A stretch of 64,000 bases of DNA from NCBI RefSeq assembly GCF_036971445.1, contig NC_091478.1:78926001-78990000 (forward strand), given 5' to 3'. A model generated the notes under the pieces. That model was not told the origin of the DNA. It did no database searches and saw nothing but the letters and a program-made list of their open reading frames with translations. Made by a program: the position numbers and the translations under genes. Position 1 is the first letter of the stretch, and each line of letters begins with the position of its first letter. Source of the stretch: Narcine bancroftii (Eukaryota). Of this stretch, positions 1-64,000 are shown in pieces.

Positions 1-90
1 GTGATTTCGCCAAAGGTTTGAAGTATTTACATGTCATGAGCTAACTCTTCTCACTTCCTTTTCACCAACTTGATCCCAAAGAAGAATTTT

Positions 91-540
91 GGTGGCACGA
101 TTAGCGCATCGTTTAGTGTGACGTGATTATAGCATCAGCGACCCGGGTTCAAATCCAGCGCTGTCTCTAAGGAGTTTGTACGTTCTCCCCATATCTGTGT
201 GGGTTTCCTCCAGGAGCTTCGGTTTCCTCCCACCTTTTAAAATGTACCGAGGATTACAGGTTAATTGGGTGTAATTGGGTGATATGGGCTTGTGGGCTGG
301 AAGCCCTGTTGCCATGCTAAATATTCAGACTGCATGGTTGATGTAGCAGTTATTGCATGCCTTTACAGCGCCAGTGATCGGGATAGGGGTTCGAATCCTG
401 CACTGGTCTCTTTGTGGGTTTTACCCGAGCTCACTGGCTTCCTCCCACCATTCAAAACATACTGGGGGTGTAGGCTAAATGGGTCTAAATTTGGCAGCAC
501 AGACTCATGGGTGATACGTCTAAATTTAAATTTTAAAATT
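91..540 (+). mobile_element. Two tandem tRNA-derived V-SINE (HE1-like) copies
   Basis: B-box-like GGTTC(A/G)AATCC heads and core TGGGTTTCCTCC..GGTTTCCTCCCAC; AT-rich tail. Confidence 0.8.
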
Positions 541-1009
541 TAAAAACATTTAAATGTCTACATTTAAAATTTAAAATAATGAAAAATTGGGCTTGAAGAT
601 TAATACTGAGATAAGAAAGCTCTGTTTTGCATTCTAAACATTTTTTGACCAAAACACCAACAGTATATAACCAAGGCTTCCACGAGTATGGTAGGTGTAT
701 AACATAAAGATAGAATCTGCTCTGGCCAAACTTCCCCATTTGACCTACATGTTAACTCGTCCAGTTGGTGGTGTACTTGCCAACAAGAAATAAAGATGAA
801 TTTCTCCTCCATTTAATTACTTTGCTATGATTACAGAATGAGCCATTTCATTTTAACCAGCACCCTGACTGGGTGTATTTTCTCATGCTAAATTTAAAGG
901 AATAGATGGCATTCCAATCAGTGTAAATGTGTCCAGAGATACTTCACTATTTTAATTGGCTGTCGAATTGCTGACGAATACTTTGGAACCAGAGCAAAGC
1001 AAACAAGCC

Positions 1010-1300
1010 ATTAGATTTCAGATTTATTGTCACATACAACCCTAAGATTCTTCTGCAGGCGAGGCAGAACTATCACTTATTGATAGTGCAAAAAATGGTG
1101 TACAGTGCACAGTGTATACGTTAACAAATAAAGAATGGTAAACAGATAACTAATGTAAACAAACTGTGCAGTACAGAGAGAATTTTTAAAAATTAATATA
1201 TTGCACAAGTAAGAATCCCTGATTGGGTTTGTCGTTGAGGAGTCAGATGGTGGAGAGGGAGCAGCTGTTCCTGAACCTGGTGGTGCGAGTCTTGTGGCAC
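1010..1300 (-). mobile_element. 3' end of a Rex1/Babar-like LINE
   Basis: TTTCAGATTTATTGTC tail and CAGCTGTTCCTGAACCTGGTGGTGCGAGTCTT, antisense-similar to the 3' region of the element ending near 10998. Confidence 0.55.
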
Positions 1301-2229
1301 TTTTTACAATGACAACTGTTGACTGGGGGGAACCTTTTACCTGTTTAATTATTTCCTATAAAGGTTGAGGGTTTTCAATTTAAAAAATCTTTTACACCTT
1401 TGAGAAATTTGCCTTAAAAAAAAGTGTCAGGCAGTTTGAATGTATTGTGGACAGGCAACAGTCAACTCATGACAGTACAACTGCAAAAAAGCAACTTATC
1501 TACATATCAGCTAGAACTAGATAGAAAGAAAGAAATTCGCACCACAGCACAGAGCTGTGAATCACCCTTTTAAAACTGATGCCAGATGCTTGTAACTTTT
1601 GAGAGGGCCGTGAGATTGTCCCCGCAATTACTTTTTAAATTCTCTTGTTTACAATTTATGGAATGGGAAGCCTTAGCAAATTCTGACCAAACGTTGACTT
1701 TCCCTGCAGGAACATTTCACTGGCTAATTGTTGTCTGTCGACTTTTCACCCTCTACGTTACTGCCCCAGGGACACATTGCCCCACCTGTTCACAACATAA
1801 ATATGCCAGGTATGCTACAATCCTTACATGCAGAACATTGACTTTATTCCTAACAGATCTAATCTTAACTCATCTAAATCCAGTGATTTTCCATTCCCTT
1901 CACATCAAAATATTGGAATAAATGAAGTGAATGAGATAATAATTATCCTGGGACAGTCAGACATGTTGCCCTAACTGGTGACCTCAAAGCTCACAACCCT
2001 GAGAGTGATTCCTGAAAACAAAAGGCAGAAGTCTGGTAAAAGGAACCTGACAAACCTGGATCCAGTTTTTTAAAAAAACTTTTGATGTCTGAGGACAGGT
2101 CACATTCCAGACTTACACAAAATGCAGCTGTGTTTGTTTTTAAAGTGATCTTATCGACAGAGTTCTCTTTTCCAAGGATTGACCATGCACTAGAACTCAA
2201 ATTGTAGTCCTACTTTTAAAAAAAGGAAT

Positions 2230-2355
2230 GAATCACGAAAGTCTGCAGATGCTGTGATTGCAGTTAATCTACAAAAGTGATGGAGAAACTCAGCAGGTCC
2301 CACAACGTCCCACAACCAACATTTCGGTCCTGAACCTTTCATCAGAGTATGGCAA
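2230..2355. mobile_element. Penelope-type terminal-repeat fragment
   Basis: TGGAGAAACTCAGCAGGTC...TTTCGGTCCTGAACCTTTCATCAG; related copies near 3700-4080, 5450-5590, 20480-20730, 23270-23370, 27210-27310 and 49930-50180. Confidence 0.55.
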
Positions 2356-2658
2356 AAAGCAGCCAGGTGCTCCTCCCCCGTGCTGTTCTTCCCTCCTCCT
2401 CCCATCTTCTTATTCAGGCTCCTACCTGCTTTTTGCTCATACAAGTCTTCTCTCCAGCACAAACCAAAGGTCAAGGCTCATTCCAGCAAATCATTGGGCT
2501 GCCAGCCACAAATTGAGGGCACTGCTCCCTGTTGCCATCTCTACAGTATCTTCCAAAAAATAATTCTTGCTTGACCATTCAGCAAAGACAAAAAATTCCA
2601 TCGAATTAAGGAAGTCAAGATTGTATTGCAGAGCTGATGGAGTCAAGTTCAATTCCCA

Positions 2659-3017
2659 TGTTGTCTGTAAGGAGGTTGCACATTCTCCTCGTGTCTGCAT
2701 GGGTTTTCCCCGGGGGCTCTGGTTTCCTCCCACTATCCGAAATGTACCGGGCATGCAGGTTAATCAGGGTGTAATTTGGTGGCAAGGACTCAGACGTGGT
2801 TGAGACTTTCATGGTATTAGACTTGGAGATTTTACAAACCATTGATTATTACACTCTTATTACCATCCCAACCCACTAGCAATTCATATTTTTAGATGTT
2901 ACACAGTCATATAATAATTTTTTTTAGTGGACCAAATGAATGTAATGGAATGTAGGAGCCCTGAGAGCTTAAAAGATGCACTGGAAACAGGCCCAGTGAT
3001 TTTAAAGGGAGCATTGG
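2659..3017 (+). repeat. ~358-bp local duplication, copy A (SINE body plus unique flank)
   Basis: Near-identical to 5787..6144. Confidence 0.9.
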
Positions 3018-3111
3018 TTTTGCTTAGTGGATTGTTCTGCCTGTGTGATAGCTGATATGCTAAAATTAGCCTTTGGAAAGGTTCGAGGGAAGGGTGAAAC
3101 CTACTCTTGAT

Positions 3112-3335
3112 TAGCATGGTTAGCGTAGCAGTTAGAGCAATGCCATTACAGCGCCAGCAATCGGGACTTGGGTTCGAATCCGTAGAGTTTGATCATTCTC
3201 CCTGTGCCTGCGTGGGTTTCCTCTAGATGCTCCGGTTTCCTCCCACTGTCCAAAATGTACCGGGATTGCAGGTCAATTGAGCAGCATGGGTTCGTGGGCC
3301 GAAATAGCCTGTTACCATGCTGTATGTCTAAAAAT
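3112..3335 (+). mobile_element. V-SINE (HE1-like)
   Basis: A/B-box head and V-domain core. Confidence 0.8.
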
Positions 3336-5716
3336 TAAAAATTGCAATCCATTAACCCTTTATGGCAATTGTGGGAGCATGGATTTTGAATGAGGATATG
3401 ATTGGACTTGGATTTAATGCTTTCTAAGGAGCAGATACTGGAAAATCAGTACTTTAAGAGAAGCCAAGCATTTTTAAATTTACCCAGAGAAACAAAGTTT
3501 GCAGGTTCCACAACTAATTTCATGTACAATAACTGAGGAGGTGCACTGGGAGGACACACAAGGTCCACATTAGTGGAGGAAAGAGCTCAGCATTTCACCC
3601 ACTATCCACCCATTGTCCTGTCAGCCACCTCCTCCCCCAATTGTGGATAGGACTGCAGTTTCCAATAATGCCCCAGAAGTAGAGTGGAGACATCTCGTGG
3701 AGACACAGGCAGGGTTTCGACGTGAAAAACATCAACCCTCCCTTTGCCTCTGTGGATGCTGCTCGAGTTGCTGAGTTTCTCCAAAAGTTTGTTATAAGCT
3801 GGAAGCAGCTCATCCTCAATCACAAAGGAAGAAGAATGTTTTGTATTTTAAAACAGATGCCAGGAGAGTTTGCAGTCTAAAGTGGCCTGGTTTGATCTCC
3901 GTTAGAGACAAAAATGCACATGCGATGTCCTGTATCGAAACAACGACCTGCTGGAGGAACTCAGCAGGTCCAAAGGTATCTGTGTGTGGGAGTTTGGGAC
4001 GGGAGGGGATGAAAGAATTGTTGATTTTTTTTTTGGCTCAATCCCCTTCATCGTGTCCAAGTGCGATATTCTGTTTATAATTCTGCAACCTTCTGCTAAC
4101 ATCTTCAACTAACATTAAATATGGTGTCGCGTGAACAATTTGAGATTACAGCTGATCTTGAAACGGTGTAAGGAATCATATTAATCTTTGGCATCACTTG
4201 TGATAACAAAAGCTCTTTCCTTTCAAGAGCTCCTAATTCCCTGACTGCTATTATCAGGCCCCTTCTGGTAAAAAATTGGAGAACAGTGCTGACAGAAAAG
4301 TGGGAGTAATATGGGTCTCATAAGATCGTGCACATCCCTTCAAGTAAAATAATACATAGAAGGGATGTTCACGATCTTATGAGACCCATATTAAGGAGAG
4401 GAAAACTTCAAGCCAAAGGGTTAATCTTTAAATTTAGCAGTAATTTAAAAATAAACCAATTGAAGCAACATTGATACACTTTGGTAATGAGAGAGATTAA
4501 ACTGAACCCATTGCAGCTGATTTATATTCACACAGCTATATCAAAGAGCTTTTTCCATTACAAAACAAGAAGGTGCATTTAAATTTTGTAAATTTGAACT
4601 TGGTGACAGAATAAATCAGCAAGATGTTCTTTCACCTTTGACACATGGAATACTGTCCAAAGTGGTTTTCCCCGCATTTTTCTCTATCAGTTGTTCAACA
4701 CTTCACTAAAATAAATTTGGACAGAATAACTCCAGTTTAAAAGAAAAACTGTCCCCAGTGATAGAAGGTTTGATAACCTAAGGACTCAGATTTAGCAGAA
4801 AAGGGGTGGCGGGGGGGGGGGGGGGGTGTTGGAGAATGCAGTCAGAATTTGGATTCATTGCCCAAAACAGATACAATTATTCTTTGTTTTCAGAAGAGAA
4901 AAGACAAAGAGCTCTGGAGAAAAGGCCTGACATTATAGCACTGACAGAGAGCTGATGGGCTGAATGGCCCACTCTGTGCTGTCTTGATTTTACGTTTTTA
5001 TTCCATGACTGTAAAGGTTGCAGGAGAGCGGCCATCTTGATACCTGTGCGCATGCTTGGCATATGCGCAATGCATATTGGAGTTTGGTTGCCGCATGCAT
5101 GAGAGTTAAGGATGCAAATTCAATATTGTCAGGGCACTTAACCCTCACACAACTGAACTCCACTGTACATGTACCAACTAAAGACTCGCACATGTTCACA
5201 GGGATCAAGATGGCCACACCCAGCCTATGGACCCTGGGTCGCTGACTAACATAGTAAGTACATACATTTTGGCTCTTACATGCCCTGTATCCCTGCAATA
5301 GTTTGTCAAATACAACATTTAATTAAAAAATTTGCTTTAAGACTTCGGTACTCCATGCACGAGGGCAAAATTCTGACTTACGTCCATTTCGAGATACTAC
5401 AAATTCTTCAGTCTCAGTTATGGTTGTAAGTCAGGGAGAACTTGTACTATTATCCCATTCTCTCTGGTTTCAATAAACACTCCAGACTCGAGACATTGAC
5501 TGACCATTTCTACCCATGGATGCTGTTTGACCTGCTGAGTTCCTCCAGAAATTGTTTGTCTGTTCAAGATCCCAGTGTCTGCAGTTTTTGAGTTTCTCTC
5601 TTGTTATCAATTTTTGCTTGCACTGCATTTAATATGCAAATTGATTTCTGCTTTTGTATTTTTTCTTCTGTTTTGTTGCTCAATTTACAAAATTGAATAT
5701 ACAAAAATGCAGTAGA

Positions 5717-6144
5717 ACATGGTTGGTGTAGTGGTAAGTGCAACGCTGTTACAGCACCAGTACTCGGGACTGGGGTCCGGATCCCTTGTTGTCTGTAAGA
5801 AGGTTGCACATTCTCCTCGTGTCTGCGTGGGTTTTCCCCGGGGGCTCTGGTTTCCTTCCACTATGCAAAACGTACCGGGGGTGCAGGTTAATCAGGGTGT
5901 AATTTGGTGGCAAGGACTCAGACGTGGTTGAGACTTTCATGGTATTAGAATTGGATATTTTACAGACCATTGATTCTTACTCTTATTACCATCCCAACCC
6001 ACTAGTAATTCATATTTTTAGATGTTACACAGTCATATAATAATTTTTTTCAGTGGACCAAATGAATGTAATGGGAACGTAGGAGCCCTGAGAGCTTAAA
6101 AGATGCACTGGAAACAGGCCCAGTGATTTTAAAGGGATCATTGG
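5717..6144 (+). repeat. V-SINE plus duplication copy B (5787..6144)
   Basis: SINE head from 5717; sequence shared with 2659..3017. Confidence 0.85.
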
Positions 6145-6676
6145 GCTGTGAACCATTTGAAAGAAGGACAGGAAATGGTTCCTCAGTGAATTTAAAGGTG
6201 TATAGTAAGTGCTTAGAATGCTATTGTCCACCTTGTTAGAATGTGTGGACATTTGCCCTTTCTGCAGTCATTGCAAATGAGGCAAGTGTGTTGCGCATTC
6301 ATCAATTCTTCAGATATGAATGTAATGTGGCTGGAACATTAGTAAGGGAATGATCCTTAGCCTGACAAAACTCTAGTCTTGCTAGAGTATCACACAAAAG
6401 GATTTTTTCCAACAATCACATGCTCTATCACAAAAATACATACACCCAGCCTGAACAAATAGTAATAAACAAACAATACTTTGAGTTTCTGATGGGTGGA
6501 ACAAATGAGTGGTTCCTTGCCCATAGAAAAGGTGCAGTTTCATAAAGAGGTAAACATTTCTCTTTTTTAAATTCATGTAAGAGTATACTCACACTGTTTT
6601 ACTTTCTCATTGGAATTCTATATCTGTCAAGACTCTCTGGGATATAATTCATCAATTGTATCCAACTGACACTTGT

Positions 6677-6930
6677 AGCATGGTTAGCTTAGCGGTTAGC
6701 GCAGCACCTTTACAGCTCCAGTGATCAGGACTGGGGTTCGAATCCTGATGTGTGTGTAAGGAGTTTGTACATTCTTCCCGTGTCTGTGTGGGTTTTCCCA
6801 AGGGGCTCCGAATTCAAAATGTACCAGGAGTTGTAAGCCGGTTGGATGTAATTGGGCAGCACGGACTCACGGGCTGAAATGGCCTGTTATCATGGTGTAC
6901 GTCCAAACTAAAAATGTAAAAATTTAAAAA
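6677..6930 (+). mobile_element. V-SINE (HE1-like)
   Basis: Head GGTTAGCGCAGC..GGGGTTCGAATCC, core and TTTAAA tail. Confidence 0.8.
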
Positions 6931-7904
6931 ATAATAATTTAAGTATAAACCTCTGGAAATCTGAAAAGAATTAAATATTCTGGAATTATTCATAGCAATT
7001 ACCAACCTTACAACTAATTGATCCACCTCCTTCTTCTGTTCTTCCATTATAGATTCTCCAAAATCCAAAGTCCAAAGCACAGTATGAATAAAGCTGTTCT
7101 GAGTTATTGGTGGCTATTTGAACAAAAGGGGTTGTTGGGTATTGAATGGTTTAAGGCATTTATTTATGATGCGGTTCCTCTATCAATATAACATAGGTTG
7201 AACAGAAGGAATGACCAATCAAAACTGCAGCAAGAGAAAGAACAAAAGGTGCAGGCTACAAGTGTAGGGGCACCCACAGTTATCCGGGTGCAATAGAAGT
7301 TGGCATCTCCCCCTCCCTCCTGTGAGGTTCAGAATATGTTGTGATTGGACATGAGTCGGTGTCATACTGCACATCTGTGCATGACTTTTTAAGAACTGTC
7401 TGGTATTTGCTTCATTATAAACAGTAGGAACACCAGTTCCCTTTTGCACAAAGGAGTTCTATAACTGACAGACGTTTCTCACTACATTGACAGGGGTGTA
7501 GCCTGAGAAGGACAAAAAAATGTCCTTCCAAAAATGTAATCCCAGCATTCATTCCACACAGTAAGTCCTGAAGTCATTCAACTACATGTCATTGTGATTT
7601 CATTTTATTTATCTAAGTAGATTTCACTGAGAGCTTCACAGACCAACTAATATATAGGACAGAATATCCAAACAAAGTATCAAAGATCAGCAAAAAAAAA
7701 AGAGAGCCAGTCCCTCAAATTCTCACCTTGACATATAGTCACTTTATTTGCTTGGTTTGTGTGAACTTTGCAAACTATTGACTGGACTTGCAAGCTTCAC
7801 ATCCTTGGTGATAAGCAACCCCCATCTGGCTCCTGGTTTATTGGCCCCAAGACCATGGCAGTGGTTACAGAAGAGCCATAGCAGAATCCGCTGCTCTGTT
7901 GGAT

Positions 7905-10900
7905 GAGAACTGGACTGGATCCTTGACTTTCTCATCAGAAGACCACAGTCAGTACGAATTGGAAACATCTCCTCTTCATTGATTATTAACACAGACACAC
8001 CCTAAGGATGCCCACTGCTCTACTCATTATACACTCATGACTGTGCGGCCAGGCGCAATTCCAATGCCATCTACAAGTTTGCCGATGACACCACAGTTGT
8101 CGGCAGAATCACAAACGGCAATGAGGAAGTGTAAAGGATTATCTCCAGCTCTATTAATTTTAGCAATAGAACCACTTGCAGAATTTGTTCGATGGGACCC
8201 AAATATAAGGGGGTTCAGAGTGAACAAGAAAAAAAACATCAAATAAATGTATTTGCTGATGATGTATTAATATATTGACAAATCTGACTGAATCTCTGGA
8301 CAAGTTGCAAGGTATCTTGGAAGATTATGGTAAAGTTTCTGGGTGTAAAATACATTTTGCTAAAAGCCATATTATGCCCCTAAGAAAAGGAGATTGTAGA
8401 CAGTTGCAACAAGGAAGTAAATTTGATTGGCTACAAGGGAGTATTAAATATTTAGGGATAAGGGTAGACAGTAACCTGCAGAATTGATATAAATTGAATG
8501 ACCTCTCCTTGCTTGGAAAGATTGAGGAGGATTTATGAAGATGGAGGAGACTGTCTATTCCTTTGATGGGGCAGCATCCATTGTATTAAAAAGAAAATGA
8601 TGCTAAGTCTTCAATATTTCTTCCAATCCTTGTCCATTTTTATACCAATGAGTTTTTTTTTTAAAGCACCTAACAAGCATGTTAGACAATTTACATGGAA
8701 TTTTGAGATGCCAAGAGTCTCCATAGAAAATCTTATTATGTTTAACTGATTTAAAAAAAACATATTATTTGGCTGCCCAATCAAAATTTATAGCATTTTT
8801 TTTGAGGGCGGGGGATGATCCTGATTTGGGCTCAAATTGTGGGTGAAAAGATAGCAGGAGGTTTCATTTACAAATGGAATATTAAATTATTGCCTGGAAA
8901 GACAGATAACCCCATTCAAAAACACATAATTTAGCTATGGCAACAAATTAGGTCTGAAAGTGGGGTTATCTTCAAAAGCACCCTTGTATGAAAATGAGTT
9001 GATGCCAATGACATTAGGAAATAAAATCCTGGATATGTAGCACCATAAAGGAATCAAGTGTATCGAGAATTGTTATGAACAAGGACAATTTATGACATTT
9101 GAACAACTAAAAACAGATATGATTTGTCAAATAGAACTTTCTTCTGCTGTCTTCAGTTAAGATCTTTTTAAGAGCTAGTTTAGGACTAGCCACGACGCTG
9201 CCAACATGTAGTGACATGGGGGGGCTCTTCTTCGAAAGGGGGTCATAAGTAAATGTATTTCCTATTGCAGAGCAATAGCCCGAAAATGGGCTTGCACAAA
9301 TTGAAGGAAAGGTGGGAGTTGGACTTGGGTGGAAAAGGATTCAAGAACCATAATGATCAAAATTGTGCTCTGATAATATAACATCATTTATTAATGTCAG
9401 ATATAGATTGGTACAATATAATTTTATGCACCAATTATATTTTACACTGCAAAAATTACACGGTTTAAAATATGAAATTTTGGACTCGTGTTTTAGGTGT
9501 GGTACAGAGGTTGGAACATTTATAGATTCAAACTGGCTATATGTGAAAGTAAGATCCTTTTGTTATGACCTGGCAGAAATTTTGACAAAAACTATAGAAG
9601 TGGATTCTCCATTGGAACCAGAACTGTACTTATTGAGCAATCTTATGGTTAATGGCATAAAATGATCAAAATATCAAATATAGTTTGTGAGGATTGCACT
9701 AGCAGTAGTCGAGAAATGTGCAGCTGTTACATGGAAGTCCAACTCCCCCTACTTAATACACACTGGAAAATGGACATACAAAGTGATCCACGAGTGAACC
9801 GGGCTATGGTGGTGCAGGCTCACACTGGGCTGATATCACAATAGTCCTTGTGGGAGGGGCCAAAAAGGATCAAGGGAGCGTTGCTAATCAGCTCTCAGAG
9901 AGTTCCAATAAAGTCAGTTGGTTGGTTCAACTCACTCACAGCTTCTGTGCGGTTTCTCATTTTGTTCGCTGCACAGCACACCGACCATAACAATCTTAGA
10001 AAAAAATATGATGTATTTGTTAAAAAATGGTAACCTTATTTGAATCATACTGGCTTCAGGATATAATTAACTTCCCCGAAAAGATTTAAATAATACATTT
10101 AGGTTAATAATGTTGGATAATCGCTTTTTGTTTTTTTTTAATGTTAGCAGTTGGGAAAGGGGATGAGATTTGGGCAATCATATGAGACTCTGTAATTTTA
10201 AAATACTATTTATATGATGTATGTAAAAATTAAAATAAAATATTGAAAAATAGGAAGTGTACAGGAGAGATAGATCAGCTCATTGAATGGTATAACGACA
10301 ACAACCTTGCGCTCAACGTTAGCAAAACCAAGGAAATGATTGTGGACTTCAGAACGAAGTCAGGGGAACACGACCCAGTCCTCATCGAGGGGCTTAGTAG
10401 TGGAGAGGGTCAAGAACTTCAAATTCCTGGGTGTCAACATCTCCGAGGATCTGTCCTAGAGCCTCCATGTTGATGCAATCTCAAAGAAGGCTTGTCAGCG
10501 GCTTTACTTTATTAGATGTCTAAGGAGGTTCGGTATGTCACCGAAGACTCTCAAAATATATCACTGCCTGGTATGGAGGCACCAACTCTCAGAATAAATT
10601 CCAGAAGGTTGTTAAACTCAGCCTGTGACACACAGGAACAAGACTTCACTTTATCGAGGACATCTACGTAAGGAAGTGTCTTAAAAAAGTTGCTTCTATC
10701 CTCAAAGACCCCCACCTCCCAGCCATACCCTCTTCACTTTGCTACCATTGGGAAAAAGGTATGGGAGCCTAAAAACAAGCTCTCAACGGCACAAGGACAG
10801 CTTCTTTTCCGTTGTAATCAGACTCCTGAATAATCAGTGAACCAAAGACACTGCCTTACTTTTTGTGCACTAATTTTATTTTTTATTTAGGGTAATGTTG

Positions 10901-10998
10901 TAAGATGGTTATAATATGAATGTTTGCACTACGAAGCTGCCGCAAAACACCAAATTTCATGACTTGTTCATGACAATAAATTCTAATTCTGATTCTGA
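7905..10998 (+). mobile_element. Decayed Rex1/Babar-like LINE interrupted by an L1
   Basis: RT motif YKFADDTTVVGRI before 8133 resumes after 10261 as ...NNLALNVSKTKEMIVDFR; TTCTGA-type tail. Confidence 0.8.
8134..10251 (+). mobile_element. 5'-truncated, decayed L1-clade LINE nested in the Rex1-like element
   Basis: LSPALLILAIEPLA, FADDVLIY, IKYLGI and Cys-rich CFRCG motifs; A-rich tail; TSD AGGAAGTGTA at 8124-8133 and 10252-10261. Confidence 0.88.
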
Positions 10999-11499
10999 GC
11001 AGGAGTCCAACTTTTTGTCCCTTGAGCCTGTTCCCTCACTTAATAAGGTCATAGCTGATCTAATTGTAACTGCAATCTTTGTTTTCTGGTTTATCTTTCG
11101 AGAGCTTATCTACCTCAATCTCAAAAATATTCTGACACTGTCTTTTGAGGGTTTCAAAGATTTACTTTCCTGTAAGGGAAATCAGTTTGCCTGATCTTTG
11201 ACTTAAATGGATAACCCTTTATTTTTAAACAATGGCCCATGCTTCATTATTCTTTCATAATAAGAAATATCATCTCTGTATCCACCCGGAAAATAGATAT
11301 TTTTATATTTTAACCAAATTCCTCTCTTTTTCCTAAATAGCAACAAATGATAGAAAATCTAGCCTTTCTTTTAAAAAATATCTTCAGACAACCAGCCCAT
11401 TAAGGTTATTGGCTCCAATAAACCTTCTCTGAACTGTTTCCAAAGAATAGTTCTAAAATGACAATTCAGAAATAAGAATTCAAGCATGCCTCAAAATTA

Positions 11500-13010
11500 G
11501 TTTATGTGTAAACATATTAGGAGGTTTCTGTGAGAGAATTAACCTGAAATTATGAACTCGGAGGATTAAAGCTCTCAGACTTTAAAAAATACTATTGGGC
11601 AAACCAAATGAAGTTCATCACCTCCATCTTTGATGGAGGAGACAAGTCAACTTGGGTAAAGTTAGAACTGCATAAGGTTGATGAGAAGTTGGCAGAAAAT
11701 GTTATGTATAAATGGAATTCTAAATTACTATCTGGTTCTAAGGAAGCTTCCTTACTAAAACATATAATTACAATTTGGAATAAACTCAATGGTCAAATTG
11801 GTGCTAGGGGAGGGCCTCTCACCCAAAACACCCCTAACTCAAAGTAAATTAATTGATAATAAAATTCTACAAACTTAGTCTCAGAGTAGAATCAAATATA
11901 TCGAAGATCGTTTTGAGCAGGGACAATTTATGACATTTGAACAGATCAGGAATAAATTTGGAGTTTTAAATATATCCTTTTTCTGCTATCTTCAGTTAAG
12001 ATCTTATTTAAAGGATAAATTATTTCCACCACTGACCTTACTGCAATGTACTGAAATAAAAACTTTGGTTTGTGTTGGGACAGCATGAGCAATACAATTA
12101 ATGTAAGGTATAGGCTGGTGCAATATAATTTTGTAACAGCTGTACCTTACTCTGTAAAACTCAAATAAATTGAAATCTGAATTATCTAATTTATATTTTC
12201 GACGTGGTCAAGATATAGGGATTTTTTTTGCATTTGACCTGGTCATGCCTTAAGGTAAGATCCTTCTGGGAATATTTGTGGAATCTCCTGGAACAAATAA
12301 CTTGAATTCAATAACCTCAGGGGCCAGATTGTTTTTATTGGGGAAATTAGCAGATACAATAACTAAAATGAAGCTGTTGAAATATCATTTGAAATTTGTT
12401 AAACTCACTTTAATGGGGTCAGGGTCAGGAAATGCATAGCCATTATTTGGAAATCTGATTCCCAAATGAGTCTGACCTGCTGGAAGTCAGAAATGCATTG
12501 CTGCGTTCCCCTGGGGAAGATTACTTATAACCTCCGAAATTGTTACAGCATGTTATTAAGATATGGAACCCATATTTAAGATACATGGGGGTTAACTTTT
12601 GATGATTCCCCCCTCCGGTCTCCAATACCACTATCTTCAGTTTCCTTAGTGATGTCTATGTCAAGACATTTATCCCTTAAGTGAGCTCTGGATAAATCAC
12701 TGAATGTTTCATTCCTGCTTTTGGACAACAGATGATTTTGTCACTTTGTATCATAGAATTACCTCTTCTTTTTCTTTTTCCTTTGGGGAGGGGTGTCTTT
12801 CTCTTTTCTTTTTTCTCTTTTTTAAAAATTTCCTACTTTTCTTTGAAGGATTGGCACGGTGTGTAATTTTGTATTCATAACCAATAGTGCAGAACTTGAT
12901 AACTGTGATAATGTGTTGATTCTTCCTTCTTTGTATCTCAACGTGTAGTTTACTTTTGATTTACTTGATTTTGTTTGTTGATTGAAAATCCTTAATAAAA
13001 ATAATTAATT
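11500..13010 (+). mobile_element. 5'-truncated, decayed L1 (ORF2 C-terminal half and 3' UTR)
   Basis: GGLKLSDFKKYYWA, YKWN and FEQGQFMTFEQ, similar to the L1 at 8134; AATAAA and A-rich end. Confidence 0.8.
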
Positions 13011-13295
13011 AGGTTATGTGGCGTGGCCATAACTATAATTCGGAAAATGAGTAGAAATTTCAACCCATTCCAATGCATGGTTATGCCCTGCATCATTCTT
13101 GCAGGTTCAAGGTATCTTAGAAATGATAGTTGCTACAAATATCAGAGACTCCAGTTCACACTGGATCAGAAGTGCAATTAATGCATCTAAGTTTTGGGTT
13201 GTAAACTACACTGACACAGATATTAGAGCTCCAATTTTGAATCGTTCAAATTTATTCTCAAAGTACATACATGAGATCATATACAAATCTAATAT

Positions 13296-13474
13296 GCTTT
13301 TTAGACAGCCCTTTCATTCTGGGTAATTTGCTCCTTTTTAACAGAATGTCTGCTGTCTAAAGAGCACTGAGACTGAATGGGGGGGGGGGGGGGAGGGAGG
13401 GAGTCATTCCAGTCCCGGATGTTTACCGGCAGCACACCTAGTAACATTCCTGGAATGCCGGCTGTGTAAAAGGC
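13296..13474. mobile_element. MITE-like element with imperfect TIRs (possibly PIF/Harbinger-type)
   Basis: GCTTTTTAGACAGCC ... GGCTGTGTAAAAGGC; shares TTCCTGGAATGC..GGCTGTGTAAAA with 16856-16921. Confidence 0.45.
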
Positions 13475-14400
13475 ACTTCTGGCATTCCAGGACCAATTCG
13501 GGTAAGGACATATAAATGTGCCATAATTTTTTTTAGTGTATTTATGGGTAAGCATTTAAAACTTGGACAAAACGTGCAAGAAGGACAACAGAAAAATTTT
13601 TTTTTTAATAATAATAAGAACGCTGTCCCACGCTCTCCCGGAGGCCTGCTGTCGAGTGTCTATGCATGCTCCCACAAATGCAGAAGTCTGAAATGAGCTG
13701 TGGATGAAATGGCTGGAGCTGGCGATGAAGTGAGCTGATGGTGAAACAGTGATGCATCCTCTACTAGACTCACCGTTTTGTTCGATGGGGTGAAGCACTG
13801 ATGTGTTGCTGGGAGGAGAATGAGAGATTATTTAATTCATAAATTCATAATTCATGGTTTTGACAGGACGGAAGTGGGGTGTCTGCTTGCCTTTCAAAAT
13901 AAGTCTTGATCATTCATAAATAAGATAAAAGGTATGTATGAAAGGGTTCTGATCTGGATCTCTACCAAAGGAGGGTGTGAATGCTCAGTTACTGAATGTA
14001 CTCAAGACAGTCACTGATAGACCTTCAGATATTAAGGGAGAGGAGATTAGTGTTGGGGAGTGCCATTGGGATAAAAGACCAGTCCCCAACACTGATCCCA
14101 CCAGCTGTCCCAAGTGTCTATAGTCACCTTGTGCTGTAAGCAAACTGGTCTATGGGTTTGTCCTCAGTTTGAACATTCTGAAGTCCACTACCACATTTCC
14201 CGCCCCCACCCCCCCACGACAGCGCACCACCAGCCCCAACGATAGATAGCGGTGATTAGTAAAGGATTACTTAACATGGTATGTGAGCAGAAATAAAAAT
14301 AAAAAGTTTGAAATCCACTGCTATAGATCAATACTTGCAGTAGGTTTTGCCATGCTCGCTTATAAACTGTATACGTGTGTCTTATTAAGTTGTGGGCATA

Positions 14401-14903
14401 TTTTCCCAAGCTCTTTTATAATTCGTGTGCACATGTGGTTTATTCCTGCTACGATTTTCCCAAGCTCTTTTATAATTCGTGTGCACATGTGGTTTATTCC
14501 TGCTACGATTTTCCCAAGCTCTTTTATAATTCGTGTGCACATGTGGTTTATTCCTGCTACGATTTTCCCAAGCTCTTTTATAATTCGTGTGCACATGTGG
14601 TTTATTCCTGCTACGATTTTCCCAAGCTCTTTTATAACTCGTGTGCACGTGGTTTATTCCTGCTATGATTTTCCCAAGCTCTTTTATAATTCGTGTGCAC
14701 ATGTGGTTTATTCCTGCTACAATTTTCCCAAGCTCTTTTATAATTCGTGTGCACATGTGGTTTATTCCTGCTACGATTTTCCCAAGCTCTTTTATAATTC
14801 GTGTGCACATGTGGTTTATTCCTGCTACAATTTTCCCAAGCTCTTTTATAATTCGTGTGCACATGTGGTTTATTCCTGCTACGATTTTCCCAAGCTCTTT
14901 TAT
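14401..14903. repeat. 54-bp minisatellite, ~9.3 nearly identical copies
   Basis: Unit TTTTCCCAAGCTCTTTTATAATTCGTGTGCACATGTGGTTTATTCCTGCTACGA; one copy has a 2-bp deletion. Confidence 0.97.
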
Positions 14904-15109
14904 TAATTGTCGTGTGTTAATAAAAGTAACATATGATAGCAAATTCTTGTGTCCAGACTTGTCTCTCATGACCCTGACACTTTCTCTACACAACAATGAC
15001 GGCTTGCTATGTTAAAATGGACTCAGAAAAATGTTTGTTTCAGTGTAAATGACCAAAGCCAGCTTAATGGCAGGTCTTCCTTATGGAAATATCACGGAAA
15101 AAGAATCCT

Positions 15110-15565
15110 GTAGGCCAGCCCCTGTGTTGCTTCGGTGCTGATAGAAATTGTGGAGATGATATTCTTGCTATTCCTCACTGATTGTAGTCAGGAGGTGAAT
15201 AAATCAAGGATTCAATTACACAATGGGGTATTGAGGCCCATGTCTTTGAGTTTGCTGATCAGTTTTGAAGGGATGATGGTGTTGAATGCTGAACTGTGGT
15301 CGATAAAGAGTTTGCTGATGAATGCATCTTTGTTGTCCAGGCGTTTCATGATTTTATGTAGTCAGCGAAATGGCATCTGCCACATATCTTTGCTATGGTA
15401 GGTGAATTGGAACAGATCCATGCTACCACTCAGACAGGAGCTGATATGCTTCAACACCAGCCTCTCGAAACACTTCATCCCTGTGGATGCAAGTGCCGCT
15501 GATCAGTAGTCATTTCGGCAGGTTACCATAATCTTCTTGGGCACTGGAATGATTGAAGCCAGTGT
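15110..15565 (-). mobile_element. Rex1/Babar-like LINE RT fragment
   Basis: Antisense reads [29 protein letters not shown] and LCNWILD. Confidence 0.75.
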
Positions 15566-17312
15566 AGGTGACACTTCCCAGCTTCTAACATTTCTCAATC
15601 TCAAAACATGTCACTTTCCAAGAGATGTAAGCCTCGATATTCTGAATTGCATCTTATTCATCCAAATAAATCAAACTTCGTATTTGGAGCTGTAAATAGC
15701 TTTAATTTTCTGTTGATAAAAGCAAATAAACATTTTCATAGCTTCACACTTCATAACAATGAGTAATAAAGTATATTGTAAATGATAACGAGACTCAACT
15801 TCAAACAAATATAAATGAATTAAAATGAATAATAATGATAAACTCAAAGAAAAGTTTCTTGAAAGCTCACATCTCTTCCATGGTCATTCTGAGAATGAGA
15901 AGAGAAGTCCCAGTCTGCTTGGATATGATGACATATGACATTACAGTAATGCTACAAAAACAATTAATCCTTAAAGGGAAAGTCATAAAACAAACATAAA
16001 TCATAAACACAAGGTGTTAACTTCTACAGCCAGTATGAAACAGATGGGTACCGTGCCCTGGCAGTGTGAGATGTTGAAGATGTCTATGACAACATTTTGG
16101 CAACCTATGTTCAACCCTGACCTCTGTTACAATCTGTATGGAGTTTACATGTTTTCTCATTGACTGCATCAATTTACTGAAGGCGATCTGGTTTGCTTCA
16201 ACATCCTAAAGATTTGTGGGTTGACGTCAATTGACCACTATTGGTTTATTGGTAAGTGGTAGAATCTGAAATGGATGTGGGTTCATGGAAATGTGGGGAG
16301 AGGATTAATTTAAGATTAGATTTTTTGCCCCAGTAATGGTGTGAAATATGCGAACAGTGTCCTTCTGGTGAAAGCCAACTGCATCTATGATATATACATG
16401 TGCAAAAGTTTTTTTATACATCTTGGTTCATACAATGGGGCTAAAGAATCCTGAACTGTGGAGATATTGCCAACCACATTGTGCTGAAGACTACATGGAC
16501 AAGTATAGTAACATCTTTATGAACAGGATGAACATCCCATTTATGTTTTTTAGATAGACTTTGTGTGATTTTACTGGTCTGAAGCATATCCAAAATCTTG
16601 GCATGGGTTGTTCACAAACGAACGACCAAAATTCAAAATCTCAATTTCTTTACATGAGTTTAGACAGCATACCGGAAGTTCAGTAAGTAAAGAAGCGGGA
16701 CTTGCAATGCCACTGCGTCCACATCCTTTTAATTATCCTGTTGTTTACGGAATGACTGTAGTTCACTTTAGACTGCAGACATTCCGGGAAATTGACACGG
16801 GATCCAGGAGGTAAAATGTCGGAACAGGAGTGTTACCCTCATTCCCATTCCAACCTTTTTACACAGCATTCATTCCAGGAAAATGGGAATATTTTCCTGG
16901 AATGCAGCGGCTGTGTAAAAAACATAATTGTGGACATCTGCTGGATGATTACATCTTTGACATTATCATGATGTCCATGTATGAAATGCAAATTTACTGT
17001 CACCTTGGCAAATTTACATTCTAGCTAATGCTGTGTTTTGATAAGATAAGCATGTGTTAAGCTGCAGTAAGATCCCACCCCTTCATATCTATTGAAACAG
17101 AGGATCAGTCCCTTATAAGTCCATTGTCGGTTGTTTTCTTCTAGCATTTGTGAAGTGTTAGACTTTATATATTGTTTCCAGTTGCAGAAGTCAACACATA
17201 GTGGTATGATTGTGTCTAAAGGAGTTTCTGGTGACTCAGGGTTATGACAACCCTGTTATTTCCTGAAATGGGTGTAGCAATCAGCCTGCAATTTGGAATA
17301 CAACACAGTGAT

Positions 17313-17460
17313 AATGAGTTTGTACGTTTCCCTCGAATGGTCTAATTTCCTCCAATGTTCCAAAGATGTCTGGGGTTAGTAGGTTAATTCGTCACATGGG
17401 TGTATTTGGGTGTTGAAGCTTCATGGCCAGAAGGGCCTGTTACTGTGCTGTATCTCTAAA
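17313..17460 (+). mobile_element. V-SINE fragment
   Basis: GAGTTTGTACGTT..CAAAGATGT..GGGCCTGTTACTGTGCTGTATCTCTAAA. Confidence 0.65.
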
Positions 17461-17507
17461 GTAAGTTAAATAATGATAATGTGTCTATTGTTATACACAC
17501 ATAAGTA

Positions 17508-17778
17508 TAATGCACGTACGCAGCAAAATTCTTACTGGGGCAATGAACAGATATCCATCAGATCTTATTTTTTAAAAATTTATAGCACAGTAGAAGCCAA
17601 TTCCAGCTATTTAACCTTATGCCGCCAAATTATACCCAAATTAATGCACGTACGCAGCAAAATTCTTACTGGGGCAATGAACAGATATCCATCAGATCTT
17701 ATTTTTTTTAAATTTATAGAACAGTAGAAGCCAATTCCAGCTATTTAACCTTATGCCGCCAAATTACACCCAAATTAA
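17508..17778. repeat. Tandem duplication, two ~134-bp copies
   Basis: TAATGCACGTACGCAGC... starts at 17508 and again at 17642 with few mismatches. Confidence 0.93.
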
Positions 17779-17819
17779 CACTAAAAAAGATACAAAATTT
17801 ATAAACCTTTCTTCAATGA

Positions 17820-19830
17820 GGCAGACAACATTTAAGGCCAGAAACCTAGAAATTGGAGAGGGAATTTGTGGAATGTAAAGGAAGCAGGAGCGAAATTAAA
17901 TGGGGAACTACGAGGGCTGATGAAGACATCCAATGTCCTTGGCGAGATGGATTAAAGAGGATCCCAAAACATTTTATGCATACATTAAAAATCAGAGTAT
18001 CACTAGGGAGAGGGTAGGACCGCTAACGATCAAGGAAGTGGGCAAGGTTCTAAACCAGGACATTACATCAATATTCAACAAGGAGAAAGTCGGGGGAATG
18101 TGGTGCGCTGTTAGACAGAATCAGACAGACACACAAGGTAAGGACTGAATAACAGGCTTTAATCCACAAAGACTTCCACAGAGCCAGGCTGGCTGTGGCT
18201 GCAGCAACTCAGTGTGAGGCCTCGGGAGGCCGGCACAGGCCTATATCCCGGAGGGTGATTGACACCCGACCGGGTGGGGCTTGATCCATTCAGGCCGACT
18301 GATTGACAGCCGGCCAGGTGTTGTCTTGTCCCCTTACACTCCTGCAGGAACAGAGGTTGCCCCCTGCAGTGGGCCGGTGGTGCACCACCACAGGGAAATT
18401 ATGAGATTTGGGAGGGGGTTCAGTGATATTCTACAGCATGTTAATAGCAAGAAAAAGAAAGTGTTGGGGCTCTTAAAAAGCATAAGTTCCCAGATCCTGG
18501 CGGTTATTGAGAGATGTAAGAAAGGAAATTGCTGGGATCTTGACGGAGATCTTTGTATCCTCTTCAGCCACAGGCAAAGTCTCAGAGGATTAGAGAGAAG
18601 TAAATATTATTCCTCTGTTTAAGGAGGAACAACAGAGACAAAGCAAGAAATTATGGGCTTGTAACCTTAAATCTATCAAAGGCAAATTATTGGAGAATAT
18701 TCTTATGGATAGGATTTATTCACAGCTGAAAAAACATAGACTAATTATGTATAGTCAGCATGGATTTGGAGGGGTGGGTCATGTCTTATAAACTTGATTG
18801 CGCTTTTGAGGAGGTGATAAATATGATGTCACTCCAAAGAGGTTAGGGCAGGGGATTTTATACTCCTGCTTTTTAGGAACAATTTTTTACAAGATTCAAC
18901 TTAACAAATGTCCTCTAATATTTGCTGCTGTTACCCTGGGGAAAATAGGTAACAATAGTACATATCAGAGGACATCTGTTTAAGGTAATTGGAGGAAGGT
19001 TTAGGGGAGATATCTGAGGTAAGGTTTTTTAAACACAGAATGGTGGGTGCTTGGAATGCATTGCTAGGGTTGGTAGTGGACATTTGAAAGACTCTTAGAT
19101 AGGCACATGGATGCAAGAAAAGTTGTGGGTTATGGGTGTGAGGTAGAGAAGTGTTGATAGGTTTATACAAGTTGGCATAATATCGTGGCTGTACTATTCT
19201 ATGTTCCTCAAGGCAAGCTGATCCAGAATATTAAGGCACATAGAATCCATAGATACTTCATAGAATGGATTCAAATTTGACATGGCCATAGAAATCAGAG
19301 AGCAGTAGTGGAGAAGGTGACCAGTGATCTGTGACCAGCAGCTTTCTGCTGGGATCTCTGCTGTTTACAATATCTATAAATTATTTGGATAAAGATGTAG
19401 CTCAGGTATTTGCAGATAACTCAAAAATTCTTGCAATTGTGGCAAGTGAGGACAGTTGCCAAAGAATACAGCACAATATTTGGAAATGTTGGAAGAGAAT
19501 GGCAGAAGGAGAAGTGTGAGGTGTGGCACTTTGGGAAGTCGTATGTAAGGGGAAAGCACTCAGGAGTATTGGTGAACAGTGGGTGAAAAGGTTGAATGCT
19601 GGAGGGAATAGTTTTGAAGTGAGAGCGGGGATGTTTTAAAGACATTTTTTTCCATCCAAAAATTGGTAAGTGATTGGAAAACGCTGCCAGTGGAGGACAT
19701 GGAAACACGTGTGAGAGCAATATCTAAGAGACATGTTGACAGGAAGGGAATGGAGGAATGGAAATTGTGCAGGCAGATGGGAATTGTTCAAATTGGCATC
19801 ATAATATGCACATACATCTGTAGTGTGGAG
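17820..19830 (+). mobile_element. Fragmented CR1 LINE(s) with nested inserts
   Basis: IKEDPKTFYAYIK, SQHGF, LLFTISINYLD and FADNSKI motifs; CR1 3' UTR-like pieces. Confidence 0.75.
18099..18392 (-). mobile_element. Solo LTR (294 bp), probably Gypsy-like
   Basis: Termini TGTGGTG...CACCACA; 5-bp TSD GGGAA at 18094-18098 and 18393-18397; antisense TATA-like box and ATTAAA. Confidence 0.85.
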
Positions 19831-21465
19831 CATCATGTGACCTCTCTGACAAGAACCTGATCGGAAACCACTGCATCTGTCAATCAAGGTCAAGATCACC
19901 TATTTAATGTTAATCATATATAGCATCTGGCAACGCTGCTAGGGAGGGGTACTGAGTTTTTAAAAATTTTTATTCTCTTTTTCCCTTTTATTTTCTCCTT
20001 TCTTTCTTTTTTCCCCTTTTAACTATTAGTTCCTTTTTTTTAAAAAAAACTATCTGGATTATGAATTATGGATATGTTTTACAATTTATGTTTTTTTTAT
20101 ATACTGATTGTATTGTTTAATTAATTATGTGTAACTATTCATATTATAATCGTAATATAAGACAATGAAATGATAAGGAGTTCACCGAACTGTTTCCATA
20201 TTGAAATTGATGTTCATGATATTTGGGAGATAATAAAACAATAGCCTCTGATTGTTTAATTTGGAAATTGCCATGACCATATTAGCAACTGAATTGAAAT
20301 GTTTCATTTCCCTCCCTTAGACTTGTTCTCAGCTCTTCACTGCAATTATCAAACCTCATTATTATTCAATTTATTTCTGGTTCCATTTGTTTTGCATGAT
20401 ATATTGATTTTCATTTACAGTAAATAAATATATACATTCACATTAGCATCTTTCTTGTAAAGTCACTCAACATTTACAACCAAAAAATAAATTGCTGGAA
20501 GTACTCAGCGGGTCAAGCAGCATCTGTGGAGGGAAATAGATGGTTCATTGTTTCAGGGTTTGGACCCTGCATCAGAACTGAAAGTGTAGTAGAGGGAAGA
20601 TAGTTTATAGATCTTGTAAGTATTCTGACCTCTGTTCTCTCACTCACTATTATAGGTCCCCACCTCCCAACACAAAGTCTTGACCATAATTTGCTTCCAT
20701 AGATTCCAGCATTAGCAGTATCTTGTGTCTCCAAGTAGCTATGACCAGTTGGGTACTTTGGACGTACAATCAGTATTGTAAATTCAGAAGTGCTTGCACT
20801 AATTCATACATAGCATTACCAGATCTCTTAATGTTGTTTGGAGGACAAATATTGGTGAGTATACATCCACATTAGAGAACAAACAAGCCTTCAATATAAC
20901 ATCTGATCTAAAAGGCAGGTGCAACAATACAGCTTTCCCTCAATTCTGCAGCTGAAGGGTCAATCTCAGTTTTACTTGTCATTTCTCTGACTTGGGAATT
21001 AAACTGACAACCTTCTGACTTTGAGAAGGAGGTGCAGTTAGTTCAGACATTTTGACACATTGTTTGAAAGCCTCACAGCTGAATTACTAGAATTGACTTG
21101 TTGGTTGCCACGTGTACTGCGATTCATGGCAAAGCTTAGTGTTGTGCACTGAAGGCAGCTCACAAAATGTCACCATTTTGAATCCAAATGATAGGTTAAC
21201 CAAAGACATTCAAAATTAATCAATCGTGACAATGGCAACAGCGAACTTGAACATTAGCGTAAACATAACATGCAAATCAAATTTAAAATTTAAATTAAAA
21301 AATAACTGTGACTTCCCAAAGGGATTCTGGCATGACCATTGCTCCAGTAACACTCCACTAACTTTCCTGGCTCTGGTCTGATCCCTTCTTCCCCTGTCAT
21401 TGGGATCTCTGGTCTCTGCTGCCAAAGCTGCTCTTCTCACTCTCTACAACCACCACTGCCTCTCG

Positions 21466-21725
21466 CACACTCATAACTCCCTTCGATGGACCCTCTCGTC
21501 GTGACCCCCCCACTGGGTGGACCCTTTTGTCCTCCCCACAGCACACTCAATGTGACCTCTTGGATGGATTCTCATCCTTCCCCCCAACACCCTCAATGTG
21601 GCCGGCTTGGATGGATTCTCATCCTCTCTCACAGCACACTCAATATGACCCTTGGATGTACTCTTTCGCTTCCCCCACAACACACTCGATGTGACCTCCT
21701 GACTGGACCTTTACATCCTCCCCCA
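21466..21725. repeat. Degenerate ~46-bp minisatellite, 5-6 copies
   Basis: Recurring CACACTC(A/G)ATGTGACC..GGATGGA..CATCCT.CCCCA. Confidence 0.7.
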
Positions 21726-22819
21726 TCAAGCTTCTCTCAGTTTACCATCGTGTTTGCAGATGCCCTGGTTCTGTTGACAATGGATAACATCTTTAACAGG
21801 GTACAAAATGGAGGGACTGGATGGGTGGTCCATTGTACACCTTTTCCAATTTGAAATCGTGGAATGAAGAATAGGACAGACTCTGCAGGGGTGACAGATC
21901 CACTTATTATATGTTCTCAATGTTATCCATTTGAGAAGCCAGAAACTGGCTTTGTGTCCTCTTGACTAAAATGAATGTCAGAGAAATTGTCTGGTTTGCT
22001 ATCCTGCTCTATGTTACCACTACACCTGTTATACAGTCATACAACATAAAATCAGCCCCTTCAGCTTAACTTCAATTTTCTTTCATTCATTTCTCCTATT
22101 CTGGAGTTTTTAATTCATGTCCCTTTTTTAAAATATCATTATCGAGTCCAGTTTAAAATGTGTTTTTTGATGATTTATATTAAATCTCTATCCTTGGGTT
22201 ACTGGTGCCAACAAGAAAAATTATGTCTCCAGTGAAATTGTTCTCTCTGACTTACCTACAAAGTTCAACATTACCTTAAAGGAAACTGCTTTTAATTATT
22301 TTCTTGAGAGTAGTTTTAATGTGGCAAGGTGGAACAAAGTAAAATGAAGGTGAATTTTTTCACTGAGTGTCTCAGGTGACATGACAGCAGGTTCCACAAT
22401 AGCTTCAGGGATTTCAAGGCTGTGAAACTATAATTAGTGCACAAGAAGAGCCAATCAAATCTAGATTATTGCAATTACTGTACCTACCCATGAAAAGCTC
22501 CGTTGCATTGTAGTTCAAAATATACATAGGCATTTGTTTTTATTGATTTACCAATTTCTATTTACCTCACAATTAATACTTCGAAAACTAATGCTTTGAA
22601 AAAGCATCTTTGGTGACTAATACACATGATCAATAATTTTCTTTCAGACTACAACATGTTGTTTAGCTTGAGGAGTAACAGAGCTGTTGTGTCCTTAAAG
22701 CAAATGTATTGATTGACCTAAGACATGACCACCTGCCTGAGAAACGTTCAGTAACACACGCTGCCTGGTAGAGACCTATGGAAATAAAGTTGCACTGAGG
22801 TAGGGCGTTGAATCTCCTA

Positions 22820-23040
22820 ACTCCCTAGTGTAGCAGATAGTGTTGCACTATTACAGCGCCAGCAACCTGGGTTTGAATCTAGCTCTGACTGTAACGGGTT
22901 TGCACATTCTCGCTGTGACCCATGCAGGTATCTTCTGGTTGCTCTGGCTTCCTCCCACCCTCCAAAATGTATGGGGTTGGTAGGTTAATTGGGTAGCACA
23001 GGTTTCATAGGCTGGAAAAGACTTCTACTGTGCTGTATTG
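22820..23040 (+). mobile_element. V-SINE (HE1-like)
   Basis: ACAGCGCCAGC..GGGTTTGAATC head and core. Confidence 0.75.
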
Positions 23041-24479
23041 TTCAAAAAAAGATTATTGGTAAAAGAGATGGGGGTCTAGAGCAGGACTGAAACAGAAGGT
23101 CCTATGTATCCCGCAAAGACACAGGCCTGGACCATGAAGGTTCCACCTTTGATTTGTTGGAAATGAATGGAGCCAAAGAGAAGCTGCTCAGGATGAAGAA
23201 TGAGTTCAGCCAAGCAAAGGAGGGTGATGGTGGGGGCACTGTCAAGTCTTTCTATCATTCCTAAAATTCCCTCAGTTCTGTTGAAAGATCATCAACCCAA
23301 AAAGGTTAATTTTGTTTCTTTCTCACAGATCTTGCTTGACCAACTGAGTTTACCTGGAATTTTCAGATTTTAATGTGCTTTTAACATCAGAAAAGGAGTT
23401 CCTTTCAAAAATGACATTGCGTTGAGCTCTTCCATTCCCTGTGAAAGTATTGACATTGTAAGTGAACAACACCAGCTCATTTGGCTGAAATGGCATCATA
23501 AATCAGTGTAATAATGTACCCATCCCGCATCCAAACATATGCACTTCCCAAAATAGTCAACAAAAGGGAAAACCCTGACCATTTTGGGCTTCCCTCTTGA
23601 AATGAAGGTGCCAGGGAAAATGGCAGTTTAATGTCAACATTGTTACCCCATCTATCTTCAAATAACTTGGTCAAAATTCTGTTCTTTCCTGTCTGAGCTG
23701 ACCACTGCAGTGCAGTAAACCCATCTTTCCTTCATTGAAACTAGTTAGGTTACACTTGGACACTGCAGATTATTATTGAGAAAGCCAACGCATTTTTTTG
23801 TTGCAGAAATCAAAATCCTTGTTAGAAAATAAAATGCTATTTATTGCTCAGTTTCTTTGCTGTTACAAACAGCAACATGTCAGAAACAATGGAATTAGTG
23901 CCCTTTGATTTATCATTTGTCCGACAATAAATAGGAACCTCGCAGCACTTATCTAAACTGCCAACTCAGATTGCAATCTATTTTAATTGAACTATAAAAC
24001 CCTATAAACATAAAGCGATATTTTGTGTTAGATCCATGTTTCCAAGTAATGCAATGGGTTCAAAATAGATAAAGGCAAGACCTCCTCTTTAAGGCCCAAC
24101 CATAAATAAAATTTCAACAAAAGCACAACTGTTCTCTGCAATTTACTCAGTTCTGCAGCACCTCAAAGGCTCTGTATTATGGTCTGTCAAATGTCGTGGA
24201 GTTTTGTGCAGTAAAAAGTTCAGAAAGGAAACCCATCTTCACACAAGGGGAGACTGAGACACATAGAAACTCTCCATGCAGAAGGATGCCATTCTGGCAC
24301 TATACCTGTGCCTCCTTTACAGTGATTGAGTTTCTCCCACACCCTTGCATCCCGTAGTCCTATCAGATTTGTTCTGACGTATCCCCATTTTTCCTTCAGA
24401 CATTTCTATTGAATTAGCTTCCATTTCTTTACAGGCAGTGAATTCCATTATCAATATAATGGAAATTCCCATTGACTAG

Positions 24480-25090
24480 AAACTGAACTACAGAGTCCTA
24501 TACACAATGTGGCTACAAGAGGCTATGAATCCTGTGGTGAGTAACTCATCTCCAAAAGCTTCTCTAACATCTCCAAAACTCAAGTGTACGAAGGAACACT
24601 CTCCACTTCCCTGGCTGAGTGAAGCTTCAACTACACTTTCAAAAAGCTCAACACTATCTAGTGTTTCCATACCCATTTACTCAATCCACCACTCATGCAC
24701 AGCAGAGGCAGTTTGTACCATCTTCAAGATACACTGCAGCAACTCACTAAGATTCCTCAGACACCACCTTCCAAGCCCCAGTTAGATGGAACAGGACAGG
24801 AAATGCATGGGACCACGGCCATCTGAACATTGCCCTCCAAGTCAAACACCACACCGACTTGGAAATATATCGTTGTTCCTTCACTGTTGCTGGATCAAAG
24901 TCAAGGAACACACTTCCAAACAGTATTGAGGGTGTTCCCGCACCTCAAGGACTGGATCAGTCCAAGAAGACCACTCACCTCAATCTTGTCAATGGCAATT
25001 AGGGATAGGCCAATTACATGTTGGCTCAGTCAGAAAAAAATAAATGTTGGCTCAGCCAGAAAAGCTCACACCCTGAATAAATAATAAATA
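24480..25090 (+). mobile_element. Old CR1/L2-like LINE 3' fragment
   Basis: SIHH..AVCTIFKIHCSNSLRFLRHHLP motif; AATAAATAATAAA tail; a related piece lies near 49110-49560. Confidence 0.55.
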
Positions 25091-25412
25091 CGGAAAAAAA
25101 AGAAGCAATTTTTGAGCGAAGTTACATCCAGGAACTGTGTGTATTGCAAAATTTTACTGTTTCTGAAGAATTAGTATTTCATTCTTGGAATGTCAAGTAC
25201 TCTCAATTAATTCATTTTTGTGATTATAAAGATGTCTTTCCACTGTCAAAATGCCTGAAGCTCTCAATGTATTCTTTCGGCTGATTGAAAATTTTTAAAT
25301 TGCATTAAAGGCCTTTGAGTGATGATTGAACACTGATTCCAACTCTCATCTCACAGGACATGCCAAATTCAGGCCTGGATCTTGCCATGGATAATACATC
25401 AGTTAAGTATAC

Positions 25413-25672
25413 ATTTAAAATTTTAAATTAACTTTTTAATTTTTAAAACAAACAGCATGATAACAGGCTCTTTATGCCCACAAGCCTGTGCCACCCAATT
25501 TACACCCAATTGACCTACAACCCCGATGCATTTTGAAGGGTGGGAGGAAACTGGAACCCCCCACCCAGGGGAAAACCCTTGGAGACATGGGGAGGACATA
25601 CAAACTCCTTACAGATAGTGTGGGTTTCGAACCCATCTTACTGGCGATGTAACAGGGTTGCGCTAACCACCC
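25413..25672 (-). mobile_element. V-SINE (HE1-like), antisense
   Basis: GTGGGAGGAAAC..CAAACTCCTTACAGA..GTTGCGCTAACC; TTTAAA tail at the left end. Confidence 0.8.
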
Positions 25673-26249
25673 ACGGCCAGTTGATCTCATTCAGATCTCT
25701 GATGAAAATGTTCTATCCCTTATATATCAGAGAAAATGACATACCTCCACCACAATGGAACATTTTTTATTTGGCTTTATTGTGGCTTTAATTTAAATGT
25801 GTGCCATAATTCAAATCCCGATTAAATATAAACATATCACCTTGCAGTGTTTAGTCAGTGCTGGTGCCACATATTAGGGCTCACACCACATACAAGTCTC
25901 CGCTGTGCTGTGGACCAGGCTAAAATGGTGCCTGGACGTAATGGAACCAACCTATGGACAAGCAGTTACAAACTCAGTGGAAAAAAAAGTAATTGTACTG
26001 AAAGTTCTGACTGATATCAGAGTGCAAACACTATTGAACAAGCAAATATTTAGTGACATAGTGTGAACAGTTCCATTTTTCCCTTGCTATAACCCTTCAG
26101 AATCTCCAAGTAAATTTGGGAAGCAATTATTAAACCATATCTTATGTCTTGGACATGGTCAAAATTCTGACCCAATGTTGAGGGCTCTTTAGGCCATCAC
26201 CTTTGGTCTATCCCACCAATTGAACCTGCTTGAAAAACGTGCATCATCT

Positions 26250-26505
26250 GATCATTTCATCAGCTGTTTTGATTTAAACATAAATGATCTAGAGCAGGGG
26301 AGTATGTTTAAGTTTGTTGATGACACTAAAATGAGTGGGAAAAGCAAATTGCTCTGAAGACACAGAGCATGTGCAGGGAGATAGAGATAGATTAAGTGAA
26401 TGGGCAATAGTCTGACAGATGGGGTACATTGTTGGTAAATGTGAGGTCATCTACTTCGAGAGGAAAAATGGTAAATTGAACTATTTCTTAAATGGTGAAA
26501 CACTG
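26250..26505 (+). mobile_element. CR1 LINE RT fragment
   Basis: INDL..KFVDDTKMSG..QGDRDRLSEWA..KCEVIYF. Confidence 0.7.
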
Positions 26506-29459
26506 TCACTGAGAAAACGTTCCAACTCCACAGGACAGCATCTGAGATCAGGATTTAACCTGGGTTTCACTAACTGGTGCATCACCCACTAAATTGATTC
26601 CAAATTAAATGAATATAAACAGCTTGAGCACAAGCAAAACTTTTTAAGAGTAATTTTGAGCACAATGTGGGACAAAGAATCTGTTTCCAGGCTTTATGAC
26701 TCGAAAGGCTAAAATCCATCAAATATTGGGCAGAGCTGTGTTGTAATCCATTTATATTAAGTACAGAGCTATTGCCTTCAGTCCAGGTGGAGAATCATTG
26801 CACAAATTAAATAGTAATGTATTTTCTTGATCTCAAGTCCAACTTTCTTCTTTCAATCAAAATCTCCAAAAGTAAATAAAATGGTCAATTCATGGATGCC
26901 TTTAGTGAGCTTTCTCTGTGCAAACTGGCATTTGTTACATAAGAGTCACTACATTCCAACCCGATTTGTTCTCCGAGAAAACAATTCTCACTGTTACGAC
27001 CCACCATTTTTTTTCATGTTTATTTCACACTGCCACAAAATTATGCTTTGATTGCCTTCCCAAATTCTACTCTGCAAAGACACAAGAATCCCTGGTTAAT
27101 GCACTTAATTAAAAACAATTACGATGAAAATTAAAATCGCCTTGATTCTATCCTGTTGGAAATATTGCCTCCTCCACCCTTCCTACAGCATACAAGCTAC
27201 TTCTATCTGTGTTGCAGTTCCGATGAAGCGTTTTTGACCTGAAACATTAACATTATTTCTTTTCCTACAAGTGTGGACTGACCTGATGAGTATTTCCAGC
27301 ATTTTCTGTTTCTATCAAATAAAATATTTACATTAAATAAATATATTTTCTACATTTTAAATCACTGCATTTTCAATCCACGTGACAATAAACTTAAACT
27401 TGGTATCTTTCTAACTGCACTGAACCTGCATGCTTGAACTTAGCATGGTTAATCAGATACAATTTCACACTTCAAATATCCAGTTCTATTCAACAAAGGC
27501 CAAACCAGAATAGATACATCATCTCTGGTGCCAGCCTGTTGGAATATACATCTCAAATTTAGTACCAATTTTTAATACTTGGTTCCTTCATGATCATAAC
27601 ATCTTTTCTTATACTGTAAGATTACATCAGAAGCTGCAGTATCCTCCCAAATGATATATGGTAACCATGTTTGATTAAAATTCTGTCTTAAATGCACTTC
27701 ACGAAATATGCAGTTGCTGCTTTGTGAACAAGGGCCAGGCATGATGGAATATATCATCATCTGCACATTACAGGGCCAAAAACATACTTCATTGAATGTA
27801 AATTGACAAATTGGGAAATAAAGTATGTTAAATTCATTTTAGTGATCAGAAACATAATGAAATTGGCTAAATCCAGAATTGGAATGCAGTCATAACATAC
27901 AAAAAGATATATAGAGTGGTGCAGATAATTATAAAAATTGTTGTATTTTCCCCATATAAAATTGTTTGGGAACACTGACAAAGCAAATCAAAAGTTTTGA
28001 TTGTGAAATGACAAAAGTATTTTTGCTAACATTGACAAGTTTCAATCTTCCCACAAAACATCAAGATGCAATTACAAAGTCTAAAATCAAAATACTTTCC
28101 AGATGATTATCCTTTTCATGGCAGATCAGTCATTAATCTATCAGCTGTGAATATAGTTTATTTCAATAGAATTATGAATCAGTTAGTGGTACTTTACCAA
28201 GGGCTTTTGCTGTGTTGACAGAAATCAGAAGCCTATCTCATCACCATTCCCTTACCACTAATACACACACACATAGGCAGAATGAAAGAAACAAAATTCA
28301 CTGTAAACACCTGCATACTGAATTTAAACTGGTAAGTTTAAGGACCGGACACTCGCTTTCTGGCTATAGTCAGCGTTCAAGAACAGTTCGAAACAGATTA
28401 AAGCTATTTACCCCATATATGCTAACTGACATAATTATGGTGACACAACTTAGATAAATGTCTTTCTTTACTGAATCCCTCTTTTAATTATTGACTTTAA
28501 GTTCATAACAGTTTAATAATTACGCTTTATACAAAGTATTATCCTCTAGTTTTCATGTGGGGGGTAGGGGAGGTGTATAAATAAGTCTATCCCTTTCAGG
28601 TATGGTTGTATGTTACTTCACCTCCATGCTCTTTGCTTGGGAAATTGCTCTTCCCTGGGGGGAACAACCAGTAACTTCCTTCAGTCACGAAAGAGCAGAT
28701 AGAAAAATTCATGAAAATACATCTTCCTGGAAACCAGAGATTCGTAAATTTAACAGAGCAGTTTTATGTATCAGATGTTATTATTATGAACTGTCTAGAT
28801 TTAGGAAGATATTCGCATTTAACCAAGAACAAGGACCATTTTCCCTCCATTAGCATCTCCAAGTCTAGATAGTTGAGGATGTTCCAACTTCTCAGTAACC
28901 ACTCTAATTAAAAAGAAATCCCAAAGATTTTGCTCTTGCTCCGTCAGGTTGTGGCCATCAGGTTGTTACCCATCTTAGACGACGTGAACCATGAAAGACA
29001 CTGGGCAAGTGTCCAGGGCTCGGGTTGCAAGAAATTGAATGAAAAACAACGGAACACTGGGCTCGAGGAAATTTGGACCTGAGCAATTTAACGAAGCATT
29101 TGCAAAGAGCCGTTTTGGGGGATGAAAACGTTTGTTAACTAATTTTCAACAACGTGACAAAAGCATCGTCGGTAACGTTGGGACCCTTCGATTCACCAAG
29201 ACCTCGCTGCCCACGTTCTTAGAAAAAGCATCGTGATAAACTGTCGGGGAGCGACTCGGCTCCTAAAACTTGACCCCGGGCAATGAAACAAAACCGTGAG
29301 CAAACCAGGCGTTTCCCCAATTCACGTTTGGACCAGATCCCGTCCCGAATCGTTCGTTCCTTTTAATCAATTGACCTCGCCCGTCAGCTTTGCAGCCGCC
29401 GTGCGCATTCGGGGTAATAACCACTTTATAACTTTAAAGGAATCGGATCAAAAATCCCC

Positions 29460-29660
29460 GGGGAGGGAGTTGGGGGATGGGGGGGGAGTTGGGGGATGGG
29501 GGGGGAGTTGGGGGATGGGGGGGGGAGTTGGGGGATGGGGGGGAGTTGGGGGATGGGGGGGGAGTTGGGGGATGGGGGGGAGTTGGGGGATGGGGGGGAG
29601 TTGGGGGATGGGGGGGGAGATGGGGGATGGGGGGAGATGGGGGATGGGGGGGAGATGGGG
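29460..29660. repeat. G-rich minisatellite (GGGGGGAGTTGGGGGATGG-like, ~19-21 bp unit)
   Basis: About ten units of alternating G5 and G7-8 runs with AT or AGTT linkers. Confidence 0.92.
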
Positions 29661-31851
29661 CTACATCTGTTCTTAATTTAGGTAAAATTGCGTGAGAGGG
29701 CAACAGCAGGGGAAATGTATTCAGAGTCCTGAACTGGGCAAACTGCTGCACTTCACTCCACACGGGTCACACTGTGGTCTGATGCAATGGTGTAGGACAG
29801 GTTTGGCTCTGAAGGCGTGGCGCTGTTTCCATGGGAATCCCATGGTGATCTGGGTGGTAGCAATCAAGAGACTTTAAACAAACAGACCTGCGGAGAGCCG
29901 AAAAGACACAAAATACAAAGTATTCTCAACTGCAAGTTAACTCCGCCCAGAGCTGGTTGATCATGGGACCGCTCTTGTCACTGGTCTGTGAGTGGGTTCC
30001 GGGTGGGGAGATTCAAACCGCCCTCCCACTTTCTATCCGTCTTTCCACTCCAAGTCCATTGGAGATGTGCGGGGGGAACGGCAACCGTTCCCGGTTATTG
30101 TTTAACCCAGTCAACTGGAGCCGGACCACGTGCCCAGTCAACTCTCCCTCGCAAATGTGGCGAAGTTACATCATGCAGAGGGATACATCAAATTGTCACC
30201 GGGGTCTGAAATTCGAATCTGCTGCAAAAAGATACTGGATGACAATGGAAAAACAAAAGAGACAACGATTAATTTTAAACCAACTCTCGAAGTGTCCTCT
30301 TTGTATGTTTTCCTGACCATAATTTCCTCGAGAATCACTTTCTCGATTTCTGATTATGTGGCAACCAACTCTTCATGTTGCAAACATCCCAACGTGCAAC
30401 TGTCAGTGCAGACAGGTGTATTTTGCTAAGCAGACTGGATCAAACTCCAAATCAGTGTTGGATAGCCCGACAAATGGCCTGCTTGTTCAGGTATTGTGGA
30501 AGTCGGCCTTAAAGATGCAAGACAATGCCCATTTAATTTGCTCTCTCTCTTTCAGAGTCTGGTGGAAAACAGATGCATCAACAGAACGGCATTAATCATT
30601 GATGAGAGGGTGACCGTCTTTATCGTGGTCTTAATTGGTAAACCATCAGAGATTAATATCAATTCAGCAGCTTCCTCTGGATAATTCAGTGCTTTGACGT
30701 CTTTGCGAGCACAGTGGAGAGAAAAGATCGATCAAATGGAAGGCCTATTCATGAGTCCCCCACTTCTTTTAAGAAACCGTTTTGGGATTAGTTCAATAAA
30801 CCACTCTCCAAATTAACACGTTAAGATTATTTATCAGTAAATGACAAAACTTCATTGCCACTTTTCAATGGTGAATCAATACTCCCAGTTGCGCAGGCGT
30901 GGATCACACGAGTAGTAAGCCCAGCCTTAAACAAATATTGGTCTGCAGTGATCATTGGACCCTCCAAAACCACCGAAGTGAATGGCCAGTTAATCAGTTC
31001 CCCTTGGTGGTTTGATGTTGGGAGGTCCCGGCATTTCTGTCTCACACCAGCCGTCATGTTTCGAAGATTTTGTCAGACGGATGGGGGTCTCTCCTCCTCG
31101 GAGAACGTCACCCCTTATTATGATCTTGAGAAGCCTCGCACTTACCCCAGAGCGGTAAAACGAATCAAAACTTTCCCAGCGCCTCGTGGTATTTGAAATA
31201 AATAAAAGTGAAAAATCATTAACAAAACTTTTTGAGGTTTAATTCTGAAAGAAGCAGTAAAATCGGAGTTGAAGGGACTTTTGTGTAAGCTGAGTCAAAA
31301 ATATTTCCATCTAGACAACCATTGACACTTCGTGCAACCTATTTTTCTCATATATCATTCAATGTCTAAGTATCAAAAGGCGGTCTTTCCCCTCCAGACC
31401 AACAGAGTAGCTGGCCAGAACGACAAGCGTGACGCACTTGGTATCTTCTGGTTCTCCACCGATCAAAAGGTGGAGCACCGATTGGATTGTTCCATTATGT
31501 GCGATGCCACGTCCCTGCTTTCTTGTTTGCAAAGAACCAATGGAATCTCCCAGGCGATTGCTCCTTTACTTGTCACATGGTCTGAGCCTCAGGCAGGTAA
31601 ATGAGGACAGAAAGCAGCCATCGTTTTCCCATGTCAGAGTGAAAGAGACCAGGTTTGTCAGTTTCTCCTCGAGCAGGATCCACTCCTCAAACACCTTTGG
31701 ATCAGGTAGAACTAGAGGAGCTTGTTCCTTTTTGTTTAATGGAAAATAAGATCTTTCTCATCTTCCCTTCCTTTTTCTTTCGGTAGAGGTGAGCACTCGA
31801 AAGGTGAACACTTTTTTTGTGTGTTTGATCCTTGGCTTGTAGTTCTCCGTC

Positions 31852-31983
31852 ATGACGGCTTCGCACGATTCTCTGGTGGTTTTGTATGGGGCAACGGCTG
31901 GTGCAAGTGGGGCTAAACTAGGTTCGGATGAAAGGGAACTAGTTCTCTTGGTGTGGCAAGTTGTGGATCTACACAACAAGAAG
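31852..31983 (+). CDS. ESRP2: ESRP2 coding exon 1 ([44 protein letters not shown])
   Basis: ATG at 31852 (GTCATGA); 132 nt; donor AAG|GTACGC; matches the ESRP N-terminus. Confidence 0.93.
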
Positions 31984-34900
31984 GTACGCAATTGATCTGG
32001 ATTTTATGCGTGTCTTTCTGTACACAAACCTGTTTTCACCGGTGAATTAAATACACCTACCTCTTTGTGTGTGTGTGTCTGTTACTTTGTGAGTGACTGA
32101 GTTACTTACGCAATGTTGCAACCCGTCCTCTCTCTCTCTACCCCCCCACCAACCCCTCACGGTTAACAGGTAGGAGACGTGCACAGAATCCCGGTAAAAG
32201 CCGACAACCCGGAGTTGAGCGAACAGTGTAAAGAGCAGCTGGGTGTTCGCGCGGAGGAAATCGACAAGGCGGAGCCATTCGAACGAGTTATTGCACAGGT
32301 GAGGCCGCCGCGATTTGACCTGAAAACATGTAGGTTTTAAAAAAAAATCAACTCTAATAAAAGGGACTTTTTGAGTTCTGGAGAGGACGTGTGAAGGGTG
32401 TGAGGTTGGGAACAAAAACTTGACAGGCAATATGGAAACCTGTTGCCAACACAGGAAGCAGTTTGGGGAGTGACCCACCTGAATTCGGGAGGAAACTGCT
32501 TTTTTTTTTAGCCCAACTCAGGAGGAGGCGGCCTTCACACACACCGATTTTAATCGCAGTTGCGTGGCCTGGTGCTCAAATGTGAACCAAGTTGCAACGT
32601 TTCACTACATTCTATCAAATCCTTTGAGCGTTCAGGAGCCGGAACTGTTTGGGAAAGGGGGGAGGGGAGTGGTTGGTTGGGGGGGGGGGGGGGGGGGGGG
32701 CAGCGGCCAATGACGTCCCGGTGGCTTGAGAGTCTTTATTGAATTTCGGGATCAGCCTGTCAATGTTATTTGCCTTCACCTGCGCCCCTTTGTAATGTTT
32801 GCAAAGGGATTTCCTTGCTCCGTGTTGCTTTTTCTTAAAGAAAAAAAAACTAGCAACTCCAACCTGAGTGACAACAAAGACAGTTAATCTGTAGCTTCTT
32901 CCGGGGGGTTTGTTTGCATGAACTGTAACGAAAGTCGAGTTCTGTAGCCCGGGAAAATGGAATTGGCTGGAGTCGGGGTGGCTCTCGGTTCATCAATGAA
33001 TCCTAACCGTTTGAGTCCGGTTCACGGACAAACATGGCCATTGAAGGGAAGCTGAATGCCTGGTTTAAGTAACAAAACCGGGTGGGGGGTTAAGCACAAG
33101 AAAGCCCCGTGTTTAGATTTTGAATCTCAAAAGGCTAACTTCGACAAATTCCATCTCTTGGTCACGCTGTTGCTATTCGATGATTTGAGCCACAACTGGG
33201 CTCTCAGATGATGAATGCCGGTGTTTAACTACAAAGTGCGTGCGTGTGGTATTTAGTGGTAACTAAGTAAGAGAGGAAACTAGATCACTTAATTGAACTT
33301 GTGTCGGTTCACGTTCCCCCGCCCATTGTTTTGTTTCTATTTTTATTGACGTTCAGCGACCCCCGAAACTTGATTCAACGGACAATCGATCACACTAACG
33401 GATTTCAGATTTGTTGACCAAGTACAGACATGACATCTCCCACAACCCTGAGATTCTTCATTGAATGATATATTTACATCAGAGGTTTTCCAAGATGTTT
33501 AAGGGAGAGGAAGAAAAAAATATTGCAAAGGGAGGATGTGCCCTGGAAGCTCCTTAGTACCCAAGTGTCAGCCCCCAAAAGAAATGGACTATGGATTGGT
33601 GATGGACAGATTATAGCCCAATGTCATGTCGCGTTCATGTGCTTTGGTCACATTTAAATTGTTATCTGTGTTTTATGTACTTGGGAAGCTGCTGCAAATG
33701 TGACTGAGCACATCTCTACAGCTTTCTTTTGTGGATTGAAACAAACCCCTTCATTCACCCTGCTCCAGAAGGGAGATTTCCCCTTGCATGTGTCTGGAAT
33801 CCTCAGTGGGGCCCTGCTTTGAAGACCAAGCAAGCGATCTGATTGGAGTTTTGTGCAGATTCACAGAGTTCAAGCCCTGCTTGTGAAAGGCGGTTCCCAA
33901 CTTCCACCTGAATTATCTGCCGCTGGTGGTCCTGTTGAATCTGGACCACAGGTCTGTCAAGTTTCTGCAATAAACAATGAACGCTTCAGATGCAAAGGAC
34001 TAATTCTATCATGTTTTACATTAGTGAAATACATTGGCTTCACCAGAATGCAGACAAACAAAGATTGATGTGGCCACATAAGGGCTATTTGAGGAGCTAT
34101 CTGATCAATAAGTTTTAAAGACTGTGTATAGTAAGAGGTACTTTTATGGACTTTAGGGCTGTGGCAGCTAAATGCACTTTTAAATTGGAGATGTCAGAGT
34201 TGGTAAAGGTTATTGGGCATTGTTGGTGCTGGGGAAAAAAAATGAGAAAAGGACCAAATGAAGGTACTTGAAATAAAGTCTGATTTTTTTTTTTCTTGTA
34301 TGTTGCTTGGCCTTGATCTGAAGTAGGATGATGAGCACAGATATGATGGTGTTTGGAATTTGCTGCTGTTTAAAATAGGAAGAGCAAAATTCTGAATAGA
34401 GAGAAAAAAATTTGAGATTGACATTGAGATAGTCAAGACTGGGAGTGACACGGATGAGGGTTTTGTCCGCAACATGTGACAGAGGCAAGAATAGGGGAAC
34501 TGTGGATATGTGTGCAGGATCTGAATGGAATAAATGTTGCAAACTGAGAGAGATGGAGTCCATTGGGGAAAAAATGGAATAGGCAGTGGTTTCCTGAATC
34601 TTTGTAGGAACTTTCTGCTTTTCTAGTACCTGCTTGGCAGCTGGTGTGACCGTTTTAAAGGGAATAATTGGATGTGGTGGACCAGCACCTGCAAGTAACA
34701 AGATGATGTCGAGAGACATGAGGACCGAGGAAGAATTGTGGGATGGTGGAGAAAGACAAATTGAAACACTTTCTAGCACTGTTCTCTTCTGTCTGCTTGC
34801 ATCTATTTTAATAATGGTTTCCATTAAAAGTTGTGTTATTTCCAAAATATTCCATGTAAAGTGAAATAAATTAAACTCCCGAACCTATTGGCTTTGATTT

Positions 34901-37900
34901 GTAAATCCTTAGGCCCTTAGTTAATGAATGTTGTTCTCCTGACGTGGCTATTTAAATCTTGCTACAATTTAAATTACATTTTTAAATTTAATTTTCTAAA
35001 TTGAAATTTGGATACGCATCACGGTAGAAGGCCATTTTGGCCCACTAGTCCATGCCACCCAATTACTTACAAACTTGGTAAGTTTTGAACTGATAGCAAG
35101 ATTTTTTTTAATCGCATTTTCAATCTATCAAGATTGAGGCAAATTTTGTTGATAAATATTCTAAGCCATTTAATTGTGAAAATGCTGCTTCAATTTTCCG
35201 TTTTTTATGTCTTGTCTCCAAATTATGCAACATTCAGAGCTTGCCTCTTGAATGAGAAATCTTTGAAGAACTACGGTTATAGATTTTCCTCTTTTACAGC
35301 TTGTTATCCTTAACTTCAAGGAAGTTAATGATCATTATTACTTGTCTTGCGCACAATGCACATATGCACCACTGTTCTGACTTGCTGTAGCCAAACAAGG
35401 CCTTTCCATTCAACCTGACCACTATAATTCTAGTTGATGAATTTAATCAGAAAACCATAACCACGGTGCAAATTCAACAGCTCCGACACATGGGCTGAAA
35501 TGGCCTGTTATGCTGGTTGTCTGAATTTAAATTTGTTTTTGTATCCCCAAATTTATTGACTCAAATGCACTCCCTCAATTATCTGTAACCTTCACCTGCT
35601 AAACTTTTAAGTTCCTTTGGAATTCTGTTGTCTTTGTGAAAATCTGTGAACACTGATCAACTTCAGTTCTTGATTGTGTATTGCTTGGGTCTGAAAATTT
35701 TGTAGCCATGTTTCAAATCTCTGCATGATCTCGTCCAGCTGAGAGCATTCTAATGCTGATCCATTTGATATTCCCAGTTTATGACACAATAAGTGGCCAT
35801 TAGCTTTGGGCTTGGGACGACCTTTGTGCTTTGCCATGCTCTATTTTTCCCTCCTTTTGAAATAAAGCTTTTGGTCCTGAGCCCTGATATTGGTCACAAC
35901 TTTGTTTTTGCTTCTGCAAAGCAGCTGAGGAGCTTTCACTACTTCGGAGAAGATCTACTGTAGGCTAATATTAATCCATAGGATATTGTTTGAAAGGGAT
36001 TCTAAAGTTGAATTACTGAAGTTGTGGAATCTAAAGATGTCAGTGTTCACACAAGTAAATGATTTTTTTGAGAGAGTCATTAAATTGTTTGTAACATGAT
36101 AGTGAAGTAACTAGATACTAATTTTGTAGGTTATTTGGTTTAATGTTAATTTATTTTCTCAAAGTATGGCTTGTTTGCAGAAAAAGTTTATACAGACATG
36201 TTTTCAGGAAAAAGTAACCTGAGTATTTGGGGATGCTGGATTGTGGTTTTCCTGGTTGATGGGAGTTTAGTTGTCTCTCTTTAAAGTGGTCAGACACGTT
36301 GTTCTGCCTTGTCCAGGCTTCAGCACCAAGCTGCCTAACAAGTATTTCTGCTTAAAAGTTTGCATCTAGCTGACACTTCCTTTTAACCATCTTCTACATG
36401 GTTTTTTTTTGTGTTTGAAAGTTGAATTTAGCAGCCTATGGAGTGGGAATGAGCACATTTGCTTTCACTTAATCTGAATTTAAATGTTGGAAATGTCTAT
36501 TTTGGTGTCTAGCTGAGTGTGTGTGTGGTGCAGGTGATTGTGATTTATGATGTTGAAATCCATGCAAAACTTGTTGGTTATACAGACTTTATGGAGCCAC
36601 CTGTAATTGCTAGGGGAGGACACTCCATGTTCCTTCTCTGTGTAATGACAGAGAATATGTATTTTGGCAAATGTTAGAACAGTTTTAAAATTGATAAATC
36701 TTGTGGGAAAATTGAAAGAACTTCATCCTCTTTATACTTGTAGGACTGAATTTGTCTGTGGCAGTGCTCTATGTCTAATTAAAAAAAACACACAATGTAT
36801 CCTTCAATAGATTCATCCAGTGAATGTGTTTTGTACTCTCATTGGTGTTGGAGCAGCTCATTTATACATCTGGCTAGATTGAAAATGATTTGAGGCCTTC
36901 ACCAGCTATTCTAATGACTAGGCAAACAGGGATTATTGTATATGCTTCAAGTCGCTGTCATCCATGTGGAAACACTTCAGCACCATCAGCTTGCTTGTTT
37001 TTACTTCTCTTCCTTCACCCCCCCCCCCATCTGCCCCCACCACCACCCCGATTCTAACACTCATGTATATCCATTGCCTTTTGGTTAGCCTTTCTCCTGA
37101 ATATAAATAGTATCACTCGCTCAAATCTCAACCTTTCCTGCGGATATTTTGATATTCTCTTGCACAACAGCTTGTCATTTCGATAACAGTTTAAGGCATT
37201 GCTTGTTTCCACTTGTGCAGTGGTCTTGGTTAAATATTGCTGTAGATGTACTAGTGAGTTATTTCCATTAATATGGGAGAAGAAATGTTTTCTTGATCTG
37301 CTTCCCCACCCATCTACAGTCTTAAAAAAACTAGTACTATAATTGTGTTGATCAACATTTTAGATGTAGTTACTGTACTTTATGAAAGTTGGCCCATAGA
37401 ATCTTTTTTGTGGTTTAAATGATTTGTGTTTTGTGAGTCCTCCCACATTCTTTAGAAAGGTGTGACCCAATAATTGTAAATGATCTGAATAAATACATGA
37501 ATCATTCCTTTTCAGTTCAACCAGTTTGTGTCGAGCGAGTTGAAAGCACTTGGGAGAAGTTCCTACTGCCTTTGTACAGATGGCCAACTACTTGTTCGAC
37601 AAGTCCTGCACCCAGAAGCATCCAAAAAGGTGAAGGAATTTGACAGCTCTGAGGTTATAAATGTTGGGGGAAAACAGAACATTTGGGTGATCCCAAGCTC
37701 CTCTTAAGTGCTTTATGTTGCCTTCTCTAGCTTTAGACTTTGGGTTTAAGCTTTTGAAAATTTCAGCATCTTTGCTAAGAATGGACCTGCTACACAGAAT
37801 TTCCCAGCAGCTAATGAGATTTAGATCATTCGCATTTTTGGAGTGTTTCTCCAGCAGTGGGATTCTGAGTAAATTGGATGATATTTTTTCCTGAGACCTC

Positions 37901-40900
37901 TATTGAAAATTACTTTTTGAACTTCATAACCCAAAAAAATACTTTACGTAATTCTTTTTGTGACTTGATTAACTGGCATTAATGGATGACATTAACAGTT
38001 CATCTCTCGGGTCTTTCAAACCAGTTTGGCAACTGGCGCTTCAAGCATTCCATATCTTTGACGTTTAGATGGTTATTTTAGACACCTATTTCTAAAGAGT
38101 AATCTTTCTTCATTGGCCTGGCAGTTTCATGTTCTCCTGAGTTGACCATTTTTCTACTAGCCCAGATTCTTCACTGTTGCCACTCCATCATGCCCTTCTC
38201 TGTAGACTTCACAAGTTTCCTGATCTTTGGACTCTTCATGACCATTCTAGTTCTCCGCATCCTTCCTGATTTAACCTGCAGATAGTGCAACCTGATAAAT
38301 TAATTACTAATCCCACCATTTGTGTAACCTTGTGCTTTAGTTCCCAGTTCATCTGAGTTTTTAATTTAGCCTTGTGCTGCTTTTCAAAAGAACATAAATA
38401 GAAGCAGGAGAAGTTCACTCAATCTTGCGATCCTGCTTTGTCGTTTAATAAAATTGCACCCAACTTTTAACTCGATCATTTTTCTGTTCAAAGTCTTTAC
38501 TCTTTCAATGCCTTGGTACACCAAATATATTAACCCCTGCAGTGAATATACTTGGTGACTGGGCTTCCAGAGTCCTCTGGCAGAAAAATTCCAAAGATTT
38601 ACCACCACTTGGGCTCAAATCTGCACGTCTGAGGTCTTTGTACTTCTGTGCAGTGCTCAGTGTATACATTTGCTTAATATTACTCCAGTTTGAGTTTGAT
38701 GCATTTTATTTGAATCCTATTTGTATGCTAGATCAGATCTTTCTCTGAGCAAGTAAATTACTGATACTCCTCCTTCTATGGCCTTATTACCAAACTTGAC
38801 TCTGGTGTTTGTGAGTTCTAGCTATTAATTCATTTATTCTTTCTTTGCTGTTTCTTCTTGGGTTCCTTCTAGAATTATTTGTTAATGAGTATTGGGCTAA
38901 ATCTTTATTTTTTAAAAATTGTTTGATCTCAAATTCCTTTGGAGATTCTGCTTTATTCAAATCTGTTAGTCTGAGTTTGATAGAAGTTTACTGGAATGAT
39001 GTGCAGAACAGATTTGACTTGGAGATTGAAGATTCTGGGTTTTTTTAAGAAGCTAATTCAAAACTTAATAGAGATTTTAAACATGGAAAAGTTCTGAAGG
39101 TTATTTCAAAATTATGCATGTATGATTATTTTTGCAAATGAACCAGAGACAACTTGAGAGACTTTTTTTAAATTTTATTTTCCATTTGCATCAAAACATA
39201 TATAGTATTTATCCATAACATAAAAATAATAAAAACTGTGACACAAAAGTCATAGTTATATATTTTCTCCCCCACCCCCTTCCTCCCTCCCCAAAAAAAG
39301 TAGGAAAAAAAAGAAAAGAAAAAGCCTGTCTAATAAACCTATACCTTTTAATTAATTGCAATTTACATAACAATCTTAAACCCTAACTAATAGGGCGAGT
39401 TGGATGGGGGAGTGATGGATGCTGCAGGCTAAGTCGTAGCAATAAAATCTATGTAGGGTTTTCAAATCTTATCAAATTTTTCTGGTTGATTTCATAAATT
39501 ATACGTTATTCTCTATAATGGTATACAATTTAATAATTCCATTCGCCATCTATTCAACCCCACAATATCACCAGATTTCCATGTTACAGCTATAGATTTC
39601 TTTGCTACTACTATTGCTAGACTTAAAAACTTCTTTCAATAAATATCTAACTTCAATTGGGAAATATCTCCCAACAAAAATACTCTGCAATCCTTCTAAA
39701 TTTGCATCTTCAAAATTCGTCCCAATAAATTACTTGTATCCTTGCAAAACCTGCCTACCTTTTCACATTGCCAGACTGCATGCAGGAAAGATCCTACTTC
39801 TTTATTAGATCTAAAACATTGATCAGAACAATTTGAATGAAATGCATGTAATTTGTATGGAATATAATATAATTGATGTAAAAAATTAAATTGTACTATG
39901 TGATATCTAACATAAATTGTATTAGTTACACTTCATAATATAATTTTGACCACACTACTTCTTGAATCTGTATATTTAAATCTTTTTCCCACCTAGATTT
40001 GGATTTGAATAAATCCTTTTTCTGAATAGTCTCTTGTAATTTGATAGACATATTAGTAATAAATCTTTCAATAAACGTATCTGTTACTAGATATTCAAAT
40101 GGACTTTGTTCTGGTAATTTAAAATTCCTCCTTCATTTTCTTTTTAAATATGATTTAAGTTGATAATAAGAAAAAATAGTATTGTGTTGTATATTATACA
40201 CGATCCTTAATCCTTAATCCGGAACCCTTGAAGGAGAGTGTGTTCCGAATTTCGGATTTTTCTGGATTTTGGAAAGCCAGATTTAAGTCCACCCCCTTCC
40301 AGTCGCCCTGCTGTCTCTTTTTCCCCCCCCCACCCCCCCTCGCCTGCCTGAATCGCGCTGCCGGTTTTTCTCCCACCCGACTCGCGCTGCCAGTCTCCCA
40401 CCCGCCCAACTCGCACTGCCACCTCTCTCCCCACTTGCCGGATCTTAGAACTTTCTGGATTTTAGATGTCTGGATAAAGGATCGCGTACCTGTATCTGTC
40501 TTTCAATTGATCAAAATTTTTAAAAATCCCCAAAACAATGCCTTATTGTTTTTTATTTCACAATTATATTAAACATCAATTATTAACCATAAAAGGAATT
40601 AAAGGATGCAATTAAATATTTAGGAATTAATATTGATAATGATTTGAATAATTTATTTAAATGAAACTACATACCTTTATTGAAGAAAATTAAAGATTTA
40701 TTAAAATGGAAAGGTTTGCCAATTTCTTTAAGAAATTGTGAAGATTAATATATTTTCTAGAATACAATACCTTTTTCAATCTTTAGCAATTTTTGTACTA
40801 ATAATGTTTTTTTCAGGATTTAAATAAAGGTGCAAGAAGATTTATTTGGAGGGATAAAACACCTCGGATGGCATTGGAAAAATTAACATGGAAATTACAT

Positions 40901-43900
40901 CAAGGGGGACTTCGATGGCCTAATTTTAAAAATTATTATAAAGCAGCTCAACTTAGATTTTTGTCGTCTTGTTATCAGACCGATGAAAAGATTGCATGGA
41001 TGCAAATTGAAATGAGTAAAACAGGAGAAAGTAATTCTGAACACATTTTATATAAATGGCACGAGGGGTTATTGCAAGGAAAATCAGTTACACCAATTAT
41101 GAAACATATACTTCAAGTATGAAATAGAGTACATGTCGAAAGAGGAATGAAGAATTATTAGTTGGCTAAAATAATATTAAATCAAAAACTTGAGAGATTA
41201 ATAGTAATGGTGGAAAATGACTTAATATTAACATCCAGGATGAAATTTAATAAAGATTCAAATAAGATTTAGGAATGAGTAGATGTGTAGGGAGGTCAAT
41301 GGATAGCTACTAAAGAGCAGGTGTAGGTTCAAAGTGCTGATTGGCCAGTAATGTATGCCAGAGAGAGACTGGGTCAATCCATTGATTTTTGAAGTGTGTA
41401 TAAACATGTATGAGTTCTCCACTATTCTCTTGTCAAAGCAGTCAGTTGATTTGACAAGTGGAACCTTTCTCTTTTAATCCTTGCTGTCTCTTTCCTGACT
41501 TTGCTTTAGTTGATGATGCCTTGTCATATTTTTCAATATGCTTGTATATTATCTCTGCCTACTGAATGCTGAGACTGAAATTATATTGGGTGATATTTAT
41601 CTTGATCCTGTCAGTGCCTTTTATATATGATTTTTTGTTTCTCTCTGCATTCCTGTCAAACCTTCCCAAAACGTAACAAATAGGTTGAGGGCGGGGGAAA
41701 AAAAGATGTGTTAATGGTGAACCTTTTACAATTCCAACTCATTTTAAAGCCAGCAGTTACAAATGATGGCCTGCAAATTTCTTTCTTGGTTTTCTTCATT
41801 GTGAACCTGATCCAAACAGTTTATTGATCCTGAATGCATTCTCTGGCCTTTTTGAAATTTAAAAAATGATGTGTAACTTGATGCTAAAAGGAAGTTTACG
41901 AATATAATTTCTTCTGAGCAGCGTGGGGCTTGGAATCCAGCACACTGCCTTTCGTGAGGATAGGAGCCATGCTATGTAGTATTTTAGCAATGACTTGAAC
42001 TAATTCTGGGAGAGAGACTTATTTAAGTGTTATTGTAATTCAAGAACAGAATGAGTCAAATTGCACAACATTTTCGGGATCAAGTTCTGTTTCAGACCAG
42101 TGGGAATTATAAGTGAATTTCACCAACAGAAGAGTTGATTCTGATCATGAAGTAGGATGATGTTTGCAGTGTGTAATCTGGTAGTCATCTGATTGGATTG
42201 ATAATACATGCACCACCAAGATGATGAAAAGTTTAACGATTACAGTGTTAACTGCAGAGTGTGTGGCCTGTTGAATGTTTGGCAGTAATCGTTACTATTA
42301 CCTCTCAAGTTTGCCATATCCTCAGTCCTAATTTCCCATTAATTTTGGGGGGGAAAAAATCATGCTTAAATTAGGGCAGAAATTATGCTCTTTACTGATT
42401 TAACTCAATGCTTTATTAATTATTGGTTGGGATTCATTTCAGGGTATTTTTGTTGTTGAAAGATCTGGACATTTGGCTGTCTAGCTGTCTAATCAAACTG
42501 TCATTTGAGCTTGCTATCGTTTAACATTTGTTATCCAGCTCTGACCTTGTTCCCAGAGTAGCGGTGGTTCTGTACTAGTCAGTACTAATCTTGTAATAAA
42601 TATTTGGATTGGGTAATCCAGACACTTTTTTGGGGGTGGGGGAAGAAGTGAGGGTGTCGATGAGAGGAAGGCAGGCCATTGTAAGGACCTTCCTGTTAAC
42701 ATATTAACCTTTTTGGCTCAGAATGCTCAACTTGATTCTGATTTCCTTTTTATAGAACTTGGTGCTGTTGGACTGCTTCTATTCATTTTATGACCTACCG
42801 AAGGAATTTGAGAAGTGCTGTTCAGATGCAGCCTCCACAAAAGAACTTTCCATCAGTTCCATGGCAGAATGTATCCTTCCCTCTGTCTTGCGCTTTGGCT
42901 TCTCTTTTCCAAAGAGTTTGAATGATTTATCAGTAGATACTGTTCTATTCAACGAACCCAGAACTGGAAACAAGTACACGTTTGAGATTGAATTCTTTAT
43001 TAATTTGATTTAATGCTTGGGTGTGAACCTTTTTGGATTTCTATACTAATAGAAATCACCCAATGGAAATGTTCCCTTGTTTAATCCAAATAGATAATAA
43101 CACTAAGAAATGCTTTGTGATCAAAATTAACATAGCAGAACTCTCATAATTTATCATGATACCTCGCGAAGGTTCTGCTGCAAGTAAATTTCTTTTCTCA
43201 TTTACTTAAAACGAAAGACTATCGGTTTGCATTTCCTGCGTTTTACACACGTGTATAAATGTGACTGATTGAAGACTAGAACAAAACAAACAATATTATT
43301 AGAATTGATTTTTATAGAAAGCACGTAATGACTCTTATTTATCTACCTCTCCCCTGTTCTAAGTCCTTTGACTAATTTCTTACTTTTAAATTACCCATTT
43401 ACGCATCCGATTGTTGAATTACAAATAATGGATGATTGCATCCAAGGATGTAATTCTCGAGGATTATGTCAATTCACCTTCCTTAATGATGAGCATAGAT
43501 TTGGAATTGAGCACAGATGATGCTGTAAATGAGTTTGGTGTATTTGAAGTAACCACTATGAGTGCAATTATTTTGCATTTAATTAATGAGCCTTACAGTA
43601 AGTGCCTTAACCCTCTGATTTGGCATTCTAGATTTTTTTTTCTTGCTGAGATGAGATAATGTATAGTTGTTTTATTCCCCTTTTCAGATTATGTGTTCAA
43701 AAATTCTGAAACAGTCAACTACAAGTTTGAAACTGGTCCCTGGTGAGTGATGGTGTACTTATTGACTTGTATCAAGCTGTATTTCTGTAATTTAAATTTA
43801 AAAAAAAATTAGACAACAGCATGGTAACAGGCCATTTTGGCCCACGAGTCCTTGTCGCCAATTAACCAACACTCCTGGTTCATTTTGAATGGTGGGAGGA

Positions 43901-46900
43901 AACGAGAGCCCCCTGGGAAAACCCATGCAGACACTGGGAGAACATACCAACTCCTTTCAGACAGCACGTGCCTGTTCCGCTTCACAATTCTGTTCTGAAT
44001 TGCCTTCAAGGGTCAGTTGGGCAGATGCGGACAACTCTGAGGAAGGAGGGAAGTTTGGAGTGGTGGGGGGGGGGGAGGAAGAGGGGTGATCCTGGAAGTT
44101 TCCGAGTAATTGGTTTGAGGGGAGGTAAAATGGCGAGACAACTCAGTCTGCTGTGCGCCTGGCCTGAAAGAAGCAGAAAATATTTTGGTTAGAAAGATGC
44201 TTCAATTTGGCGAAGCAATTGATGTTTGTTACAAAATGCTAAAATATTTTGGGTTGTTTTACAATGGTCATTTCATGATGTAACGCTGATGGGTGGAACT
44301 TTACTGATAAAATACTCTCTTGCAGCAGCAAAACTGAAGGAGTAGATGGTGAAACGGTAATCAGGGCCAGAGGTTTACCGTGGCAATCATCCGACCAAGA
44401 CATAGCACGATTTTTCAAAGGACTCAACATAGCAAAGTAAGTGTGCTTTGGAATAAGGACCCAATCATATGAATGTCATATTTGCTTGGATTTAAAACCA
44501 TATATGATTTGAAATGTCAACTACCAGAAATAAAGTCTTCCTCAGGTTGTCTACTTTTTAAATAACCGGCAGAGGTGGAACGTGAATAATGGTGTTTTCA
44601 ACAACATTGATTATTTCCAGTATCAGAAGCCTTTCCTGTGTGTGCTCACCGGATTTCTGTCCATACTCCCTTTTTATAAAAAGGGTTTCCATGACATTCA
44701 CCAGTTGCTTGGTAATCCTCTTGAATGTTTCCCTTCCTGATTTTGGTATCTTGCTTTCCTTAATCTTATGAAGTAACTCTGGTATTCTTTAGAGTAAAAA
44801 AAAAATTTCCACAAATGCCTAATAGTGTTGCATTCGATTATTGAAGGGTCAGTGTTGTGTGAGGAGGAAACATGGCCTCCCTGCCTATCTGGAATATGTG
44901 TATTGCAGGTGGTCATGTGTCCTCCCTGTCTGATCACCTGTCAATCAAGGTTGGATTCCGGCCACTCATTAGTGCACACCTTGCCATTGGACTGTTTAAA
45001 TTATTTAGGTCATTATTGGCTAGGCACCCAGATCAGCACATTCTTTCTCTCTGCCTTGTGGTCCAAGCCCTAGATGTCGCTCCATGCCAGGTTGCTTCGC
45101 TGGAAGTGTCGTAGGTAAGGTGTGCACTACACTGAAGATGAGCCGTAGTGTTGCAATAGATAAATACTTGCAGAGATCCGCAACCCCTTTGGTGCAGGGA
45201 ACCTGTTTTTAGTGTGTATACTCAAGAGTGTGAACGTGTCCAGTATAGGCTCACTATTGTCAGAGTCCAACCGAGGTCTGATGTGAATGTTTATATCATT
45301 GTTTAATCCCCTGTTTGTTTCCCGTGTGTTAATTAAAGTTATGTGTGATTGTAACAACAGTGTCCATACTCCCCTCTCTGTGAACCCACCAAACCTTGTA
45401 CTCTTTCCAACATGACAGTTGGTGATGAGCATGTTTTCTGGCCAGTAGCTAAAGGAGTATGCTTTGGAGATAACAACTGTCAAAATATAGCCTGCTTCTT
45501 TGGATGTCCTGTACACTGGTTTGCTACTAGTGTCTGGGGTGCAGTTGGTGATATTGGAGAGAGTTCACTTAAATGGTTCATCTAAAGACAACACCAGCTC
45601 AATTTGAGGGTGAATAGGCTGAATCTGTCTGGTGCAGTGTTTTGATTTTTAATAGTGTTTGCAGAAATGAACCTTTTCAGCCATAGCAGAAATTCCAAGA
45701 AGCAGAAGTCAGCAAAGTTTATAAAGGCCAATGTGCTTAAAGGGATAATGGATACAAAACTGATTGTTTTTGGGAGAGGTATTTTGTGGTGGTTCCCAGA
45801 AGAGAGAACAATAGTAGGTTTGACGTGAACTAGGATACGAAGCATGGAAGTTGATAGAGATTAGGGATTAGTGTGCATTTTTGAAATGGGTTGGAATGTG
45901 AAGCGATGCAGAAAAGTGTAAAATTGGTGAATAAAAATGCTAGTTTACGAGGAATGAGAAGAGGCAATATTAACCCTTCTAGAAGGGGTGTTGGAGCAGA
46001 ATAAATGGGGGCAAGTAGGCATTTCAATACCAAACTACAATATCAGTGCTCAATGCAAGACCTTGCATTGAAACCTCATGAGCTTCACATTAGGAAGGAC
46101 ATCCAAAGGCTGAAGGTGTAGAAGAATTTTAATTGACACCACTTACCAGAGAAGATGAGTTGATTTTGCTTTGGAATAAGCTTTAGCAGAAGATTTAAGT
46201 GGAAAGTTTTCAACAGTGAGATGCTGAGATCTCCAGTCTACTTCATTTTTTTTTTAAAAAGTGGAAGCCGTTAAAAGGGCGAACTCTTAAGAAGAATAAA
46301 TAAGTGAAAGTGGAGAGGTTATAGACCAATTATACGATCTTGGTGTTTCACTCTATCTGGTTGCTTGTAGACTTTCAGCTGTGTTTTCATTGTAATTTAA
46401 ATGTTCTAAATGGCTTTGAATTGGTTCTTCTTTATCCATTTATGCTTTGAGGGTTTATCATAAATTTACCATTAATCAGTCATTCATAACGATTCATTTT
46501 TACCATCCATAATTTATCAAAAAAAATAATTATGCTTTGTGTTTGATGCTTTTATTCTGACTTCTGTTGATGAGTAAAGCTCCTGCTTACTAAGCCTTTG
46601 GTTTGTTCAATCATTCAATGATCCTTTGCTCCTAATTGATAGTGTAATTCTGCATCATAGTTATTGCTTTGAAATATTATTTATTGTTCTCTGAAATTGC
46701 ATGTCTGCACATTCCCGAAAAACAACTGCATCCTCTCAGACTCTTTCTTTCAACAAGTTTGTGCTTTTTTTTTGCTTACCCATGTGAAGTAGGTTCATAG
46801 ACCAAATCTTTGATTTGAGGAGTGCAGAGTCATCTGCAGTGACCTGGCTCTTGGTGAAGAAGGATTGGATATTGGCAAAGAGAGGGAATTCATAACGGGA

Positions 46901-47149
46901 GTAAATTGAGGAGATTTGTACAAGAGGGTTGGAGCAGAAACAAAGGATTGAGGTGTTATTGGCTACCATTGTAGGCCAGTGAGAAAAGATGAACCATCTC
47001 TGCAGGAAAGGAAATTGGCAAGAAAAGGAGATAGTTTGAATGTTATCATAAAAACTTGTGTAAGTTTAAAGCAGCATGCAAGGATACCAGTATTGACTGA
47101 GAAGGAACAGAATTGAAGTGGAGATGAGATCCAGGGGTTCTGAGCTTGG

Positions 47150-47197
<48 letters not shown>

Positions 47198-50100
47198 AAA
47201 GAGAATGATGAGGAGTTTATGATCATTCAATCTTTCCACAAATCCAACTCTTCCACCAATGGGTTTGATGGTCGCGTTCTAGAATGTGGATGGTGTAGAA
47301 TATGATACAGTGCATTTCTCGTAGTTTTGGGTAATGTTACCATCTAGTTTAGGGAGAAGGTCAGTAGGTTAATCGTGTGTTGACTTGGTGTGTAGCATTG
47401 CTCTGGAGGCAAATGCATTGTTGGAATTACGCAGCTTATAAATAAATTGGCAGGATTGGAAGCAAACCCTGGTTATTCTGTGAACTGTATCAAAGAGATG
47501 AGACACGAGGATGTTGTAGGTGAACAGAGTGTGTGAGTAATGGGCAATGGTCACAGATTTGGATAATTCTGTATTAAGATAAATGACCTAAAAATTGTAA
47601 CAAAACTAAAACAAAGTTTAGAGTTGGGTTGGGGCACAGAGTAATACATTTAAGGATTTTTTTTTGTAACGATGATGAGGTATAGGACTCAGACCTTCAA
47701 AACGCCCTTGAGTTTGACCTAGTAATTGCTCCTGTGGCACAAGTTAATGCCATACTTTTCAAGTGTCTGGAATTCTGACTTGATTCTATTCATATGAACC
47801 TCAGAAATGGGGGCAGGAGTCGGCCATCTGGCCTGTTGAGCCTGTTCCACCATTTCAATGAGATCATGGCTGATCTGATCATAGGCTTCCACCTACCTGC
47901 CTTTTTCCCATATCCCTTAATTCCCTTACTATGTTTTAAAAAAAAAAAAATCCAACCTTACATTTACTGAGGTCGCCTCCACTGCTTCAATGGGCAGTGA
48001 CTTCCATAGATTGGTCACCCTCTAGGAAAAGCAGTTTCTCCTCATCTCTGTCCTATCTACTTTCTTGAATCTTGAGGCTATAGCGCCTAGTTCTGGTCTC
48101 CCCTTCCAATGTAAACAACTTGCCTACCTTTATCTTATCTATGTCTTTCACAATTTTATATGCTTCTATAAGATCCCCACTCATTCTTCTAAATTCCAGT
48201 GAGTACAGTCCCAGATGACCCAATCTCTCCTCATATGCTAACCCCTTCATCCCTGGAATCAACCTGGTGAACCTCTTCTACACCATCTCTAAAGCCAGTG
48301 TATCCTTCCTCAAGAGACCAGAACTGAATGAAGTACTCCAGAATAGTCTCACCAGTACCTTGTACCGATGCATTCAGGTGCACTGAAATTCAATCCCTCT
48401 AGCAATGAAGGCAAACATTCCAATTGCCTTCTTGATGGCCTGCTGCACCTGCAAACCAACCTTTTGTGATTCATGCACATGCACTCCCAAGTCCTCCTGC
48501 ATAGCAGCATGCTGCAATCCCTAGCCATTTAAATAATATTCTGATCAATTTTTCCTTCCAAAGTGGATAACTTCACATCTGCTGGATCCTTTCCCATTCA
48601 CTTATCTATTTACCTCTCTCTTCAGACTCTTGGTATCTTCTGCGCAGTTTACTTTCCCATTCAATTTAGTGTCATCAGCAAGCCTAGCTACACTACACTC
48701 TGTCCCCTCTTCCAGATCATTTATGTATATGGTGACAATCATAGCTGGTGTCCCCTCCAGAGGGAGACGAGGTGCTCTACAGATTGCTGTTGTTGTGTCC
48801 CACAGTGACCTCCTGATTTTAAGTGCTGATTGAGGGACAAGAGAGAATGTTTGCCTAACAGGACTGGATTTGGCAGGGAGAAGGTTGGAGAGAAGTGAAA
48901 GGAGAGAATGGCAATATCAAGAGTGTGTGCTTGGTTGGGGAATGGATTGACTTGAGATAGAACTAGGAGGTTGGAGTTGTACGGCACACAAAGGGAGGGA
49001 GTTGTATCCAAGCTCCAGGACATCACTGTAGAAGTTCTTCAGGGGATAGACTGCCATAGTCATCTCTGCTTCAGTGACTTCTTTCAGAAGGATAGAGGTT
49101 GAAAGCAATTCCAGTCATGGCCCTTCTGTGGATGAAGCAGGCCCATGGTTGCATGCGGCAAGATTTAAGAACAGATGAGTGACAAGTCGCATTCACACCA
49201 CCTAAGCTGCAGGTGGTGACCATCTCAAAGAGAGTCTAACCAGCTGGTTCTTGTGGTTATAAGAACAGTCAGATTATCTTCCAGTGAGTGGCTCAACTTC
49301 TGCCATTTATACGGCATAGTGGGAGAGTGATGAAATTGTCTCCACTCTTCTGGATGAGTACAGCTTCAATAACACTTGAACAGTAACACCATCATCCACA
49401 CCAAGCCACCTCCCTGAATAACACCTAGTGCCCTCTCATCATTCATTCCCTCAACCACAGGTGCAGGGTGTATGCCTCCGACAACACAAAATTATAGTTA
49501 CTCACCTGGACTATTCTTAAGAGTACCTCCCATACCCACAACCTCTTCCAAAAAGGACTCTGGCTTAAAGCATTCTTTACATGGTCAATGCAATATCAAC
49601 CAAGATTTAACCATAATGAAATTGCAGTTAAATTGATGTGGTCCCTATCCACTATTGTCACCATTGCTTGATGTAGATTAAGATGAAGAATTTTTATCTC
49701 CTTTCTGTGACTGATCTTGTTTGTTTGGGCCAACCTTGTTTGTAATGCCCATTCCAATACTTGGGGGAAATCATTGGCCTTCCTGGTCAATCGATAAATG
49801 ATTTTTCGAAGTTCCCCAACTTTATGCAGAGAGCCTTCATCAAATTTTGGTATTACTGATTTTTAATTAATGTTGTTAAAAACATAAGTGTTAAATGGGT
49901 TTAATGTGAAAGACACAGTGATTGAAATAAAACACAAAGCTGGGGTCTCAGCAGGTTAAACAGTGTACCTTGTATAGCAAAGATAGACACATAACCAACA
50001 TTCTAGGCTTGAGTCCTTCATCAAGTTGTGAGAAAAATGTAGGCAGATCCCCTTTTTGTCCAGGTGCCTGCTACATTTTGTTCATTCCTCGATGAAGGGC

Positions 50101-53100
50101 TCAAGCCCAAAACGTTGGTTATGTATCTATCTTTGCTCTAACTCTAAAGTACACTGTTAGACCTGCTGAGTTTTGTTTTTACTTTGTTAAATGGGTTTGT
50201 CGTTTTTGGATTGGTTGGTGGCCGTAATGGATGGGCTTGACAATACTTCAATAATGAGATCATTCTGCTTTCATCAAAGGGGTGGTGTAGCTCTGTGCCT
50301 GAACTCACAGGGAAGAAGGAACGGAGAAGCTCTGGTCAGGTTCATCAATCGAGAACAGCGAGACCTTGCACTGGAGAGACACAAGCATCATATGGGGAGC
50401 CGATACATTGAGGTGGGAACCACTGTGATGTGGCTTTAAAGTTCATTTCTTCAGCTTCTCTTTTTCCTTTAAAAGGAATAGTTGATTTATTTGAAATTTC
50501 CTTTCCAGGTATACAAGGCTACTGGAGAAGAATTCTTAAAAATAGCTGGAGGTAAGTTTTTGGAAAAAAAATGCATGAATTGAAAAGTTATCAAGGATTT
50601 AAGGTGACTGTTTAAAAAAACATTTCAATTTGGCTACTGATTTTAAATTCAATCTTTCATTTTGCCTGTGGTTTGGTGAAAAAGGTTGTTATAGGGCTAA
50701 AGGTTTTTTTCATTGGGTGAACACTTGGTGCTTTTCCTATCCAGCAAACACCCAAAACAATCTCACTGTCACACCACAACTGAGGCTGAGGAGAGCTTCA
50801 TGCTCGTGTATCTTCCCTGGAACAAAAGACATCGTCATTCAGCAAGAAAATCTGCTATTGTAGTTGTTGAAAGAGGAGGAAATAAGGAATGCTGATTCAT
50901 TGAGAAGGAGGAAAATAATTGTGGAGTTGGCTTTTAATGGATGAAAGTTAGCCTTTGAGAAGATGCCCTTTAACGTCAGTGAATGCAGCTGTAGAGCAAT
51001 GTTACTTCATTGCTGGAACTGTCCACCATTGCATCACTCTCAATTGTCCATCAATTGCACCAGTCTCCTCAGTGGGGTCAGAAACATTTACTATCCAAGG
51101 AGAAAGTTTTTCATGAATATCAATGTGCCTGAATCCATCTTTGAAGGTGTTTAATAGAGAATTTGATTTGTTTAAATTATGAAAAATCTTCATTGGTCTT
51201 ATGGCAAACACAATTTCCATTTAAATGGTCTTTTCTAAAGCATGACCATTCCAAGGTACTCAACAAGTGGGTCAGTTAGTCAGAGGGGTGACTTTAGTGA
51301 AGCATCTTAAAAGGAGGAAAATGGTGGAAAGGTAGGAATAGCTTTGAGAGGGAATTTCAGAACATAGGGGGAAAGCAACCGAATGGCTAAACATTGAGAT
51401 TGAGTGGGAAATTTGGAAAACTATATACAAAGCCTAGCCTGGTTAGGGTGAAGCCCACTGGTGTAACGGTTAGCACAACAGCACCAGTGACGCAGGTTCA
51501 ATTCTGACACTGTCAGGAACTTACAGACAGTGTGCATCCTTTGGAGAGCTTCGGTTTCCTCCCACTGTTCAAAACATACGGGGTTTGTAAGTTAATTGAT
51601 GTTTTTGGATGGCATGGGCTTCTGGAAGGGCCTGAATCTGTAAATTAAAATAAATAATCTGGGGAGTATTCTAGGACGAGGTGAGGTTAGATATGTGGAT
51701 GGGGAAAAATATGGTAATTGTTTGGAACTATGGATAAAACCAACAAATTGTTAACTGGATGGTAATGCAGGATCAGTAAGCAGTTGAGTTTTTTTTTTGG
51801 AGGGGGCAAAGAAATGAATCGACGATACAGGTTAAAAGGCAACAATATCTAAATAAAAGAAAATCCTGGATGAAGTTTTGAGCAGCAGGTGAGCAATGAG
51901 GTGAAATGAAGTTTCAACAGAGTTCCCATCTGTACTTGCTGTTAACCAAGCATCCAGGTTGGCCCAGCTAAAACTCTGGCTATCGTGGTTGTTGACTGCA
52001 TGTGGTCTTATCACGCTGTGAATTCTCTACCTGCGTGTTGTCAGAAGGCAAGGATTATTGACAAATAATCACACTTATCTCCTAATGATGAAACTCATTA
52101 TTGTTCAAATAGTCAGTAAACTAATTTTGAGATCCCATTGTAATCTACTCAAAACTTTATTGCGATTAATAAGTAAAAATTTTGTATTTGGCTACTTTTT
52201 GTACTTGGACCATAAAAGGGCAGTTATATAATCAATGCATTGCAGTACTTTGTTTTATTAAAGAATTTTTTTTTAAATATAGGTACTTCAAATGAGGTGG
52301 CACAATTTTTATCGAAGGAAAACCAAGTTATAATACGAATGCGTGGATTACCTTTCACAGCCACCACAGAGGATGTCCTTGGGTTTTTTGGAAAGGAGTG
52401 TCCTGTTACAGGGGAAAAGGAGGGGCTCCTCTTTGTTAAATATCCTGATGGAAGACCTACTGGGGATGCATTTGTGTTGTTTGCATTTGAAGAATTTGCC
52501 CAGAATGCACTTAAAAAACACAAGGAAATATTGGGGAAGCGTTATATAGAGCTGTTCAGGAGTACTGCCGCAGAAGTACAACAGGTTGGTGTCCTTTACT
52601 GCACGTTAAAGTGCATCTGAATTGACATTTGTACAGGAATGACAACAATCATGGTTGAACTATGTTGGAATGAATGAACCTTTGCTCTCCCTTTTAAGGG
52701 TCTGTCTTACTGCCCTTTTCACGCCACTTCAATTTTGTCATAAAATCCTACATCACAGAATAGACCCAAAATGCACTGTCATCTTTTTTTCTCGGAAAGC
52801 TTGCATGATTAGTCCCCTGACCCTGTACAAAAAATTTGAGTATTCATCAAATTCTCGATGCAAAGTTGTTAGTGGATCTGCTTCCATCTCTCGTGGTAAT
52901 GCCCCCTGGATGAAGAAATGATTACAGTTTCTGTCGCATTCCATGGCTGCCATTCTGATCCAATGGAAGGTACAGTTAACAAACCAAGAAGTTTTTTTTT
53001 TTGGCAATTGCCTTTTTTTGGCTCCCTTCAACTATTTGCATTAGCAAAGCTTTGAGGGAAGGTGGTTTATTATACTGCAAAATGTTTCTTGTATGCCTTT

Positions 53101-56100
53101 TGGTTGCTGCCAGCAATCACTTTAGATCACAGTCAAGGCTCGTGCAACATTTAGGCATTGCAATGTCATGGTTGACCTTCTGCACCTTTGAATTAAAACA
53201 GCTGTACATTAGCCACTGGCATCAGTAACTGACTTTCCACAAAACACTCGATGAGCTGATTGTGCAGAAGGTGACTTTTCACTTGTGCTGCCTCGAGGGC
53301 AAAGTTGTCACATGTTGATGAAACAGGATTAAACGTATACCATTAAAATTCCTGCAAGTTAATAGACTATCTACAGTTGTGATCAATCAAGATTTGCTGT
53401 TATGATGAGGGTTCATTCTAACATCTTTGTGGGAGTGGGTGGGGGGGGGAGGGGGAGGGGGAGGGGGTAAATAGCATTTCTGTTCCATGATGTAGACGTG
53501 AGGAAAATGTTCTTACCACTGCAAATTTGGAATTGCTGATAAGCCCACTCTCTTTGGCTTGGCTTCGCGGACGAAGATTTATGGAGGGGGTAAAAAGTCC
53601 ACGTCAGCTGCAGGCTCGTTTGTGGCTGACAAGTCCGATGCGGGACAGGCAGACACGGTTGCAGCGGTTGCAGGGGAAAATTGGTTGGTTGGGGTTGGGT
53701 GTTGGGTTTTTCCTCCTTTGCCTTTTGTCAGTGAGGTGGGCTCTGCGGTCTTCTTCAAAGGAGGTTGCTGCCCGCCAAACTGTGAGGCGCCAAGATGCAC
53801 GGTTTGAGGCGTTATCAGCCCACTGGCTTAAGAATAAACTCCAGATTGTTGTTAACTTGGCCTGTGTCATCGTAGGCACCAGATCTCATTCCACCAAGGA
53901 TATCTACATGAGGCAGTGACTTTAAGAAAGCAGCCTCTATCCTCAAAGACTCCCACCACCCAGGCCACGCCCTCTTCACTCATCAGGGAGCCTAAAGACG
54001 AGCACTCGGCAGCACAAGGACAGCTTCTTCCCCGCTGCCATCAGATTCCTGAATAGTCAATAAGGCTATTCTTCTGCATTTGCATCTTTTTGTTTGCATC
54101 AAGATTCCTTTTTGAAGTGGATATCTCAAAATGGTGTCCGATTTTTAATATAGCAATTCGCTGTAGTTTAAAAAAAATGTTTTATTGTGGAGAAAGTTGT
54201 GTACATTATTTTTTGCAGTTATTCACCTGTCATGCATTTTACAATGCTCCATTAGTTGCATCTGTGTCTCAATGAGACTGTGGTGTGAAGTGGATCTTTT
54301 CTTTAGCATCTTGCTTAACGTTATTGATGTTGAATAATCAATTTTTGACACCAGGCTTGCATTAAATCTGCACTAATGTAGCGGATGTACATGTGTGACC
54401 AACATTGCAAAACTAGAAGCTTTTCATGAAGGAGCCAACCAGTCACTGATGTTTCCTTTTCCTCTTCCAATTGCCCAGGTGTTAAACAGATACATGTCTG
54501 CACCATTAATTTCAACACTCCCTGCTCCGATAATCCCTGTGATGCCTCAGCCATTTATTGCCAGTGGAAGTACTAGGGACTGCATTCGTTTACGTGGCCT
54601 TCCTTACACAGCAAGCATCGAGGATATTCTGGACTTCATGGGAGAATTTACAATTGACATAAAACCTCATGGTGTTCATATGGTACTGAATCAACAGGTA
54701 ATTTGAAATCTGCTTCTGCTCATGTGAAATCATTACTCTGAGAATTACGTAGTTGTCATTTTTCAAGTCCTAACTACAATTTCAAAGCAGTGATTCACTT
54801 CATTGCCTCTGGTATTTAACTTTATAGAAATAAATTTATAATTCAGTTTCTAATGTGTTATTCCAATTATTTGTATATAAATTACACTTTGTTGCATTGG
54901 TAAGTGGCCTACATTCTGTTTACTGCAGGGTGTACATTATTGACTTTGGCTGCTGGAAAGACCTGCACGTTAATACTAGTATGGGTTAAGTACTATTTTG
55001 TTTCCCAGAAAATTGCCCACATCTAGTTATTCCATCAATGCTTTGTATGTTGTCCTATTGTATACTTTGAATTTGATTTCTGAGCTGTGGCTGTTAGATG
55101 ATTTGGCCAAGGGCAAGCAAATTTTGAAGACTCTCTGGTGTTTGATGGTCATTAAAGTTTACATTTTACCGTGATTATGTTCCGATGTCTTATGTAGCCT
55201 TGACTGACAAGGCTGTGCTGTGAGTTTGCAGATTGGTTTGTTTCTATTGTGTTCAGTGACTGGGAGTTCATTAGCATTTCTGTTCCATGATGTAGACGTG
55301 AGGAAAATGTTCTTACCACTGAAAATTTGGAATTGCTGATAAGCCCACTATGGCTTAAGAATAAACTCCAGATTGTTGTTAACTTGGCCTGTGTCATCGT
55401 AGGCACCAGATCTCATTCCACCAAGGATATCTACATGAGGCGGTGACTTTAAGAAAGCAGCCTCTATCCTCAAAGACTCCCACCACCCAGGCCACGCCCT
55501 CTTCACTCATCAGGGAGCCTAAAGACGAGCACTCGGCAGCACAAGGACAGCTTCTTCCCCGCTGCCATCAGATTCCTGAATAGTCAATAAGGCACTGCCT
55601 TATTTTTTTGTGCACTATTTTTTTTATAATAATGTTGTAAGATGTATGTACAATATGTATGTTTGCTCTATGATACTGCTACAAAACACCAAATTTCATA
55701 ACTTGTTCATGACAGTAAATTCTGATTATAAAAACAATTCAGCCAAGAGATCTGAGAAAGTCAGTAAAGTCTTTATTCTGAAATCAGACGATCTATTAGA
55801 ATTCCATAAAGTTGGAATTTCTGTCAGAATGTTAAATATTTCTTGCATAATATTTTGCCAAGATTCTCACTTTTAAGTGTCTTTTATTTTGAGGGATTAA
55901 TTAGAAATTAATGATGGCTGCAGAGATGAGGTCTAGAATTCAAATTTGCTTTGAGATCTGAGTCTTCTTGCACACCACTGCTCTGCGAATAGAGTAATAT
56001 TGATTCTGCTTTGTAATATTGAAATGCCGGGGAGGTGTCTGCCACCGACATGATAGGTAGTCACTAATTAAACAATAGCTTACAAGGAAGTCTTTCTCTA

Positions 56101-59100
56101 TTTTGTGAGACTCTTGGATGACAGCAGCCGTGAGATTTTGTTTGTTCACTGACCCTTTTGGCTGATGTCTCTCAGGTCTTCAGAATCCATTTCTCTTCTG
56201 TTCTTTAAAATAACTTGTCCAGCAAGAGCCCCATATATTGCAGGTCATCCTAGGTATTGAGATGTGTTAACTTATAAGTATTTTTGACCTACCTATCTGT
56301 ATTTTAGGTAGATGAAAGAACTTTGAGCTAAAATGAAAATGAAGATCCCAAGCACAATCCTGCTTTTATTTCCTCAATATGCATGAGAAGAATATTTTAA
56401 TTCTTTGACTATTAGATGTAGTTTAACACCTGTTCAAAGCCTTTCTTGGCTGGATATGTTAATTATTTTAAATTGTAGATAATTTAACAAGTTTAACTCC
56501 CATCCTCCATTTCCTGAATCGGATCATTTTGGTTTGGTATTTTGGGCGCATTGATACCTGGCAGCATAAAGCCATGAGCAACACTCCCATTTCCTTCCTT
56601 GAGAGGAAAGAGTGTTGTTGGATTATTTAACTTGTTCATACTGATTGTATTGGTGATTTTTTTTTTAAAAAGCTGCTGCGGCATGGAACATTTTCACAAC
56701 TTGTAGGTGTGAATAGAGGGGGTATTCCCACACAAGGTAATGCCTCGGAGCCCTCGTGGAGTTGTAGAGCTGCACAGCATGGATTTACACCCTTTGTCTA
56801 TCCAATCTGATGATCCATCCAAGCTCGTCCCATTTGGTTGCATTTGGCCCATATCCCTCCTAGCCTTTCTTGTTCAAGTAACTGTCTGAATGTTGCCATT
56901 GCACTCCCTTTGGCAGCTCGTTCCGTATATTTCATCATCAGGACCCTTTTAGATCTTTCCCCTGTCCCTGTCAACCCATGCCACCCAGGTTTTGGATTTC
57001 CCCAACCCTGGGCTAAAAAGACTAACATTAAAGGTTTTTTTTAGAAAAAAGTTACTGGAAGCAGACCTTTTAGTTTGGGAATGTTTTGAACTGGTGGCAG
57101 TTCGTTCCTTGTTGTTGGAGATCCTTGGAAGCCGGCAAGAGTATGTTCACTTGAGGCCAATTGCAAATGTGATTCAACAATTAGCATTACTGAAGAGGCT
57201 TCGTGTGTTGATTCAGTGGAAAATGAGCTTTAAAAGTTTGACTGGAATTTGTTGTAACCTCTTCAAAATTGAAGTGCAATGAACTGTTATTTTTTTCCCA
57301 CCCCACCCCTGCATTTGACCCAGGGACGACCTTCAGGCGATGCTTTTATTCAAATGAAGTCTCCAGATCGTGCTTTCTTGGTTGCACAGAAATGTCATAA
57401 GAAGACGATGAAGGATAGATACGTGGAAGTGTTTCAGTGCTCCGGAGATGAAATGAGCTATGTTTTAATGGGTGGCACTTTAAATCGTAGTGGCTTGTCT
57501 CCGCCGCCATGTAAGTTACCATGTAAGTTTTGAATTCTGACGCTCTCTTGCTGCTAAAGGCTGGAATTGTGGTAGGTGGAGGCTGGAGCTCTGTTTAGCT
57601 TTTTCATCTTTATCTGGTTTGCCGTGATCAATTTTTCATCAATCGAGGCTTGAGAATGAATTGGGGTTTTGATTTTTATATTTTGTCTCCCCACTCCCTT
57701 GCCCTTCCTCTCCCTCCTTCACCAAATGGCAAAATTGGGCATTGTACTGGGCGACTTTTGCTTTTTGGCACTTTCTGGAGCTCTGCAGTAGGTCTGCCTG
57801 GTAGTAGGATTTTTAAACTTTTGGAGGTGATGCTCATGGGTTGAAGATGAGGTGACTACTGGGGTGCAGTCTCAGAAAAGCTTTAACACAATGCCATAAA
57901 ATGTTGAGATTAGCTTTCACTTTTTTTATGTCATTAAAATTCAAGGATAAGCAATTCGTCAAATTACCAAAGAAGATGCTCGAATGCAAACCTTTGTTCC
58001 ATTTGGCAACTGTGGCTGTCTGCAGAGTTCAGACCCCTTGGAACATTAATCATGTGCACATCTATCTGGGACATCCGGTATGCTAATCCATCCTCATTTG
58101 CTTATTCGGCTGTCTGTGTTTCAGGCCTTTCCCCTCCGACGTACCCAACATTCACACCGGGTCCTGCTGTAATACCAGCCGAAGCTGCCCTCTATCAGCC
58201 CCAGGCCCTGCTGGCTCCACCGCGGTCAGCTCAACCTGTACCACCTGCAGTTGCCTATTACCCTACTCAGGCAACAGCCACTCAACTGTACATGAACTAC
58301 ACCACCTACTATCCAAGGTAACTTTTTCCAGCAGAATTGTTCTTTTCTCACTGATTTTAAAAATTTATATCTATGAGCTTGGGTTAGTTTAAGTAGTTGG
58401 CACAATCCTAGTCACCTGGGTTCAAATCCAGCGAAGACTGTAAAGAGTTTGTAAGTTCTCCCCGTGTCTGTGTGGGTTTCCTCCAGGTGCTCTAGATTCC
58501 TCCCAACCTTTTCAAAAGGTTTGCAGGATTAGTGGGTTAATTGGTCACATGGGTGTATTTGAGCAGCATGGTCTGGAAGAGCATGTATCTCTAAACTACA
58601 ACATGCACAGGAAGGTCCTGAACCATGCCTGCATCACCCTTTTCCCTGAGAATATTTGACATTGATTTTTGGGCCCCTTGCTTTTGCAGCCCTCCAGTGT
58701 CACCAACGACCATGGGATACTTTGCAGCTCCTCAAGCAGCGTTAGCTGCAGCATCATCGGCCACCCATGCTGTTCTACCACAACCAGGAGCACTTGTTCG
58801 CATGCAGGGGCTGCCTTATAATATTGCAACTAAAGACATCCTTAGTTTCTTCCAAGGATACCAGGTAAAGGCCTTTGATTTACCCTGCTTTTGAGGATCA
58901 CTTCTAGTCCTGCACTGCTCATTTTGATTTGAGGAGATTTTTACTTGAAACTTTAAAGATTGCCATGCCATGATTAAAATTTGTGTGTCTACATTACGGT
59001 TCACCTGTTGAGGCCTAAGGATATCTAACTAAGCATTTATTTTCTCGTGCCTTCTGTTTCTCGCTCTCCTGGATGTTTTGAATGACGTGCTGATCTTAAA

Positions 59101-62100
59101 GTGAATACTTTTTGGACCACCTGTGGCTTGGTACGGCCATGTGAAAATGGGAGTACTGTGTACATTGCACTTGATGTGGGTATTGATCTGTCAGCTGTGA
59201 ACAGTGATCTAATTTGGTTTTCATGCTATTTTGGGGAGATATTGGATGGTGGGTTTTGGGCTCCCTCCCTTGGAATCCTTTTTGGTTTTGTGGAGCTTTC
59301 TTACTGCATGTTTTGAACACTCTAATGAACAGTTGCAGTAGTACCAGACCTGCTGTAGTACAATACCATTTACGTGCAGTAAAATGTACTGTCTCAGAAC
59401 TAACAGGATTCTTTAATGCTGAAGTACAGGATGCAAAAAAAAAAAATCACATTTAATCCACCAGAATCCAATGTGCTTCTTTCTTACTATTTACTGCAGT
59501 ATCTGCTTTACTAACCACTTTTCTGTGGGAAGACCTGCTTGCATTAAGTTTACCTGTCTTTGATAACTGGGGCTCATTAAAATCCTTTCAGTAAAGTGGT
59601 CAAATTGAGGTGTGGCAGAATATCTGGTGTACAAATCTTTATATAAAAAAAAACTGCTCTTTCATTTTTCCAGTGGAAAAGTGACGTTTAATTCTCAATA
59701 AATACCTGCAAATGTAGTTTAATTGTTTTTTTGGTTTAAACTATGGTGTTCTGCCATTGTCATTGAGAGAGACAGCATGGAAATGGGTCCTTCAATGCCC
59801 TGAATCGCACGTCCTCTGCTCAATCCATTTTATTCTCCTTACACATACTAACCCATATGCTAGGGTCAATTTACAGGGGCTATTTAACCTGCAATTTGGT
59901 CCTTTTTGGGGTGAGGGAGGAAACTGAAGTACCCTGTTGGAACTCACTGAGAGAATGTGCAAGTTCCTCATGTTGTACTGGAAATGAAGTCAGAAGTCAG
60001 GTTGCTGTATCTGGAGGTATGATGATTTGCACCTTTCTGTCGCTGCAACTGCAGTGAAACACAATTCTGAGGAAATAATATTCCTTTTATTTTGGGTGAG
60101 CATTAGTATCAATTTTAACTAGTGGGTTCCCAACCAAAGTGGCTCTCTTATCCAAGTGTCCCATTTCCAATATTCTTTATGGGATCACCAGCTTGGTGCA
60201 CAAGGAGAAATCGTAATTCCAAAAGTGTTCTTATTCCACTTTTGTTTTTGTTTCCGCTGCACTCCAAAAACCAACTTGGTTCAGAAGAATACCTCGACTG
60301 TCATTTAACTCGAGTCTTTGATAAGAATTCCCAGTATGTTTAGCTAAATATAAATAGGTCCTGCTCTTGGCTTTTAAAAACAAAACTGTTGATGTGCATG
60401 CTTTGATTTCCACCTCCCCTCCCCACTCCTATTAAGCTGGGTATTCATCTCATCTCCTCTTTGAAGAAGTACACTTAATACTGGAGAACACCACCACATC
60501 TTTATCACCAGATTTCAGATTATCAGAACACGTAATATTTCAAATGATTTATTTACAAAGCTAGACCAAGCTGATTTATTGTTTAGAGGTGAGCGATATT
60601 AACCCTACCCGTACTTTGGGTTCTGAATTTTCTCTCTCACTGCCTCACTCGTGGGGTAGTGAGATTGTACTAGATTAAACTTTTGGCAAGAAGTAATAGG
60701 CACCTTAATATTCAAATACCCTTATTTCATGTTTATGTTTGGATATATTAAGTAGATTTCAGTCCTAACATTTTCATTCTTTTTAATGATTTTCTGGATC
60801 AATGTGTCTCCCTGTTACTTGACCTGCCATCCTCTTCCACGAAGGAAATCATTTGACAATTGGATTGTGTGAGAGCAGGTCTGGTAATATGCTAATAATT
60901 GCACTGTGTGGCTGGCCCAACTTAGAATGTGTGGCTGGGCAGGTTAGTCACAAGGTAATGGTTTTTAGAAGATGGTGGATGGGCCGACAGTGGATTAATG
61001 ATTCAGTGAGAGATTGCAATGTGAGTGTTTGGGAATGTTCATATTTGCTTTAATATAATTCTGATCCTTTTGCTTCAGATGCCTGAAGTAATAATGTACC
61101 CCACCCACCTTATTGGCAGGGGAGAATTTGAATGTTTTACAGATGAGATTAAAGTAAACCATTCTTAAACGATAAAACACTGACTGGCACCAAAGCTCAT
61201 TTTGTTTTGCTCCCAGTTCTCCCAGAACTACATAATGGACATTTCTATTAATTCCCCTACTTTGAGTGTTGTTTAACTGTTCTGACATTGTCTCTGAAGT
61301 TATTTTTCAACTAATTAAATATGAATGGTGTCTGATTCTAGATTTAACTATCCTCTTGAACCTTTTCTGGGAATTAGACTTTTTACTTTCGATCTTGTTA
61401 ATGGACACGTGAATGAACTTGCATTATTTTCCTTGTTTGACCTGCAGTTTATATACATTTTTTTTTAAAATTGACTTTTCATGAAGTTATTCTTCCATCT
61501 TAATTGGGAACAGTGTTGTAATGTAATGATCTTCTTGGCAAATGAGCATTAGCAACGAGTCTTGTGAGACTTTCCATTGTCTGTGTGGCTTCCCTTGTTC
61601 TGCCATGGATGTCAGAACTTTGGGGTAGACTGTGGACTCAGGCCAGCACCTAGAATTTTGCAGTTGTCTGCATTGAACCAGGTGGCGGGATGGACGCTCT
61701 TGTTGGCTCCAGGCGACATGATGTCAAAACCCTGCCCTAAAACCCCATCATAGCCAGCAAAGGAGGTGAGGAGTTTTGACTGAAATCCAATTTGCTTTAA
61801 TAGATTTAATTGCCTATTAAATAAAATTGCTTATTTTAAATTTTTTGGGTTTCTATTTAAAAAAAAAGAGCCCCTCTCCCTCACTCTCTTCCCCACTTCT
61901 GATTCTATGCCCCACAGACTCCATTAAATTCAATGTTTTGTAAGTAATTTCAACATGATCAGCTGGTGCTGATGAATTTGTTGAGTCCAGAGGTAGAGCA
62001 GTCTGTTGGATTCAAGCTCCCTCAATGTGTCAGAAGGGCGCCTACTTCAAAGTTTGCCAATCCTTGTGCACACGTCTTCAGCCTGGGCGCAGATATTTCC

Positions 62101-62478
62101 GTTCAAGGTTTCCTGAAGAGAACCAGATCAATCTGGCTCGATGTTTCATAAAATGCATGCTCCAGGGTCCCCCACATGATGGTTCTCCCCCAATGAACCC
62201 TGAACATCGGTGTCGATAGTCCTGTGGTCCAAGGAATGTGACTTTTACCTTTTGTAAAAACTAAAATTCTCTCTTGCCAAGTTAAAGCCCAAGCTAAATA
62301 CTTTCAAGGTTTGAAATTTGTGGTGAAGCATGCTCTCACCAAGCCATGTTCCTATTGACTGATGTGTGTATTCAAACTTGTACTGTAGTATGCACCTGAT
62401 GACTACAGCGGCCTTATTCAGATGAACGATCAAGCAAGGAGTATGTTTCAGGCACCCAAAGAGTGGGTCTGTTTGTAG
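31852..62478 (+). CDS. ESRP2: ESRP2, epithelial splicing regulatory protein 2; spliced CDS of 15 exons, 2109 nt / 702 aa with the long exon 12
   Basis: Exons join in frame at GT-AG boundaries from [17 protein letters not shown] to APKEWVCL*. N-terminal DnaQ-like region plus three quasi-RRMs. ESRP2-type residues: [48 protein letters not shown]. Confidence 0.93.
32170..32298 (+). CDS. ESRP2: ESRP2 exon 2 ([25 protein letters not shown]...ERVIAQ)
   Basis: aacag| acceptor, CAG|GTGAGG donor, 129 nt, phase 0-0. Confidence 0.9.
37516..37629 (+). CDS. ESRP2: ESRP2 exon 3 ([10 protein letters not shown]...[21 protein letters not shown])
   Basis: ttcag| acceptor, AAG|GTGAAG donor, 114 nt, conserved LCTDGQL and LHPEASKK. 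Confidence 0.93.
39162..41186 (-). mobile_element. L1 insertion with inverted 5' segment and a nested MITE
   Basis: Poly-T at 39163; antisense ORF2 C-terminus to ~40590; sense upstream ORF2 piece ([20 protein letters not shown]) to 41186; TSD AACTTGAGAGA at 39151-39161 and 41187-41197. Confidence 0.85.
40197..40492. mobile_element. Tc1/mariner-type MITE at a TA site inside the L1
   Basis: Imperfect TIRs TACACGATCCTT.ATCC / GGATAAAGGATCGCGTA; removing it rejoins the L1 reading [18 protein letters not shown]. Confidence 0.7.
42756..42870 (+). CDS. ESRP2: ESRP2 exon 4 ([22 protein letters not shown]...SMAE)
   Basis: tatag| acceptor; 115 nt; followed by the U12-type donor GTATCCTT. Confidence 0.9.
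42871..43498 (+). other. U12-type (minor spliceosome) GT-AG intron 4
   Basis: 5' end GTATCCTTCC; branch-site-like TTCCTTAAT at 43479-43487, about 12 nt from the 3' TAG; no polypyrimidine tract; the join restores the ESRP frame (MAE-Y-LEL). Confidence 0.9.
43499..43597 (+). CDS. ESRP2: ESRP2 exon 5 ([33 protein letters not shown])
   Basis: 99 nt, phase 1-1, donor ACA|GTAAGT. Confidence 0.88.
43688..43742 (+). CDS. ESRP2: ESRP2 exon 6 ([19 protein letters not shown])
   Basis: ttttcag| acceptor, CTG|GTGAGT donor, 55 nt, conserved VNYKFE. Confidence 0.92.
43790..43965 (-). mobile_element. V-SINE, antisense, in intron 6
   Basis: GGTGGGAGGAAAC..AAACCCATGCAGACAC core with TTTAAA tail. Confidence 0.8.
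44326..44436 (+). CDS. ESRP2: ESRP2 exon 7, start of RRM1 ([37 protein letters not shown])
   Basis: 111 nt; acceptor tgcag|CAG; donor AAA|GTAAGT. Confidence 0.95.
44826..45430 (+). mobile_element. Probable LTR remnant
   Basis: TGTTG start, ATTAAAG near 45332, CAACA/TGACA end followed by PBS-like TTGGTGATGAG; no clean TSD. Confidence 0.4.
47151..47196. repeat. (TG)n microsatellite
   Basis: About 22 uninterrupted TG units. Confidence 0.97.
47790..48735 (-). mobile_element. CR1 LINE 3' fragment, antisense
   Basis: [40 protein letters not shown]; antisense LADDTKL. Confidence 0.88.
49947..50170. repeat. Inverted pair of Penelope-type repeats forming a ~220-nt imperfect palindrome
   Basis: CTCAGCAGGT..AACAGTGTAC..AGCAAAGATAGA.ACATAACCAAC is mirrored by GTTGGTTATGT.TCTATCTTTGCT..GTACACTGTT..ACCTGCTGAG. 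Confidence 0.8.
50280..50412 (+). CDS. ESRP2: ESRP2 exon 8, RRM1 ([21 protein letters not shown]...HMGSRYIE)
   Basis: 133 nt; acceptor caaag|; donor GAG|GTGGGA; within ORF 50191..50439. Confidence 0.95.
50509..50551 (+). CDS. ESRP2: ESRP2 exon 9 ([14 protein letters not shown])
   Basis: 43 nt; ttccag| acceptor; GAG|GTAAGT donor. Confidence 0.95.
51455..51655 (+). mobile_element. V-SINE (HE1-like)
   Basis: CGGTTAGCAC..GGTTCAATTC head; CGGTTTCCTCCCAC core. Confidence 0.7.
52283..52584 (+). CDS. ESRP2: ESRP2 exon 10, RRM2 ([25 protein letters not shown]...AAEVQQ)
   Basis: 302 nt; atatag| acceptor; CAG|GTTGGT donor; within ORF 52240..52620. Confidence 0.96.
53472..54066 (+). repeat. Direct-repeat copy 1 of a 322-bp segment, interrupted by an RTE
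   Basis: Matches 55272..55593 apart from the insert and about two substitutions. Confidence 0.92.
53550..53824 (-). mobile_element. RTE-clade LINE 3' fragment
   Basis: Antisense [12 protein letters not shown]...[23 protein letters not shown] zinc-finger-like end; AGCCCACT at both junctions. Confidence 0.85.
54479..54697 (+). CDS. ESRP2: ESRP2 exon 11, start of RRM3 ([10 protein letters not shown]...[15 protein letters not shown]...HMVLNQQ)
   Basis: 219 nt, phase 0-0; gcccag| acceptor; CAG|GTAATT donor. Confidence 0.96.
55272..55730 (+). repeat. Direct-repeat copy 2 (55272..55593), running into a Rex1-like 3' end
   Basis: Lacks the RTE insert; continues to CAAATTTCAT.ACTTGTTCATGACAGTAAATTCTGA, as at 10950-10998. 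Confidence 0.88.
57324..57522 (+). CDS. ESRP2: ESRP2 exon 12, RRM3 ([11 protein letters not shown]...[10 protein letters not shown]); the short form ends at 57510
   Basis: cccag| acceptor; two GTAAGT donors at 57511 and 57523, 12 nt apart. Confidence 0.95.
58125..58317 (+). CDS. ESRP2: ESRP2 exon 13, Pro/Ala/Tyr-rich region ([10 protein letters not shown]...YMNYTTYYP)
   Basis: 193 nt; tttcag| acceptor; AAG|GTAACT donor. Confidence 0.94.
58375..58595 (+). mobile_element. V-SINE in intron 13
   Basis: GGGTTCAAATCC head; TCTCCCCGTGTCTGTGTGGGTTTCCTCC core. Confidence 0.8.
58690..58864 (+). CDS. ESRP2: ESRP2 exon 14 ([11 protein letters not shown]...[26 protein letters not shown])
   Basis: 175 nt; ttttgcag| acceptor; CAG|GTAAAG donor; ends in phase 0. 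Confidence 0.94.
62389..62478 (+). CDS. ESRP2: ESRP2 exon 15, coding part ([29 protein letters not shown]); exon continues to 62505
   Basis: ctgtag| acceptor; TAG at 62476-62478; donor AAG|GTAAGG at 62506; matches the canonical ESRP C-terminus. Confidence 0.92.
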   Translation, partial: YAPDDYSGLIQMNDQARSMFQAPKEWVCL

Positions 62479-63883
62479 ATGACCAACTTTACAAATGTCA
62501 ATAAGGTAAGGGAGAAACTTCCCAGCTGGCTCTCTGGCCAGACTTCACTCTCAAGTGACATCAACTGGTGTTTCAAAACTGGGATTTCCATTTCTCTCTC
62601 TCCGCCTCGTCTCTGAGACTATTCTCATCTTTCTCGGCATCTTCCAAGGTGAGGTGGTTTCAGCCACCTTTTGTGCTTTTTTTCTCAGCTGCTAGGAAAT
62701 AAATTGGTGGGAGGGGAGGTGGAAGGGTAATGAGTGAGTGGTTGAACAAACTTGCATTGATGCTATAATACAAATGGGAGCTAGGGAAGGAAAATTCCTA
62801 GTCATGAGAGGTGCAATGTGACAAACCACAATGAGCAGAGTGTGGTAGAGGTGCTCTTTGTCCTTCAAGAATGATTCAGAAATGCAGCTACAGGTTTGGA
62901 AGCTTGTGCTGTATATGGAATTCTCCATGGCCCTGGGCTCCTTTGAAAAGGTGCAACTGTGTAGATGTGAAGAACAATGAGACCAGGTTGCACAATGGAA
63001 AATAGTTTCCCCTCGTGAGGCGAGGATGTATTTGTGTGTCTTGCAGTGGATGGTAGTCTGCACAGTCAAAATGTGGTCATTTTCTGCCAAGGAAATAGAC
63101 AATGAATGATGATGTGCTTTCTTGCAAGCAAAATGATGTGCTCTTAAAATTAGTCTTTAGAGTTAATCAGGTCAAGTTCCTTGACCACTCCTTCACACAA
63201 AAAGACATTTGAGTGTCAATAATATCCTGCAGGAGAGCAGAAAACCTGAGGTTTTAACGGTTTCAATCCCAACAGACGTTGCTTGCCCTGCTAGCTATTT
63301 CTGGCACAGGTTTCAGCCTTCTGGAATCTGCTGGATTTTGTTTTGCTTTCACCAGCTCCATCTAACCAAATTTTGAGTGGTTGTGGTGATCTCAACTTCA
63401 ACTTTCTTTTGCAAATTGCAACATTGCTCTTTAAGGGTCGACCTAAAGCTCGTACTTCAAACATTAGATTTTGTAAGTACATCATTTTGCTTGTTGCCAC
63501 TTGTTCTCTGCGTTGAAGATAGAGAACACCTTTTTAATCCTTTTGGTGTTGGTTACTTTCCTGAATTCTGCTTTATTTTTCTTACTTTTTTCATTTTGTT
63601 AAATTACACTTTGCAAAACTTAAAATGTTTTAGTTTTATTTACATAGCAGCTAGATCATAGGCTGCCCACTAAGTCCTCTGAACTAATTGAATCAAATTT
63701 TATTCTTCATTGTACCCTCAAATTTTTAGCTGAACACCCACCTCCTGGATGAGGAAAATCATTAGACTGACTTGGAGTGTTCTTATGTTGCTGCACAAGT
63801 CGTGCTGAAGGACATCCGATTTTTTTTTTTTAAACATCAGAAATTGCCAAATACTCTTCAGTCTTTCTTCTTTTCTCTCTCAG

Positions 63884-64000
63884 CTTCATGCAGATACAAT
63901 CCTAATTCTGTACAACTTCAAAGGCCAGCCCAGTGGAGAAGCTTTGGTGACTTTCCCAACTCTCGAGATGGCTCGACAAGCTATGTCAGAAAAGAATGGA
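63884..64000 (+). CDS. ESRP2: ESRP2 downstream exon 16 (partial), C-terminal half of a fourth quasi-RRM (LHADTILILYNFKGQPSGEALVTFPTLEMARQAMSEKNG...)
   Basis: Strong polypyrimidine tract and ctcag| acceptor; open phase-0 frame to the window end; GQPSGEALVTF matches the qRRM motif of RRM1-3. Confidence 0.85.

Follow-up and report, generated by a model that had tools for sequence, protein, structure and literature searches.

A cassette exon that interrupts a predicted fourth RRM in ESRP2 of the ray Narcine bancroftii

Introduction

ESRP1 and ESRP2 run the epithelial splicing programme. Work on them concerns EMT and cleft palate, zebrafish being a main model, and in print both are described as proteins with three RRMs. 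In mammalian ESRP1, skipping is known and was found to have no effect on localisation (PMC5478600). The cassette exons 14 and 15 of that gene (PMC5478600) have direct counterparts in the ESRP2 gene of the ray Narcine bancroftii: the family and the exons are the same, exon 15 carries a stop codon and exon 16 comes last. However, the outcome of skipping is not the same, amounting to a few residues in mammalian ESRP1 (PMC5478600) and to a whole domain in ray ESRP2.

Splicing factors that act on their own mRNA provide another comparison. The RBFOX RRM exon is an autoregulated exon that breaks an RRM. As in that case, ray ESRP2 is a splicing factor that likely splices its own mRNA so as to break one of its RRMs without decay. 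Unlike the RBFOX case, it is inclusion and not skipping that breaks the domain, and the broken RRM would be an accessory one rather than the main RNA reader. With the quasi-RRMs of ESRP1 and hnRNP F/H (PMC10853802), the fourth RRM (RRM4) shares the fold class, the GLP-aromatic loop and the G-E/D-A motif of beta3, whereas in ray ESRP2 it has one of the five residues of the GGU clamp and lacks the C-terminal helix. Finally, the terminal RRM of RBM12 and RBM12B is C-terminal, as is RRM4 of ESRP. In the ray genome, RBM12 and RBM12B are encoded in one open frame, with the domain fixed, whereas RRM4 of ESRP is intron-split and splice-switched. In one assay, RBM12 lost its function when this RRM was truncated (PMC10502367).

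In the literature searched, no description of the fourth domain or of the switch was found. It had been anticipated that the four-RRM form may already be present in non-mammalian gene models, and RefSeq and UniRef automatic models do contain it, as numbered isoforms without comment. Taken as a whole, an explanation in which exons 14 and 16 carry RRM4, exon 15 acts as a splice switch and ESRP itself probably sets this switch appears fairly probable.

Anatomy of exons 14 to 16

The window is the whole 64,000-nt stretch of N. bancroftii DNA that was analysed, and all features below lie on its plus strand. Exon 14 (58690..58864), delimited by sequence and junctions, ends in ...FFQGYQ at a phase 0 donor (CAG/gtaaag), and its last 26 codons correspond to beta1-alpha1 of RRM4. 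The cassette exon 15 (62389..62505; 117 nt) encodes a 29-aa tail (YAPDDY...KEWVCL) and ends at the donor AAG/gtaagg; its inclusion truncates RRM4. The TAG stop codon of the three-RRM form (62476..62478) is located 27 nt 5' of the last junction. Directly 3' of exon 15, the intron contains a UGG/GGU-rich stretch (62506..62755), a candidate ESRP enhancer. The first 39 of the 52 codons of the last exon, exon 16, are in the window (63884..64000) and would supply beta2-beta3-alpha2 of RRM4 if joined to exon 14; when exon 15 is included, exon 16 is untranslated. A minor acceptor upstream of the main site adds 154 nt to exon 16 (63730..63883), which belong to the 3' UTR in the exon-15 form.

These data agree with the original prediction, which had described a phase 0 end of exon 14 with half an RRM, an exon 15 bringing a tail, a stop and a good donor, and a strong acceptor opening a phase 0 frame. 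The acceptor preceding 63884 has 17 pyrimidines out of 17, versus 10/17 for the weaker acceptor of exon 15, and the frame it opens runs for 52 codons to TAA. Extension past 64000 reveals no frame break: 13 further codons lead to the TAA at L002:2040-2042, loop 5, beta4 and the stop being contained in the first 42 nt past the window, and an AATAAA is found ~700 nt beyond the window end. Among eight pyrimidine-rich AG sites between 58865 and ~69000, that of exon 16 alone opens a phase 0 frame of >19 codons. This frame is not a chance one, because exon 16 by itself matches Pfam RRM_1 (27.4 bits for a cut-off of 20.7; E 3e-6).

Nonsense-mediated decay applies when a stop codon lies >50-55 nt 5' of the last junction. 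A role of exon 15 as a poison exon was rejected, its stop being under this threshold, and the three-RRM mRNA is predicted to escape NMD. Skipping of exon 14 is predicted to give a stop after 12 codons (13>15) or after 7 codons (13>16).

Splice junctions in public runs

Junctions were sought in the assembled contigs of four public runs from one study, for which the RNA nature is a guess and the tissue is unrecorded. Junctions 14>15 and 15>16 are present in 4/4 runs and the skip junction 14>16 (58864>63884), whose verification had been proposed, in one of the four, all with exact GT..AG edges. Thus, both the inclusion and the skipping forms exist at canonical GT-AG sites. The run with the skip junction, X4, has the lowest exon depth of the four. 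Contig depth, a poor measure of expression, is 14.8 for 14>16 versus 34.5 for inclusion. As contigs drop rare forms, the lack of the skip joint in X1-X3 does not argue against its occurrence there. The joint 15>63730 is seen in one of the four runs (X2), at a depth of 35 versus 439. A processed gene copy is an unlikely source of these junctions, a single genomic copy having been found. Some protein models show a fused form comprising part of exon 15 and exon 16 (P0004, P0037, P0054, P0123, P0175), a probable gene-prediction artefact whose junction is absent from the four runs. That exon 15 is a real, conserved switch is very probable.

A fourth RRM related to the last RRM of RBM12

The fourth, C-terminal RRM is split between exons 14 and 16, and skipping of exon 15 joins its halves into a domain that is predicted to fold. 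On the joined domain of the ray homologue P0001 (residues 653-721), the match to Pfam RRM_1 spans profile positions 2-69 of 70, and in all five of the four-RRM proteins tested the same positions of the joined domain form the best RRM_1 stretch; a comparable stretch at that place was found in none of the three other forms tested. The fold was modelled on P0001, in which 44/52 exon 16 residues are identical to those of the window. AlphaFold gives pLDDT values of 85-90 for its joined domain, with the order beta-alpha-beta-beta-alpha-beta; in the exon 14 part, a strand is predicted at 650-655 and a helix at 663-669. As a control, the exon-15 tail gave pLDDT values of 32-60 in a model that is weak overall (mean pLDDT 49.6). 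Frame, junctions, Pfam and the AlphaFold model of the homologue all support the proposal that skipping yields a four-RRM ESRP2 and inclusion a truncated RRM4. The P0001 protein ends one residue after beta4, and in the model no C-terminal helix covers the sheet, while a helix comes after each of RRM1-3. When the whole model (726 aa) was used, fold searches returned matches filled by other domains, so that the RRM4 part was not probed, and an Atlas look-up of RRM4 gave leads that were all below 0.9.

RRM4 had been expected to parallel RRM1-3. Instead, sequence comparison indicates homology with the RRM at the end of RBM12. Using phmmer, the best single-domain PDB match of RRM4 is this RBM12 domain (2cqp, 2ek1; 51.8 bits over 74 aa without gaps), as against 24-27 bits for ESRP1's own RRMs. 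In a tree, RRM4 falls in a clade of 14 rows with the last RRM of RBM12/RBM12B and not with ESRP RRM1-3 (support 97/96); the tree has only 79 columns, a length at which the branching order inside the clade is not settled.

Distribution in animals

In automatic gene models, a four-RRM ESRP2 occurs from sharks to marsupials, including fish and birds, and a four-RRM ESRP1 in cartilaginous fish and gars. Of 280 retrieved proteins, 119 have a clean second half (51-54 aa) and 99 have the KEWVC[IL] tail; XP_072135254.1, XP_038041226.1 and XP_054165037.1 already contain the exon 14+16 sequence with a Pfam fourth RRM. The ray genome's own ESRP1 has the same phase 0 split, a cassette exon in between and a 52-aa last exon. 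In this gene and in a skate, exon 15 encodes a different, shifted tail and RRM4 is still cut. In a mite Esrp, isoform X1 has the full RRM4 and X2 drops beta1-alpha1. The phase 0 split of the ray is also found in mite and invertebrate-type loci, the invertebrate breadth coming from a single scan of metagenomes and a single look-up of a cluster. The idea of an ancestral architecture is thereby supported beyond vertebrates.

The view of the mammalian half-RRM as a remnant holds for ESRP1, where the second half of RRM4 is present in 0/47 proteins and the skip persists, yielding an end of 4-6 residues (14/47 named proteins). It does not hold mammal-wide: marsupial ESRP2 keeps a full RRM4, and therefore the loss is not common to all mammals. 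No placental ESRP2 is named among the 120 of 322 matches listed, which is weak evidence of absence. As expected for a coding exon, the exon 16 frame is kept in related species; frame, length and stop of RRM4 are held from sharks to marsupials. Across 68 ESRP2s, beta2-alpha2 shows 74% identity, similar to the N-terminal domain (70%); loop 5/beta4 is poorly conserved (mean identity 42%).

Possible roles of RRM4 and control of exon 15

In qRRM2 of ESRP1, taken as reference, the GGU clamp consists of Arg331, Phe335, Arg397, Tyr398 and Glu400, and R397A and Y398A abolish binding (PMC10853802). The RRM4 of the window has Q, Y, H, C and N at these sites, with four clamp residues lost; the Arg331 equivalent is Gln in 89/89 vertebrate RRM4s. 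The aromatics of the RNP consensus are missing from beta1 and beta3. Hence RRM4 of ray ESRP2 is unlikely to read GGU and would most likely work as a protein-interaction or regulatory module. Most vertebrate ESRP2 RRM4s lack the clamp residues as well, and a fourth GGU reader is improbable there too. One may argue that vertebrate RRM4 still binds RNA, as a fourth GGU reader or via its beta-sheet, the switch then tuning affinity or target range. An aromatic is indeed kept at the Phe335 equivalent in 74 of 75 ESRP2 RRM4s, R plus Y/F occurs in loop 5 of 10/14 distinct ESRP1 RRM4s (3/75 for ESRP2), the clamp is partly kept in shark ESRP1 and bichir/sturgeon ESRP2, and the sheet is left uncovered, the helix of the qRRM2 type being absent after beta4 in the P0001 model. 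Against the residues lost in the ray, we regard this possibility as unlikely. The mite RRM4 (P0284) keeps all five residues (R, F, R, Y, E), and ancestral RRM4 was probably a GGU-binding quasi-RRM. It is less likely still that selection maintains only an on/off exon-15 tail, RRM4 being a slowly decaying relic whose completion is incidental. The frequency of the KEWVC[IL] tail, the divergence of loop 5/beta4 and the skip retained in mammalian ESRP1 despite its short end would fit such a relic; the constancy of the RRM4 frame and the conservation of beta2-alpha2 would not, nor would the shifted tails of ray ESRP1 and the skate or the mite, which breaks RRM4 by another route.

Regarding control, a real switch might be set by tissue factors other than ESRP, such as RBFOX or neural or mesenchymal regulators. 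One TGCATG, the RBFOX motif, is located ~235 nt upstream of exon 15, and the four runs differ in ways that are not recorded. In PMC5703972, the zebrafish esrp2 exon (102 nt) is labelled NR, without event ID. Several observations nevertheless point to ESRP, making control by other factors a rather doubtful option. The stretch at 62506..62755 has seven UGGUG/GGUGG/GUGGU 5-mers, a number reached by 2/255 250-nt tiles of the window, this stretch being one of the two (mean 0.94), with a motif set picked after looking; for plain UGG, 23/255 tiles reach the count of this stretch, and in the ESRP1 paralogue the same motif enrichment is weaker (7/159 tiles). Its position is that of ESRP enhancers: according to PMC9550651, downstream UGG motifs mark ESRP-enhanced exons, and ESRP1 is reported to autoregulate another of its own splice events. 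In PMC5703972, a 110-nt exon of mouse Esrp1, clustered with the zebrafish exon, is listed as Esrp-enhanced, its PSI going from 59/57 to 32/33 in Esrp1/2 knockout epidermis; these values could be distorted by decay, because the mouse knockout leaves the allele out of frame (PMC4566030). Given the UGG-rich stretch 3' of exon 15 and the Esrp-enhanced status listed for its mouse homologue, inclusion driven by ESRP itself has, in our view, slightly better than even chances. Under such autoregulation, abundant ESRP would bind the UGG-rich stretch and promote inclusion of the weak exon, so that the well-known three-RRM form is made from an mRNA that should escape NMD. With scarce ESRP, the strong acceptor of exon 16 would win and the four-RRM protein would be made.

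Significance

Tentatively, Esrp may have been a four-RRM protein ancestrally, with an RBM12-like last domain switched by splicing since before the protostome/deuterostome split. In vertebrates, the switch would serve as a sensor of ESRP level, little ESRP leading to a four-RRM protein whose targets or partners differ, and the domain being deleted in cells that are fully epithelial; exon 14/15 splicing of human ESRP1 would be a leftover of it. If ESRP2 of zebrafish, birds and sharks likewise yields a four-RRM form, rescue and cross-species experiments would depend on the isoform cloned. For mammalian ESRP1, the switch would also offer a reason for the strongly conserved, unexplained C-terminal half-domain and for the splicing of exons 14/15. 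It would further link ESRP to the terminal RRM of RBM12, the truncation of which is tied to psychosis.

Architecture and Splicing of the 3′ End of Ray ESRP2

In the ray ESRP2 gene, the translation of exons 12-15 is 100% identical to the RefSeq ray model P0010. Exon 14 (58690-58864, forward strand, like the exons that follow) ends in phase 0 with the codons for FFQGYQ. Exon 15 (62389-62505) supplies a 29-residue tail, with its stop codon at 62476-62478 and a good donor 27 nt past the stop. Exon 16 begins at 63884 and runs past the window end in a phase-0 frame; the genome sequence beyond adds 13 codons before a stop, giving 52 residues in total, and an AATAAA follows about 700 nt beyond the window. 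The acceptor just before 63884 is preceded by pyrimidines at 17 of 17 positions, versus 10 of 17 for exon 15, and it alone among 8 pyrimidine-rich AG sites of the region opens a frame of more than 19 codons. Exon 16 on its own matches Pfam RRM_1 (E 3e-6). Two neighboring features may be mentioned here. Exon 12 ends in two tandem donors (57511 and 57523), spaced 12 nt from each other, that add or omit CKLP, a choice described as the nuclear/cytoplasmic switch of Esrp1 (PMC5478600). Some 3.5 kb beyond the window, a pyrimidine-rich unit of 24 nt is repeated in a long tandem array (5520-8000 of L002, the genome stretch that continues the window).

Transcripts were checked from window position 58601 to 1 kb past its end, using contigs from four public runs (X1-X4) of one study, whose labeling as RNA is a guess. 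Exon bins in X1-X3 have about ten times the depth of intron bins or more, and the joints fall at exact GT..AG edges. The 14>15 and 15>16 joints are present in all four runs. The 14>16 joint, which skips exon 15, was found in X4, the run of lowest exon depth, at 14.8 versus 34.5 for inclusion, or roughly 30%, contig depth being a poor measure of expression. Since contigs lose rare forms, its lack in X1-X3 does not show absence. The last-exon contig of X4 stops about 12 nt past the AATAAA. Run X2 also contains a minor upstream acceptor of exon 16 (63730-63883, forward strand); splicing of exon 14 to it would lead to a stop after 11 codons.

Predicted Fold and Kinship of the Joined Domain

Skipping of exon 15 joins the halves of a fourth, C-terminal RRM (RRM4). 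The four-RRM homologue P0001, whose exon 16 part is identical to the window at 44 of 52 residues, was folded with a 68-row alignment. Its residues 650-725 are predicted to form a beta-alpha-beta-beta-alpha-beta domain, the best of the model (pLDDT 85-90), with beta1-alpha1 from exon 14 and the remainder from exon 16. The corresponding part of the exon-15 form P0010 has pLDDT 32-60, in a model weak throughout (mean 49.6, 26 rows). With Pfam, a near-full RRM_1 stands at the C-terminus of five out of five four-RRM proteins; the best stretch lies elsewhere in all three proteins of other forms.

The best single-domain PDB match of RRM4 is the last RRM of RBM12 (51.8 bits, gap-free), followed by qRRM2 of hnRNP H (41-43 bits) and the RRMs of ESRP1 itself (24-27 bits). 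In a tree of 52 domains, built on only 79 columns and leaving out hnRNP F/H, all RRM4s and the last RRMs of RBM12/RBM12B form one clade (97/96), separate from RRM1, 2 and 3. An intronless RBM12B-like gene (G000:C5:322222535-322224715) occurs about 1 Mb from ESRP1 on their common contig.

Distribution and Age of RRM4

We sorted 280 ESRP proteins by their C-terminal end; as they were retrieved by searches directed at RRM4, the counts are not frequencies. A clean second half of 51-54 residues ends 119 of them (92 ESRP2, 27 ESRP1). The others carry the exon-15 tail (99), a short CLK/CLR end (15), an insert (8) or another end (24), and 15 are unclassed because the exon-14 pattern failed to match. 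Annotations include a four-RRM ESRP2 for sharks, rays, bichir, sturgeon, gar, teleosts, caecilians, squamates, birds and, as the mammals covered, marsupials. A four-RRM ESRP1 is annotated for chimaera, sharks, rays and gars. The Narcine ESRP1 gene has a phase-0 split at the matching place, a 120-nt exon between, and a last exon of 52 residues. The second half is missing from all 47 named mammalian ESRP1 proteins, 14 of which are skip forms ending within six residues. It is also missing from ESRP1 models of coelacanth (four) and caecilians (four), a lack that does not establish loss. Over 68 ESRP2s, the mean identity amounts to 93% in the exon-14 half, 74% in beta2-alpha2 and 42% in loop 5/beta4, compared with 90-96% in RRM1-3 and 70% in the N-terminal domain. 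The first half (58787-58864), 93% identical across ESRP2s, is almost unchanged in mammalian ESRP1. Shifted exon-15 tails occur in the Narcine ESRP1 homologue of exon 15 (G000:C5 near 321207991, minus strand), where KEWVCI is missing, and, in a different version, in a skate model.

A metagenome scan gave 80 Esrp loci. The genomic loci L086 and L092 have both RRM4 halves and a phase-0 intron at the matching position; L058 and L060 have the first half and the matching donor, and L028 a degenerate whole domain at its end. L017 falls into one cluster with a mite protein. Isoform X1 of this protein carries the fourth RRM in full; isoform X2 lacks the 23 residues of beta1-alpha1, and L017 and L018 are of this type. 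The arthropod-type transcripts L019-L025 have no RRM4-like domain. The split RRM4 thus predates the protostome-deuterostome divide, and splicing breaks the domain in two ways. In the intron after the first half, the invertebrate-type loci L058 (about 16400-16480) and L060 (about 5000-5070) have in common a 28-nt block with a donor-like GGTAT at its end and, close to it, a branch-point-like block; this may be a small cassette exon resembling exon 15. Sea urchin Esrp contains a 132-nt exon that is itself listed as Esrp-enhanced (PMC5703972 supplement).

Control of Exon 15 Inclusion

According to the 50-nt rule, mRNA stability depends on the distance of the stop from the last junction. With the exon 15 stop 27 nt from that junction, the three- and four-RRM mRNAs should both be stable. 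Exon 15 would accordingly act as a protein switch and not as a poison exon.

The 250 nt downstream of exon 15 hold 7 ESRP 5-mers, a count reached by 2 of 255 window tiles with a motif set selected post hoc; plain UGG stands out less (23 of 255 tiles). The corresponding stretch of the ESRP1 paralogue has 4 such 5-mers (7 of 159 tiles). ESRP motifs sit downstream of ESRP-enhanced exons (PMC9550651). It is likely that ESRP sets exon 15 inclusion, the motif-bearing 250 nt being a candidate enhancer. In mouse, the PSI of a 110-nt Esrp1 exon falls from 59/57 to 32/33 in Esrp1/2 knockout skin; its cluster also includes a zebrafish esrp2 exon of 102 nt, alternative but marked NR and without event ID (PMC5703972). 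The mouse knockout uses an out-of-frame allele (PMC4566030), which may distort the PSI drop.

Likely Function and Standing of RRM4

In qRRM2 of ESRP1, GGU is contacted by Arg331, Phe335, Arg397, Tyr398 and Glu400 (PMC10853802). RRM4 of the window has Q, Y, H, C and N at these positions. Among 89 distinct vertebrate RRM4s, Arg331 is kept in none, and the loop 5 Arg plus Tyr/Phe in 3 of 75 ESRP2 and 10 of 14 ESRP1. All five contact residues are kept in the mite RRM4. We infer that the ancestral RRM4 was a GGU reader that, in ESRP2, would have become mainly a protein-interaction or regulatory module. RBM12 without its last RRM no longer rescues in a cAMP assay but still represses globin (PMC10502367). 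RBM12 in this way offers a parallel for ESRP2 RRM4.

In PMC5478600, ESRP1 is described with three RRMs and no further defined domain, and exon 14/15 skipping leaves localisation unaffected. The human-zebrafish comparison of PMC11344038 is confined to RRM1-3. Full-text literature searches, whose coverage mostly excludes subscription journals, turned up no account of a fourth RRM in ESRP. The original prediction had supposed that the four-RRM form may already be annotated; indeed, the exon 14+16 sequence itself is present in RefSeq and UniRef gene models. The exon 15 switch is real, old, conserved and domain-level, present in databases yet apparently undescribed.
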